DNA of 64,000 nt from Octopus bimaculoides (taxonomy: Eukaryota). The notes under the pieces are model-generated. The model had not been told where the DNA came from. It searched no databases and worked only from the letters and a program-made list of their open reading frames with translations. Location of the stretch: the NCBI RefSeq assembly GCF_001194135.2, contig NC_068983.1, positions 92,484,086-92,548,085 on the forward strand. The letters are read 5' to 3'. Shown piece after piece: positions 1 to 64,000 of the stretch (positions are counted from its first letter, which is position 1; each line of letters begins with the position of its first letter). The translations under genes and the position numbers were made by a program.

Positions 1-208
1 TAAGGACATTGGGGAAATCAAAATGAATGCAACATGGCAGCTGCTGATTATCTCAGAAAACAAGTTCCAGGAATGCTTCCGCCAATGAAAACAGTGCGGA
101 TTAAGTGTGTAGCTTCTGAAGGGGACTACTTTGAAGGAGATTAAATGACAAATTGGTACTTGTAGTTTTTATAGCACCAGTCCAGATACTTATTGATCAG
201 ATCTCATA
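1..208 (+). mobile_element. 3' end of a mariner transposon (transposase C-terminus plus right terminus)
   Basis: 100-144 translates IKCVASEGDYFEGD*, a typical mariner C-terminus. It is followed by a TIR-like end ttattgatcagatctca and TA at 207-208. Confidence 0.8.
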
Positions 209-236
209 TAAATACTGACAGAAAAATGAATGCAAA

Positions 237-545
237 TTTGAAAATAAATTCCTGAGGAAGAGCATGATTTATAAATGTGAAATGAAGGCAGGTGCACTAA
301 AATATGTGTACATTGGTGGGACATCAGACATGATGAAAAACTGTCTGGGAAACATTCTTGCATCATTCTTGGATGAAAATAAAAGTCACTGCGCATCTTT
401 AGCTAACCTCAGCTGAAGACTAAAAGTGAATGGAGTGGAACACACAACTAAGTGGTCTATATTAAAAAGACACCAAACCATATGATGGAACATCATAGGT
501 TTGCAACATATGACTGGAGGAAACACTGGAGATTTTTATCTCCCA
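237..545 (+). mobile_element. Penelope-like element remnant, GIY-YIG endonuclease
   Basis: Reads FENKFLRKSMIYKCEMKAGALKYVYIGGTSDMMK...NILASF...KWSILKR, then after a frameshift KPYDGTS*VCNI*LEETLEI. The IYK/YIG motifs and KWSIL..PY..CNLCLEEK pattern match PLE endonucleases. Confidence 0.7.
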
Positions 546-1760
546 GGAAAACATAATTAATAGACACTTTGAAGTGGTTGTATCTTGTAGTTATAAAATA
601 AAAAAATATTTCCTGGGACTGGAACAAAGTATTATGAAACCAAAAACAACATCATTAGCATCAAACCAAACAATAGAGAAACCTCTCAAATGATGTAAAC
701 AAAATGACCTTATGTACAGCATGGAATTTATTACAAGGAAATTTTAGCATAACAGGGTCTAAATATCAAGAATACCACCATAAACCATGTACATAATATT
801 GTGCTTATTATTATCTAATTGAACATACAAGGAAAATAATATTAGATGAATATACTGGCTCAACAGAAAAACTAACAACATCAACAAATGAATAGTAGCA
901 TCACTAACATATAACATGCCCCTTTAAGGAACAAATATTTGACAATGCAGCAGGTGACCCTGTGAAATACTTAACAATACCAAGGTAATCCCATTCCCCT
1001 CTTTCACCAGTGCCACTCAGAAATCCTGAACTGATAACATCTAAACAAATATTTGCTCCCTTATCCTTACAGCTTGTAAAATCATTAATGTAGCACCCTG
1101 TCAAAGTTGAGGTTAAATCAAAACATTCAATGCACCCCTCTCACAGCACCATGTACACTGAAATCAAAACAAGGCAAATCATTACCATCTTCTTTTCTTT
1201 CTCCTCTTACATTATTTATTCTTTCTCTCTTTTCTTTTTCCTATCCACACATGCCTTCTTGCACAAATCTAGAATACAAAGTAAAATTTCACTTATGTCC
1301 TCCCTCCCATACTGTTTCTATCTATCTATCTGTATGATAAGTCCAAATATTTACAAGAACCACACATAAATCTTACAGAACCTTCTGATTGGTGTATCCC
1401 TTAACATTCAGTACAACCAGAACACGAGAGTAATTTTTGGTTGAAGAAATGAAGACACATAATGATGGCTCCCCTTAAAATCCCAAGACATTACAAATCA
1501 TATTTGTAATGTCCTATGGATGGGGAATACAGCCATAAAAGACATGCTTTGTGGAAACATATGTAGCAATGCATTAAAATATTTATGAATTTCCATCCAA
1601 AAGTTCTCATTATTGCTATATTTATCCTACACTATAGTGGGACCAGACTTCTATAAAATTACTATCAAAGATGGGAATAATAAGTTGTAGCCAGGAAAAA
1701 TAGCATAGGAGCTTTTTATGAGCACACTCAAAAATATTTCCCATAAAATTAAAGGATATA

Positions 1761-1764
<4 letters not shown>

Positions 1765-1810
<46 letters not shown>
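1765..1810. repeat. (TA)n microsatellite, representative of many (TA)n, (CA)n, (CT)n and (ATC)n tracts
   Basis: Directly visible. Similar tracts near 8690-8755, 16040-16085, 35685-35750, 48325-48360 and 54155-54195. Confidence 0.95.
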
Positions 1811-1816
<6 letters not shown>

Positions 1817-2879
1817 TATTTTTGGGAAGTGTATCTAAAAGCACATGTAAAGCTATAAATGATATCATGTAAATAATAGGAAATAATGGAATGAAAAACC
1901 CTTCTGGATAAAAGAAGTTGAGGGCTGTCCATGTCAGCAATACACACAGACACACACACGCACACATATATAGGCACCTCAATCAAGTAAACTCTCCTCA
2001 TATTGCCCTCTTCCCACATTTCTCCAGCTGCAGCTCTACTTGATACTGCTATACTTGTTATCCTGAACCATTTCACTTGTTAGCCATTTCTTCATTTACT
2101 AATATTGTTCTCTACACCCACAGGTTCCATAGGCTATCTTAACCCCTCGAACATCAAAACATCTTCCCTCATGCACTATACTTCTCTCTTTCTCTCTCTC
2201 TCTCTCTCTCAGCCAACCCAAACATGTCATCTCTCTCCTCCTCACTGTCAACTGTATCATCAATTCTACCTAACAGCTAGCATCCTTCTAGCCTCCTTAA
2301 CCCTTTCATTACCAACCCAGCTGAAACTGGCTCTGGCTCTGAGTACAAATGTCTTGTTTGCATAAGTTTTGAATTAAAATCTTCCAGCAAACTTTAGTCA
2401 CAATTCATGTTCCTAACACTAGCTGAATGATAACTAAATTATTTTACTAAATTTTTTGTTATATTTAAAGTAATTGAAAGAAACACAGAGCACCTCAAAA
2501 TAAATACAGTAATGAAAGGGTTAAATCATGCATCCCCTCCCTCAACCTTTCCGAAGCTTTAAAGATGTTGCCTACCTCCCTCTCTCCCATTTCCCTTATC
2601 TCTTTCCTCCACCCATATACTCTTGCAAAGCCCCATTCACTGTTACACACCTCATACCTTGAGGAGCCACATGGGCACCTCATCACCACAACTTGTCTCT
2701 TCATTCTTACTTTCTTTCTCCTAAATGTGAGTAGCCATGTAGCTCCTCTACAACATTAACTTGAACCTGCTCACTTCCTACCTCTTCTCCCATACCTTAA
2801 CCCCCAGCTAACATAAGGACGCCTACCCCTACCTCCTTTGGAATTTGTTGATTTGCCAGCTGCATAGCAATTCAAAGGT

Positions 2880-3062
2880 GCTGGTGGAACAAAAAATGCA
2901 CCCATTTCACACAAAGTGGTTGGCATCAGGAAAAATGTCAGCCATAGAAACCATGCCAAAGCAGACACTGAAGCATAATGCAGTCCTTGGACTATTGGAT
3001 CCTTGTCCAACTCTCCAACCATGCCAGCATGGAAGGCCAGCATTGAAATGATGATGATGATG
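2880..3062 (+). mobile_element. RTE-type 3' tail repeat (truncated LINE or SINE tail)
   Basis: gtggttggcatcaggaaaaatgtcagccatagaaacc...catgccagcatggaaggccagcattgaaatgatgatgatga matches the tail of the RTE copy at 45140-45322. Confidence 0.65.
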
Positions 3063-3542
3063 AACACACACACACATGTATGTACATATATACATACATA
3101 CATGATGGCTGTAAACTTGTGTTCAAGTATTGCCATTACCTGATCGAAAGTCCCTCACATGCGAAGGCTAGGACCAACCAGTTTTGTGATAGGTCTTTCT
3201 TTTTTTTCAAAGCAATGCCTGTGCATGATGATTTTTTTATAGTGAGGAAAGGATTTGCTCAAATCCCACTCTATGAACATGAACCACATAAACTCAAAAA
3301 GAAGAACTAGTCTACATCATCAAATATTGTTAGTGCTGCAGATTTTTTCTCAGAGTTTCACTCTCCTAGAAAGATGTTATGACAACAACAGAGGCGCCTC
3401 CCACTCCCAGTGGGCCAACTGCATGCCTGGACTACTAACCCAGGTATTTCCACATCCCCACACATACATACACACACATGTACACATATTGCTTGATGGC
3501 TGTTGAGTGCTCACGAGTTTTTTGTCATACATACATACATAA

Positions 3543-3692
3543 ACTTCTTTCAATTTCCATCATCCAAATCCACTCATAAGGAATTGATTGGCCCAAGACT
3601 ATAGTGCAAGACACTTACCCAAGGTGTAATTCAGTGGGACTGGACCTGAAACCATGTGGCTGGGAAGCCAAGTTCTTAAGCACACAACCATA
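3543..3692 (-). mobile_element. tRNA-derived SINE head
   Basis: The reverse complement has degenerate A/B boxes followed by ccttgggtaagtgtctt...gagtggatttgg...gaaagaag, shared with copies at 7990, 8757, 34845 and 48050. Confidence 0.7.
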
Positions 3693-4127
3693 TCAGCTGT
3701 ATTAACATTTAATATGTTAATACTGATTGTATATCTACCTAGTGATTCTCACATCGCTACTTTATGATTTAAGAAAAATTTGACTGCTATTTGTAGTAGG
3801 TTAAGTGACTATATAGAAGGTCTCTCATTTGCTTGATCACCTGGTAACTATTGTAATTACTTCCCTGTATTTTAAAGCAATAAATTATATATGTAATTGT
3901 AGTGATGAAATGAGATAATTATGTCTTGAAATGAAGTGAGATTAATTACACTTGAAATTAATTTTCCTGTTGTCAATCATTTTGTTTAATTAAATTAGAG
4001 TTTTAGCCCTAAACTCTTTGACAGCAGTATTAGATATATTTTAAAAACAGTAAGTAATACAAAGAAATTGAGGTTTGGGATTACTGACCACTCCTAATTT
4101 ATTAAGTGGTTACCAATGTATTACAGT

Positions 4128-5570
4128 GTAAGTGGGGTCCACTCCTTGATTCTTCAGTGCTGTAAGGAGCAATGTGAATTCTATGGAGTCGAAGGCCATC
4201 TCAAATTCAGCAAAGGCAAAACAGAGTGAGATGTTGTAGTTTTTCACCTTTTCTTGCAGTTTTACTGGTAACCTGAATGTGATCAATAATAGAAAATCTT
4301 GTCTTCAAGCCAGTTTGTTCTTTTGGTTGATAGAGGTCCAGGGTGCCAAACATTCTTCTAAGCATAATGCAGTTCATTTTGTCACCTTTCTTGTAAAGAA
4401 ATACCACTGCTAGCATCTGTGAAACAGCTTGATGAGCATCATCATGATGGGTTCTCCACTGTCCTGAAGAATATCAACACAGATGTTATCCTCACCAGTT
4501 GCCTTATCTCTCTTGAGTTGGTTCACGTTCACTCTCATATCTGATGGTATGATGGGAAGAGGGCATAGGGTTGGTGTTGAGTTGTTGGAGAATGGATGGT
4601 CTTGAGGTTGTCTGGTGCAATACAGTTTGCTATAGAATTCCTCACATTGCAACATTGAAAGATCTTTACAGCAGTGCAACATCAGCCCTTAAGTTACACT
4701 AAGTCAGTGATAAGATCAAGCTAGAGAAAGGAGCAGGACAAAGCGACAACATCTCACCAAAGTTATTTACATTGTGCCTGCAAGATACTGTCATCAACAA
4801 AATCCAGTGGGACGAAAAAGGCATCAACATTGATGGAGAAAAACTACAACACCTGGATTTTGTATATGATATCATCTTGACAGTGTATATACCTAAGGAA
4901 CTGGAGGAAATGCTCATCAATATCCACACTGCAAGCCAATCTGTCAGCCTCAACATGAACCTTGGAAGGACCAGAATCATGTTCAACAGGCATGCTGTGC
5001 CAGCATCCATCAGTGTAAACAGCAAGACCATAGAAGAGGTAGACAGCTATGTTTACCTGGAAAAATGGTGACAAAAGATGGAAATCTCTTCTGGGAAATC
5101 AAAAGAATAGCACTTGGTTGGGTTCAATGAAAATTAAAAGAAAGATCTTCAACAAGTACATCCTGCCAGTGATGATTTACAACAGTGAAACACAGGTTCT
5201 CAAGAACTGCAATTATGAATGCCTTCATTGTAACCCAATGAAAAATGGAACAAATCATGCTCAGCATCACTTGTGGGACAAGTAATCCAACACCTGGATA
5301 CAACAGCACATGAGAGTAGACAACATCATAAGAACCATCAACAAGTACAAATATAGATGGGCTGACCACATAGCACAACTGAAGGACAACAGATAGACAA
5401 TCAGGGTGACAGAATGGACACCAAGACAATGGACAAGATAAAAGCTGATCAAAGAGAAGGTGGCAAGATAATCTCATCCACTACTTTAGACCTATATAGT
5501 CATGACTGACCAGAGACAGATTGGTGGAAGGAGGTCAAGGAGGAGTTTCTTCTTCAGGAGTGATGAAGCC
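4128..5570. mobile_element. RTE/BovB-like LINE with inverted 5' segment (4128 to ~4649 on -, ~4643 to 5570 on +)
   Basis: Minus strand: CEEFYSKLY...KATGEDNI...FLYKKGD...FAEFEMAFDSIEF...QGVDPTY. Plus strand continues IATLKDLYSSATSALKLH*VSDKIKLEKGAGQSDNISPKLF...YRWADHIAQLKDNR. Many stops and frameshifts. Confidence 0.85.
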
Positions 5571-6584
5571 CTAGAATGGAGTGGTTAGCAATAGGAAGGG
5601 CATTCAATTGAAAAAATAAAAAGATGGTACTCTAAAAAGTAAATCTTTTTTCATGCATGAAAAATGCACTTAAAACAGATTTAGAATATTACATTTTTCT
5701 TGACAGAGGTAAATGTCAGAGTTAAAAATCAGCAAAATATACTAAGGTATGTTGTTGCTAGGGAATCAGCTGGTACACCTAGAAATCATACATACTTCCT
5801 ATACTGATTGTATATGTATTGTATTTAATCATATATAAGTCACTCCTCCAATTTAGTGTTAAGTCTTACTACAAGTCACACTATAGTTTTTTCAGTTAAA
5901 ATCAAGTAGAAAACAGTATGACTTATATACCAGTAAATATAGCATCTGTGTAGATGTCAGGAATTAGTTATGTGGTGGTGTAATTTGATAATAGGTGTGC
6001 ACAAAAAAAAATTATATCTTTCTAAGAAGCATAGAAATTTGTTAATTCTATGTTTAATCTTGTTTTAAGTTGTAAGTTGGGAATAACACAGAATCTATAC
6101 TACCTGACTAATGTTAATAAGACCTAGGTTACATCAAAGCCAGAGCATTCAAAATGTAGTCATCTGGTTGTCAGGACCAAACACTCTCTCATTGATTTTA
6201 ATTTGCAAAATATCTAAGAATAACCATAAATTTTATTATCATTGTTTTTATATCCAATTTTTTTTAATGTTTGCATGGGTTGGACAGGCTTCTAGTGTAA
6301 CATCTCTGCATTTGTTTTGTTTTTCTTTTCTCACCCTTTTCGTGAGAGAGCTTTGCAGGTCAATTTACGTCACTTCTTCTTATGTTTTCCTTGGTCTTCA
6401 TCAACCACAGGTCCTTCCACTTGGAGCAACTGGCACTTATTTAATCCATCTATCATCGTACATGTCATGTGTCTATACCAGTGCAGTCCTCTGTAGCACA
6501 CTAAGTTTAATTCCTTTTATATTCAGTTTTCTTGTTTGATGCTGCTGACTGCAAGGTTTTTTATTTGTTTTTTCTTTTACCTAG

Positions 6585-6809
6585 GTGAATGACCAAAGTT
6601 TACTTGGCACCAGTCATGCAGAAGCTGTGCAAACCTTACGGAGTGTCAGTGATGAAATCGAGATTCTTGTCTGCAGTGGTCATTCTGAAGAAAAGATACT
6701 GCCAGACATTACTCCCTCTCCTCTTACACCTGTGTTGTACAAACCTGATTCCAATTCTATCTCAAACATCAGCAGCCAAAAAAGTGATGACCCTCTTGTC
6801 AGCTCACAG
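6585..6809 (+). CDS. scrib: Exon of a Scribble-like LAP/PDZ scaffold: C-terminal half of PDZ4 plus Ser/Pro-rich linker
   Basis: Acceptor tttcttttacctag and donor CAG|gtcagt; 225 nt, phase 0-0. VNDQSLLGTSHAEAVQTLRSVSDEIEILVCSG closely matches human SCRIB PDZ4 as recalled (VNQQSLLGLTHGEAVQLLRSVGDTLTVLVCDG). PDZ identity is firm; orthology needs a search. Confidence 0.85.
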
Positions 6810-7989
6810 GTCAGTTAGTTTTTCATACATATATTTTTTTTCTCACAAATATACATATATGTACAAATGCATAAATATATGTAAATGTTTGTGTGTGGAA
6901 TTAAAAAGAAGCCTGGTTAATAAGTTTAATTTCTTTCCTGTGATAAGGTCTATCCTAAACATTAGACTTCTCCTCATGACAAAATCATTTACTCTAATTT
7001 GCAAATATTTGTATTGAAACATGTCATCCCTAGCTTTCCTACTTCTACTGTTTTACATAAGTTTAATGTTAAAGTTTTTAAGAACTTAAATATATTTCTT
7101 TATCATTCCAATAAAACTTTTCAAGCATATCATGTAACTTTAAAGCCTTAGTTTTGGTTGAGCTATCACCAAGGAATCAAGAAAAGAACCACTGCAAACT
7201 TAGGCAATATACACATTTCTCTAATTGCATCATTCAACCGAGGTAGTAAATAAATATTATCTACTCTACAATTGAGTGATTAATGTTAAAAATGGCAGAC
7301 CCCCGATAGTAAATCTTATTTCAAAACTTTGTATTGACAGTCTAAAATTATAAACTGATCAAATATAGTCTAGCATGCAAAAATAAATGTTTCTTTAGGT
7401 TGAATTTAATTTACAGAGTGATCATGCAGACTCTCATACAACAGATGGCATTTTAGTGTTTCACTGTCGTTGCTTATTTTATTTAAGCCATTCAAAGACC
7501 TGTTATTTATCAAATATTTTGACTTTATGAGATGAAACACAAAACCATTTTCCTCTTTGTATATTCACTTCACATGAGGCAAGTTGACAGCTAACATGTT
7601 CTGGTTTCTCTTTCCAAGGATGTTAAGGAAACAGCAAACCTAGATCAGAATCGGCTCACTTTTCAGCTGTCTTAAACCACAAGGTGCATTATGCTAAATG
7701 AAAAATCATTTGCTGATCTTTATTTCTACAAGTTTAAGAATATGTGTGTAAACTAGTCATTACTAATACAATTACCTTATAACAAGTTTGCTTGATAATC
7801 TCAAAACTGGCAAATGCTTAAACAGAACCATTCTTCAATCAGGTCTGGTGTTCATCTGTATTTTTTGAAGCGTTTTTATATAATTAATGTTTTTTTAATT
7901 TAATAATCAATAATTTCTAATTTAAGAAATTTATTTTCAAATATTGTGACTGCATCATAAACTTTCTCTAAAATCCTTTTTTGAATACG

Positions 7990-8136
7990 CTATGTGATTA
8001 AGAAATGTTCTTCCCAACCACTTGGTTTTGCGTTCATTCCCACTACATGGTACCTTGGACAAATGTCCATTGACATAGCCCCAAAGCCTTGTGAGTGGAC
8101 TTTGTAGATAGTACCCAAAAGAAGACCATCATATAA

Positions 8137-8170
<34 letters not shown>

Positions 8171-8490
8171 GAGTGGGTTTGTATTTGTCTTGTCTACATA
8201 TCTGATTGATAATTGATTGTAAGCAATGACTTCTTTAACAGGATAGTTTGCTTGCAGAAAAGTACACCTAAACTTCATGATAAATCTTGAAATGTTGCAT
8301 AATACAGTGTCATTTATTTCAGGCTCTCCATGTACACATGTCTGAGCAGTTTGTTGTTTGATTGACAGGGAAATCATTACCTCACTTGGAAATAAGTGGA
8401 GGGTGAAGAAACTCTGCTTCAACATACTCCTGACTGACCCATTCAAGCATGGAAAAGTAGACATGAAAATGATGACAATGACTGATAAAT
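7990..8490 (+). mobile_element. Tripartite SINE: tRNA head, (GT)n, body, RTE-like tail
   Basis: Head ~7990-8125, (GT)n ~8137-8165, tail ...gacccattcaagcatggaaaagtagacatgaaaatgatgac. Confidence 0.65.
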
Positions 8491-8499
8491 CATCATCAT

Positions 8500-8689
8500 C
8501 ATCATCATTTAACATACCCTTTTCCATGTATGGGTCTGACAGAATTTGTTGAGGCAGATTTTCTACAGCTGGATGCTCTTCCTGTCATCAACCACCACCA
8601 TTTATCAAACAAAGTAATATTTCACCATAGCTAGATATATTTTTCATGTAAGATGGGAAACACACAGCCTTGCTGATACAAAAGTGATG

Positions 8690-8758
<69 letters not shown>

Positions 8759-8925
8759 ACAAGCTTCTTTCAGTTTCCATTTAACAAATCCACTCAGAGG
8801 CTCAAGTGTCCAAAAGTCCAAAGCTTCAGTCAGCAGAAGACACTTACCCAGAGTGCTACACAGTGCAACTGAACCCAAGATCACATTAGGAAGCAAGCTT
8901 CTTAACCACTCAACCATGCCCATGC
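8500..8925 (-). mobile_element. Second SINE of the same family, tail-to-tail with the 7990 copy
   Basis: Tail tcatcatttaac...ccatgtatgggtctgacagaatttgttgaggcag, a microsatellite at 8690-8755 and a tRNA head at 8757-8925. Confidence 0.7.
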
Positions 8926-9269
8926 CTATATAATTATATACTCAATGTTGTTATACAGCTCATGGCAAGGCAAATGAGAGCATAATCTGTGACCTCTGCC
9001 AGAAGTGTCCCAGAGAAGAGAGCCAGTACATACAAAAACAACATTCCCTGAAGCAGGAGAGTCCTTATGAAATGAAGAATAACGATCTCAAATTGCTTAA
9101 ATAAACAACATAATGATAGCAAGAAATTCTTCCTCAAAAATTCACTCTAAAAGATTGAAAATAAACCCAGCCTCTCTCAAGAAAAAAGCAAGGGAAAAAA
9201 GAAAAACTAGGGCAGTGGAAAATATATAATTAAATCTTTAAGCCTTCCACAAGTTTGTGAAAGTGTCTG

Positions 9270-10557
9270 TCTCAGTGCATACAAAATAATGCCACTGTTT
9301 GTAGAAGATAATTTACTAACTGCAGATCCAAGGATAAGTGACATGCTAAATAAACAATTCCAAAGTGTCTTCACCTCTCCACTGGGAAATATATAAATAA
9401 GCAGCACTGCAGATCTACATGGGAAAGAGGCAACCAAAGATTACATTGACATAAAGGAGGAAGATGTAATATTGGCTATTGATGAGAGGAACTCAAACTC
9501 AGTCATGAGCCAAGGTGGATTTCCAGCTGTTCTTTGAATGATGTACAAGAAAGTTCTTGCAAAACCACTGCAGGTACTTTTTCAGAGTTCCCTTGCATGT
9601 GGTAAACTTCCCAAAATGTTAAAAGAAGGAATAATATACCCTCTCCGTAAAGGAGAAAGCAGAGATGCTAAGGATTGCAGGCCTTTCTCTCTGACCTCAC
9701 ATGTTAGCAAGGTCATGGAACACATTTTCAGAAGGCAGCTGATCCTGTTCCTGGAAGAAAATAACTTGCTCATAAAGACGTACCATGGCTTCTGTCCAGG
9801 AAGGGGCTACCTCACATGGCTACTACAGTATTATGACTGAGTATTGAAACAGCAGCTCAACTGGTCAAATGGGGATGTGATATATCTTAACTTTGCCAAA
9901 GTCTTTGACAAAGTTGATCATGGGATGATATGTCACATACTGCATGACTTTTTAAAAAGTAGAAGTCAGAAGTTGCAGCCAGTTGTATTCTCTCTGGGGA
10001 GACATCAGTTCTCAGCAGAGTCCTTTCAGGGGACTGTACTGGGACCACCACTACTGTGTGTGGTGGTTCTGTCAACATGCTCTCAGGCATACAGTTAGCC
10101 ATTCTCTCCAGCTATGCTGATGATACAAAAGTACACAGGCAGTCAAGAACCCTAGTGACATCCTAAAACTGAATATCTGAATGCAATATACAAATGGGAT
10201 GAAGAAAATAACATGCACTGCAATACCAAGAAGTTTCAAGCACTCCACTATCACCCACAAACAGACTACAGTTGAAATACATAGGACCAGTGAGTAATGC
10301 AATCTCCAAGTCAAAGTGTGTAAGTAATGATGCAACATTCCATGTGCATATTACCAAGACAGCAACACTGGGTAGCTGGCTGGATTTGAATATCATTCAG
10401 AACTAGGAGAAATGTTACCACGCTACTCTCAGTCATCTGGATTATTACTGCTCCCACTTGTTCTGTCACAAATTTTATGCTCTCCAGTGACCACTGGAGA
10501 GCATAAAATTTGTGGCAGAACTCAAGGTAATCCAGTACCACTACAAAAAGAAAATGG
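9270..10557 (+). mobile_element. CR1-group LINE, RT region (5' part, interrupted by a Gypsy insertion)
   Basis: LNKQFQSVFT...LFQSSLACGKLP...CRPFSLTSHVSKVMEH...YHGFCPGRG...VIYLNFAKVFDKVDHG; YADD encoded at 10113-10124. Degenerate. Confidence 0.85.
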
Positions 10558-13500
10558 TAAAGCTTTGTTAAGCTATGCATGAAGATAATCACAAACAGGA
10601 GTGTCAAAGTATCATTTATTCCACTTCAGTCATCTATTTTGTGAAGGAGAATACAGTCAGCCATTTAAACTTGAGTCTCGTTTACTGCCTAACTGAAAGT
10701 GCCTTCTCTATGTGGACCAGCTCGATAGCTAGCTTGCAGTGACGGTCCTTGTCTACAGTGACTCTGTTATGAATTCATGGGTAATGTCCTACATAGCTCC
10801 CCCTCAGAACTGTTGACTGTCATCAGAACTGAGGTGTTATCACCCTACCTGTGCATGTAGTTACTTGGCTCTTTGGCGACTGTTTCTCAGGGGTTGGTGC
10901 GACTTGCCTTTGGCAGTCTCTGTTTGGTGGTTAAACTACTTGAATAGAACTCATTATTGAGATGGGCCATTTTCAATATGTCAATGGAAACCATGTCCTG
11001 TCGTTCACCAATCAGGAGTTAAAATGACTTGACTCCTGTATGAATCATTTCATATGGGCCATCATAGGGTGACTGAAGGGGTTTTCGCCATGCATCTCAA
11101 CAAACGAACACAAACTTTGCCTTGTGGAGGTCATTTGGTGTGGATGACCTAGGTGTACCATGAATTGACATGGGAGTTGAACATAGTTGGCTCATGCTGT
11201 CTCTCAGTTGCTCAGATGGGGCACCATACACCATTTCTGCAGAAGATGTGTTGAGGTCTTCCTTCAGAGTGGTGTGGATTGCCAGCATCTCCCATGGAAG
11301 TTGGTCAATCCAGTTGGGCTTGTTAAGTATGGTTGTGAGGGGTTGGCCTTGGGTTAGTAGGCTGTTGTGTGTTTCATTGGGATGCTAAAAAATTCACAAC
11401 ATCATTCGACAGCTTCAAGGTGAACTGAGGTCCATGGGTGGATGAGTTGCTGTCTGGGACACCGAAACAGGTGACCCAGTTTGTGATGAAGGCGTGGGGG
11501 ATTTCCTGTGTTTTTGTGCTGTGGAGAGATATAGCCTAATCCAATGAGTGAAGCAATCCACTGTGGTTAGTAAGTATGAGCAACCTTGCAAAGGTGGTAG
11601 GGAACCAGGGAGGTTAGTGTTGATGTGGCTGAAATTGGCCTGTAGGGGTTTATAGCTGCCAAGAGGTGCTTTGGTATGTTGTTGGATTTTGACTTGTTGA
11701 CAGGGGATACAGGTTTTGGTCCACTCCCCAATTTGCTTTGCCAGATGAATTTGCATGATATCAGGTGCTGTGTGGCTCTGGTACTAGGTTAATGGGACGA
11801 TTGGTCTTGGCTTCCTGGTGGATACATTGCAAAGTAGGGATACATTGCAAAGTAGGAGCCAAAGTGCACATCCTGCAAGGAAAGGGAGGTGATGGTAGTG
11901 TGATAGGCCCTGATCTCATCATCTGTTTGGTGAACTATAGCCATAGCCTTCTAATGAAGACTTTCTGTTACTGAAGCTATATAGGTATCAAAGTAGATAG
12001 GGGCTCTAGGGAGTGCATCAGTGCCTGGGCTGCTTTTTCCAAATTATGTATTGAATGTCTGTTGTGTACTCAAAAATGGCTGATAACTGTTGCTGCTGAC
12101 ATGCGGACTATGGCTCTGACGGCTTGCTCATAATGAAGATGAGTGGTTTGTGGTCTGTGAACACTGTGAAAGTGTGACCTTCAAGAAAATAGTGAAAGTG
12201 GCAGACACCTAGATGGGTGTCAAAAGTGCTATATTTTTGTTCAGGTGGTCATAGTTGTTGACTGAAGAAGGCTAGAGGTCACCACTGACCATTGATGTAT
12301 TGTTCCAAAACTCCTCCAATGGCTGTGTCAATGCTGACATATGAGATGAGAAAGCATGGTTGCTTTAGCAAGAGCTTCTTTTGTGAATTTCAAGGCTGAG
12401 GTCATTGCACTGTCCCACTCCGCCTGTCTTTTTGAACTTTCTCCTGACAGCAGTTTGTACAGGGGTCTCATCATTCTTGCTGTCAAGTGGATGAAATGAA
12501 GATAAAAGTTTACCATACCCACAAATTGGCACAGAGCCTCATTTGTGGTGGGGCATGGAAAGGACAGGATAGCTTTAACTTTTTCTGGTGTAGCACCTGC
12601 ACCTGTGATACAATGTCCCAGGAAGTCAATTTCCTAACATCAAAGACACACTTGGCAGGGTTGACTACCAAGCCATATTGTTCCAGTCTATCAAAAGGGA
12701 TCACTAGGTGCTTCTTGTGTAGCTCCACATTTTGTCTTGTGACAAGGATGTCATCTAGGTATATAAAGACAAAATTTAGACCCATGCACACAGAATCCAT
12801 CAAGCACGGGAAGGATTGTGCTGCATTTTTAATGCCAAAGTGTTATGTAGAAGTTTTGTACAGTCCAAAAAGAGTGATCGCAACAGTTTTAGACACATCA
12901 TCATCTCATACTGGTATTTGATGGTAACCTCAGATGAGATTGACCTTCAAGGAAAAAGAAAAACCCAGCTAACTGGATTGAGAAGTCTTATGTATGCAGA
13001 ATGAAGTAGTGGTCAGGTGTTGTGTTCGTGTTGAGATGACAAAAATCTCCACAAGGTCACCAACATCCAATGGCTTTTGGTTCTACATGTAGAGGTGATG
13101 ACCAGAGATTGCTTGATTGGCAAATAATACCCAAAGTTTCCGTATTGCTGAACTTGACCCTCATAATAGCAAGTTTGTCTGGTAGACGATGTGTGCAGCT
13201 GTGCAATGGAGGACCAGTGTGGTGCTTCGTTCCATGGCAGATTGTGAGATTCAGGCAGCTCACAAGGAGATTTGAGAATTCATTTTTAGTCTGAGAGACA
13301 GCTGTATATATGAGGGGCAGCAAATACAGATGCTGGGCTCACACTGATTTCTGCTTCTGTGTTGATTAGAAATCTTCATCCAGAGATCCTATCATAAACA
13401 TACAGGAGCAGTTGATTGTGTTTGCCAGCCACCAGGTTGTTTAATGGCAACTGACCCTGTGTTTCCTGGGGCTGATGACAAAGGGATCTTGAAGCTACAT

Positions 13501-14290
13501 GGTCACTTCCACTTGGTAGCCTTTGTCCCAAACTTTGTGTGATAAAAACACAGATCATCTTGTGTAACTTCACCATACCTTGGGGCTGACCTTATGGTGT
13601 TGATTGTGTAACTCCACCAGACAAAAATTGCTTGTCAGCCACTGACTGCCATAGGTCCTTGATGTTGGTCTGAGTTATGAGGGACTGGACCTTAGGTGAC
13701 AATCTACAGAGAAATATCTCCCTAAACAAGGTTACTCATCAGTGGGTACTGATGCCAGCATCCAGTTCGTTAGCTCAAAAAGCTTGGAATTGCCTAATCC
13801 TTCCACATCCAGTGTCCTGGCTGCTGCTTCCTTTCATTAAGCCGAAATGTTTCTCTTTTGAAGTGGCATATTTGTGAGTAGCCAGCACTTGAGATAGGAT
13901 GTCTAACACATTTGCTACTGTGTCCTCATCCAGTGCTGCTGTTACATATGAATATTTTGTCAGGTTGGAGGTGATCTTCTTTGTATGGACCTTTGATTCA
14001 ACATGTGTGAACCTGAATTGCAGGAGCTTCAGTGTAACAGTGCTCTTGCTTGCCACATTTGTGTGTTTTCTATATAAAAATAGTCACAAACAAGCGTATG
14101 TTGGAGTATCACTTATTCCATTTCAGTTATCTACAATGTATGAGAGAGTACAATCAGCCATTTAAACCCAAGTCTCATTTACTGTCTAACCAGAAGTCCC
14201 TTCTCACTGTGAACTAACTCAATAGCTAGCCTACAGTGAAGGTCCTTGTCTACAGTTCATCTGTTAGAAATTCACAGACAACGCCCTACA
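10558..14290 (-). mobile_element. Old, degenerate Ty3/Gypsy LTR retrotransposon with two LTRs
   Basis: Minus-strand gag (KLLQF..VE..ITS..TKYSYVTAALD), protease-like region (LLYVYDRISG), RT (WSSPLHV; FIYLDDILV near 12750) and integrase zinc-finger part (WTKTCIPCQQVK). LTRs ~10560-10793 and ~14060-14290, both starting TGTAGG on minus. PPT ctgagggggagcta at 10794-10807. TSD ATGG. Confidence 0.9.
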
Positions 14291-14695
14291 ATGGACTCAG
14301 TGCAACAGATTAGCTACTGGGAGAAGTTAAAAGAGCTAAAGTTCTGCTCCCTAGAAAGGAGGTGCAATTATATGCCATGATATACATACAGAAGATCCTG
14401 CAAGAATTTTGGAACTGAAAGTTTTACCAACCACCAAACTGGATGACAATGCAGAGTATCAAAGATCCCATTTTCTCCATCTAGAATCAAGACCCAATAC
14501 TGTAAGAGCTTGAGTTTCAAGGGTCAACAACTATTCAACATTATGTCAAACAGTCTCAGAGATTTGTGAGGTGATGTAGAATTCTTCAAAGAGCATCTGA
14601 ACAAATTTTAATCTGACTTATGACATGAACCCAGATCATGGCAGGAGGCACAAAGAAGAACAGCTCCATCCCAATTCACTATTTCACCATAAACT
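14291..14695 (+). mobile_element. 3' continuation of the CR1-group LINE
   Basis: DSVQQISYWEKLKELKFCSLERR continues the HYKKKM reading that stops at 10557. Confidence 0.8.
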
Positions 14696-14780
14696 AATAT
14701 ATATATATATATATAACCTTAGGTTCTGGTAGGGTATAAAGGTAGAGTATTTCCAGAAAAGCACTCAACCTGAATTACAG

Positions 14781-14936
14781 GTAAGTTCACCACCATCAAT
14801 TCACTGTGAAGAAAGTTCACCGCAAGGAAAGTTGACTGAGAAAATATACCCATAGTATCTCACTATTTTATTGAAAAAAATTTTGAATTGATGATGGTGA
14901 ACTTTCCCTGCAATGAATTGATGACAGTGAACTTAC
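14781..14936. mobile_element. Small degenerate foldback/MITE
   Basis: gtaagttcaccaccatcaattcactgtgaagaaagttcacc (14781-14821) pairs imperfectly with ggtgaactttccctgcaatgaattgatgacagtgaacttac (14896-14936). Confidence 0.55.
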
Positions 14937-15124
14937 TGGACTTGCTCAGCCTGTGCTCTGGGCTATCAACACTATTGGATTTGAGACTAATACCAAAATT
15001 CTTCAAGTGTAGAAAATCCTGGTTTCGCGATGGTAAAACTGTTGTGTGGGTGTAGTGAAGAGTAAACTAAAATCCAAATAATAAGAAAACAAAGAAATCC
15101 AAATAATAAGAAAACAAAAAATTC

Positions 15125-15761
15125 GGCACTGTCATGCTATTAGCTGTCAGAAGTGAAAGTGCTCACTGCTAGTGAAGTATCTGTCTGTCTGCCTGCATGC
15201 CTGTTGCTGTGTCCGTCTGTCTGTCTGCCTGCTGGTTTGAGTTGATACTTTGGCTTACTTACTTACTGATATCTATCTACTATCTATCTAGCTATCTATC
15301 AATCACTCGTCCACCTTATTAGAAAACACAAATTTAATATAAAAACATATTTCCTGAAATTGCAAATTATTTAAAATATAAAAATATAATTTTCAACAGA
15401 GAGAATTTATCAAAATAGAAAACAAATGAAGTTTGAAGTTTAAGAATAATAGGATCGACCACTCACGACTAGCTAGCGCGGACGCGCGACTGCGCGTTCT
15501 GGACCACTCTGCTTTAGTAGTACCCTTATACTCTGTGTGTTTTCAAACGCATGGATATAGGTGTCAAATTTGTTCCAATAACTTTCGAGTAATAGATAGA
15601 GAGAGAGACAGACAGACATATAGCTCGCTCCGGCCAGTCATGGTATTAGCTGTCAGTAGCCAAAGAATCGACAGGCCAGCAACAGGCATGCAGGCAGACA
15701 GACAGATACTTCACTAGCAGTGAGCACTTTCACTTCTGGCAGCTAATAGCATGACAGTGCC
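15125..15761. mobile_element. Young 637-bp non-autonomous DNA transposon (MITE), Merlin-like or Mutator-like
   Basis: 85-bp TIRs (15125-15209 and 15677-15761) with one mismatch, starting GGCAC. Perfect 8-bp TSD aaaaattc at 15117-15124 and 15762-15769. Confidence 0.9.
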
Positions 15762-15773
15762 AAAAATTCATTA

Positions 15774-15994
15774 CAATTGTTTCTGTACCAACTCTGCTTG
15801 CAACAAAAGTTTATACAAAAATTTGAAGTGAAAATTTATGTAATATTTGCAGTTTTAAACATTAGTGTGGCACCTTTAATGCAAGTCTGATGAAGTGCTA
15901 CTATAATGTCTAAAACTGCAAACATTATGTGAATTTTCACTTGGAAATTTTGCTTAAACTGGCATTGCAAGCAGAGTTGGTACAGAAACAATTG
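15774..15994. mobile_element. Tc1/mariner-type foldback MITE
   Basis: Termini caattgtttctgtaccaactctgcttgcaa and ttgcaagcagagttggtacagaaacaattg are perfectly inverted, and pairing continues imperfectly for ~95 bp. TA flanks at 15772-15773 and 15995-15996. Confidence 0.8.
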
Positions 15995-16064
15995 TAACAA
16001 ATCATTACAGATGTGTTAAAGGATTTCTTTGTCTTCTTATATATATATATATATATATATATAT

Positions 16065-16815
16065 CATCATCATCATCATCATCATCGTTTAACGTCCGCT
16101 TTCCATGCTAGCATGGGTTGGACGATTTGACTGAGGACTGGTGAAACCGGATGGCAACACCAGGCTCCAGTCTGATTTGGCAGAGTTTCTACAGCTGGAT
16201 GCCCTTCCTAACGCCAACCACTCAGAGAGTGTAGTGGGTGCTTTTANNNNNNNNNNNNNNNNNNNNNNNNNNNNNNNNNNNNNNNNNNNNNNNNNNNNNN
16301 NNNNNNNNNNNNNNNNNNNNNNNNNNNNNNNNNNNNNNNNNNNNNNNNNNNNNNNNNNNNNNNNNNNNNNNNNNNNNNNNNNNNNNNNNNNNNNNNNNNN
16401 NNNNNNNNNNNNNNNNNNNNNNNNNNNNNNNNNNNNNNNNNNNNNNNNNNNNNNNNNNNNNNNNNNNNNNNNNNNNNNNNNNNNNNNNNNNNNNNNNNNN
16501 NNNNNNNNNNNNNNNNNNNNNNNNNNNNNNNNNNNNNNNNNNNNNNNNNNNNNNNNNNNNNNNNNNNNNNNNNNNNNNNNNNNNNNNNNNNNNNNNNNNN
16601 NNNNNNNNNNNNNNNNNNNNNNNNNNNNNNNNNNNNNNNNNNNNNNNNNNNNNNNNNNNNNNNNNNNNNNNNNNNNCCCTCAACTGTTAGGGTGTGGCAC
16701 TTTTTCACGCAGCTATCCTCCTCCATTCTCACCACATGTCCATACCAGCGCAATCGTCTCTCTTGCACGCCACAACTGATGCTTCTAATGTTCAGCTTTT
16801 CTCTCAAGATACTTA
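16065..16815 (-). mobile_element. 5'-truncated young RTE LINE spanning an assembly gap
   Basis: Minus strand LREKLNIRSISCGVQERRLRWYGHVVRMEEDSCVKKCHTL, gap 16247-16677, then the family tail catgctagcatggaaagcggacgttaaacgatgatgatg. Confidence 0.85.
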
Positions 16816-16832
16816 CATATATATATATATAT

Positions 16833-16869
<37 letters not shown>

Positions 16870-16874
16870 GCATG

Positions 16875-17260
16875 GTTAATTAGCTTGTTTCTCTACAACA
16901 TTGTTTCAGTTTGACTCTCACTGCATGACACCTTGGACAATTTTCTCAATTCTCTACTACTATAACATGTAGGCAATAAAAGGCTTTTGAGTGAATTTTG
17001 TAGACAGAAACTGAAAGAAACCCATACTATATATGTGTGTTTGAATGTGTCTGTGTGCATGTCCCTGTGTATGTGCCTCTCTTCTGGCATGGTTGTGAAT
17101 GAGTGTCAGCATCATACAAACAAGGCCTTGTGTTTCCAATTAAAATCATTCCTGGCCATGGAGAAACATTACTGTGTATGAGAACAGGTGAAGGTTGAAA
17201 ACAGGACATCTCAAATTTTTGTCTGATCTATACAAGCATGGAAAACTGGTTAGAAAAATA
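16875..17260 (+). mobile_element. Degenerate tripartite SINE (tRNA head, GT-rich middle, RTE-like tail)
   Basis: ccttggacaa...gagtgaattttgtagacagaaactgaaagaaacc head and caagcatggaaaactgg tail. Confidence 0.55.
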
Positions 17261-17788
17261 ATAACATTTTTTTTTGTCTTTAGTTAGTAAGTGTTATTTC
17301 CTAATTGCTTTTCTCCAGAAATCAAAAGAAATGACAATTATTCCCTTCAAATGTCACTTGTGACCTGGACATTGATGTTTTGAAACTGACCTACTTTCCA
17401 TTACATTTCAAACAGATTCAGCACCAAGTTGCTGAAGCAGAAATATCATTGTAGCAAATATTCTGCTCAATACTACAGATTTGCTTGTCAGTTGCTTGAC
17501 CTTAACTACCTGAGCATGTCTCTTAGTGGTTGACAATATGTGCATCTCTGCTCATGAGCAGGAGTTTTGAGAGAGCATTATACCCATATGTTGAGAGGGC
17601 ATTTTGGGGGTTTGAATAAATCTAACAGAAGCAAAGTTTGAAGGAAACATTAGCCATTTTACATACTTTCTAGGAGTAAGCAAACAGGAAATAACAGTTG
17701 CTAACCAAGAACAAAAATCATGTTACACAGTGTAATTATATCATCAGCAGAATTTCATGCCTATTTTCCATGCTGGTATGAGTTAGAC

Positions 17789-18119
17789 CAGGGCTGGCCA
17801 ACCTGAGGCCCACAGGCTGCATGCAGCCCACAGACTTTTATCTTTTGGCCCACTTAATACTTTCTTGAAATGGATTTATTTAAACAAACATTTAAAAAAT
17901 TTTATCAAAAATTAAATATTGTAATGAAAAGTAAAAAAGTAAGATACTATTGTTTTTGTAACAATAATATTTCATGTTGAATCAACAATCATTCATTCAT
18001 TATTGTAATGAAAGTATGAGAATGCAAAATGCTTTCAATTCTGTCAGTATACAAGCATCCCTCAAAAAACTTTCTGTGATTAAAGTGGCCTGCAATGTAA
18101 TTTGAGTTGGTCAGGCCTG
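17789..18119. mobile_element. hAT (Charlie-like) MITE
   Basis: TIRs cagggctggccaac and gttggtcaggcctg. 8-bp TSD agttagac (17781-17788) versus acttagac (18120-18127), 7/8 identical. Confidence 0.8.
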
Positions 18120-19559
18120 ACTTAGACAGTTTGACAAAATCTAGTGAGCTCCAATATTAGCTTTGGCATGGTTTCTACAGCTGGCACCCCTTCCTAATGC
18201 CAACCACTTTATAATTTTTACTGAATGCTTTTCATCATGCCATTGGCATGGGTTAAGTCACCAGGTGACTTGTAAGACAAGAAAAGACTAGGAAAAAGGA
18301 AAAAGCCCCCTCAATTAAGTGGGGATGAGTATTTGAGAAGTGTTGAAGAAGTACCTCAGTGGGAGGTGGCTTCATACCAGGTGTGGTGAGTATAAAGGAT
18401 GACAGAGGGACAAACCCAGGTGTTTTGTTATAGAGGATACATTGCTTCTCTGTATGATATAAGGGTGGGTGGGAGTAGCTGGAAAGAAGGTAAAAATGAT
18501 GGTGATAAGATGCCAGAGCATTTTGAGATACAAGAAGGTGGATGTAAGAGAGGATAAAAACAGTGAATCAGTGGAGGAAAGGAGAAGTGTTATAGGAGTC
18601 TGATGGGACAGTAACAGATAGTTAGAAATGCGGTTAAGGTGAATGTAGTGGGTGATGAACAAGGGTGGATGTGCACATAAAGAGAAATTCCAATATGGAG
18701 AAAGGGTACAGTATGAGAGATAAAAATAGCTCAATGAGGAATGGACCTGAAACAGGGGAGATGAATGTGCAAGGTGTAGGAGTGTTGGGGAGGGAAATGT
18801 AGAGGTACATAATGAGGGTTATAGTAAGGAAGTATTTTGGAAGATATGTGTGGGCATTGAGAATAATAGCAGATACAAGATGTATTTAGATGGAGTATGG
18901 CAGAGGACCATGTGTGATTGGTAGAAATAGTGTGGGAAGGAATAATAATAAAAATGAGAGATAGAAATGGTCCCAGATGTGGAGAAGGAACGTAAATGCC
19001 AGCACAAAGAAAGCAAGAGATGTAATTTGTGCCAATTCTACTCTCAAGTGATTGCAGCAGCTGAGTAATGCTAAAGATAGAGGAGTGATTGGTGGTATTG
19101 GATGAGATGTGGAGAATACTTGATAACTGGGCAGAAAAGGTGAAGGAGCAAGGTGCCCTCACACACACACACACACACACAAGTGAACCATCATCCATGT
19201 GGACACATTTCTCTTTTTTTCTTTTGATTCGTACACTACTAACGTTCTTCAAAGAAGAAAAAAGCACTCGTTCTATGAATTTCCTCTAGATTGTAATTGT
19301 TTCTGATGAAATATCTCACTTCGTAAAATAATGTGTAAAGAACAAATTCACTGTTTCTATCATGGTGACAATCTCTAAAAAGAATGAAATAGTTAACCGC
19401 TAGAATTCATATTAAGTAAACCCCACCAAAAAAATTTAGACGTGAGTTATATGCATATTTTTCCTCATAATTCCTTAATTTTTAATTCAAGTTTCTAATC
19501 CTGCCTCATATTATGAGGAAATTATCATCTCCATTGTGATAGCTACTATTACTAGGGAG

Positions 19560-20080
19560 ACCATATTTATTTGAAAAGTTCATGCTGTAATTTCACAAGA
19601 ATCCATTTTAAATTGTTGACAAAGTCAAGGCATGTGTGTTTATGAATAGTTACCCATTTGACAATCCCACCAAGTTTTTTGGGTGAAGTCCTACTTTGGA
19701 GGTTGTTTGTGGAGGCCTGAGGCACTTCTTCAATGATTATTCGCATTTAATAGTTTTAATTTCTTGTTATCGTAAAAAAAAAGGGTTGTTTTCTTCACAT
19801 TTGTTCAATAAATTGCAGATGGAAATCCATTGGACAAGGACAGCCTTATTCAATTGATGTGAGACCCAAACATTGAACCTGCTGATGTAATCAAGTTGAT
19901 GCAGATGGTTTTCAACACTTGATTTGGATATCTGGAAAATATCTGTGATCATCTTGGTTGTATAATGGGAGTTTATGTCCACTAACTCCTTCATTTTGTT
20001 ACTGTTAATTACAGTTGCCTAACCAGAATGAGGTGCATCTTGAACTGAAATATTTCCTAATTGAAATCTTAAAAACAACT
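19560..20080 (-). mobile_element. Mariner transposase fragment
   Basis: ORF 19767-19994 reads ISKSSVENHLHQLDYISRFNVWVSHQLNK...ISICNLLNK..ENNPFF, a degenerate WVPHEL region. Boundaries are approximate. Confidence 0.75.
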
Positions 20081-20289
20081 TCTGGCACACACCTTTTTTA
20101 ACCTGGGTATTAGTGGTGTCTGTATCCTTTTCCTTTCCTTCCAGGTTGGGTAGGCTGATATTCAACTTGAATTTCTAAGAGTAATGCCTACAGGCGAGTT
20201 CCAAAATGTTATAGTTCTAAACAGAAAGGATTCAGCAAAATGTTTAGTGTGAGGTTTGGTTGTATGTCTGATGAAAAAGCTTTGGCAGA

Positions 20290-21185
20290 GTTGGCACATT
20301 GTGTTCCGGTTTAGAGAAATAAAAGGCGTTGTTAACTTAGCAAAGACAAAAGTTGTGTTATTAAAAAAGCAGATAATTCTCTCCTTCTGTCAGGTAAATG
20401 GCCTTGCTCAATATGTAGGAAAGGAATGGGACGTAATTCTATTTGCTGCATCAAGTGTAAGCTTGGACACATAAGAGATGCAGTGGAATGTTAGATAGGT
20501 TAACAGATAAGGCTGCTTTCATGTGTGGCAGATGCACTAGAACAATAGGCACTAAGGGCACAAGGGACTTAAACTCTCTAAAATGCCCAGGAGGCTCTCT
20601 TGAGGTAATAGATAATTTGTGCTATTTAGGTGACCAAATTAGTAAAGGTGGTGGATGCTCTGAAAGTATTGCTTCTAGAATAAGAATAGGATGGAAGAAG
20701 TTTAGAGAGCAGCTACCTCTGTTGACAGCAAGAGAACTCTCTCTCAGAGTGAAAGGCAGATTGTATGATGCCTGTGTGAGAACAGCTATATTACATGGTA
20801 GTGAGACATGGGCTATGACTGCAGAGGACATGCACAAATGGAGAGGAATGAAGGTAGTATGCTCTGTTGGATTTGCAACATCAGTGTGCATGACTGACAA
20901 ACCACAACTGTGTTGAGAGAAAAATCAGGTATAAGAGTATTAAATGTGGCATGCAGGAGAGGAGAATGCAATGGTTTGAACATGTGATGCATATGTGTGA
21001 AGACAGCTGTATAAAGAAGTACCTGTCACTGAAAGTGGATCGTACCTGTGGAAGAGGGAAACCCAGGAAGACATGGGATGAAGTGATGAGAACTGATCTT
21101 AGGATGTTGAGGCTCATGGAGGAAAAGACAATGGACCAAGATGTTAGGTGATATGAGGTTCAAGAGAAGACCCGTTTGTGTCAGT
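20290..21185 (+). mobile_element. RTE LINE 3' fragment (PHD-containing family)
   Basis: NLAKTKVV...HKRCSG...FMCGRC...YLGDQISKGGGCSES...RVKGRLYDACVRTAILHGSETWA...GRGKPRKTWDEV. Confidence 0.85.
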
Positions 21186-21405
21186 GAAACTGAGTGCTAG
21201 AAGAGTTGTGCCCCATCCACATGTAACAATGAACTTTTCACACTCCTTACCCCAAGAAACCAAACTACATCTCTTCTAAACAGCATCTTTCTCTTCCTCA
21301 CATTTCCTCTTCATAAACTATGATTGTCTTTCAGCCCCCACCTCTCTCCCAAGATGCAGCATTAACTACAACCATCTATTTTTCTCCCCTATTTTTTTAC
21401 GGTAG

Positions 21406-21474
21406 TTATCAGAACAGCAACAGATGCCACAGACACAGCTGAGGAACGAAATCATTGATCAAACCATTCCTCCA
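21406..21474 (+). CDS. scrib: scrib exon, LSEQQQMPQTQLRNEIIDQTIPP
   Basis: Pyrimidine tract plus acggtag acceptor, consensus donor CCA|gtgagt, 69 nt open, phase 0-0, in frame with the PDZ exon. Assignment to scrib is by strand and phase only. Confidence 0.65.
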
Positions 21475-21599
21475 GTGAGTTACCTTTGTTATTGTTTCTT
21501 CATCATTACCAGTTTTTCTTATCAATATTATTGTTTAACAACAACTTCATTATGCCATTACCATCATCATTTACTTCTTATCACTGAGCTGGATGTATA

Positions 21600-21790
21600 T
21601 GGCTTTGTGGTTAGGCTATGGTCTTGAGATTGTGGGTTCATTTCATGGACTGAGCAATGCATTGTTTTCTTGAGCAAAACACTTCATTTCATATTGCTCC
21701 AGCCCTCTTAGCTGTTAAAAATGAGCAATCCTGTGACAGACCAGTGTTCTGTCTTATTGGGGGAATATATGTACCATAGAATCTGGAAAA
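21600..21790 (+). mobile_element. tRNA-derived SINE (second family)
   Basis: ggctttgtggttagg...gggttcattt...cttgagcaaaacacttcatttcatattgctccag matches copies at 48592 and 45385. Confidence 0.6.
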
Positions 21791-21970
21791 CCTGCTTTAT
21801 GAGCCTATGGCTCAGTAAGGATCTTAGATCCTTTTGACTAAGCTGGGTGGCATGAGCAATTTCAAAAGATTTTTAAAATCTTACTCACTCATTCTCTCTC
21901 TCTTCACCCCATTTGTCTGTTTGTCTATCTACTGAATTTTACTGTTTCATGCATTTTTTGTATTATATAG

Positions 21971-22060
21971 GTAGAAAGTGTTACTCTAGAAACTGCCTCT
22001 GTAACCCTTAGAATGCCAGATGTTGGTCCCATTATTCAAAGGGCACCATTTCCTAATTTA
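21971..22060 (+). CDS. scrib: scrib exon, VESVTLETASVTLRMPDVGPIIQRAPFPNL
   Basis: Acceptor ttttttgtattatatag, donor TTA|gtgagt, 90 nt open, phase 0-0. Confidence 0.7.
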
Positions 22061-22204
22061 GTGAGTATTTCTTTCTTTTCCTTTTAATTCTATCATTTTC
22101 CCCTTTTTAACTTTTACTATTTAATTATTAGTTGAGAGTAGTTCGGGCACTGGACTACTGCTAAAATATCCACATTTTCAAATCTCTGTAAAATGATAGC
22201 AAAT

Positions 22205-24450
22205 TTTGGTTTGATAGAGGGATGGACAAGCAAAAAGTCTGTGTGAAATTCCAAAGACAAAATATATATTTATCATTTACAAAAATGTTGTTGTTGCAAT
22301 AAATGATAGAAAACAGGTGTCTGAACCAAGTGAATCAGTCATGTGTGTCCATGAGTCAGTTTGTGTGTGTCTGCAATAACAGTAGCTCTGAGTTCTGTAT
22401 CATGACCCACTGACTAGCTAGTAGGCACCCCCGTCTGTGTATATACATACATACATGCATGCATGCATACATACGTGCCTGCATATAGCTAATATCTGTC
22501 AAAGAAAGGGCTCCAAAAACAAAATTGTTAATTGTTATGTTGTTTGTCCCAAAAATGCTTGTTTACAACTCTGGGATTCTGCTGATTCTATTGTCTTTTC
22601 TCTGGTCAAACTGGTTACTAATAAAAAGCAAGTTTTTGATGCATTTATCAGAAAGTTGATAATGTTATCAATCCTTAACATCATCCTGTTTATTGCTTTT
22701 TTTTTTTACATCTGGACACAGTGATTGGGGTTCAATCCTGAGGCACTAAGTTTGTGTTTAGGACTGTCAATATTCCTGTTACAGGACTTCCCTGCCAGTG
22801 AAATGACTGGTAATGGTGAATTGAATGAAATGAGAAAAGTGCAGGGTTTGTTTGTGTAAAGTGTGTACCAGAATATGTATAGGATGGGTGAATGCAAGAA
22901 TAGGAGCACTGGTTAAATTGCACAGATGGTGAGCAGGTGGCCTGACTGAATAGAGCTACAGTATTGACAGAAGACTTTTTTTGTGCACATAGCAATACTG
23001 TTTTATATTTAAAACATTGTAAAAGCTTGAGGTTTGAAAACCTACAAAGCTAGGGGTGTGAAAAATATGCAAGGAAAACTAGAATCATAGTTGACTATTT
23101 GGCCAGAATATAATTTAAAAGTACTTGGTAAGAAGATCTGAAGATTTGAGAATTGAGAATACATATATGTATATGAGTTAGTTTTATTTAACCAAATGTT
23201 TGAGTGAGTGACTTGTGCATAGTCATGTGCATTTATGCCTGTGAGTTGGTGCAATATATACCTGTAGGTCAGTAGTTGTTTGCATATTCATGTGAATCTG
23301 AATAGGAACTTCATAGTGAACCAATTCAGCTATTTTCCCTGCTTCTAAGCAAAAGCAGCTGAAGTTGATTGTAGTAATTTTATGTATGCTGCTAGTAATG
23401 ATTTTGTTTATGAGATACCTGTATTCTTATTATGTGTGTGCTAGATACCTGAATTTATGTGAAATGTATGTGAATGTATACATGTTGATGTTTGTGCAAT
23501 ATATACATATTCAGATGTATGCATGTGAAAGTAGAAAGAAGGTGAAATCAGTAAAAAGTATTATTATTATTTTTTTTATGCAAGAAAAGGAGTTTACTGG
23601 TTGCTTTGGTGGGTATTTATATTGTTGGTGGTCTGCTATGTTAGTGTTCTTTTGGAAGTTGATGAAAATCTGTGTAGTGTTTTTGAGACAGTGTATTGAC
23701 AGGCTGTGAACATAGAAAAAGATCACTGATGGAAAAGAAATTTACAGAGAAAGTTTCACCAACATGGTAGTGTTGTTTTGAGAGTTGCTTCGTACATTGA
23801 GAAGTTGTATAGTTTTCTTGAGACTGGATCACCATTGTAATATAGAAATATTTTGGTTTGGTTGAGATATGTACAAAATGGTTGTGTGAAGTTCCAAATA
23901 TGAAATATATATCATTTACAAAAATGTCATTGTGATGAATGACAGAAAAAAGATATTTAAGCCAAGTGAGTCAGTTTGTGTGCCCAGTTTGTGTGTCTGT
24001 GTCTGCAATGACAGTTGCTGGGCATAGCACAAATTCTTGCAGCAAGCCAACTTAAGCTGTATCATGACCACTGACTAGCTAGCAGGCACACCATGTATAT
24101 ATAGTTAATGCCTGTCAAAGAAAAGATACCAAAGACAAAATTGTTAACAAGATTTCAATATGTTGTTTGTCCAAAAAAATAGTTGTTTACAATGCTGGGC
24201 TTCTAATGAATTAAATGTCTGTTGGTTCTATTGTTATTTCACTGGTCACACTGGCTACTGATAAAAAAATAAGCTTTAATGTGTTTTAAAACAAGCTTTA
24301 ATGTGTTTTTAGAGACTTGATGATTTCATCAATCTTTGACAACCTTCTCTTTATTGTTTAGTTCTTTCTACATCTGAACACATCTGACTGGGGTTCAGTT
24401 CCTAGGCAGTGAGTTTGTGTTTGGAGTTCTGCTAATATTTCTGGTACATA
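22205..24450 (+). repeat. Diverged direct repeat pair (~22205-22790 and ~23855-24450)
   Basis: Colinear shared blocks such as tatcatttacaaaaatgt, ctgtatcatgacc..ctgactagctag and ggggttca.t.cct.aggca..gagtttgtgttt. Confidence 0.8.
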
Positions 24451-24956
24451 TGTATAATTTTATTGTTGTTGTTGTTGTTGTTATTATTTAGATACAACTT
24501 TGTGTTTTTGTACTAATGTAAGAAATGTCATTGAAGTGGCATCATCTTCAGAGTATTTGTTTGGCACTTTACATTCTGAGTTAAAGTCCTATTAAGTTAT
24601 ACATTGTCTTTCATTCCTCTAAGATTGATAAATTAAAGTACCAATCAAGTATGAGGATTGATTTAATTAATTAACCCTTCAACACAAAATTTCTGATTCA
24701 TTACAGTATTGGACAGGTGTTATGTATAGTTCTTTACATTTTGAATTTAAACCCTACCAAGGACAATTTTACTTTTCGTCCTTCTGGAGTTGATAAATTA
24801 AATTAGCAGGGAAGTGCTAGGTTGATTTAATCAGCTAATCCCATCTCCAAATTTGTCCAAATGTGTGGCTTTCTGCCTATGTTAGAAATTACTAAATTCA
24901 TCCTGTTGTTGTTGTTACTACAACTTCTACTTTGCAGAAACATATCATACTAAATA

Positions 24957-25791
24957 TTGGATCATCTCATAAATAATGCAGTTTTTTTCAGTTACATGAA
25001 CTAAAAATCGGAGGGGGACAAGATAAACTACCTGCATCAACTTGTTATAAAAAGCAGGTAGTACTTTTACCGTGAACTTATTCTTAGTGCAAGGTTTGAA
25101 GAGTGCAGTTCGATTTTAGCAGTTATTTTTTCAAAGCTATAATGGAAGTGACAAAGGAGCATATTCAGCATATTTTGCTTTATGAGTTCAATAAAGGCAA
25201 CAATGCAATGAAAAGTGTGAGGAATATTAATGCAGTATACATGGATCGGACAATAAGTATAAACCAGTATCAACGGTGGTTCCAGAAATTCTGAGCTGGA
25301 AACTGTTGAGGAACTAGCAGAGAAGTTGGATTTGGTAATTCAACAAGTCATTCAAGTCAGCGTTAGAAGAAAAACAATCATCTTTGGTTTCAAGATGAAA
25401 GGTGTTCTTCCATCAGAATAATGCTTGGCCACATACAGCGAGGAGGACATTCCAAAGGCTGGAGCAGTTTGAATGGGAAACGTTGCCCCACCAACTATAT
25501 TCACTGGATATTGCCCCCATCTGATTATCATTTATTCTGCAGTTTTCAAAATCATTTGGATGGAAAGAATATGAATTCTGTAGACGAGGTCAGAACAGTA
25601 CTGGAGGAGTATTTTTCATCACGGCCAAGTGAATTTTGGAAGAGGGGCCTTGCAAGTCTACCAGATAGATGGAAGAGCATCGTAGAAAAGGAAGGAGAGT
25701 AGATTTTAGATTAAAAGAGAAGTTTGTTTATCTTAATTTTGAAAAATAAAAGAAGGATAAAAAGAAATGCATTATTTATGGGATGACCCAA
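24957..25791 (+). mobile_element. Internally deleted mariner, 835 bp with both TIRs
   Basis: TIRs ttggatcatctcataaataatgca and tgcattatttatgggatgacccaa, TA flanks. N-terminal HTH MEVTKEHIQHILLYEFNKG...RWFQKF and C-terminal YSLDIAPSDYHLF. WVPHEL and the first catalytic D region are absent. Confidence 0.92.
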
Positions 25792-26210
25792 TACAATCAT
25801 TGCCAAATTTAAGGATATAACAAACTGCTGATTAGGTCCTCCAGTCCACAGTGATTTCAAAAATAATTAAATGGCATGTATGTCTTCAATTTTTGTGAGA
25901 CCTGATGTAGTTTATTTAATAAGGAGTATCCAAGTTTTATGCAGCTTAGAGCTTCACCATCTTCAGCAATGATTGCATTGCAGTATTTAGCTTTGTCCCT
26001 CCACATTTTGAACTCAAACTTTACCACAACCAACATTTGCCTTTTATTTGTCCAGCAGGGGATAGTATTTGTGTCAAGCATGTACCAAAGTCAAATTTCA
26101 TCAATTATATGTTCCTATGCAAATTATTGGCGTTTGCCAAAGTATGACATTCATATTTGTTGCTGATAGTGTTACATTGTTGACTGAAATAACATCCTGT
26201 CTATCACTAG

Positions 26211-26300
26211 GAACCTGATAGTTTGACAAAGGAAAATAGAGAAAACACATTAGAACAACACCAAACTGATCTGAGCCCTTCTAAGTCTCAAATACCTGTT
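26211..26300 (+). CDS. scrib: scrib exon, EPDSLTKENRENTLEQHQTDLSPSKSQIPV
   Basis: Acceptor catcctgtctatcactag, donor GTT|gtgagt, 90 nt open, phase 0-0. Too short for the ORF track. Confidence 0.7.
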
Positions 26301-27211
26301 GTGAGTAATTTTATTGGATATTATTAAAGAAAATTTTACAAAGATAAATGTACCCTTTCTAGTTTACACTCTTTAATCTAATTGTAAACCCTCTTACCAA
26401 TGCGTCTACCCTTTCATACTCTAATATAAGGGTCACCACTATGTATAGCAATTCTTTCTCTTTCTGATTTCACAATTCCCCCAGCTATTTGGACATGATG
26501 ATTAATAAATATATTTGATGTGAAGCTGAAAGATTTGAATGACATTTATCAAACTGAAAATCTTTTGTTCCATTGATGACAGAAGATCAGACTTTTTACA
26601 ATAAAATAAACTAATGGCTGAAATAGAAACACACTTTTTATTGTAATATTCAAAAATGAGCATTGTCTTTAGTCTATGGTGGATCTTTTCAGCTGAAAGA
26701 GATTAGTTGAGTGAAGAAGATTAGGTGTGATTGATATGGAAAGTTCTTGACATGGTTATAAGAAAGCTAATCTAATAGCAACCATATTTGGTAATAAAGA
26801 TTAAATACACTGTGACAAGAGCATTTTCAATTACTGTGTTTATGGATGGTTTTTCCCATAGTCTGTGAACACGACTCAGTTCTGAGGGTCAGCAATTAAT
26901 ATATTACCTGAACACATAGAATTGCTTGAAATATTTAATGTGGAGTTTAGAGGTTTAGAAACAGAATGTATGTGGTAAGAAACATAGAAGTAAGTGTAAT
27001 GATTTGGTTCAAGTAGAGAGGTTGATGCAACAGAATACTCCAGTTGTCTTAGAGGCAACATAATGATGAATTAGGAACTTTTTGTGGGAGATGGTTTATT
27101 GATCAATCAAGTGACAGAAAATGAAGGTCTTATCAAATGATTATAAATATATGTAAAAGAATTAATTATTAAGACAGCTTAATTTACTTAGCATTATTCT
27201 TGTCTAAACAG

Positions 27212-27490
27212 CACACCAAACTAGCACCAGGAACCAAACCTCCAATTCCTATCAAAAGAAAGTCACTCACATTACTGTCCAAAACTGCTGTAAACTCTGA
27301 AATTCCTGTAAAGAAGTGTGATACACTAAGCAGCACTTACAATTCCAATGATATAAATGTAGACCACAAACCTCTAGCCTTCAGCCAAGATGCACTGCTG
27401 GCCTCCACATTACCTATTGTGCACCCTGACACTATTCAGACATTTGAAAATGCCCAACAGTTACATGATAATTCATTGCAAAATATGAAG
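27212..27490 (+). CDS. scrib: scrib exon, HTKLAPGTKPPIPIKRKS...HDNSLQNMK (93 aa)
   Basis: Acceptor attcttgtctaaacag, donor AAG|gtaaga, 279 nt open, phase 0-0. Coincides with ORF 27200-27499. Confidence 0.75.
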
Positions 27491-27829
27491 GTAAGATGAG
27501 TTTTGGAGAGTTTTTTTTTTGTTTTTGCTCCACTTTTCAGAAATGTCTACCAGTTGAAGTCAAGAAAATATTTGTATCAGTAAAACTGATTGACTATTAA
27601 ACTCATCAGCTCTACTTAAAGCAAATAAACATATGCTTTCTCCTCTCCTTATCGTCATTATACCATCACCACTGTTATATCCTCCCTCTACATCCCTTTA
27701 TCATCATCATCATACTATCATCAGAGTTATAGGTTACCTCTTTCATTTATCATTATCATTACCATCGTAAGAATGTGTTCATCACGTTTGGGTGGCATAT
27801 CTTGAAGAAAATGCAAGTTAATCAGAAGA

Positions 27830-29000
27830 TAATAAGAATAATGAACTTATTACCTCACTAAATGGGGGGAAGAGAGTGATATGGATGCTGAACTGGAAAC
27901 ACCTATAAACAACTGTGTTGAAAACCATCAAACTTTGTGAACAAGGAATAGATCACCTAAACAAAAACATGTTTCAAAGATGATTGTGCTTCACAAATCA
28001 GGACGCATAATTCAATATAAACTTACAAATGATGAGGATCTGGAATGGTGGAGATTGAATATAAGCATGAAAGGTAAAACAGAAAGGGATAAAAAAAACA
28101 AAACAAATATTAATTGAATGTAGTTAGGGAATAAGATGAACCATTTTGGTTCAATTTTGAGCATAAGGTATCTGAATGACAAGCAAATGAAGATAAACAA
28201 AAACAAAGAAGCATCCTTTAGATGAAGAAAATGTGATGATTTCCTCCTCTGCATAGACAAAGCAATAAAAAGGGAGTTGAACTGAGAATTTATACGCAGG
28301 TACTTGACAATAATATGCAGATACCCAAAATATCAGAAGATGAATTTATACAAATAGAATGTTGGATGATAAACAAATTTGTAAAGTTGGACTTATGGCA
28401 AGAGGCTTTCAGTATAGAGCTGCTAGTAATATTACCAATCGCTCATTCACATGTTTAAATGAGAGTCTACATATCGCATTAGGAATTATGGCATTTAATG
28501 ACTGAGTATGCAACTCAATGGACATTAAGCCTACATTTTTACATAGTGAACTATCAAACAGATTAGTTTCCTTAAACTTTTCAAATACATAAATAGCCGA
28601 CTGATGCTTCAAGATTCTAGTATCTGACGATCAGAGAGGAATTAATAAAGTTAGCAGTCATCTCTAAATATGATCAAACAATATTTACATGGTATTGTGG
28701 AGAAACAAACTTCATGGAACCATTCCAACTCTGATTGATGATTTCTTCTTCAAAGATCTTTCTTATCCAAGTAGATTCCTTCATAAAATACTTAAAGCCA
28801 GGTCTGAAGAAGTAACAGAGTTTCAGTATACTGGATTTAAATGGAAATATTGGAAAAGAATGGGAATGATATGAAACTTGGACAAGATGGATATGTAAAG
28901 AAATTGAAGCATATTTTAACATGAAGAGATCAAATCTCACCAACATGTTTCTTATAGAAATTTTTAATTGGAATATTAAAGAACAATATCAGAAATGTAA
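27830..29000 (+). mobile_element. Possible highly degraded retroelement (Penelope-like) coding remnant
   Basis: Coding-like purine-rich texture with broken frames; no clean catalytic motif. A similarly degraded stretch lies on minus at ~33700-34800. Confidence 0.25.
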
Positions 29001-29024
29001 AAATAACTAGCAAAACAAACAATT

Positions 29025-29200
29025 CTTACTTGTTTCAGTCCTTTGACTGTGGCCATGCTGGAGTACTGCCTCTAGTCAAGCAAATCTACCCCAGGACTTA
29101 TTCTTTGTAAGCCTACTACTTATTCAATCAGTCTCTTTTGCTGAACTACTAAGTTATGGGGATGTAAATGCACCAACATCAGTTGTCAAGCGATGCTGGG
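29025..29200. mobile_element. SINE-like dispersed repeat (third family); second copy at ~47865-48040
   Basis: ttacttgtttcagtc.tttgactgtggcca.gctggag.actgc...ccccaggacttattct.tgtaagccta is shared between the two sites. Confidence 0.7.
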
Positions 29201-29302
29201 AGGACAAACACAGACACATCTACACACACACATACATATACAAGGCAAAGCAAACATCTCAAGTCGTATACAATATTATTATTAGAAAAAATTCAAAGTC
29301 TT

Positions 29303-29580
29303 TGTAGTGTGATGGAGGAAAAAGACAACAGAACAAAACAAAAGGGAGAAAGAGATACAGTGACCTTACCTGTTGATCATGGCGGGATGAGCGATCACTG
29401 ACTGGATCAAAACGTGACCTTTAACATGCGCCGTCTCTGCTTGAACTTCCCACACGTGCTCTGTGTCCACGCATACCCCTGTGGCCCTTCTGCCGGCCCC
29501 TGCAGTTTTCACTTCCATTTGCTTCATCTGCAATCCTCTCCACCAACACCACATAGCTCATCACAGCCCAGAACACCACA
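29303..29580 (-). repeat. 3' LTR of the compact Gypsy element
   Basis: 278 bp. I count 22 substitutions against 33403-33680 (~92% identity), about 19 of them transitions, many at CpG. Confidence 0.95.
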
Positions 29581-32500
29581 TGTAACACTGATCTACAGAT
29601 CATTCAACCGGCTTTCCCACTCTATCCTTGCTCCCGAACTCACACCTTAATTGGTTTCATAATCAGCCAACCAGGGAAGAGGGTGCCGCTCCCTCTGTGG
29701 TCACTGTGCAACCCCGGGACTGGCCTGAGTTCCTGGTACACTGCTGCTGGCTTCATCATCTTGCCTACTGCTGCTGTCTTCATTTTCTTGCCCACTGCTA
29801 CTGTCTTCATTTTCTTGCCCACTGCTACTGTCTTCATCTTCTTGCCCACTGCTGCTGGTTTGATCCTCTGAGGCATTGACAATCTTCAGCACATCCAAAA
29901 CATGGCCTGACATACCATCAACAGAGACGTTGTTCTTTGAATTGATGGAGGTTATTGTTCTTTTTCCCCATTGTGATATACACCGTGCATTTGGGGGTTT
30001 TACCCAAACTTCTTCTCTGATCTGCACAAAGGCGTGCTTTTCCCCTCCCCCGGGTTGCATTGATGCAGTACACGGAGGCCTCCACTTGTACCTGAATATT
30101 GCCCTGTGTGGCACCGACTCCTCAGCCTGTCCTGACCTAGGCGACATATTGTACCAAAATATGGCCTCGGTTGGTGAAATGTGGCCCCTCTCTGCCATGG
30201 TCTTGATGGTACGATGATGCCTTTCCACCACTCCATTTCCACTTGGCTGGTATGCCGCCCTGAAGAAGCGGCCAACCTGCCACCCATCAAGCATTTCTTT
30301 CAGCACCTCCGAGCGAAATGCAGTGCCATTATCCAGAAGCAGCTCATCCATGGGGCCTTGTTCCAGGAATATCTCATTCACGCGATTTCCTCTGCAGTCT
30401 CTGTCTTCATCTCCCTCCATATGGCCATCCGCCCAGGTCTGCAGTCAACTATTGAGAGGTACGTCCCCTGCCGGTAGTATGTTATGTCCACTGCCAGTCA
30501 TTTCCAGTTGTGGTCCACTAGAATACTTCCCGCCTCATGTACGCCCAAAGCAGGGTCAATAGACTGGCACCTGTCACAGCTGCTAACCACTTTCTGCACG
30601 CTCCGTCTTGTTACCTCGGAGTCGACTTTCCTGGCTAGGNNNNNNNNNNAACCACTTTCTGCACGCTCCGTCTTGTTACCTCGGAGTCGACTTTCCTGGC
30701 TAGGAACAATGTCCTGTCCACTCCCATGTGATGCATGGTATGCAGTCTCTTCAGCTCCAAGTAACTTAGACAGCATACTGCAGCCACAGCCTGCTCCACA
30801 TCCTCTGGCACCTACAATCAGGCTCGCTTTATCCTGGTCAGGACGTCTACCCTGTTCTTCTCAGAAGGCACAAAAATCACACTCAGCTTCAGATCGAACT
30901 CTGCGGTTAGCTCACCCAGTATCCCCAATCGACGCTTTACCAACATCTCTGCGACCCCTTTGGTTCGCACCCTACGCTCATTGGTGATGACTGCCGTTAC
31001 CCAACCAAGCACAGTGGCCGAATCGGTCCTAATTTCTATGGTGTGCAGCCCCCACTTTAAGGCCAGGTTCACCCCCTTCAACACGGCATCCAACTCTGCC
31101 ACATTGATATGGTTGCAGTCATCCATCTTCCTGAGCCAGGCTGTATCTTCCACCATGACACCTCCCATTTCCAAGATGATCCCTATTGTGATGGTACTGG
31201 CGTCACACCATACGATCTTGCTCTTTGATTTGGGAACATATCAACTGGCCCTCACTGGATCCTCTGCTCTCACTCTGACCAAGACTTCCTGCATCATGTC
31301 GGTCGTCTTCTCCCCCATTTTATCATTCCACTTCACTCCTTCGGCTCATCTCTTGATAAAGTTACATGCTGTCCGGAGCCATCCTGCAACCGAGTAGTGT
31401 CCCACCAGTTTCCCACACACCAAGAACAGTTCCCATCTACTCATGCTGGTGCCTAGTTCGCGGATCTCGTTCCCTCGCCGAAACACCAACGCACCGGCCT
31501 TGTCTCTCCATAGCTTGAGCCCCAGTGTAGCGCCTCCCTCCATCGCCTTTGGTGGCTTGGTGATCACTCCAGAACTCTTCAGGTGGCCTATGACCTCCAT
31601 TGCTGGCATTATGGTTTCATCCTCAAGGATGTCATCGATGTACGAATTGGTGGCCCTTTTTACTCTGTCCACCTTTCCCAGGATGGCCTTGAGAATTGTT
31701 GCAATAATCTTTGGCACCGAATTTAGCCCAAAACCCAGCCTGGTCAGACAGTATGTCCGGCCCTTATACCTGACAAGCTGATGCTTCCACAGTCTCTCAG
31801 CCACATGCACCTGCAGGTATGCCGACTTCAAATCGACGATCATGGCGGCCCCTGTCATTTGCCTCCACTCTCGCAAGGTGTCCCCACAGATATCTGTGGC
31901 CTCGCCGCCCCTATGACATGATATGTGGTCATTCAGCTCTCAGAAATCAAGCACTGGTTTGACCTTATGCTTTGTGGGCTGTGCCACCGCCATCAGTAGC
32001 AGGACTCCACTCTCTACTTCTTCCCAAGGGATCAAAATAATCCACTGCTCCCCCTCCCCCTCGAACTCGCTTCTGGCATCTCCTTTCAAAGTATGCTGAT
32101 AGCAGCCGACTCTCATTTTTTAACATCGGGGGCTCTCCCTTCCAGTGCCACTCCACTGTCCACCTCTGGCCATCGAAGACAGCAAGAAAGTCCTGGTCTT
32201 CAATGGTGTGTGCAGCATAGTTTTCTTCACGGTTCTCACCAATGCACGGTCTTGCCATACATGGTTTCCACACAACCCCGAATGTTACACCGGCCTCGTT
32301 GACAGTGACACCTCCTAAACGGGTGATTGCATCCATCCCCATCACCACGTCAATCTCATCCACCAAGTGGCCAACTACAATTGCTTGCAGCATCAGCTTT
32401 GTTCCCTGCACCACAATCTGCGCATCTGTAATGCCTTCACAGTGTACCTCTCTCCTCCGTCGACTGCCCTCACACTGCTTTCTCCACTCCACGTCTCTAA

Positions 32501-32784
32501 TACTCCTGGAGTCATCAGGGTCATCATACAGCCCGTGTCTACAAGGGCTCGCGACATCTTCCCCTCCACCAGAATGTGGACAACGGGGAGCAACAAACGC
32601 GCCTCTATTGATCCAAAGGGATGACCACTGGCGCAGTAGTCTCTCTTAGACTGTTTCCCTGCAGAAATTTGCTGGCTATATGTCCTGTTTCTCGACACCG
32701 ATAGCAAATGACTTCAGGCTTGGGTAACTTGCAGTCTTTCACCATGTGCGGGCCCTGACACTGGAAACACTGTCCTTTGAATGG

Positions 32785-33363
32785 TCACACACGTTCCTTG
32801 TTCGACCCCTCTCCGCTACTCCTTGCTCGGCCACTTTTCGCTATTGCAGTTGCCACTAACGGCATTGACCTGCAACACGAAATTAGCACACGAGCCCTAG
32901 TTATGATATCCACCATCACCATCGAGTTGATGTTTGGCAGCTTTTGCAACTTGACCGACATGTGGTCAGGAAAGCTAGTCACAAACGCTAACTTAACCAT
33001 CCGGTCCAGCGATTCTCCTTCGTACCCCGCCAGTTTAGCCAATCTCCTGGGTTCGTTGGCAAATACGTCAACCTGTTCACCAGTCCACGTTGCTTTCCCC
33101 AGGCGAGCGTAAGCTTCGAACATGCCTTCTGCAAAGGCCTCCATCAAGCAGATTTCTATTTTTTCCGCTCTAAGTTGGTCCCTCTCTTCCATTTCTAAGT
33201 ATAGCGCCAATGCTGAACCATCTAGGTACAGCGGTAGAAAACTCACTAAGTCATCTATCCCATGGAGCTTCGCAACCAACTTCATCTTCTTTAGCCAAGC
33301 GATTACATCCGTGTCACCGCAAAACGGTTTGATCATATTGTTCAAAATATGGACTATACTCAT
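32785..33363 (-). pseudogene. gag ORF of the compact Gypsy element (192 aa, stop just before the zinc knuckle)
   Basis: MIKPFCGDTDVIAWLKKMKLVAKL...FLPLYLDGSALALY. After the TGA the same frame gives CFQCQGPHMVKDC (C-x2-C-x3-H-x4-C). Confidence 0.8.
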
Positions 33364-33402
33364 AATTCTTTTTTTTGTTTTTTGTTATGGACCGAAATAG
33401 CT

Positions 33403-33689
33403 TGTAGTGTGATGGAAGAAAAAGACAACAGAACAAAGCAAAAGGGAGAAAGAGATAGAGCGACCTTACCTGTTGACTGTGGCGGGATGAGCAATCACTG
33501 ATTGGATCAAAACACGACCTTTAACATGCGCCATCTCTGCTCAAACTGCCCACACGTGCTCTGTGTCCATGCATGCCCTTGTGGCCCTTCTGCTGACCCC
33601 TGCAGTCTTCACTTCCATTTGCTTCATCTGCAATCCTCTCCACCAACACCACATAGCTCATCACAGCCCATAACACCACAAACACCACA
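33403..33689 (-). repeat. 5' LTR of the compact Gypsy element, with a 9-bp terminal duplication
   Basis: Matches 29303-29580. aacaccaca is repeated at 33672-33680 and 33681-33689 before the TSD. Confidence 0.95.
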
Positions 33690-34844
33690 GTCTTACAGCT
33701 GTTTCTGGGATATCCCCGAGTATGGGATATTCCGTCATCAGAGGCAAATAGGGAAAATGAAAATGGTGTATATTAATGAGATAATGACATAGAGAAAGGG
33801 AATAAAAGAATAAAAAGATGAAAAGAAAGAAGAAAAAAAGAAGCATAAAAGTTCATAGTTCAACTTTCTGAAGTTATAGAAATAAGAGCATAAATCTTTA
33901 GGTGCAATCCTGCATAGATCCATGAGTGTAAGTCCTTAGTTGCAATCCTGCCTAGATCCATGCGGGTTAAAATCCTGATAGAGTAGACATCCAGAGAAAA
34001 AAGATGCGAACATATCAATGTTCAATGAGAGAATGGTAGCAGAGGTTGCGATTAAGTGGTAAAAGGACAGAAAAGAAAAGAAATAGAAAGAGGAGTAGAT
34101 AGAGTGTGGGGGTGAATATAAGGATTGGCTATAGGATAAAGTATTGTGTATAGGTGTATGGTGTAGCTAAGAATATAAGAGAGAGGATGATAGGGTAAAA
34201 AAAATAGCAAAATGAAAGGAACTTAAAGAGGGTAGTAGGTATCTGTGGCAGTCTTAAAGTCTATAATTGTTGGGAAGGAAAATCTAGTAGTAAATGATTG
34301 TGTCCGTTCTGGCTAAGGTCAGTGGCTGTAGAGTTATTTTTAGCAAAGGGTTTATGGATGTGTAGGTAGTCAAGAATGGAGGAGCTAGTTGAATGTTAAA
34401 TTATTTATGAGTGGGAGTTAGAGTTAGGTATTAGGGGATTTATATAGGGGACTTATTGGTTTAAAGTTTAAAAATAAATTAAGGATAAATTAAAGAATTA
34501 ATATTTATCTCATAAAGTGATGAAGTAAGGTAGATAGAAGAGATGTAATATATAAGGTAGAAATAAGAGATATAGAGGGGTATGTGTTAATGATCATAGG
34601 GGTTTGTATGTGGGTACTATTCATGGGGGATGAAGTTACATTTAAATTTATGAAAGAATTTAAAAGTGCGGAAGAATTTGTGCTTACATCCAGTGAAGGC
34701 CTTGTTTTTATTAAGCAATTATGGTGAGTTGTAGGTTAAAATTTTGAGGTCTTTTTTTAAACAGAGTCCACAACTGGAGTGTTGGCCCTGATATGGGATA
34801 CCTGAATCTATTATAGCCCAGGAAAATATATAAATATATATATG

Positions 34845-35015
34845 ACGGGCTTCTTTCAGTTTCCGCCTACCAAATCCATTCACAAGGCTTTGGTCAGCCC
34901 AAGGCTATAGTAGAAGGCACTTGCTACTTCTACTATAGTAGAAGACAGGGTGCCATGCAGTGGAACCATGTGGTTGGTAAGCAAGCTAATTATCACACAG
35001 CCACTCCTGCGCCTA
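34845..35015 (-). mobile_element. tRNA-derived SINE head
   Basis: gggcttctttcagtttccgcctaccaaatccattcacaaggctttgg...accatgtggttggtaagcaagcta, same family as 48050-48212. Confidence 0.8.
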
Positions 35016-35681
35016 TTTTTAGAATAGTTGTTAAAGTTAGATACTTCCCTTTTCTTTTGCAGTTGAAAACCTAATACTAGAATAAACTCATAGCTACTAA
35101 ACATTCATAAACATTTTAAAGATGTAAATTGAAATGACTGATGGAAATTAAGATAGTAAAATAGAGACAATGAGGTTGTTAATCACTGGACAAAAGCCCT
35201 GGTGCTCAAGATGGAGTTGTTCCAAAGGAAACCTATACTGTCAAGTACAAACATTTAACATTTGCAATTCAAACATCTAAGATTACAAATATAATACACA
35301 TGTGTCCAGCACACTGACACACACCCAAAACTATAGAGTTTAGAGTTAACCAGGCAATAGATGTGCCAGAAAATACTTGTAAGTATCTTCTAGAACATTT
35401 ATTTAGTCCAGTGTTCTTCTGTTTCTGCCTACTCTCCACCCTAAGGATAATAGTCTACTATATAAATGAGAGTGTATGTGTGCTTAGCCCCAAAAGGCTC
35501 TGAAATGGTGCATCCTCAAGAGAAACAAATTTGATTTTTGAAATTTGCATCCTAAAGAGGTTATTCATAGATAATAATAAAAATATATATAATGTACTAT
35601 GAGAAATAACTCAACATTTAGATTGACAAATCTTCCACTCTCTAACTGTCACCAATAGGCACTCTCTCTCTTTTACACCTT

Positions 35682-35752
<71 letters not shown>

Positions 35753-36004
35753 TTACCATCCTCTAGCTCTCATGCATGCTGCTCCTGCTCTCTCTCTCTC
35801 TCTCTCTCTCCATATGACATGCAATTGCTTTCATTGTTTAAAAATTTGTCTTCTAATATTTACTTTCATTTTATGATAAACAGCTATAGTGCTCAAATCC
35901 TGTTTCCTAATTGGGTAAAAATGATCAAACTTTAAACCTCTGTAACATTTTTCTGAAATGTTTCTGGGATAAATGAATCACAAACTCATCATCATCATAA
36001 TCAT

Positions 36005-37110
36005 CATCATCATAATCATCATCATCATCATCATTTAACGTCCGCTTTCCATGCTAGCATGGGTTGGACGATTTGACTGAGGACTGGTGAACCAGATGGC
36101 TACACCAGGCTCCAATCTGATTTGGCAGAGTTTCTACAGCTGGATGCCCTTCCTAAAGCCAACCCCTCCAAGAGTGTAGTGGGTGCTTATACGTGCCACC
36201 GGCACGAAGGCCAGTCAGGCGGTACTGGCAACGGCCATGCTCGAAATGGTGTATTTTACGTGCTACCTGCACAGGAGCNNNNNNNNNNNNNNNNNNNNNN
36301 NNNNNNNNNNNNNNNNNNNNNNNNNNNNNNNNNNNNNNNNNNNNNNNNNNNNNNNNNNNNNNNNNNNNNNNNNNNNNNNNNNNNNNNNNNNNNNNNNNNN
36401 NNNNNNNNNNNNNNNNNNNNNNNNNNNNNNNNNNNNNNNNNNNNNNNNNNNNNNNNNNNNNNNNNNNNNNNNNNNNNNNNNNNNNNNNNNNNNNNNNNNN
36501 NNNNNNNNNNNNNNNNNNNNNNNNNNNNNNNNNNNNNNNNNNNNNNNNNNNNNNNNNNNNNNNNNNNNNNNNNNNNNNNNNNNNNNNNNNNNNNNNNNNN
36601 NNNNNNNNNNNNNNNNNNNNNNNNNNNNNNNNNNNNNNNNNNNNNNNNNNNNNNNNNNNNNNNNNNNNNNNNNNNNNNNNNNNNNNNNNNNNNNNNNAAT
36701 GTTCGGAGGTCGTGCTTCACCACCTCATCCCAGGTCTTCCTGGGCCTGCCTCTTCCACGGGTTCCCTCAACCACTAGAGTGTGGCACTTTTTCACACAGC
36801 TATCCTCATCCATTTTTGCCACATGTCCATATCAGCGCAATCGTCTCTCTTGCACACCACAACTGATGCTTCTTATGTTCAACTTTTCTCTCAAGATACT
36901 TACACTCTGTCGAGTATGCACACTGACATTACTCATCGATCGGAGAATACTGGCTTCATTCCTTTCGAGCTTACACATGTCCTCAGCAGTCACAGCCCAT
37001 GTTTCACTGCCATGTAGCATGGCTGTTCGTACACATGCGTCATACAGTCTGCCTTTTACTCTGAGCGAGAGGCCCTTTGTCGCCAGCAGAGGTAAGAGCT
37101 CTCTGAACTT
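36005..37110 (-). mobile_element. 5'-truncated young RTE LINE spanning an assembly gap
   Basis: FRELLPLLATKGLSLRVKGRLYDACVRTAMLHGSETWA...RGRPRKTWDEVVKHDLRT, gap 36279-36697, family tail at 36005-36278. Confidence 0.9.
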
Positions 37111-38446
37111 TGTCCTCTTCAGTATGGAAAAGTATATCAATATACTGTTGTGTCTGGGGAGAGTCATTTTCTTATTGTGCCTTAAAATTTAACACACTCA
37201 CCGGTAAAATATACACTTATTTCTCATTTTTATTTTCCTAAAATTTTTGTTGCGTCTTGCAACCTTTTCAATAGTCTTGAAAATTTTCCCTAAATTTTAA
37301 AATCTCAAAATCTGTGACAGCAAACGAAAATATTTTTCTTTCTCTATTTGTCTATCACATTAATTTTCCACTTTGGTGTGGGGTGAAGCTTAAAAATTTA
37401 AATTACAAATTTTTTGTTTTTGTTTTTGCTTAAATCCCAGCTATAGGCCACACTTGAGCTAAACAAAACCATCACTTCTGCACCATCATTCCATAAAATG
37501 TGTTTATGGCAAGAAAAATATTGAAAAACTTTAATACATGTCATAGTGACAAAGAAACAAAGATGGTGCCAGGTGGTCATAGGATGTACTAGAAACAACA
37601 GCTAAATCTCCCATAAATTACACACCTTTTTGTTGGGACTACAGTTACTTGAAGCAATTCTAATATTTTACCATTATACATTTCATCAGATCAAGATTGG
37701 TGAAAAACAAAGTTGATTTTGATGGAATTTGAATTTGGAACATAAAAACATGTAATAACACTCCCATGGTTAAGAGTAGTAGCTCCATCATAGTTAAGAT
37801 CTAGTAGCTCCATCGTCATCATCATCATCATCGCCATAATCATTTAACATCTGTCTTCCATGCTGGCATGGGTCGGTGAGTTTGACAGAAGCTGGCAAGC
37901 CAAAGAACTGCATCAAGCTCCAATGTCTGCTTTGGCATGGTTTTTATGAGTGGGTGCCTTTCCTAATGCTGACCACTTTAGAAAGTGGACTGGGTGCTTT
38001 TTTACATGACAACAGCACTGGCGAAGTCACCAAATAACTTGCAAGACAAAGACCCTTTGAGAGGTGGGTGGTATTGAAGGAGGTGGTTTTGTGCTAGGTG
38101 ATGAGAGGTTAGTGTATAACAGAGGGACTGGAACAGTGTCTTGCACCTTGTAAATATAATTGCTATCTAAGATTTTGATTTCCTGTTTTTGCAAATTAGA
38201 TGGCTAATGGCAAATCCATTTTCATAATTGAATACCTTCTCCCCCATAATTCTAGCTATACCCATGAATAATAATAATGATTTTAACATAGATATAGGAA
38301 TGAGGCTGGTAATCCCTTCATCCAATCTCAGGATGCAATGGTATTATCTTATTCATCCCTGAAAGAATGAGTGAAAATTGACTTTGACAAGATTTGTACT
38401 CTAGTAGCTAGTGATTTCTAACATAGGCACAAAAGAGAAGTGTATA

Positions 38447-41015
38447 CAGACATACCTTGACTTAAGTCGTTTCGATTTAAGTCATTTTCGATTATACATT
38501 TCAAAAATAATATATGGAAAAAGTTAAGTCATTTTACTCAGCTTTCCGTATGTCCACCACAAATATTGGAATCGTAAAATCACTAGAAAAGTGTTAAAAG
38601 CACATGAAATCATGTTACTGTACAATAAATAAAAATATAAGCATCTAAAATCATATTAAAATATGTACAGTAAATGTTAAAATACACACCATGAAGTAGT
38701 GAAGCTTAGTGAGCAAAATGATGAAATCAGCTGTGTTGTCTTATTTTCAGTCTATCAGAGCTCATATTGCACTATAGTTCCAATATCTACCATTAGGCAT
38801 CATTGTAACTTGTAATTCCCATGATTGTCTTGAATTCAGATTTTTTTACATCTGTTTATCGGCTACTTTCTCATTCTCATTCATTTGTGACTTTATTTTT
38901 TGCCCCCATGGCTCCTAAGAAAATTCATGGTGAAAGTGCTAAGCGTCATGCTATAATGTTGGAAAATAACTTGGCTATGATAAAACTCCATGAAAAAGGC
39001 GAAAAAGTGGTAGCAATTGCACAATCTTTTGGGATGAGTTGGACAGCTGTATCAATGATTGTACATAATAAAGGCAAGATTTTAGCACATATCAAATCTG
39101 AAGCCCCAGGGATGAAGAATACTGTCATCAATAAGAAAAGAGGCAAAATCTTTGAAGAAATGGGTGTTCTTACTCTTTGGATTGTTAGGTTGAATCATCA
39201 GCGTGCTATTATTAGTCAAGAAATCATTCAAGTGAAAGCGTTTTTGTTTGAGGACCCGAAGAAAAAATATCCAGATGAGAAAGATGTATAGTTGAAGGCA
39301 AGTCAAGGATGGTTCATGAGATTTAAGGAGCTAAGAAGTTATCACCCCATTAAGAAGCAAGGGGAAAGTGCGTCAGCTGACGAACAAGCAGCAGCAGAAT
39401 TTACTAATGTATTAAAGAAAATTACCAAAGAAAACGGGTTTCTTCCCAAACAGATTTTTAGTGTAGATGAAACTGGATTGTAATGGAAAAAATTGCCAGA
39501 CCATTCATTCATTTCCAAGGAGGAGAAAACTATTCAGGCTACAAGGTCTCAAAAGAATGTGTGATCACTATGTTGAGAGGTAATTGTGCAGGAGATTTTA
39601 AGTTAAAGCCATTGCTTGTGTATCATGCACACAACCCCCATGTCCTGAAGAACATACCCAAGGCATCTCTCCCTGTTATATGGATGGCTTATTCAAAAGC
39701 ATGGGTTACTGTTGTTGTTTTTGAAGATTGGTTCGTCGATCATTTTATCCCAGCAGCAGAGAAGTACTGTAAGGAGAAGGGAATTCCTTTTAAGGTTTTA
39801 CTTACCTTAGATATAATGCTCCTGGCCACCTGCAAAACATCATAGATTTTGATCCCAACGTTACCATCGTATACCTCCCTCCAAACACCACGTCTCTTCT
39901 GCAGGAAATAATTGCTATCTTCAAGCGTTACTATATGAAGCATATGCTGCAGCAAGCAATAGCTGCAACTGATCTTGATAAATCCATCACACTTTGTGAC
40001 TTTTGGAAGAGATACGATATCTACAAGACTGTACAGAACATAACAGCAGCATGGAATGATGTACAGAGCACGGCTATGAATGGTGTATGGAAGAAGCTTT
40101 GCCCGCAATTCGTGAATGATTTTAAGTGGGTTGATAATGTTGCCATCCACAAAACGTTGGTGACTATGAGCAAAAAACTGGAAATAGATTTGGAGGAGGA
40201 GGATTTTACAGGTTTATTTGAAAAAGACAAGCAGTCCCTGATGAATGAGAATCTGATAGAGCTTCATGAGTAGCAAAATAAAGAAAAGGCAGTTGAACCT
40301 GAGCAACGTCAACTTTACCATTAAGAAAATGCAGCAAGTATTTGCGTATATCAAGAAAGGTCTTTCTGTTTGAGGATATGGATCCAAATGCTCTACACTT
40401 TCCCAAGATTATGGGGGCTTGTCACGAAACTTTTGCTCTTTATAATGTAATCCTTGAGGAAATGAAGAAGACAGTTCAAAGAACTCTCAACCAGTTTTTA
40501 AGCACATTAAACAAAAACAGCCAGAGTCAGCTGTTGATGTTAACAATCTACAGCCATCTACAACCACGATGTAAACCACCAAATTGTCTGTACATATTGG
40601 TAAATAAGTTTTTTTATTATTTCAAAATAATAATCATTACTGAATTTGCTTTTTAAGCTTAAAAAAGGCTTTTATTTTACTACGTCTTATTGCAAACCGC
40701 ATTCATAAATAAAGCGTCCGCGATGTACAGTAAACACTGCCAAATTGTATTTGTAAATTTAGATAACTTTTTTTTTACTGTATTAAAAAAATTAAAATTA
40801 TATGTTTGTAAGCTTAAAATGGGTTTTTACTAACCATGTATTATTGAAAATGCATTCATAAATAAAGTACAGAACTGGGAATGGTTATTATTGGTTTTGC
40901 CTAGAGACAAGTAAATCCAGCCTAGCCTAGAGACAAGTTAATTCAACTTAAGTTGTTTTTCGACTTAAGTCGTGTCTCCTGGAATCAATTAATGACATAG
41001 GGTGAAGTATGCCTG
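38447..41015 (+). mobile_element. Full-length (2569 bp) Tigger/pogo DNA transposon, inactive
   Basis: Termini cagacatacct and agtatgcctg, flanked by TA at 38445-38446 and 41016-41017. Transposase from ATG 38908 with CENP-B-type HTH, KASQGWFMRFK, VDETGL, KLKPLLVY, KAWVT and a frameshifted LDNAPGH. Several stops. Confidence 0.93.
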
Positions 41016-41369
41016 TAGTCAATTGTAGTGACTCCAGTATGTGACTAGTATTTTATTTTGTTGGTCCCTACTTCCCCAGAAGTATGAAAGACAAAGCTGA
41101 CCTTGGTGAGATTTGATCTCAGAATGTAAAATCATTTAACTAAATACTGCAAATTATTTTGTCTAGAGTGCCACTGATTCTGCCGTTCAGAATGCCAGTT
41201 TTGTAGGTATCTGAATTAATAGTAAGATATTTCTGTATGAGAGCTTCCCCTCACTATGTTAGAATGATTAGCTTTTCTTGATTCATGCCAAATGAGAGCT
41301 TCCTAAGTCTCAGTTAGATATACCTCTGCTAGAATATTTGTTTGTTATCTACTACTAGTGTTATTGAAG

Positions 41370-41560
41370 CTGAGCAAGGCAGTGGGTTGGCAGAATCATT
41401 AGTATACCAGACAAAATGCTCAGTGACATTTAGTTTGTCTTTATGTTCTGAGTTCAAATTCTTCGCCTTTCATCTTTTTGAGGTCAACAAAATAAATACC
41501 AGTTGAGCACAGGGATCAATGTAATCATCTAATCCCCACCTCAAAATTTCAGGCCTTGTG
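41370..41560 (+). mobile_element. tRNA-derived SINE (fourth family)
   Basis: tggcagaatcattagtatacc...ttctgagttcaaatt...ctttcatc...aaataaatacc. Relatives at 54270-54447 (-) and ~57280-57460 (+). Confidence 0.65.
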
Positions 41561-41699
41561 CCTAATGTAGATTATTAAAGCTGAGTTTATTAACTCTAGA
41601 CCAAACAGTAAAATCATAAACTGGAGATTAAGAGAGAGAATGTGAGACAGAGTAATCATTACAAACATCATTGTTACTTTCTGTTATTTTATTAAAATC

Positions 41700-42606
41700 T
41701 GTTTTCATTTCACCGCAACTCGTAACTGCTTCAGAACTGCCAAGTAAAATGTCTGGTTAACAATTCGACCAGGAGGAACAGATTCTTTGTGGACAATTCC
41801 TTTCGTCTCAATGAAACAAATCAGCATTGTCTTGACATTGGACTTTACTTGACACAGTTTTTTGAGGTGTGGTAACATTGAATGCTCCCATTGACTTGAT
41901 TGCTGCTTCATTTCCAGCTCATAGCCATAGCACCAGCTTTTGTCACCAGTGATGACCTTCAAAAAAAGATCCAAATCAACTTTCAACTGTTCTTTCAGTT
42001 CACAATATGAATTCAGTCATGACTACTTTTGATTTTCCATGAGCAAACAAGCCACAAATTTTGCTGCAACTCTTTTTCATTTGCAATTCTTCACTCAAAA
42101 TTCATTGACAGGAGCTCCAGGACACATCAGTCATATCTACAAGTTCATCAATTCTTTAGTGAGGGTCCTCCAAGATCAGTTCACAAATTTTTGTAATGTT
42201 TCATTTGTTCAAGAAGTTGACAGTTGCCTTGAATGAGGTTAGTCTTCAAGCGACAAGTGACCATTCCTAAAGCATGGAAACCACTTGTAAACTTGTGTTT
42301 TACTCAAGTATCCTTGTAAGTTGTTAGAAGCATGACAACTGTTTCAGTCACCATTTTCCTCAGCAGAAAACAGAATTTCACGGAAGCATGTTTTTCCTTC
42401 ATTTCAGTCATTGCAAAAATCAATGAACAGGGGAGAAGCACTGCAAAACAAAGATGCACCATGTGGCAGTATGACACCAATCAATGATGCTGGTTGGCAG
42501 ACAGATGCTTGAGGTTTACATCAAGTGACTTCTAGCCGTGGAAGCCTGAACTATCACAGGCTTGTCTCACAGAGAACGTTTCTGGTTACTTTTGGGTATC
42601 CCCTTG
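41700..42606 (-). mobile_element. 3'-truncated mariner (irritans-like subfamily)
   Basis: KVITGDKSWCYGYE.EMKQQSSQW...KSNVKTMLICF...VNQTFYLAVLKQLR. 5' TIR at ~42577-42606 followed by TA. Same family as 57941-59238. Confidence 0.88.
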
Positions 42607-43559
42607 TATGCATGGTCGGATCTGTGTATTTTAGTATGTACAGAGTCTCTGTGTTCCCCACTTCCTTTCTCATCTCTCTTTTCTCCTCCTATTCCATTCT
42701 TTGTATGTATGTACGTATGTATGTATGTATGTATGTATGTGTGTATGTGTGTGTGTGTGTGTGTGTGTATTTTGAGGTAGGTTATCACTATCACGATCGC
42801 AAATAAAAAATATAGCAGAGGATGAAACACACAACATGTCTTTCATATTAGACCTGATGCTAATGACTGCCACTGCGTGCCGTCTGATGGAGCGGTTACA
42901 CGCAGCCAGAGGTACAGTGCATAGGTCCCACCCACAGCAACAAGTGGGGGATCACAATACAGAAAAATAGATTGGATTCTATTTTACTTCGCTAAATTCT
43001 TACTTAATCATGTTACGTAGAGTTTCGGCATTTTGTAAATTATAATTGATTGATGTTACTTAATCGTTTACTTGCCACTTGCAATAAATTCCATGGTCAC
43101 ACAAGGACAGATGTTTAAACCGTGTTAAAGTAAAAAAAAAAAAAAGTACTCCAAAGTACTGTTGCTGACTGAATATCTCTCGTTGTGAGATTTAAAAATG
43201 GTAATTTTCTAAAACAAATAGTGCAAAAAAATAATCAGTTCATTTTATTGGACTGTATTATTTCAAAACCATGCAAAAAGAGAATTGAGTGTATATATTT
43301 ATCATCATCATCATCAAGCATCCACTTTCCATACTGGTATGGGTTAGATAATTTGACTGGAACAGGTAATCCAGAGAGCTGTACCAAGTACCAGTTTCAT
43401 TTCGGCTTGTTTTCTATGGCTTGATGCCCTTCCTAACATCAATAACTCTAAGAGTGTAGTGGGTGCCTTTAATATGTCACTGGTACAGGTGCTTTTACAT
43501 GTTACTGACACCTGCCACAACTATGATTTCACTTGATGAGCACAGCAAATCACCAAGCC

Positions 43560-45322
43560 TTGGAGAGAAATAATTATAGAGCAAGACAGGATGCCCCTGG
43601 GAGCTCCTCTATATTGATGACCTTGCGCTAATTGCTCAGTCACTATAAGAACTAGAGGAGAAGTTTCAGGCGTGGAAGCAAAGACTAGAATTGAAGGGCC
43701 TTAGAGTCAATCTAGCTAAAACCAAAGTTCTAATAAGTAGGAAGGTAGACAAAACACAGACCCCTTCAGGTAGATGGCCCTGCTCAATCTGTAGAAAAGG
43801 CGTAGGTAGAAACTCTACAAGATGTACTCAGTATAAGCTATGGACACATAAAGGGGTGCAGCAATATCAAAGGAAGGCTAACTAGCAAGATAGTTTTTAT
43901 ATGTGGCAGATGTTGAGGAGCAATGCACACTGAAAATGTGCAGAAAACAACTTTTGCCACATTCCAGGGAGAAAAAGTAGAAGTAGTTGATTGCTTCCGT
44001 TATTTAGGTGACCAAGTTAGTAGCAGGGGGAGGGTGCGCTGAAAATGTACTTGCTAGAATAAGAATAGCCTGGGAAAAGTTCAGAGAGCTCTTACCTCTG
44101 CTGGTGACAAAGGGCCTCTTGCTCAGAGTAAAAGGCAGACTGTATGACACATGTGTACAGCCATGCTTCATGGCAGTGAAGCATGGGCTGTAACTGCTGA
44201 ATACATGCGTGAGCTCGCAAGGAATGAAGCCAGTATGCTCCGATGGATGTGTAATGTCAGTGTGCATACTAGACAGAGTGTTAGTACCTTGAGAGAAACG
44301 TTAGACCTAAGAAGCATCAGTTGTGGTGTGCAAGGGAGACGATTGTGCTGGTATGGTCTTGTGGCAAGAATGGATGAGGATAGCTGTGTGAAAAAGTGTC
44401 ACACTCTAGCAGTTGAGGGAACCTGTGGAAGAGGTAGACCCAGGAAGACCTGGGATGATGTGGTGAAGCACGACCTTCGAACATTAGGCCTCACCGAGGC
44501 AATGACTTGTGACTGAGACCTTTGGAAATATGCTGTGCGTGAAAAAGACCCGGCAAGCCAAGTGGGACCATAATCCGAGGCCTCCGCCAAGGATGTAGCC
44601 AGCCCACTTACGCGTACCTTTCCTTCATTGGACACTAAACTCTGCTTGCGAAGACCTGTTGAGGCAAGTGAAATCGAAATCGAACTAAATTCGACNNNNN
44701 NNNNNNNNNNNNNNNNNNNNNNNNNNNNNNNNNNNNNNNNNNNNNNNNNNNNNNNNNNNNNNNNNNNNNNNNNNNNNNNNNNNNNNNNNNNNNNNNNNNN
44801 NNNNNNNNNNNNNNNNNNNNNNNNNNNNNNNNNNNNNNNNNNNNNNNNNNNNNNNNNNNNNNNNNNNNNNNNNNNNNNNNNNNNNNNNNNNNNNNNNNNN
44901 NNNNNNNNNNNNNNNNNNNNNNNNNNNNNNNNNNNNNNNNNNNNNNNNNNNNNNNNNNNNNNNNNNNNNNNNNNNNNNNNNNNNNNNNNNNNNNNNNNNN
45001 TGTATCGGTGGCATGTGAAAAAACATTCGAGCGAGGTTGTTGCGAGTGCTGCTGGACTGGCTCCTGTGCAGGTGGCACATAAAAAACACCATTTTGAGCG
45101 TGGCCATTGCCAGTACCGCCTGACTGGCCCTCGTGCCGGTGGCACATGAAATCACCCACTACACTCTCAGAGTGTTTGGCATTAGGAAGGGCATCCAGCT
45201 GTAGAAACTCTGCCAGATCAGATTGGAGCCTGGTGCAGCCATCTGGTTCGCCAGTCCTCAGTCAAATCGTGCAACCCATGCTAGCATGGAAAGCGGACGT
45301 TAAACGATGATGGTGATGATGA
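43560..45322 (+). mobile_element. Young RTE LINE, RT C-terminus to tail, with an assembly gap in the 3' UTR
   Basis: PWELLYIDDL...LRVNLAKTKV...WPCSICRKGVGRNS...GSEAWA...RGRPRKTWDDVVKHDLRTLGLTEAM, gap 44696-45000, tail ending cgttaaacgatgatgg. Confidence 0.92.
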
Positions 45323-45384
45323 TGTATCAAATTGTTGGATCAGGTGATGAAAGTTACAGAAAGAGTCATTAAAATAAATAAATG

Positions 45385-45628
45385 CGTCCTTTTAAAGCCT
45401 AGCCAAGTTCATGGGCCCGGTTTCCCGGTTTCTATGGCGTAGGTATTTCCCAGCTGGGACGCCAGTCCATTGAAGTGTTACTCATTTTTGCCAGCTGAGT
45501 GGACTGGAGCAACATGAAATAAAGTGTTTTGCTCAAGAACACAACGCTTCGCCCGGTCAAGGAATCGAAACTACAATCTTACTATTATGATGCTGACTGA
45601 CACCCTAACCATTAGACCATGCACCTCC
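45385..45628 (-). mobile_element. tRNA-derived SINE (second family)
   Basis: Reverse complement has A-box-like tggtctaatgg, B-box-like gtttcgattcc and cttgagcaaaacactttatttcatgttgctccagtccactcagctggc. Confidence 0.75.
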
Positions 45629-45629
45629 A

Positions 45630-46850
45630 CACAGAGTGGGTCATAGCCCAACTAATTTGGAAAAAAGTTAGTCTAGATGAAATGCAGTTTAGTTTTGTGC
45701 TAAGGAGAAGCATCACAGATGCTGTATTCCTGGTAAGGCAGCCACAAGAGAAGTACCCAGCCAAAATAAACCGCTGTACTTGGCTTCTGTTGACATGGAG
45801 AAAGCCTTCAGTAGGATCCCCTACACCCTTATCTGGTGATCAATGCAGAAACTAGGGTGTTGTACAAGCCATGTACAAGGATGCTGTCAGTAAGATGAGG
45901 GTTGGCAACAAGTATAGTAATGAATTCAGGGTACAAGTAAGAGCTCACCAAGGATCAGTCCTCAGGCCCCTCCTGTTCATTATAGCTCTCCAGGCAGTAA
46001 CAGAGGAATTTAAGTCAAACTGCCCCTGGGAGCTCCTCTATACTGATGATATTGTTCTTACAGGTGAATCACTACCAGAACTAGAGAAGAAATTTCAGGT
46101 GTGGAAACAAAGTCTAGAAATCAAAGGTCTAGACTGAAAGAGTTACCAAAGTTTTAGTAGGTAGGAAAGTGAACAAACCACAAATCCCTTCAGGTAGATG
46201 GCCCTGCTCGATATCTAGAAAAGGTGTAGGTAGAACCTCTATAATATGTTCCCAGTGCAAGTTATGGACACATAAGAGGTGCAGGAATATTAGAGAAAGG
46301 TTAACAGGAAAATTAGTCTTTGTGTGTGGCAGATGTACAGGTATGATAAGCACTAGAAATGTACAGAAAATAGACCCCATCAAATGCCAGGAGGGATACC
46401 TAGAAGTAGTTGATAGCTTCCATTATGTAAGTGACCCATTCAACAGTAGAGGTGGAAGCTCTGAGAGCGTATCTGCTAGAATAAGAATAGACTGGGCAAA
46501 GTTCAGAGAGCATCTACCTTAGAGTAAAAACCAGGTTGCATGATGCCTGTGTGTGAACAGCCATGCTACACAGCAGTGAAACATAGGTTGTGACTGCAGA
46601 GGACATGTGAAGGCTTGAAAGAAATGAAGCTAGTATATTTTGCTGGATGTGCAATGTCAGTGTGCAGGTACAACAGAGTGTAAGCACCTTGAGAGAAAAA
46701 ATTGGCATAAGAGGCATCAGATGTGGTGTGCAAGAGAGCTGGACAAGTACAGCTGTGTAAAGATGTGTCGATCTCTGTAGAAAAAGAAGACATGGGATGA
46801 GGTGGTGAAGCACGATCTTCGATAGTTAGGTCTCTCAGAAGCAATGTCAA
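45630..46850 (+). mobile_element. Older RTE LINE copy covering most of the RT domain
   Basis: DEMQFSFV...TDAVFLVRQ...VDMEKAF...AMYKDAVSKMRVGN...HQGSVLRPLLFII...PWELLYTDD...WPCSISRKGVG...CSQCKLWTHKRC...CGRC. Confidence 0.9.
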
Positions 46851-48049
46851 GTGATATATCTATACTACAATAAGAGCCGCATCCATCTGTCCGTCACATT
46901 TTTCTTCAGTAAAAGAGAAAGAGTGAGAGAGAGTGAGTGAGTGGTGAGTGAAAGGAAGAGAGGAAAAATGTTTATCTGTATATTCAGAGTAGACTGATAC
47001 ATACAAAGAAAAATAGGTACATAGATTTAAAAAAAGCAGATAGATAGACACATACACACATTGTTAAATTAAAAGCAAGAGAAAGGAGGGACGCAGAGGA
47101 AGTGAGAGAGACAGTAGATACATAGATAAAATGAAAAGAAAAGTTGGTACATAGATACATACTCAGATTGCAGTATTCTAACTGTGGGCGACATTGGGGA
47201 CTCTTTTCTCTTATCTGTTGCTCTTTCAGCAATTGATACTCCAACAAAACATCTATGCAGTTGCCCGACTTGTGACCAATAGCAACCAAATCTCCTTCAA
47301 ATGATACCCTCCTGTGTTAGTTTTATCTCAGGCAACATTGTTGGATTTTAATAAGACAGCAGGGTAATGCCATTAGTAGGATAGGAAGGAAGATGAGAGA
47401 AAATAAAATGAAATAATTATTCAAAATACAATAAAGGTAGAAGTACAAAGAGGTTTAATTTTCTGTAATAGGTTGATGGGTAATAAAAATTTTTGAGGTT
47501 CACAGATATGAAAGCTTTAAAGGTTCATGGATATCAAAGTCTGAAAGTTAAAGGAAGTGTGGAAGGTAATTCTATTTAAATTTATTACCTGTATGTTTTA
47601 ATGAATATTTGGTCATTAAAATCCATACTAGAATAATGGATATGAAGCAGAATATATAGTGGTGTTTCAAAATAATTATGTGCACTGAGATTTGCAGATT
47701 AATTATTTAAAACAAACAGTTTAAAGATGAGTTTCAATAAGTACACATTCTATTTCCATTTTATTAATTTTTGTCACGGATTTATCCTGTGTACAAAATA
47801 TGTAGATGGATAGATGGACAGATAGATAGATAAATTTGTGTACATATATGCAAAATTGGTTACTCTTTACTCTTACTCTTTTACTTGTTTCAGTCATTTG
47901 ACTGTGGCCAGGCTGGAGCACTGCTTTTAGCCGAGCAAATCGACCCCAGGACTTATTCTATGTAAGCCTAGTACTTATTCTATCGGTCTCTTTTTGCCGA
48001 ACCGCTAAGTTACAGGGACGTAAACACACCAGCATCGGTGACATATATA

Positions 48050-48212
48050 CGACAGGCTTCTTTCAGTTTCCGTCTACCAAATCCACTCACAAGGCTTTGG
48101 TCGGCCCGAGACTATAGTAGAAGACACTTGCCCAAGGTGCCACGCAGTGGGACTGAACCTGGAACCATGTGGTTCGTAAGCAAGCTACTTACCACACAGC
48201 CACTCCTTCGCC
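48050..48212 (-). mobile_element. Young tRNA-derived SINE head
   Basis: Reverse complement ggagtggctgtgtggtaagtagcttgcttacgaaccacatggttccaggttcagtcccactgcgtggcaccttgggcaagtgtcttc, with CpGs intact. Confidence 0.85.
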
Positions 48213-48315
48213 TATGGTTATTGATACTTTCAATTACTTTTGGGTATACGTGAGAAAAAATAGAACGTTAAACTACACATCGTTTAACTGGTGCCTTAGT
48301 ATGTGTGTGTGTATG

Positions 48316-48361
<46 letters not shown>

Positions 48362-48548
48362 ATGTGTATATATGTATGTATGTTTACATACATATATGAT
48401 CATCATATATGTGTATGTGTGAACATGTATGCATATATGTATGCCAATCTCTGTGGAAGAGGCAGACCCAGGAAGACATGGGATGAGGTGGTGAAGCATG
48501 ATCTTCGAAAGTTGGGTCCCACAGAAGCAGTGACAAGTGATACACACG

Positions 48549-48583
<35 letters not shown>

Positions 48584-48591
48584 ATATATGT

Positions 48592-48906
48592 GAAGGCACA
48601 TGGCTTAGTGGTTAGGGTATTCGACTCATAATCATAAGGTCATGAGTTCAATTCCCTGCGACACATTGTGTCCTTCAGCAAGACACTTTATTTCATGTTG
48701 CTCCAGTTCATTCAGCAGGCAAAACTGAGTAGTACCTGTATTTCCTTGTTACATTCTATGTCACGCTGAATCTCTCTGAGAATTACGTTAAGGGTAGGTG
48801 TGTCCGTGGAGTGATCAGCCACTTGCATGTTAATTTCATGAGCAAGCTGTTCCATTGACCAGATTAACTGGAACCCTCGTCATCATAACTGACAGAATGC
48901 CAGTTC
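48592..48906 (+). mobile_element. tRNA-derived SINE (second family), near full length
   Basis: A box tggcttagtgg, B box gagttcaattcc, then the family core cttcagcaagacactttatttcatgttgctccag. Confidence 0.8.
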
Positions 48907-48920
48907 TATATATATGTATA

Positions 48921-49744
48921 TGTAGTGGACCTTGCATGCATGAAGTGGATTTGATCCACCATAGCCAAATTTAAATTAACACTGCGACAGAACCTTTCCC
49001 ATGGTGGAACAATAGTTTTTCTCTGACAGCAGTTTAATATTTTCCAGATGCCTTTAGCTAGGCCGAAACAATGTCTTCACCACTTGACCCTTTCTAACCT
49101 CTTCTACATCACCAAAATCTAGAATAGAGATAACAAGACCACCAACTAAATCTATTGTTCTCAATAATATATCTATCCTTCTAGATAGTTATAAAAACAA
49201 GAGACCCCAAGCAAAACGTCAGTAGTCACTTGGCGACGACAGAACGAAGCAGCTAATGACAACTCAATTAGTTAGTGAATGGTCATCTACAGATATAGTC
49301 ACAAGCGGGCAGTCACCTAAAGACAAAACGACCAGAAGGAGAAAAGAAGATTACAACCAGCCAACTATGAGACACAACGTCCCACGCTATACAACTTTGA
49401 CTAGCTCATTTGCTTTTCTCGGTAACCTTACCCTATCTTTATCTGTTTACTTCTACAAGATCATGTACACACACATACAGGCTGAAATTAACTTTCTTTA
49501 CCTTGCATGCTTCACAAACTGTGTTATACTATTACACTAACCTACCTGTCGTGGTATGGCATTTATTAAAGTAACGGTAAATAAATATTTCTTTATAACA
49601 TTATCGTTAAAATTGGTAACCTCCGACTTTAACAACTACCATTACAATTGGTGACCCTCGGCAACAATTAAAACTTATAACCGTTACAATTGGTAGACCC
49701 GAACAAGAGAATTACTGCAATAGCAACCAATCTCAACCGTTACA
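48921..49744 (+). mobile_element. Putative solo LTR (824 bp) with a terminal array of LTR-end plus PBS-like units
   Basis: Starts TGTAGTGG and ends CCGTTACA (6/8 inverted match), tata on both flanks. TATA-like ttataaaa at ~49189 and AATAAA at 49580-49585. Three tggt(g/a)acc..cg motifs at 49614, 49649 and 49691. Confidence 0.7.
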
Positions 49745-50289
49745 TATATATATGTATAATATATGCATGTATATATATATGCGTGTGCGGGGGTGTATAT
49801 GTGTATGTCTGAATATGTATGCATGTATGTGTATGTATGTCTTTGTATATATATGTGTGTGTATGCATGTATGTATATTAGTAAGTCTGTGTATGTTTAA
49901 TATCTATATGCATGATAGATAATGGCAATGGGGTGCCTATGTGGCACACGATTGTATGGGAAAGAGAATGAGAGTTGGGAGACAGACTGCCAAAATGGGT
50001 AGAGTTGGAGGGTGGATGAGGAAGGAACCTTGAATTAGGGGAGACAGAGGGGTGCAGAAGAGAATGGTGTATCAAGTAACAGGTGTGATAAATATGATAC
50101 AGTTGTCAGTGGGGGAAGACGAGAGAGGGAAAACATGTGTGATAGTCTACAGGAGTTGGGAGGGCAGGAGAAAAAGCATGGAAGTGAGCGGATGAGTCAA
50201 TATAATCTGGATGTAAAGCATAATATTTAGCTCTTCCAGTTTTGCTGAGAAGAGAAAGTCTCTTTTTAGAACTGCATTTCACCAGAAAT

Positions 50290-51530
50290 CCCAGTCCTTT
50301 GTTATCTCCATCAGGCTCAGGGTTCTGAGGTCAGCCTTTACCACTTCATTCTGTATCTTCCTGGCTCTCCCTCTTCCATGAGTTTCAGCCACATTTAGTG
50401 ATTGACACTTCTTTATACATTTGTTTTCATCCATATGCATTGCATGTCAATACCAGCGTGGTCTTCTTGAACACAACTGATTCCTCTAATGCCTAGTTTT
50501 TACTCATCAGATTTGTACTAACTCTTTCATGTACACTCACATTGCACATCCACTTGAGCATGCTGACTTAATTTCTCAATTTCTTCTCGTGTCCTCTGTA
50601 TTCAAGACCTATATCTCACTACTACGCAGCATTGCAGTTCTAGCATAAACATCATGCAAACTGCCCTTCACTCTTAGGGAAAAGATTTTTGTTGTTAGCA
50701 GTTGTTAGCTCCCTGAACTTTTCTGCTAGTTTTCTTTCAGAGTAGCCACTTCCCCTTCTAATTACATCTAGGTAACAAAAGTTGTCAAATAGTTCTAGTG
50801 AGCTATCAGGACATCTCAGAGACTCAGTTTCCAGGTACTTGTATAAACTGTTGCAGTGTATCTAATGCATATGAAGCTTACATTTTCAGATAGCCTGTCA
50901 CTGATTCCACTATATCTCTTGTGTCTATAGCTTACATCTAGTACAGCATATGAAGTTTATAACTACTCTTTCTCTGCATATTAAGCAAGATCATTTCCCT
51001 GGAGGTACCAAGGTCTTATCTTCTTTCCTACTTACTAAAGACCTTAGTCTTTGCCTGGTTAACATTAAGGCCCCACGATTCCAGGTTTAACTTCCATGTC
51101 TGGAATTTCTTCTCTAATTCCCCTGTAGAATCAGCTATGATGACTAGATCATCAGCATATAGGAGTTCCTATGGACAGCCAACCTTAAACTTTTCTGTGA
51201 TGGGCTGTAAGATTATGATGAAGAGAGTACTGATTCCTATCTTCATGCTAAATTCATCACTGAAGTGTTGTCAACTCTGATTTTACTTGTTGCATCCTTG
51301 TACATAGCTTGAACTGCCTGCTCAAGCCATTCAACCACACCTAGTTTTCTCAAATCCCACCAGATTATAGAACATGGTACCCTGTAAAACACTATCTCCA
51401 AATCAATAAAAGCCACGTATAGTGGTTTATTTATGTATTTGGTCAAGTGTATAAGAGAAAGGAAAGTACTCAATGCATGTAGATAGTGTTTATTTAACCT
51501 AAATTTCTTTTTCTCACAATTCACGTATCA
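50290..51530 (-). mobile_element. Old RTE LINE copy
   Basis: KPLYVAFIDLEIVFYRVPCSIIWWDLRKLGVVEWLEQAVQAMYKDATSKIRVDN, with degraded homology through to the C-terminus. Confidence 0.85.
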
Positions 51531-52149
51531 TTCCAGTTCTCTCCTGAAGATAACAGTAGCATGAAACTTGAGCCATGAGAGAAAGAAATTTAAAGTTTGT
51601 GTGTATCATCATTGTCATCATCATCATCATTTAATGTCCATCTTCCATATTAGTATGGAGTGGACAGTTTGATAGGAGATGGTTAGTCAGAAGACTGCAC
51701 CAAGCTCCATTATCTGCTGTGTGTGTGTGTGTTTCTTGCACAGATTCACACATTCTCTAATACACATAAATGGCAGTGTTGGTATTGGAACTCATGTCTA
51801 ATTTTGTACTCTTGCCAGCTTTCTTTATGTAAAATGCAACATGCACTGCTTATTAGAAGGAGAGGGAAGTAAGAGGAAAGAACAGTTGCTATTGCTTTTG
51901 TCATAGTAACACAGTAAAATCAATATTCTTTGTATCTTAACCATGTTGTGATGTGATACATTGATGAGCATCTTCTGGTGGCTTAATGACAGTGCAGGTG
52001 CTGGTTGTGATAGTAGTATGGTAGTAGTGATATAACCATTCCAACCATGACTAACCCATTTTTTCAGACATAGTTGATCTTGGACTACATTATCCAATTT
52101 GATCTATTTCTTAAGACAGTAAGATTTTATATGGAGGAAATTGGGTTAC

Positions 52150-53350
52150 TATTTATAGTAAGTCAAACAATTATTTCGAAACTCTGTTGTTGATTTGTGG
52201 TATAAATAGTACAGTGGTATGGTATAGTATTATAGTATGTAATAGTATACAATGGCATACAGATGTGATATGATAGTCTATTGATGAGTTCATAAGATGA
52301 TTACAGTTCTAGTGGCAATGTTGGCATGGAGATGGTAACAGTTTTAGTGGTGATGGGGTAGTATTTGTAGCAGCTTAGGTGGTATTGGTAGTGGTTATAG
52401 GTAGTATAAGTGGTGGAGTTGTTGGCAGCTTGTTGGTGTTAATATAGTGGTGATTATGGTGCTGGTGGCATTTCTGTCGCCATTATATTGGTAGTAATGC
52501 TGGAGGTTATAGTATTGTTCTATGTTGGTATTCATTTTTGGATAGCTTTCCAGCCGTTCTGACTTATATTGTCCTGCCACACATCAATGCTTTAGTTGTT
52601 AATGTACTGCCTTTTTGTGATGGTGAGTAGTAGTCATTAGTTATATTATAGATGGTGGTGGTAGTAGTCAATGATTGTAGTATTGATGATGGTAATGTGT
52701 GAAGACAATGGGGTGGTGTAGTGTAATAATAGAAGTTGTATGGATGAGAATAGTGGAAAGGGTAATGGTGATGGACTGTAGGTTGTAGCATAACTGATTC
52801 TGATGATGTTAATGGTAATGGTAAGAGTGCAATGATAGTTGTAGTTTTGGTTGTTCTTGGTATTGTAATTTTACCCCATGTTAGCCTTGAATGAACAGGC
52901 CTATAAGCTAAGACATAATTTATCTAGGACTACATTATCCAATGTATCTTTCCATTTTTAAGATGGTAGCCTGTGATGGGAAAGAGATCTGGATGTTATT
53001 TCTACTAAGTCAAGAGACTTGCATAATGGTTATCTTTTTTGGTTGCTGGTGGTGGTTGTAGTAATATTGTTGTTGTTGTTATTGGTAGTTGTAGTAGGAG
53101 TAGCTCTTAGTATTCATGTATTTATGCTGATGCTGATGTTAATATCACAGTGGTAATGTATAGTTATGACTGTAGCGGTGTTAGTTTTTTCTGTTTGTAT
53201 TTATGTGATGGTATTGTTGATGGTGGTGTCAAAGGAACGTTACTGATGTGATGATAATGACAGCAGCAGCAACAGTGGTGGGGGACTGTTTCTGATAAGG
53301 TTGATGATTGATACTAGTGATGGTTGTATTGGTGGGAATAATATTATTAT
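52150..53350. repeat. Degenerate (GGT/GAT/AGT/GTT)n low-complexity region
   Basis: Directly visible G+T-rich trinucleotide mosaic, interrupted by a short dispersed repeat containing ggactacattatccaa. Confidence 0.75.
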
Positions 53351-54152
53351 TGGTGGTCTTGTTGTTTAGTTCCTTGTCTGTTGTTATCTAAGAGACCTAC
53401 AAGAAATTCGAACCATGAATAATCTTGCTTTTTCTTTAATCCAATTTATACATCCTTTTGTGTGTGTGTATGAATTGAGGGCTGCTTTTTCTAGTAACAA
53501 GTGACTCTATAGCAGTTCTCTCTTCTCATAACAGTATACAATGATGATAGAGATGACAGTGGTTATATCAGAAGCAGTTGATGGCAATGTTATTATTCTA
53601 CAATATTTTCTATAAATTCATCTTTATATTCTGTGTTCAGATCCTACCAGGGTCTATTTTGACTTTCATTCTTCTAGAGTGGTGACGTACTAATCAAGTG
53701 CTCTGGTTGATTTGAAACAATTTTACCTGGGGAAAATTATAAGTGTCCCTCACCTTTGCCTTTTAACCTTTATAAGTACATTTAACTTGTTGCCTTGTTT
53801 ACACCACAACCTAGCCTGTCGGTTACCTTTAACAAAGCCTATTCTGTTGCAAATACTTAAGTCATGTCTCCTTTTTGATGATAATTTCTTCCTGCTAGTC
53901 TCTGAAGCTTTGAGAATGGTCATGGGCATTGCCATTCTTCCTCTCAACAACCCATTAGACATTTTCTTACCTGTGTAGGATTTTGTTAGCAGTTGGAGTA
54001 GAGGTAACAATGAAGCAATTACTTCAATCACAGTGCAGTTGTACATGCAGCAGATACCATTTTCTTCATTCCTACACCCCAAACACACATAAATATACCC
54101 TGGTGTCACTTGAAACATTCCACTGAGAAATTCTCATTTCTAGCCATCTTTC

Positions 54153-54200
<48 letters not shown>

Positions 54201-54269
54201 CTCTCCCTTAGCTTCTTTTGCATGCTTGGAGCCTTACAGTATTATTTATTTATTTATTTTTTGCCTGCA

Positions 54270-54447
54270 GGGGACTAGACATAGAGGGGACAAACAAGGA
54301 CAGACAACGGTACTTATTTAATCGACCCCCAAAAGGATGAAAGGCAAAGTCGACCTTGGCAGAATTTGAACTCAGAACGTAACGGCAGACGAAATACCGC
54401 TAAGCATTTCGCTCGGCGTGCTAACGATTCTGCCAGCGTGCCGCTCT
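54270..54447 (-). mobile_element. Young tRNA-derived SINE (fourth family)
   Basis: Reverse complement gcggcacgctggcagaatcgttagcacgccgagcg...gttctgagttcaaattctgccaaggtcgactttgcc, CpG-rich. Confidence 0.8.
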
Positions 54448-54802
54448 TACAGTGTTATGGGCAGTGGTGGTAGTAGTGGCAGTAGCAGTAGTAGTAATAG
54501 TATAAGCAGTTGCAGCAAGCAGCACTACATTGATGTCCTCTAAATGGTTTCAGAGACACAGACACAATGGCAGTATGACTGACAGCCAGACAGGTAGGAA
54601 GTCTCAGACAGACAAATTGAAAGGAAGCCATAATACAGTGCTTAGGTATTAGTCTTCCTCCCGCTATCTCACTCTCTAGTTTTCTAACTTCTCATCTCCC
54701 TCTCTCTATATCTTCTATTTCTCACATACCCTCTGTGTCTGTCTATCTATCAATCAATTGATCTATCTCTCTCTCTCTCCCCCACACACACACATTTTTA
54801 CT

Positions 54803-54841
<39 letters not shown>

Positions 54842-55745
54842 GTATATACACATTCACATCCTACAGTCACACACCCCCTTCTAATATTTGGAGTCCTTGT
54901 TCTTCCTTTATTCCCTTTTCCTCCAATCTCTTTTCTTCACCCCTCTCCTCTTGCCTTCTCTTTCATTATAATCCACAGATCTCTTCTATTTTCATTCTCT
55001 TCCTTTTCTACCTCCCACTTTTTTTTTTTTTTTACTAAGCATGCCTTTTCTCTTCTTTTTCTTCCTCATCTGATTCCACTCTTCCCTCTTTTCCTTTTCA
55101 TTGTTCCTGCATTTTCACAGTTCTTTTCCTTCTCCTCTTCCACCTCCTCCTTATTCACCTCTCTCTCTTTCCCTCCCTCAGTCAATCAGTTGAACAGCCA
55201 GTCCTGTGTAACATTACATTCACTGCATGCACACAAACTGCATGCTGAAATGGAAGAGAACTGGACTGATTCCATCTCATTGATGATCAAAAGAATTCTA
55301 TAGTTACTTTGCTAGTTGGATGAAATGAGATTATGAAACTGTGCAAAATCTACTGCAACTGCATCACCACAACATACACAACTATTTACAAGACAAAAGC
55401 AACAACAACAAAAATTATTTAACTCTTTACTTCGATCATTGTTGATTTGTATTTATTGCTGCTATGCTTGGTGGTGATTGTAGTAGTGTTCTTGCTGTTA
55501 AAAGAGGCAGTTTTGAATTTCTGTAGTTTTTGCATTGATTGTCATGGTGATGGGAATTGATAGTTTACAGTGCTGTTCAGATATTAACATCCCTATATAA
55601 CACATGTACACACTCTCTTAACTATCAATTTATCTCCCTATATACCTATATATCTTACACACACACACACACACACACACCTCTACTAGCTTTCATCTGA
55701 CTGTTATCCCTGCAACACACACGTGCACAACTCCCAGCGATAGGC

Positions 55746-55763
55746 ATGGATCCTGATACAAAG
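55746..55763 (+). CDS. Candidate first coding exon (MDPDTK) of an alternative scrib isoform or a separate transcript
   Basis: ggcATGG Kozak context followed by a consensus donor AAG|gtgagt in phase 0. No homology support. Confidence 0.25.
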
Positions 55764-57940
55764 GTGAGTGAGTGATTTCCTATTGCATTGAGTGAGAGTG
55801 GGTCTGCCTGTGAGAGTAAGTTACTCAGGTTATGTTTTGACTTCATTGTGTGTGTAAATAAGTGGCATGATATATGTTTTTCATTTGCTTTTCCTCCACA
55901 AGCTGTGTGTGTGTGTGTGTGTGCATACATGTACACATGTTCTTAAAGAGATTTTGATGCTTTAATATATTTCTAACCATGCTGAAATGCCAATAAAGAA
56001 AGAAATGTGGCTAGAGGTTAACTAATTGAATTAGCAAGTGTTATTCTCAAATTGTTTATGTGGCCCTTGCCATTGTTGTTGTGATATATATTAATGAAGA
56101 GTATCATAGATATTAATGAAGCTAGAAGAGTATTTTCTTCTAGTTTTGGTAGAAACAGACTGAAATTTATTAATACCTTTGCAGATGCATATAGCAAATG
56201 TCAACTTTCTGGGGTCTGTTGTGGTTTAGCTCCAAAGTGGTTGAAGCAGACTTATGATTAAAGGTGTTTCAGTCATTACCATACCATCATTTTTTAAAAT
56301 GATTTTAGATAGAGTATATCTAGGACCACATTATCCAGTGAGTCCTTTCTTCTTAAAAAAATTTATAAAATGGGATTTGAGAGAGATATAGCTGCTATTT
56401 CTACCATGTTGACTGGCTGCATAGAAGTTTCCTCAATGGCTTGTTCTGGATCAAGTTTTTTTTTCTTTTTTTTTTAATTTAAAGAAAAAAAAGGGACATA
56501 AAATGAGGCTGAAATAAATCTACCTTTGCATTTCTTGAAAAATGAGAAAATAACAGAAACAGTTGGTTGTTGGAATTATTTAGCGTGTAAGTTGAGGGTA
56601 ATCTGGCTACTGTTTCTAGCTGGTTGAGTAACTACCAAGATATGTCCTTGTTGACTTAAGTCAGTAGTGGTGATGATAGTAGTAGTACTGTTATTTAATG
56701 TAATGATATTTGTTTTACTGTTATTTTGTTATTCTATCATCATCATCATTGATTTCCCTTGTTTATATTATTTCACTGAACATGGATCAGAGGGAAAAGA
56801 GTAGAAGCAATATATTTTTCTATCTGGGACACTTTTGGAATACAGTTATTCATTGCTCTCTTCCTACACTCTAGCTCACTTTCACCACTTGTATATTAAA
56901 CTGACCTGTTCACCATATAGACTTACCATATTGTCCTTGTCTGCATGTAATATATCTCTCTGCTTTACTTGGTCTCTCCAGTTGTCTGTTTGACCACTTT
57001 GGCTTACTTGTACACCTGTCTAAGAGCTGCCTATTTTATTTTCATATCTATCAAGTCTCTCTTTCTCTCTCTCCATCCCCTTAATTTATAGTCATCTCTA
57101 GTGACAGTCTTGCTATTATTTTAGTTATATCCCTTTATGTTTTAAGCTCATATCTTAACCAGATAGGACATAGCTGTTCAGCCCTCCTGGTTGAATAAAA
57201 TAAATACCAGAAATAGGAGAGGTCTATAGTTCTCTCCTACAAATTTGCTCCATTGTTGTTATCCTTATTGTCTTAGGTGGTAGATTGGCAGCATCATTAG
57301 TGTTAGTGAAAATGCTTTGCAGCATTTTGTTAAGACTTTTTACATACTAAATTTAAATCTCGCCCAATAAAATAAAGTACCAATCAAGTGTGGTGATGGT
57401 GTCAATATCATTGACTAAACCTCCTCCCCCAAAACTGATGGTTTATGCCTAAATTAAAAACAATTATTATCAGTGATAGCCAAGTCAGCAGAATGCTGAA
57501 ATAAATGTTTTTATGATATCTAATTATTCTCATCCTTCTAGGTTAATAAAATAAGTACTTGTCATATACTTGGGTTGGTTAAATGTTCTGTAATCTTACC
57601 CAAAATGTGTCCTTGTTATTAGAATTATCAATAATTTACAAATTCCATTTTTAGTCTAAGTATTTTAAACTATTAGCTTTTCATTTTGGTTTATATTAAA
57701 TTCTTGCATAAACATAAATATCTCAGATATATGGAGACAGATAAAATGAGATGGTGTGATGTACATGCATTTCCCAAGATCTTTAGCAACATGGACTCAC
57801 CAAACATGCACATACAGTCTGGAGTGCATTAAAGAAAAGTCATCATTCACCATCATTTTATGTAGTTTACCCTACAAGAAAAAGCAGTCAAATCTTCATA
57901 TCACACTCTATAATGAACAATAAAGATATAAGTTAATATA

Positions 57941-59238
57941 CGAGTGAGTAACCAAAACAAACTGGAATTTTGCAATATTATTTTATTCACTTAGTTTTAC
58001 ATGTTTACACTTTTATCGCCTTCAAAGTATTCTTCATTTGACTTGATTTCCACTGTTTGAAGCAGTCCTGGAACTCTTATGAAGTGATACCTTTTAACGC
58101 TTCTGTTGTTTTTTTGTTCACCTCTTCCACATCTGCAAAACATTTTTCTTTAGAACTTTTTCATTCAGGGGAACAAAAAATATCACGGAGAGCAAGATCA
58201 GGTGAATAGGGAGGTTGGGCAAGTGGAGTCATGCCATTTTTGGTCAAAATCTGTCTCACACTTAAAGCAGTGTGCACAGGTGCATTGTCATGATGAAACC
58301 ACCACTCTCCACTTTGTCACAGATTGGGGCGTTTTGTCTCACTGCATCTTGAAACCGCTTCAGAACTGCCAAGTAAAATGTCTGGTTAACAGTTTGACCA
58401 GGAGCAACAAATTCTGTGTGGACAATTTTTTTCACATCAATAAAACAAAACAGCTTTATCATAACATTGGACTTCACTGAATACACTTTTCCTAGGCGTG
58501 GTAACATTGAATGCTCCCATTGACTTGATTGCTGCTTCATTTCTGGATCATAGCTGTAGCACCAGCTTTTGTCACCAGTGATGACCTTCAAAGAAAATTC
58601 CAGATTAACTTACAGCTGTTCTTTCAGTTCACAACATAACTTCAGTCATGACTGCTTTTGATATTCCATGAGCAAGTGAGACACAAATTTTGCTGCAACT
58701 CTTTTCATTTGCAATTCCTTGCTCAAAAATCGTTGGCAGGAGCTCCAGGATAGACCAATCATATCAACAAGTTTGTCAGTTGTTCAGCATTGGCCCTTCA
58801 ACATCCATTCATGAATTTTCATCATGTTTTCATTCGTCTGAGAGGTTGACAGTCACCTTGAATGAGATTGGTCCTCAAGCAACAAGGAACCATTCCTAAA
58901 GCATAGAAACCACTTGTAAAATTGTGTTTTGCTCATGGTAACATCCTTGTAAGCTGTTTGAAGCATGACAACTATTTCAGCTGCCATTTTCCCCAGCAGA
59001 AAATAGAATTTCATGGAAGCATGTTGTTCCTTCATTTCAGCAATCACAAAGATTGACGAATAGGGGATAAGCACTGTAAAACAAAGATACACCATGTGGT
59101 AGTATGACTTCACACGATACTACTGGCTGGCAGACTGATGCCTGAGGGTGACATCAAGTGACTTCTAGCCTTGGAGCCTGAACTACAATGAGCTTGTCCC
59201 ATAGAAAATGTTTCCAGTTACTTTTGGGTACCTCCTCA
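57941..59238 (-). mobile_element. Full-length (1298 bp) mariner (irritans-like), inactive
   Basis: TA-flanked imperfect TIRs. MKEQHASMKFYFLLGKMAAE...WFLCFRNG; VITGDKSWCYSYDPEMKQQSSQW; C-terminal EYFEGD. Multiple stops and frameshifts. Confidence 0.92.
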
Positions 59239-61132
59239 TAGTTATCAATACATTATTTCTGAAAAAAGTAAAGCTTGCCCACAGTAGATAGATCATAAGT
59301 CTGTTCCAACAATCACAATTATTGCTCTACTATCAACATGCTGTGTTCTTTCTGTTTCTTCTTTCACCACTACAATAATCCTTCATCCTCTGAACTAGCA
59401 AACTGAAATATCCCTATAGCATTTCACCTCTCTATGAGGACCTTTACAAATCACTTTGTCCTGTTTTCTTTACACAGGACTATGTTTGCCTCCCAATCTT
59501 TGTTTTCCTAGTGATATTTATCTAAAAAAGATGCCTTCATTTATCCTATTCTCATCACTCACACACATTATGTTTCATTTTCTCTCAAGCCTATATTAAA
59601 TACTATTGCTCTCTCTTCTTTCCCCAAATCACATTTTCATGCATTTACCATTTCAACCATTTACCATTTCAACCACAAAATTATAACAATTTATTAACCT
59701 TATATGATAGCTCCTATTTTCCAGAGAGAATGAAGTGAAAAATCTGTACTTGCTGTTCCTCCACTGCAGCATTATATTATGCTGCATATATAAATTTTTC
59801 TTAATAGCCATTGAAGGCCTCTATATGGTTACTTGATCTGTTAGAAATAATAGACAAATAACCTTCAGTCTGCACTCTGCCATCTTATAAAAGGACACAT
59901 AAAATATCTTGTCTAAGGTAGCTTGGAGGTTCTTATAACACCTTTCTTTGCACTTTTTCTAGAATTTCAACCAAATCTTCTTCAAATTATACACCAGCTC
60001 CTTAAAAAGGGAAAATGTATCAGCTAATGAAGTTCTCCATATACTGTATGAAAACAAACACCATGTTCACTACTGAAATTTCTTTGATCATAGGTCTGCT
60101 GGATCAGGGCTAAACAAGGGGGAAAATTACAAGTAATCAAGTTAACAAGTCAAGTAATAATTGTCATTAAATTACTCCTAGCAAAGAAGTGCAAGATACT
60201 GAGCTTGGATGGGAGGCAGTTTGCATTTGTTTGAGAGAAGAGTTTGGCTATGAACAAACATTTTTGTTCATGTGTAAGGAAAGATTTGGATATGGCCCAG
60301 GTTATTTACTTGGATACTAAGAGGAAAGTTAAAATATAGTTATGTCACCACTAAGGTTCTGTCCTCTGCTCATTTTTATTCAAGACCTTTAGAAAAAAGA
60401 ATTCTAGAAATATATTGTATAAGAAGTTTTTCCCTTGGCTGCCTAATTGTCATGGCAAAATCTGTTAAAGAGCTGTAGAAGTTCAAAATTTGAACAAATT
60501 GAGTTAAGTTCAAAAAGACCTGGTTGTTAGCTAAAGGTACCTAGCATCAGACAGTATAGTGAACACAGACAGAAGAAATGGAATGTATCATAAAGTACCT
60601 TGCTCAAACAAAGAAAAGGTAGTAACAGATCTGGACCCATGATTATTCAAGTGGTAATTACTTTATGTACTCAGCCATTTTTCTCCTTTATTATTGTTGC
60701 TGATAAAAGTAGCAGAATCTGTTGCGATGGACAGATTTGTATTTCTTTACATTTGGAAATCAAATCATGTCAGGATTGATTTGCTCTCATTGTCCAGCAG
60801 TGGGAAAAAACAAATATCTGACAAGTAAGTACCATGGCTGATTAAATCAACTGCATCTCTCCAAAATGTATGGCCTTGTTCCAGTGTGAGAAAGAATTAC
60901 TATTATTTCAAAATAAAAAGTGGTGTAGAAATGGAATATCATACTAAATGGCCTGAAGTATTTAGTTTTTTTTTTCCATTATCTACTAACTTCAAATCTT
61001 GTCAGAATAAATTTTATTTTCATCCTTTCATGATCAATAAAACCAGTATCAATATTATACTGAAGTAATGCATTCAATAACACTACCCACTACAAATCTA
61101 TGAGTTTGTGTGAATATGAAAAAAAATGCATG

Positions 61133-61482
61133 ATTACCTCTGCCTTCGCTAAGGCAGAGGTATTGTTTTCAGTTGTGTTTGTTTGTTTGTTTGTTTGTCC
61201 GTGGACAAGATATTTGAAGAACCGTTGGATGGATTCAGATGAAACTTTCAGGGATGTTTAGCCTCATGACTGGCACAAACTGATTAGATTTTGGGACCAA
61301 TCTGGTATCAGACAAGGATTCTGGATTATTTTTCCTGCTTTTTTACTTAATTTTTGAGAGCAGTTGGGTTCACTTTTAGTATTCTCGTTTGTGAAAGCAG
61401 TTGAGTTTATTTCAGATATTCTCATTTTAAAAATCATCTCTGGCTAATCGTCGAGAGGACATTGGTGTTACCTTGGCGGAGA
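61133..61482 (+). mobile_element. Helentron-associated non-autonomous element (HINE/DINE-1-like)
   Basis: 5' perfect hairpin acctctgcctt-cgct-aaggcagaggt (61136-61161), (GTTT)n tract, and 3' subterminal inverted copy ccttggcggag (61471-61481). The 3' stem-loop is not seen. Confidence 0.55.
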
Positions 61483-63149
61483 TTTTAATTTGTTATTGTT
61501 TTTATTCGTGAAGTGAAGATGGAACATCAGACTTCATAATATTCAAATTTTAGTATTTCACTATCCTGAGTTTAGTTATAGTCAGGAACAAATGAACAGA
61601 ATTTCATCTCATTAAATTCACTTGAGTAAATTTCATCAGAATTCTTTAATGAAATTAATCCTATCACTTATTCTTATCAATGCAGGTGCCTGTCTTGCAC
61701 ACACTGTCCAATTCCCAGTCACTCTCTCAGCTCACACAAAGCTTCAAATCATACATTTTACTTCATGCTGTAGTCCTTTCTCTCCATGCAGAACTGTGTG
61801 CAAATCATCCCATGGACAAAAGTTTTGCAGTAGGGAAGAAAAAGGTTGACACTTAAATGATTTCCATGTCACACTGAGTGGAAATATTTAAACAACATCA
61901 TTACCATCAAAAGAACATCAGCTATTCTTAATTCGTCCCACTCAGTTCAGGCGGCTCTGTCATATTGAGATGGCCAAGCAGATGATTCTGAGTAAACCAG
62001 AATTTTCTCTCTTTAATTGGATATAAGTGCAGTATGGAAATAATGCATGGTGCACTTGTTTTGCTGTCTAGTTTGTTGCGATAATATTTCAATAGGAGTA
62101 GACAAAATGGAATGACTGTATGACAATCTCGATTACTTTAACTAGTATGTTTATGAAAATTTGTAGATGTTTTATTGCCTGTGTATGTGTATGAGAAAGT
62201 GTGGGAGAGAGAGGGAAGTTTTGTATATGTCTAGATGAAGCTGTCTTTGAATGATAACAGCTGAGGAAAAAGGAAGATAGAGAGGTAACAGGAAAGAGAG
62301 TAAGGGGAGATGATTTAATTATCTAGTTTAAGACACTCTTCCGAAGATTTAAGTATTTAAGTATGCATAGTGACTGTCACCACCGACAATCCTATTGCCA
62401 GCACCACCTGCATTTGCACCTACGCTAATATTTCATCTTCACCTCACTGGAGATTCAGATAAAATACTCACTTGCTAGCTGTAGCAGCAGTAGTAGTAAT
62501 GATGAAGATGATAATCTGTTTATCTATGGCTTATCTCCAGATTAAATAACATTTTCTCCCTCAAGCTACTTAAGAGTGGTAGAAGGAGTAATTAGGTGAC
62601 AAAATATTAGTTTTGGAAATGGGGTAGGTTGTGCAGGTGAATGGTAATGGAGTGTTTACTTATAGATGGGAGCAGGATGGATGATAAGAGTAAGATAGGG
62701 AGAAAGATATGATGAATTCTGGGTTGTGTAAGTGACAAAATGGTGTAAAGATCAGAAATAATTCTGAAGTTGTCAGAACAATAATCAATACTATGAATCT
62801 TTGACCTTTTCTTCTCAATGAAGTACTTAACACTTAGTATGTACGGCATATTCACAGCAGTACATATTAAGTTGAAATTGTCTGTTTTGGTTACATTTAA
62901 TTTTATCATAAGTCTTCATATGTGTGCGCATTGCACTCTCCTCCTGTCTCTTTTCCCTCACACCGTTGATCCATACTCATTCTTTATAATGTTGGATACC
63001 CCTAGCCTACACACACACAACCCACCCCATCACCTTTTCAACTTTATTTCTCCCTTTTCTCAGCCCTGTCATTAATCCCAATTCAGTGCCATACTTCTGC
63101 ATCCTTTCTTCCCTGTGTCTCTGATCTCCCTCATAGGAGGCCTTGCAAG

Positions 63150-63475
63150 TTATGAGCAATCATCACTAGTGGCATGAAAAAAAGCACCCAGTAAATTAGT
63201 TGGCATTATGAAGGACATCCAACCATAGAAACCATACCAAAATAGACATTAGTATATGTGTATGTGGTTTGACATCAGATGATAGTTGTAAATGAACATC
63301 ATTCATTTTCAGTATTTTTCAAAAACATGTCTAGCCATAGGGAAATATTAACTTACTTAGAAGTAGGTGTGGGTTGGCAACTAGAAAAGTATTCAGCCAT
63401 AAGAATATCTGTCTCAACAAATTCTGCCTGACCCAAGCAAGCATGAAAAAATAGATATTAAAACAATGGCAAAAG
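63150..63475 (+). mobile_element. RTE-like tail repeats (two degenerate copies)
   Basis: gttggcattatgaaggacatccaaccatagaaacc and aacaaattctgcctgacccaagcaagcatgaaaaaatagatattaaaac. Confidence 0.55.
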
Positions 63476-63524
63476 TGATACATATATATTCACACACACA
63501 CACACACACGCAAACCATCAGGGT

Positions 63525-63960
63525 TCATTCAAGTTACTTTTCATTAATGGCCAATATTATATCCTCTTCTTTTATGTCAATGTAATCGATGTGTTGAGCT
63601 GCTGTCTTAAAGAACTCATCAGGCTTATCTATTTGCATATCTCCTAATGGAGAAGGGAAAGTAATTTGGAATTGTTTAGTATTTCATTTATCTTTTCAGG
63701 ATTTGCACTGAAGCTGATACCTTTGCAAATTTGGAGAAGGCCTTAGGACTCATTTTCATATTTTTGAATTTCCCTTGTTTCTCATTCTTTTCACGGAAGA
63801 GTCTGAGTTTGTTTCCAGTCTTTGAAAGTATCTTTTTTTAAGTAGGACTACTCATTATCATTAAATTGTTTACTTAAGTGATTTGAGATTTTTATTCTTC
63901 ATCACTTAAGGATTTTCTAGTCTGGGAATAATGTCTTTGTGTGTATTGGCTCAGTGGCTT
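63525..63960 (-). mobile_element. CR1-group LINE fragment, same family as 9270-10557
   Basis: Reverse complement ...taaacaattccaaa...gattacattgacataaaagaagaggatataatattggcc aligns with 9350-9485. Confidence 0.75.
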
Positions 63961-64000
63961 GCATTACCAACACATATTCTTCAAGTTTCATGTCATTGTC

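Follow-up and report, generated by a model that had tools for sequence, protein, structure and literature searches.

An LTR-retrotransposon carries its primer-binding site (PBS) once, outside the LTR, where it marks the outer limit of U5. An 824-bp insert in the genome of Octopus bimaculoides has the form of an LTR, and the question raised by this locus is how three sequences resembling the junction between an LTR end and a PBS came to lie inside it, and what they might have done there. The window referred to below is the whole 64-kb stretch of DNA that was analysed; it has a G+C content of 38%, contains assembly gaps and many microsatellites, and gave no hits to tRNA genes or Rfam families. 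Relatives of the insert were met with in one locus of Octopus sinensis, CM016866.1:37715764-37736540 (referred to here as L020), which comes from octopus DNA sampled around retroelement proteins. The comparison rests on three copies (the window copy, copy A and array B), two of them old. Coordinates are collected in Table 1.

Table 1. Features of the insert, its flanks and its relatives at L020 of O. sinensis
Feature	Position	Strand	Description
LTR-like insert, 824 bp	48921..49744	+	TGTAGTGG...CCGTTACA; orphan copy; 5' boundary matched by L020 copy A
Left 14-nt flanking direct repeat	48907..48920	.	TATATATATGTATA; adjoins start of insert
Right 14-nt flanking direct repeat	49745..49758	.	TATATATATGTATA; adjoins end of insert
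U3-like part	48921..49196	+	Shares homology with copy A of O. sinensis (L020 6503->6237); ends at conserved TATA box
AATAAA polyadenylation-type signal	49580..49585	+	Motif only; ~20 nt 5' of unit 1
Unit 1	49602..49627	+	Terminus-like TCGTTAAA (49604) + AT + PBS-like TGGTAACCTCCGAC; aligns with L020 unit Bi; repeat family D5
Unit 2	49637..49662	+	CCATTACA (49639) + AT + TGGTGACCCTCGGC; 19/20 identity to L020 unit Bii
Spacer 2	49663..49678	+	Alignable to L020 spacer Bii-Biii
Unit 3	49679..49704	+	CCGTTACA (49681) + AT + TGGTAGACCCGAAC; aligns with L020 unit Biii
Spacer 3	49705..49734	+	First 15 nt are AAGAGAATTACTGCA; 14/15 match in L020 8279->8265, downstream of array B
Terminal unit 4	49735..49744	+	AACCGTTACA; forms the 3' end as integrated; adjoins right flanking repeat
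Copy A	L020 6503 to ~5700	-	Homology to insert from first base TGTAGTGG through TATA box
Array B	L020 8490 to ~8231	-	Three good units (Bi, Bii, Biii); spacings 88 and 39 nt
Unit Bi	array B		CAATTACA-AT-TGGTAACCCCAAC
Unit Bii	array B		CCATTACA-AC-TGGTGACCAATGAC
Unit Biii	array B		CTGTTACA-T-TGGTCACCCTGTC

Layout of the array

The original prediction placed four copies of a terminal motif at the end of the insert (tcgttaaa at 49604, ccattaca at 49639, ccgttaca at 49681 and again at 49737), with at plus a PBS-like word after each of the first three (tggtaacctccgac at 49614-49627, tggtgaccctcggc at 49649-49662 and tggtagacccgaac at 49691-49704), with gaps of 11, 18 and 32 nt between the units. 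When these were re-read, the words and coordinates were found to be exact to the base and the gaps to be as claimed. The general form of the array is CCGTTACA-AT-TGGT(R)ACC..., which occurs three times and is followed by a fourth CCGTTACA that ends the 824-bp insert. The repeated core is ~24-26 nt long and unit-to-unit spacings are 35, 42 and 56 nt. Identical copies of the 10-mer AACCGTTACA start at 49679 and, at the extreme end of the insert, at 49735, and in the window copy no PBS-like word follows the terminus of this last unit.

A scan of the 64-kb window for the 14-mer CCGTTACAATTGGT with up to two mismatches returned only the three unit sites, and when the insert was shuffled 1000 times by dinucleotides, no shuffle had three such copies within 100 nt. 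The array is genuine and not a product of chance. Among the window units the 14-mer core is 79-93% identical and the spacers cannot be aligned; the similarity of the spacers within this copy is no better than that of shuffles, in keeping with the earlier claim that they are mutually unrelated, and the 16 nt 5' of each unit are no more alike than shuffled sequence. Tandem Repeats Finder reported no array at 49600-49744, and the single period and whole-length likeness that characterise a minisatellite are absent from the window array.

Other readings of the same stretch were tried and rejected. Homology 5' of the 8-mer, which would make units 1 and 2 abut, was not significant, and a search for older, decayed units deeper in the putative LTR (48921-49600) gave no peaks above shuffles. 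Taken as hairpins or dimerisation loops (a GTTAC/GTAAC stem with CAATTG at the centre), the units were no more stable than shuffled sequence. The opposite strand was considered as a PPT followed by the start of U3, but the 20 nt before each TGTAACGG are just 35-60% purine and end in ACCAAT.

A separate observation concerns GTAACGGT at 49571-49578, just 5' of AATAAA, which is perfectly complementary to the ACCGTTAC of units 3 and 4 (49680-49687 and 49736-49743). In the predicted RNA fold of 49540-49760 it pairs with the terminal copy (z = -2.6).

Form and ends of the insert

The plus strand of the insert has a single TATA box (TATAAAA at 49190), which is conserved in copy A. Given this box and the AATAAA at 49580, the array would be U5 if the insert is an LTR. 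The termini are TG...CA, with a short terminal inverted repeat (TGTAGTGG against CCGTTACA, 6/8 inverted), and are set by the 14-nt direct repeat that abuts them. This exact 14-mer occurs three times in the window, twice next to the insert and once at 35718. It consists of a 4-bp TATA inside a perfect 14-bp repeat, and either the whole is the target-site duplication or the TATA part is. Integrase-made target duplications are 4-6 bp long. Identical 14-mers are expected to arise from a short duplication at ~0.1-0.2% of window positions, and the same mimicry is expected at 2-5% of positions within TA/TG low-complexity DNA. The perfect 14-bp flanking duplication does not look as if it were of integrase origin. 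At copy A no flank repeat of at least 6 nt was found.

Searches of the 64-kb window found no second copy of the 824-bp insert, no partner LTR and no gag/pol beside it, and a window search with the joined flanks found no paralogous empty site. Neither the 94-aa ORF in the insert nor a six-frame concatenate of the whole insert had homologues among 5.8 billion proteins. The insert had been described as a solo LTR, and this status is one of form: the TG...CA ends, the order of TATA box and AATAAA and the 5' boundary agree with it, whereas the perfect 14-bp duplication is unlike that of an integrase.

An alternative that we regard as unlikely, though as the likeliest of the rivals, is that the insert is a non-autonomous repeat of ~0.8 kb and no LTR at all, inserted by a LINE-type (target-primed) or other non-integrase route. 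The core would then be a 3' cis motif (e.g. a recognition site for a protein or RT) that resembles an LTR end plus tRNA-Trp PBS by chance. Long target duplications of variable length are a trait of LINE-dependent retroposons, and the 14-bp repeat at the window copy, a 14-mer otherwise nearly absent from the window, fits this pattern; moreover neither gag/pol nor a partner LTR was seen near any of the three copies. However, the same flanking duplication defines the TG...CA ends exactly, and the TATA box is conserved between copies. There is neither a poly(A) nor a simple-repeat tail at either end of the insert, and within 48921-49744 no tRNA or other Rfam match and no pol III (tRNA, 5S, 7SL) head was found. 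Against a Penelope-type pseudo-LTR stands a permissive Rfam scan of 48600-50000 (E up to 10), which found no hammerhead.

Relatives in Octopus sinensis

Copy A matches the insert with 76% identity over 275 nt (E 7e-47), and the match continues to 49280 at 71%. The flanks of the two copies are unrelated. As the homology begins at TGTAGTGG, copy A confirms the left boundary at 48921 and shows the insert to be a dispersed repeat. The 3' half of copy A is diverged and holds three unit-like words (CCGCTACAATCGTTAACTGCCGAC, CTGTTACAAT... and GCTACAAAATTGGTAACACTCC); these three peaks compare with 0.43 expected from shuffles (P ~0.02), and the units are weak and degenerate, with HMM E values above 1.

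Array B was more informative about the units themselves. Window array and array B align one to one, in the same unit order and with spacer 2 included, and 49630-49694 of the window matches L020 8411->8351 at 73% over 66 nt. The start of spacer 3 recurs 3' of array B and is followed there by a terminus-like word; in array B a match to the 3' boundary of the insert can be placed tentatively at CCATTACG or TCGTCACA. The expectation that other copies would share both ends of the insert thus held for 48921, which is identical in copy A, and for 49744 only tentatively, through array B. A scan of 183 kb of DNA, from octopus and other sources, with the motif TTA[CA]A-N1-2-TGGT-N1-2-ACC gave six matches against 0.2 expected; three are the units of the window and the other three those of array B. 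Between the two arrays the cores are ~92% identical (46/50) against ~55% for the alignable spacer, the other spacers having large indels; this high conservation of the cores is partly one of ascertainment, because array B was located through the core motif.

Upstream of array B no LTR body was recognisable, and no retroelement genes or domains, gag/pol or partner LTR were found near copy A or array B. Two ways of joining these sequences were rejected, namely that array B closes a complete but diverged LTR and that A and B are the two LTRs of one element: body homology is missing, and no retroelement domains lie between A and B. No copy of the insert was found in the further loci from cephalopods and other animals (L018, L019 and L021-L029), and pattern scans of viral contigs and JGI metagenomes gave unrelated tandem repeats or chance matches and no relatives.

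PBS-like words and tRNA-Trp

The reference for these comparisons is the word TGGTGACCCCGAC, taken here as complementary to the last 13 nt of metazoan tRNA-Trp. The octopus DNA sampled yielded no tRNA gene. In retroviruses the LTR end and the PBS are arranged as CA + 2 nt + TGG, the dinucleotide being removed by integrase. All three window units have the PBS-like word exactly 2 nt after CA, and in the six good units of the window and array B the TGG stands one or two nt after CA. The six lie within 1-3 edits of TGGTGACCCCGAC and none is perfect. Without gaps, the window words do not match it at three mismatches or fewer: unit 1 agrees at 12/13 positions with one inserted base, unit 2 has nine contiguous matches and unit 3 needs one indel. 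Unit Bi agrees at 11/13 positions ungapped, both mismatches being G-to-A and one of them at a CpG, and unit Biii at 10/13. The unit consensus TGGTRACCCYGAC appears compatible with tRNA-Trp. The idea that the spacers record read-through into the tRNA was rejected, there being no complementarity beyond 13 nt.

As regards the claim that a PBS-like word is the complement of the tRNA-Trp 3' end, all six words come within 1-3 edits of that complement, but the match is imperfect in every unit and ends at 13 nt. The companion claim, that tRNA-Trp primes Gypsy-type elements, is supported by the literature, a tRNA-Trp PBS being conserved in the CsRn1 clade (CsRn1, PwRn1 and AgCR) of Ty3/gypsy elements (PMC2582038). 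In Drosophila Gypsy a PBS of 11 nt is functional (PMC1635307).

These words bear on the suggestion that the insert is no LTR. That all the matches are imperfect is what a fortuitous likeness would give. On the other side, CA + 1-2 nt + TGG recurs in six units, the ancestral word would suit a primer known from retroelements, and the units as hairpins are no more stable than shuffles.

A further possibility, less probable again, is that the array has the origin proposed below but that its inner units have been under selection, either as back-up primer sites and integrase ends or as decoys for PBS-directed repression by 3'-tRNA fragments or zinc-finger repressors. Hosts are known to target PBS regions (PMC8931336). 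Selection would suit the contrast in conservation between cores and spacers, seen both between the window and array B and among the window units. The first of these comparisons carries the ascertainment bias already described, however; the cores of copy A are kept no better than the remainder of that copy, and the indels in the PBS parts of the inner units would weaken pairing with the tRNA.

Age of the copy and of the array

The observed/expected ratio of CpG is 0.68 for the insert, which ranks it among the highest 2.4% of window blocks, and 1.31 for the array, against a window median of 0.16. Six of the seven consensus CpG positions are kept in the window array and none of the seven in array B. 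The window copy is fairly young in relative terms. Within its array, units differ from one another at 27-35% of non-CpG positions, and since CpG has been retained all the while, the divergence of the units must predate the insertion of this copy. Since O. sinensis has these units and spacers at another locus, the array is an inherited feature of the family, and judging by these alignments the common ancestor of the window and O. sinensis copies already had it. The copies share these units and spacers even though spacer alignment reaches just ~55% or fails, so the array is both old and stable. This weakens the earlier suggestion that its repeat-spacer layout could record successive events; the array does not have the character of a fast-changing record.

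A simple tandem duplication in the window copy after insertion, followed by decay, is scarcely credible: although the units stand head to tail within 145 nt and units 1 and 2 differ mostly by transitions, the spacers are unequal in length and unalignable, CpG survives against a strongly depleted background, and the same ordered units with homologous spacers in L020, along with the unit-like words of the third copy, exclude a duplication private to the window copy, which would have refuted the original prediction.

A possible origin of the array

The explanation that we prefer, tentatively and as somewhat short of an even chance, is that the insert is the orphan LTR of an uncharacterised octopus LTR-retrotransposon, whose U5 contains three internal junctions of terminus + 2 nt + ~13-nt PBS and whose fourth terminus is the integrated end, with priming at the outermost site. 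The LTR nature of the insert, the function of the words as tRNA-Trp primer sites and the use of the outer site are all things that we infer. Searches of the window and of the surroundings of the L020 copies gave no full-length element, paired LTRs, gag/pol or PPT of this family, which weighs against the explanation. In the replication of LTR elements, U5 is the stretch between R and whichever primer site is in use. If the leader of the element had the form R - [terminus+PBS] x n, a tRNA priming at the outermost site would lead to a minus-strand strong-stop DNA that takes in the inner sites, and the plus-strand strong-stop DNA would have the outer PBS at its end. Once the second jump had been made, each LTR would end at the last copy of the terminus and hold the inner junctions. 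An LTR extended in this way would, on this proposal, stay a substrate for integrase because each module brings its own CA end. The initial duplication of the module might, for instance, have come about by a template switch as the synthesis of plus-strand strong-stop DNA drew to its close.

Several predictions follow from an orphan LTR with outer-site priming. In 5' LTRs of the family a PBS should stand after the last CCGTTACA, paired LTRs should surround a gag-pol interior, and there may be LTR length variants that end at unit boundaries. A wider version, which we think speculative and rather improbable, is that an octopod lineage keeps several tRNA-Trp sites in its leader, each after a working integrase end. 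The choice of site would then give rise to LTR length variants, to stepwise growth of the LTR and to past ends that could still be read, and the inner sites might be back-ups, or decoys against PBS-directed silencing.

Comparison with known systems

In its TG...CA ends, its length of a few hundred bp, its TATA box and AATAAA and its terminus + 2 nt + TGG, the insert resembles solo LTRs of Ty3/gypsy elements such as CsRn1. Elements of the CsRn1 type, however, have one PBS, outside the LTR, whereas the insert has three terminus plus PBS junctions inside. The CsRn1 clade is further marked by a Gag with a CHCC motif and a gypsy-type pol. Their solo LTRs are flanked by duplications of 4-5 bp, in contrast to the 14 bp found here, and the octopus element is known from its LTR-like repeat alone.

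More than one tRNA-binding sequence has been described in two natural elements. Ty3 has its second tRNA-binding site in U3. In Drosophila Gypsy the genomic RNA has such a site close to its 3' end, in addition to the 5' PBS, and the PBS of Ty3 is likewise bipartite (PMC1635307). Like the array, these bipartite PBSs involve a sequence outside the usual place beside the 5' LTR. The second site of Ty3 and Gypsy, however, pairs with the anticodon and T stems and sits towards the 3' end of the RNA, with no copy of the LTR terminus attached; in the octopus array all copies mimic a 3'-end PBS plus terminus, and they lie in what would be U5.

Engineered retroviral vectors with two PBSs (Voronin and Pathak 2004, J Virol 78:5402, cited in PMC3902901) resemble the proposed leader in having several PBSs in one leader. 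In these vectors initiation reportedly occurred at either site, and use of the downstream site is said to have carried the upstream PBS into the LTRs. They differ from the octopus units in being laboratory constructs and in having no duplicated integrase end before each PBS. Tandem repeats and minisatellites of LTRs (e.g. the enhancer repeats of U3) share with the array a short motif repeated inside an LTR, but their units are uniform, head to tail and usually in U3, whereas the octopus array has a core of 24-26 nt, unlike spacers and a position at the extreme end of U5. None of the closest known systems has repeated terminus plus PBS junctions inside U5, and a literature search found no natural LTR with multiple PBSs, in agreement with the original prediction, which knew of no described family of this architecture.

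If the proposed explanation is true, the octopus family would be a natural case of movable LTR boundaries, which are otherwise known from engineered two-PBS vectors alone. It would also offer a route to the study of primer-site choice, of the recognition of integrase ends and possibly of the evasion of PBS-directed silencing in a wild element. LTR finders that assume a single PBS would set the boundaries of such elements wrongly in cephalopod genomes. Should the 14-bp duplication prove typical of the family, this would point instead to a different kind of mobile element that merely resembles an LTR.

Other repeats in the window and at L020

The window has several repeat families in common with loci of O. 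sinensis, at 83-94% identity, and a retroelement ORF at 31346-31876 (minus strand) has its best named relatives in O. sinensis (80-88% identity) and Argonauta hians. A frameshifted LTR retroelement lies at 29302-33680 on the minus strand, with LTRs of 279 bp that are 92% identical (TGTGGTG...CACTACA) and a 5-bp target duplication, AAGAC. Its domains are in the order protease, RT, DUF7047, RNase H and integrase zinc finger, and copies in O. sinensis are 83-89% identical to it. The 5' LTR of this element is followed by AGCTATTTC..., and since this sequence lacks TGG and is conserved in three copies (window, L018 and L019), it suggests a non-standard primer site. A repeat of ~335 bp, intact at 47881-48215, is found again at 29026-29183 and 34836-35016, where it is split by 5.6 kb that include the retroelement; the intact copy is thus a paralogous 'empty site', the split one having received a nested insertion.

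At L020 a C2H2 zinc-finger gene (1058-2395, minus strand), a single exon of 445 aa with 13 fingers, lies 3.3 kb downstream of copy A. A tRNA-like SINE head is present both in the window (48600-48671, plus strand) and at L020 (8501-8573, plus strand), the two being 75% alike; its Rfam tRNA match is sub-threshold at 18 bits. In the window it lies 250 nt 5' of the insert and at L020 it directly abuts array B. Membership of the array structure was considered for it and rejected, as its position and orientation differ in the window, which marks it as an independent SINE.

The remaining repeats of the window are of various kinds. Inverted repeats of 88 nt at 15122-15209 and 15677-15764 are 97.7% identical and are followed by a self-complementary stretch of 229 nt (79%) at 15771-15997; the structures of 15122-15997 are possibly a hairpin-forming or MITE-like element. 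An ORF at 46169-46522 (plus strand) has a PHD-finger match at the Pfam threshold (E 4e-5) and sits in a repeat of which the window has three copies (20390-21089, 43766-44466 and 46190-46738), at 67-73% identity. Lastly, 41710-42604 and 58339-59236 form an unclassified direct repeat of ~900 bp with 83% identity.
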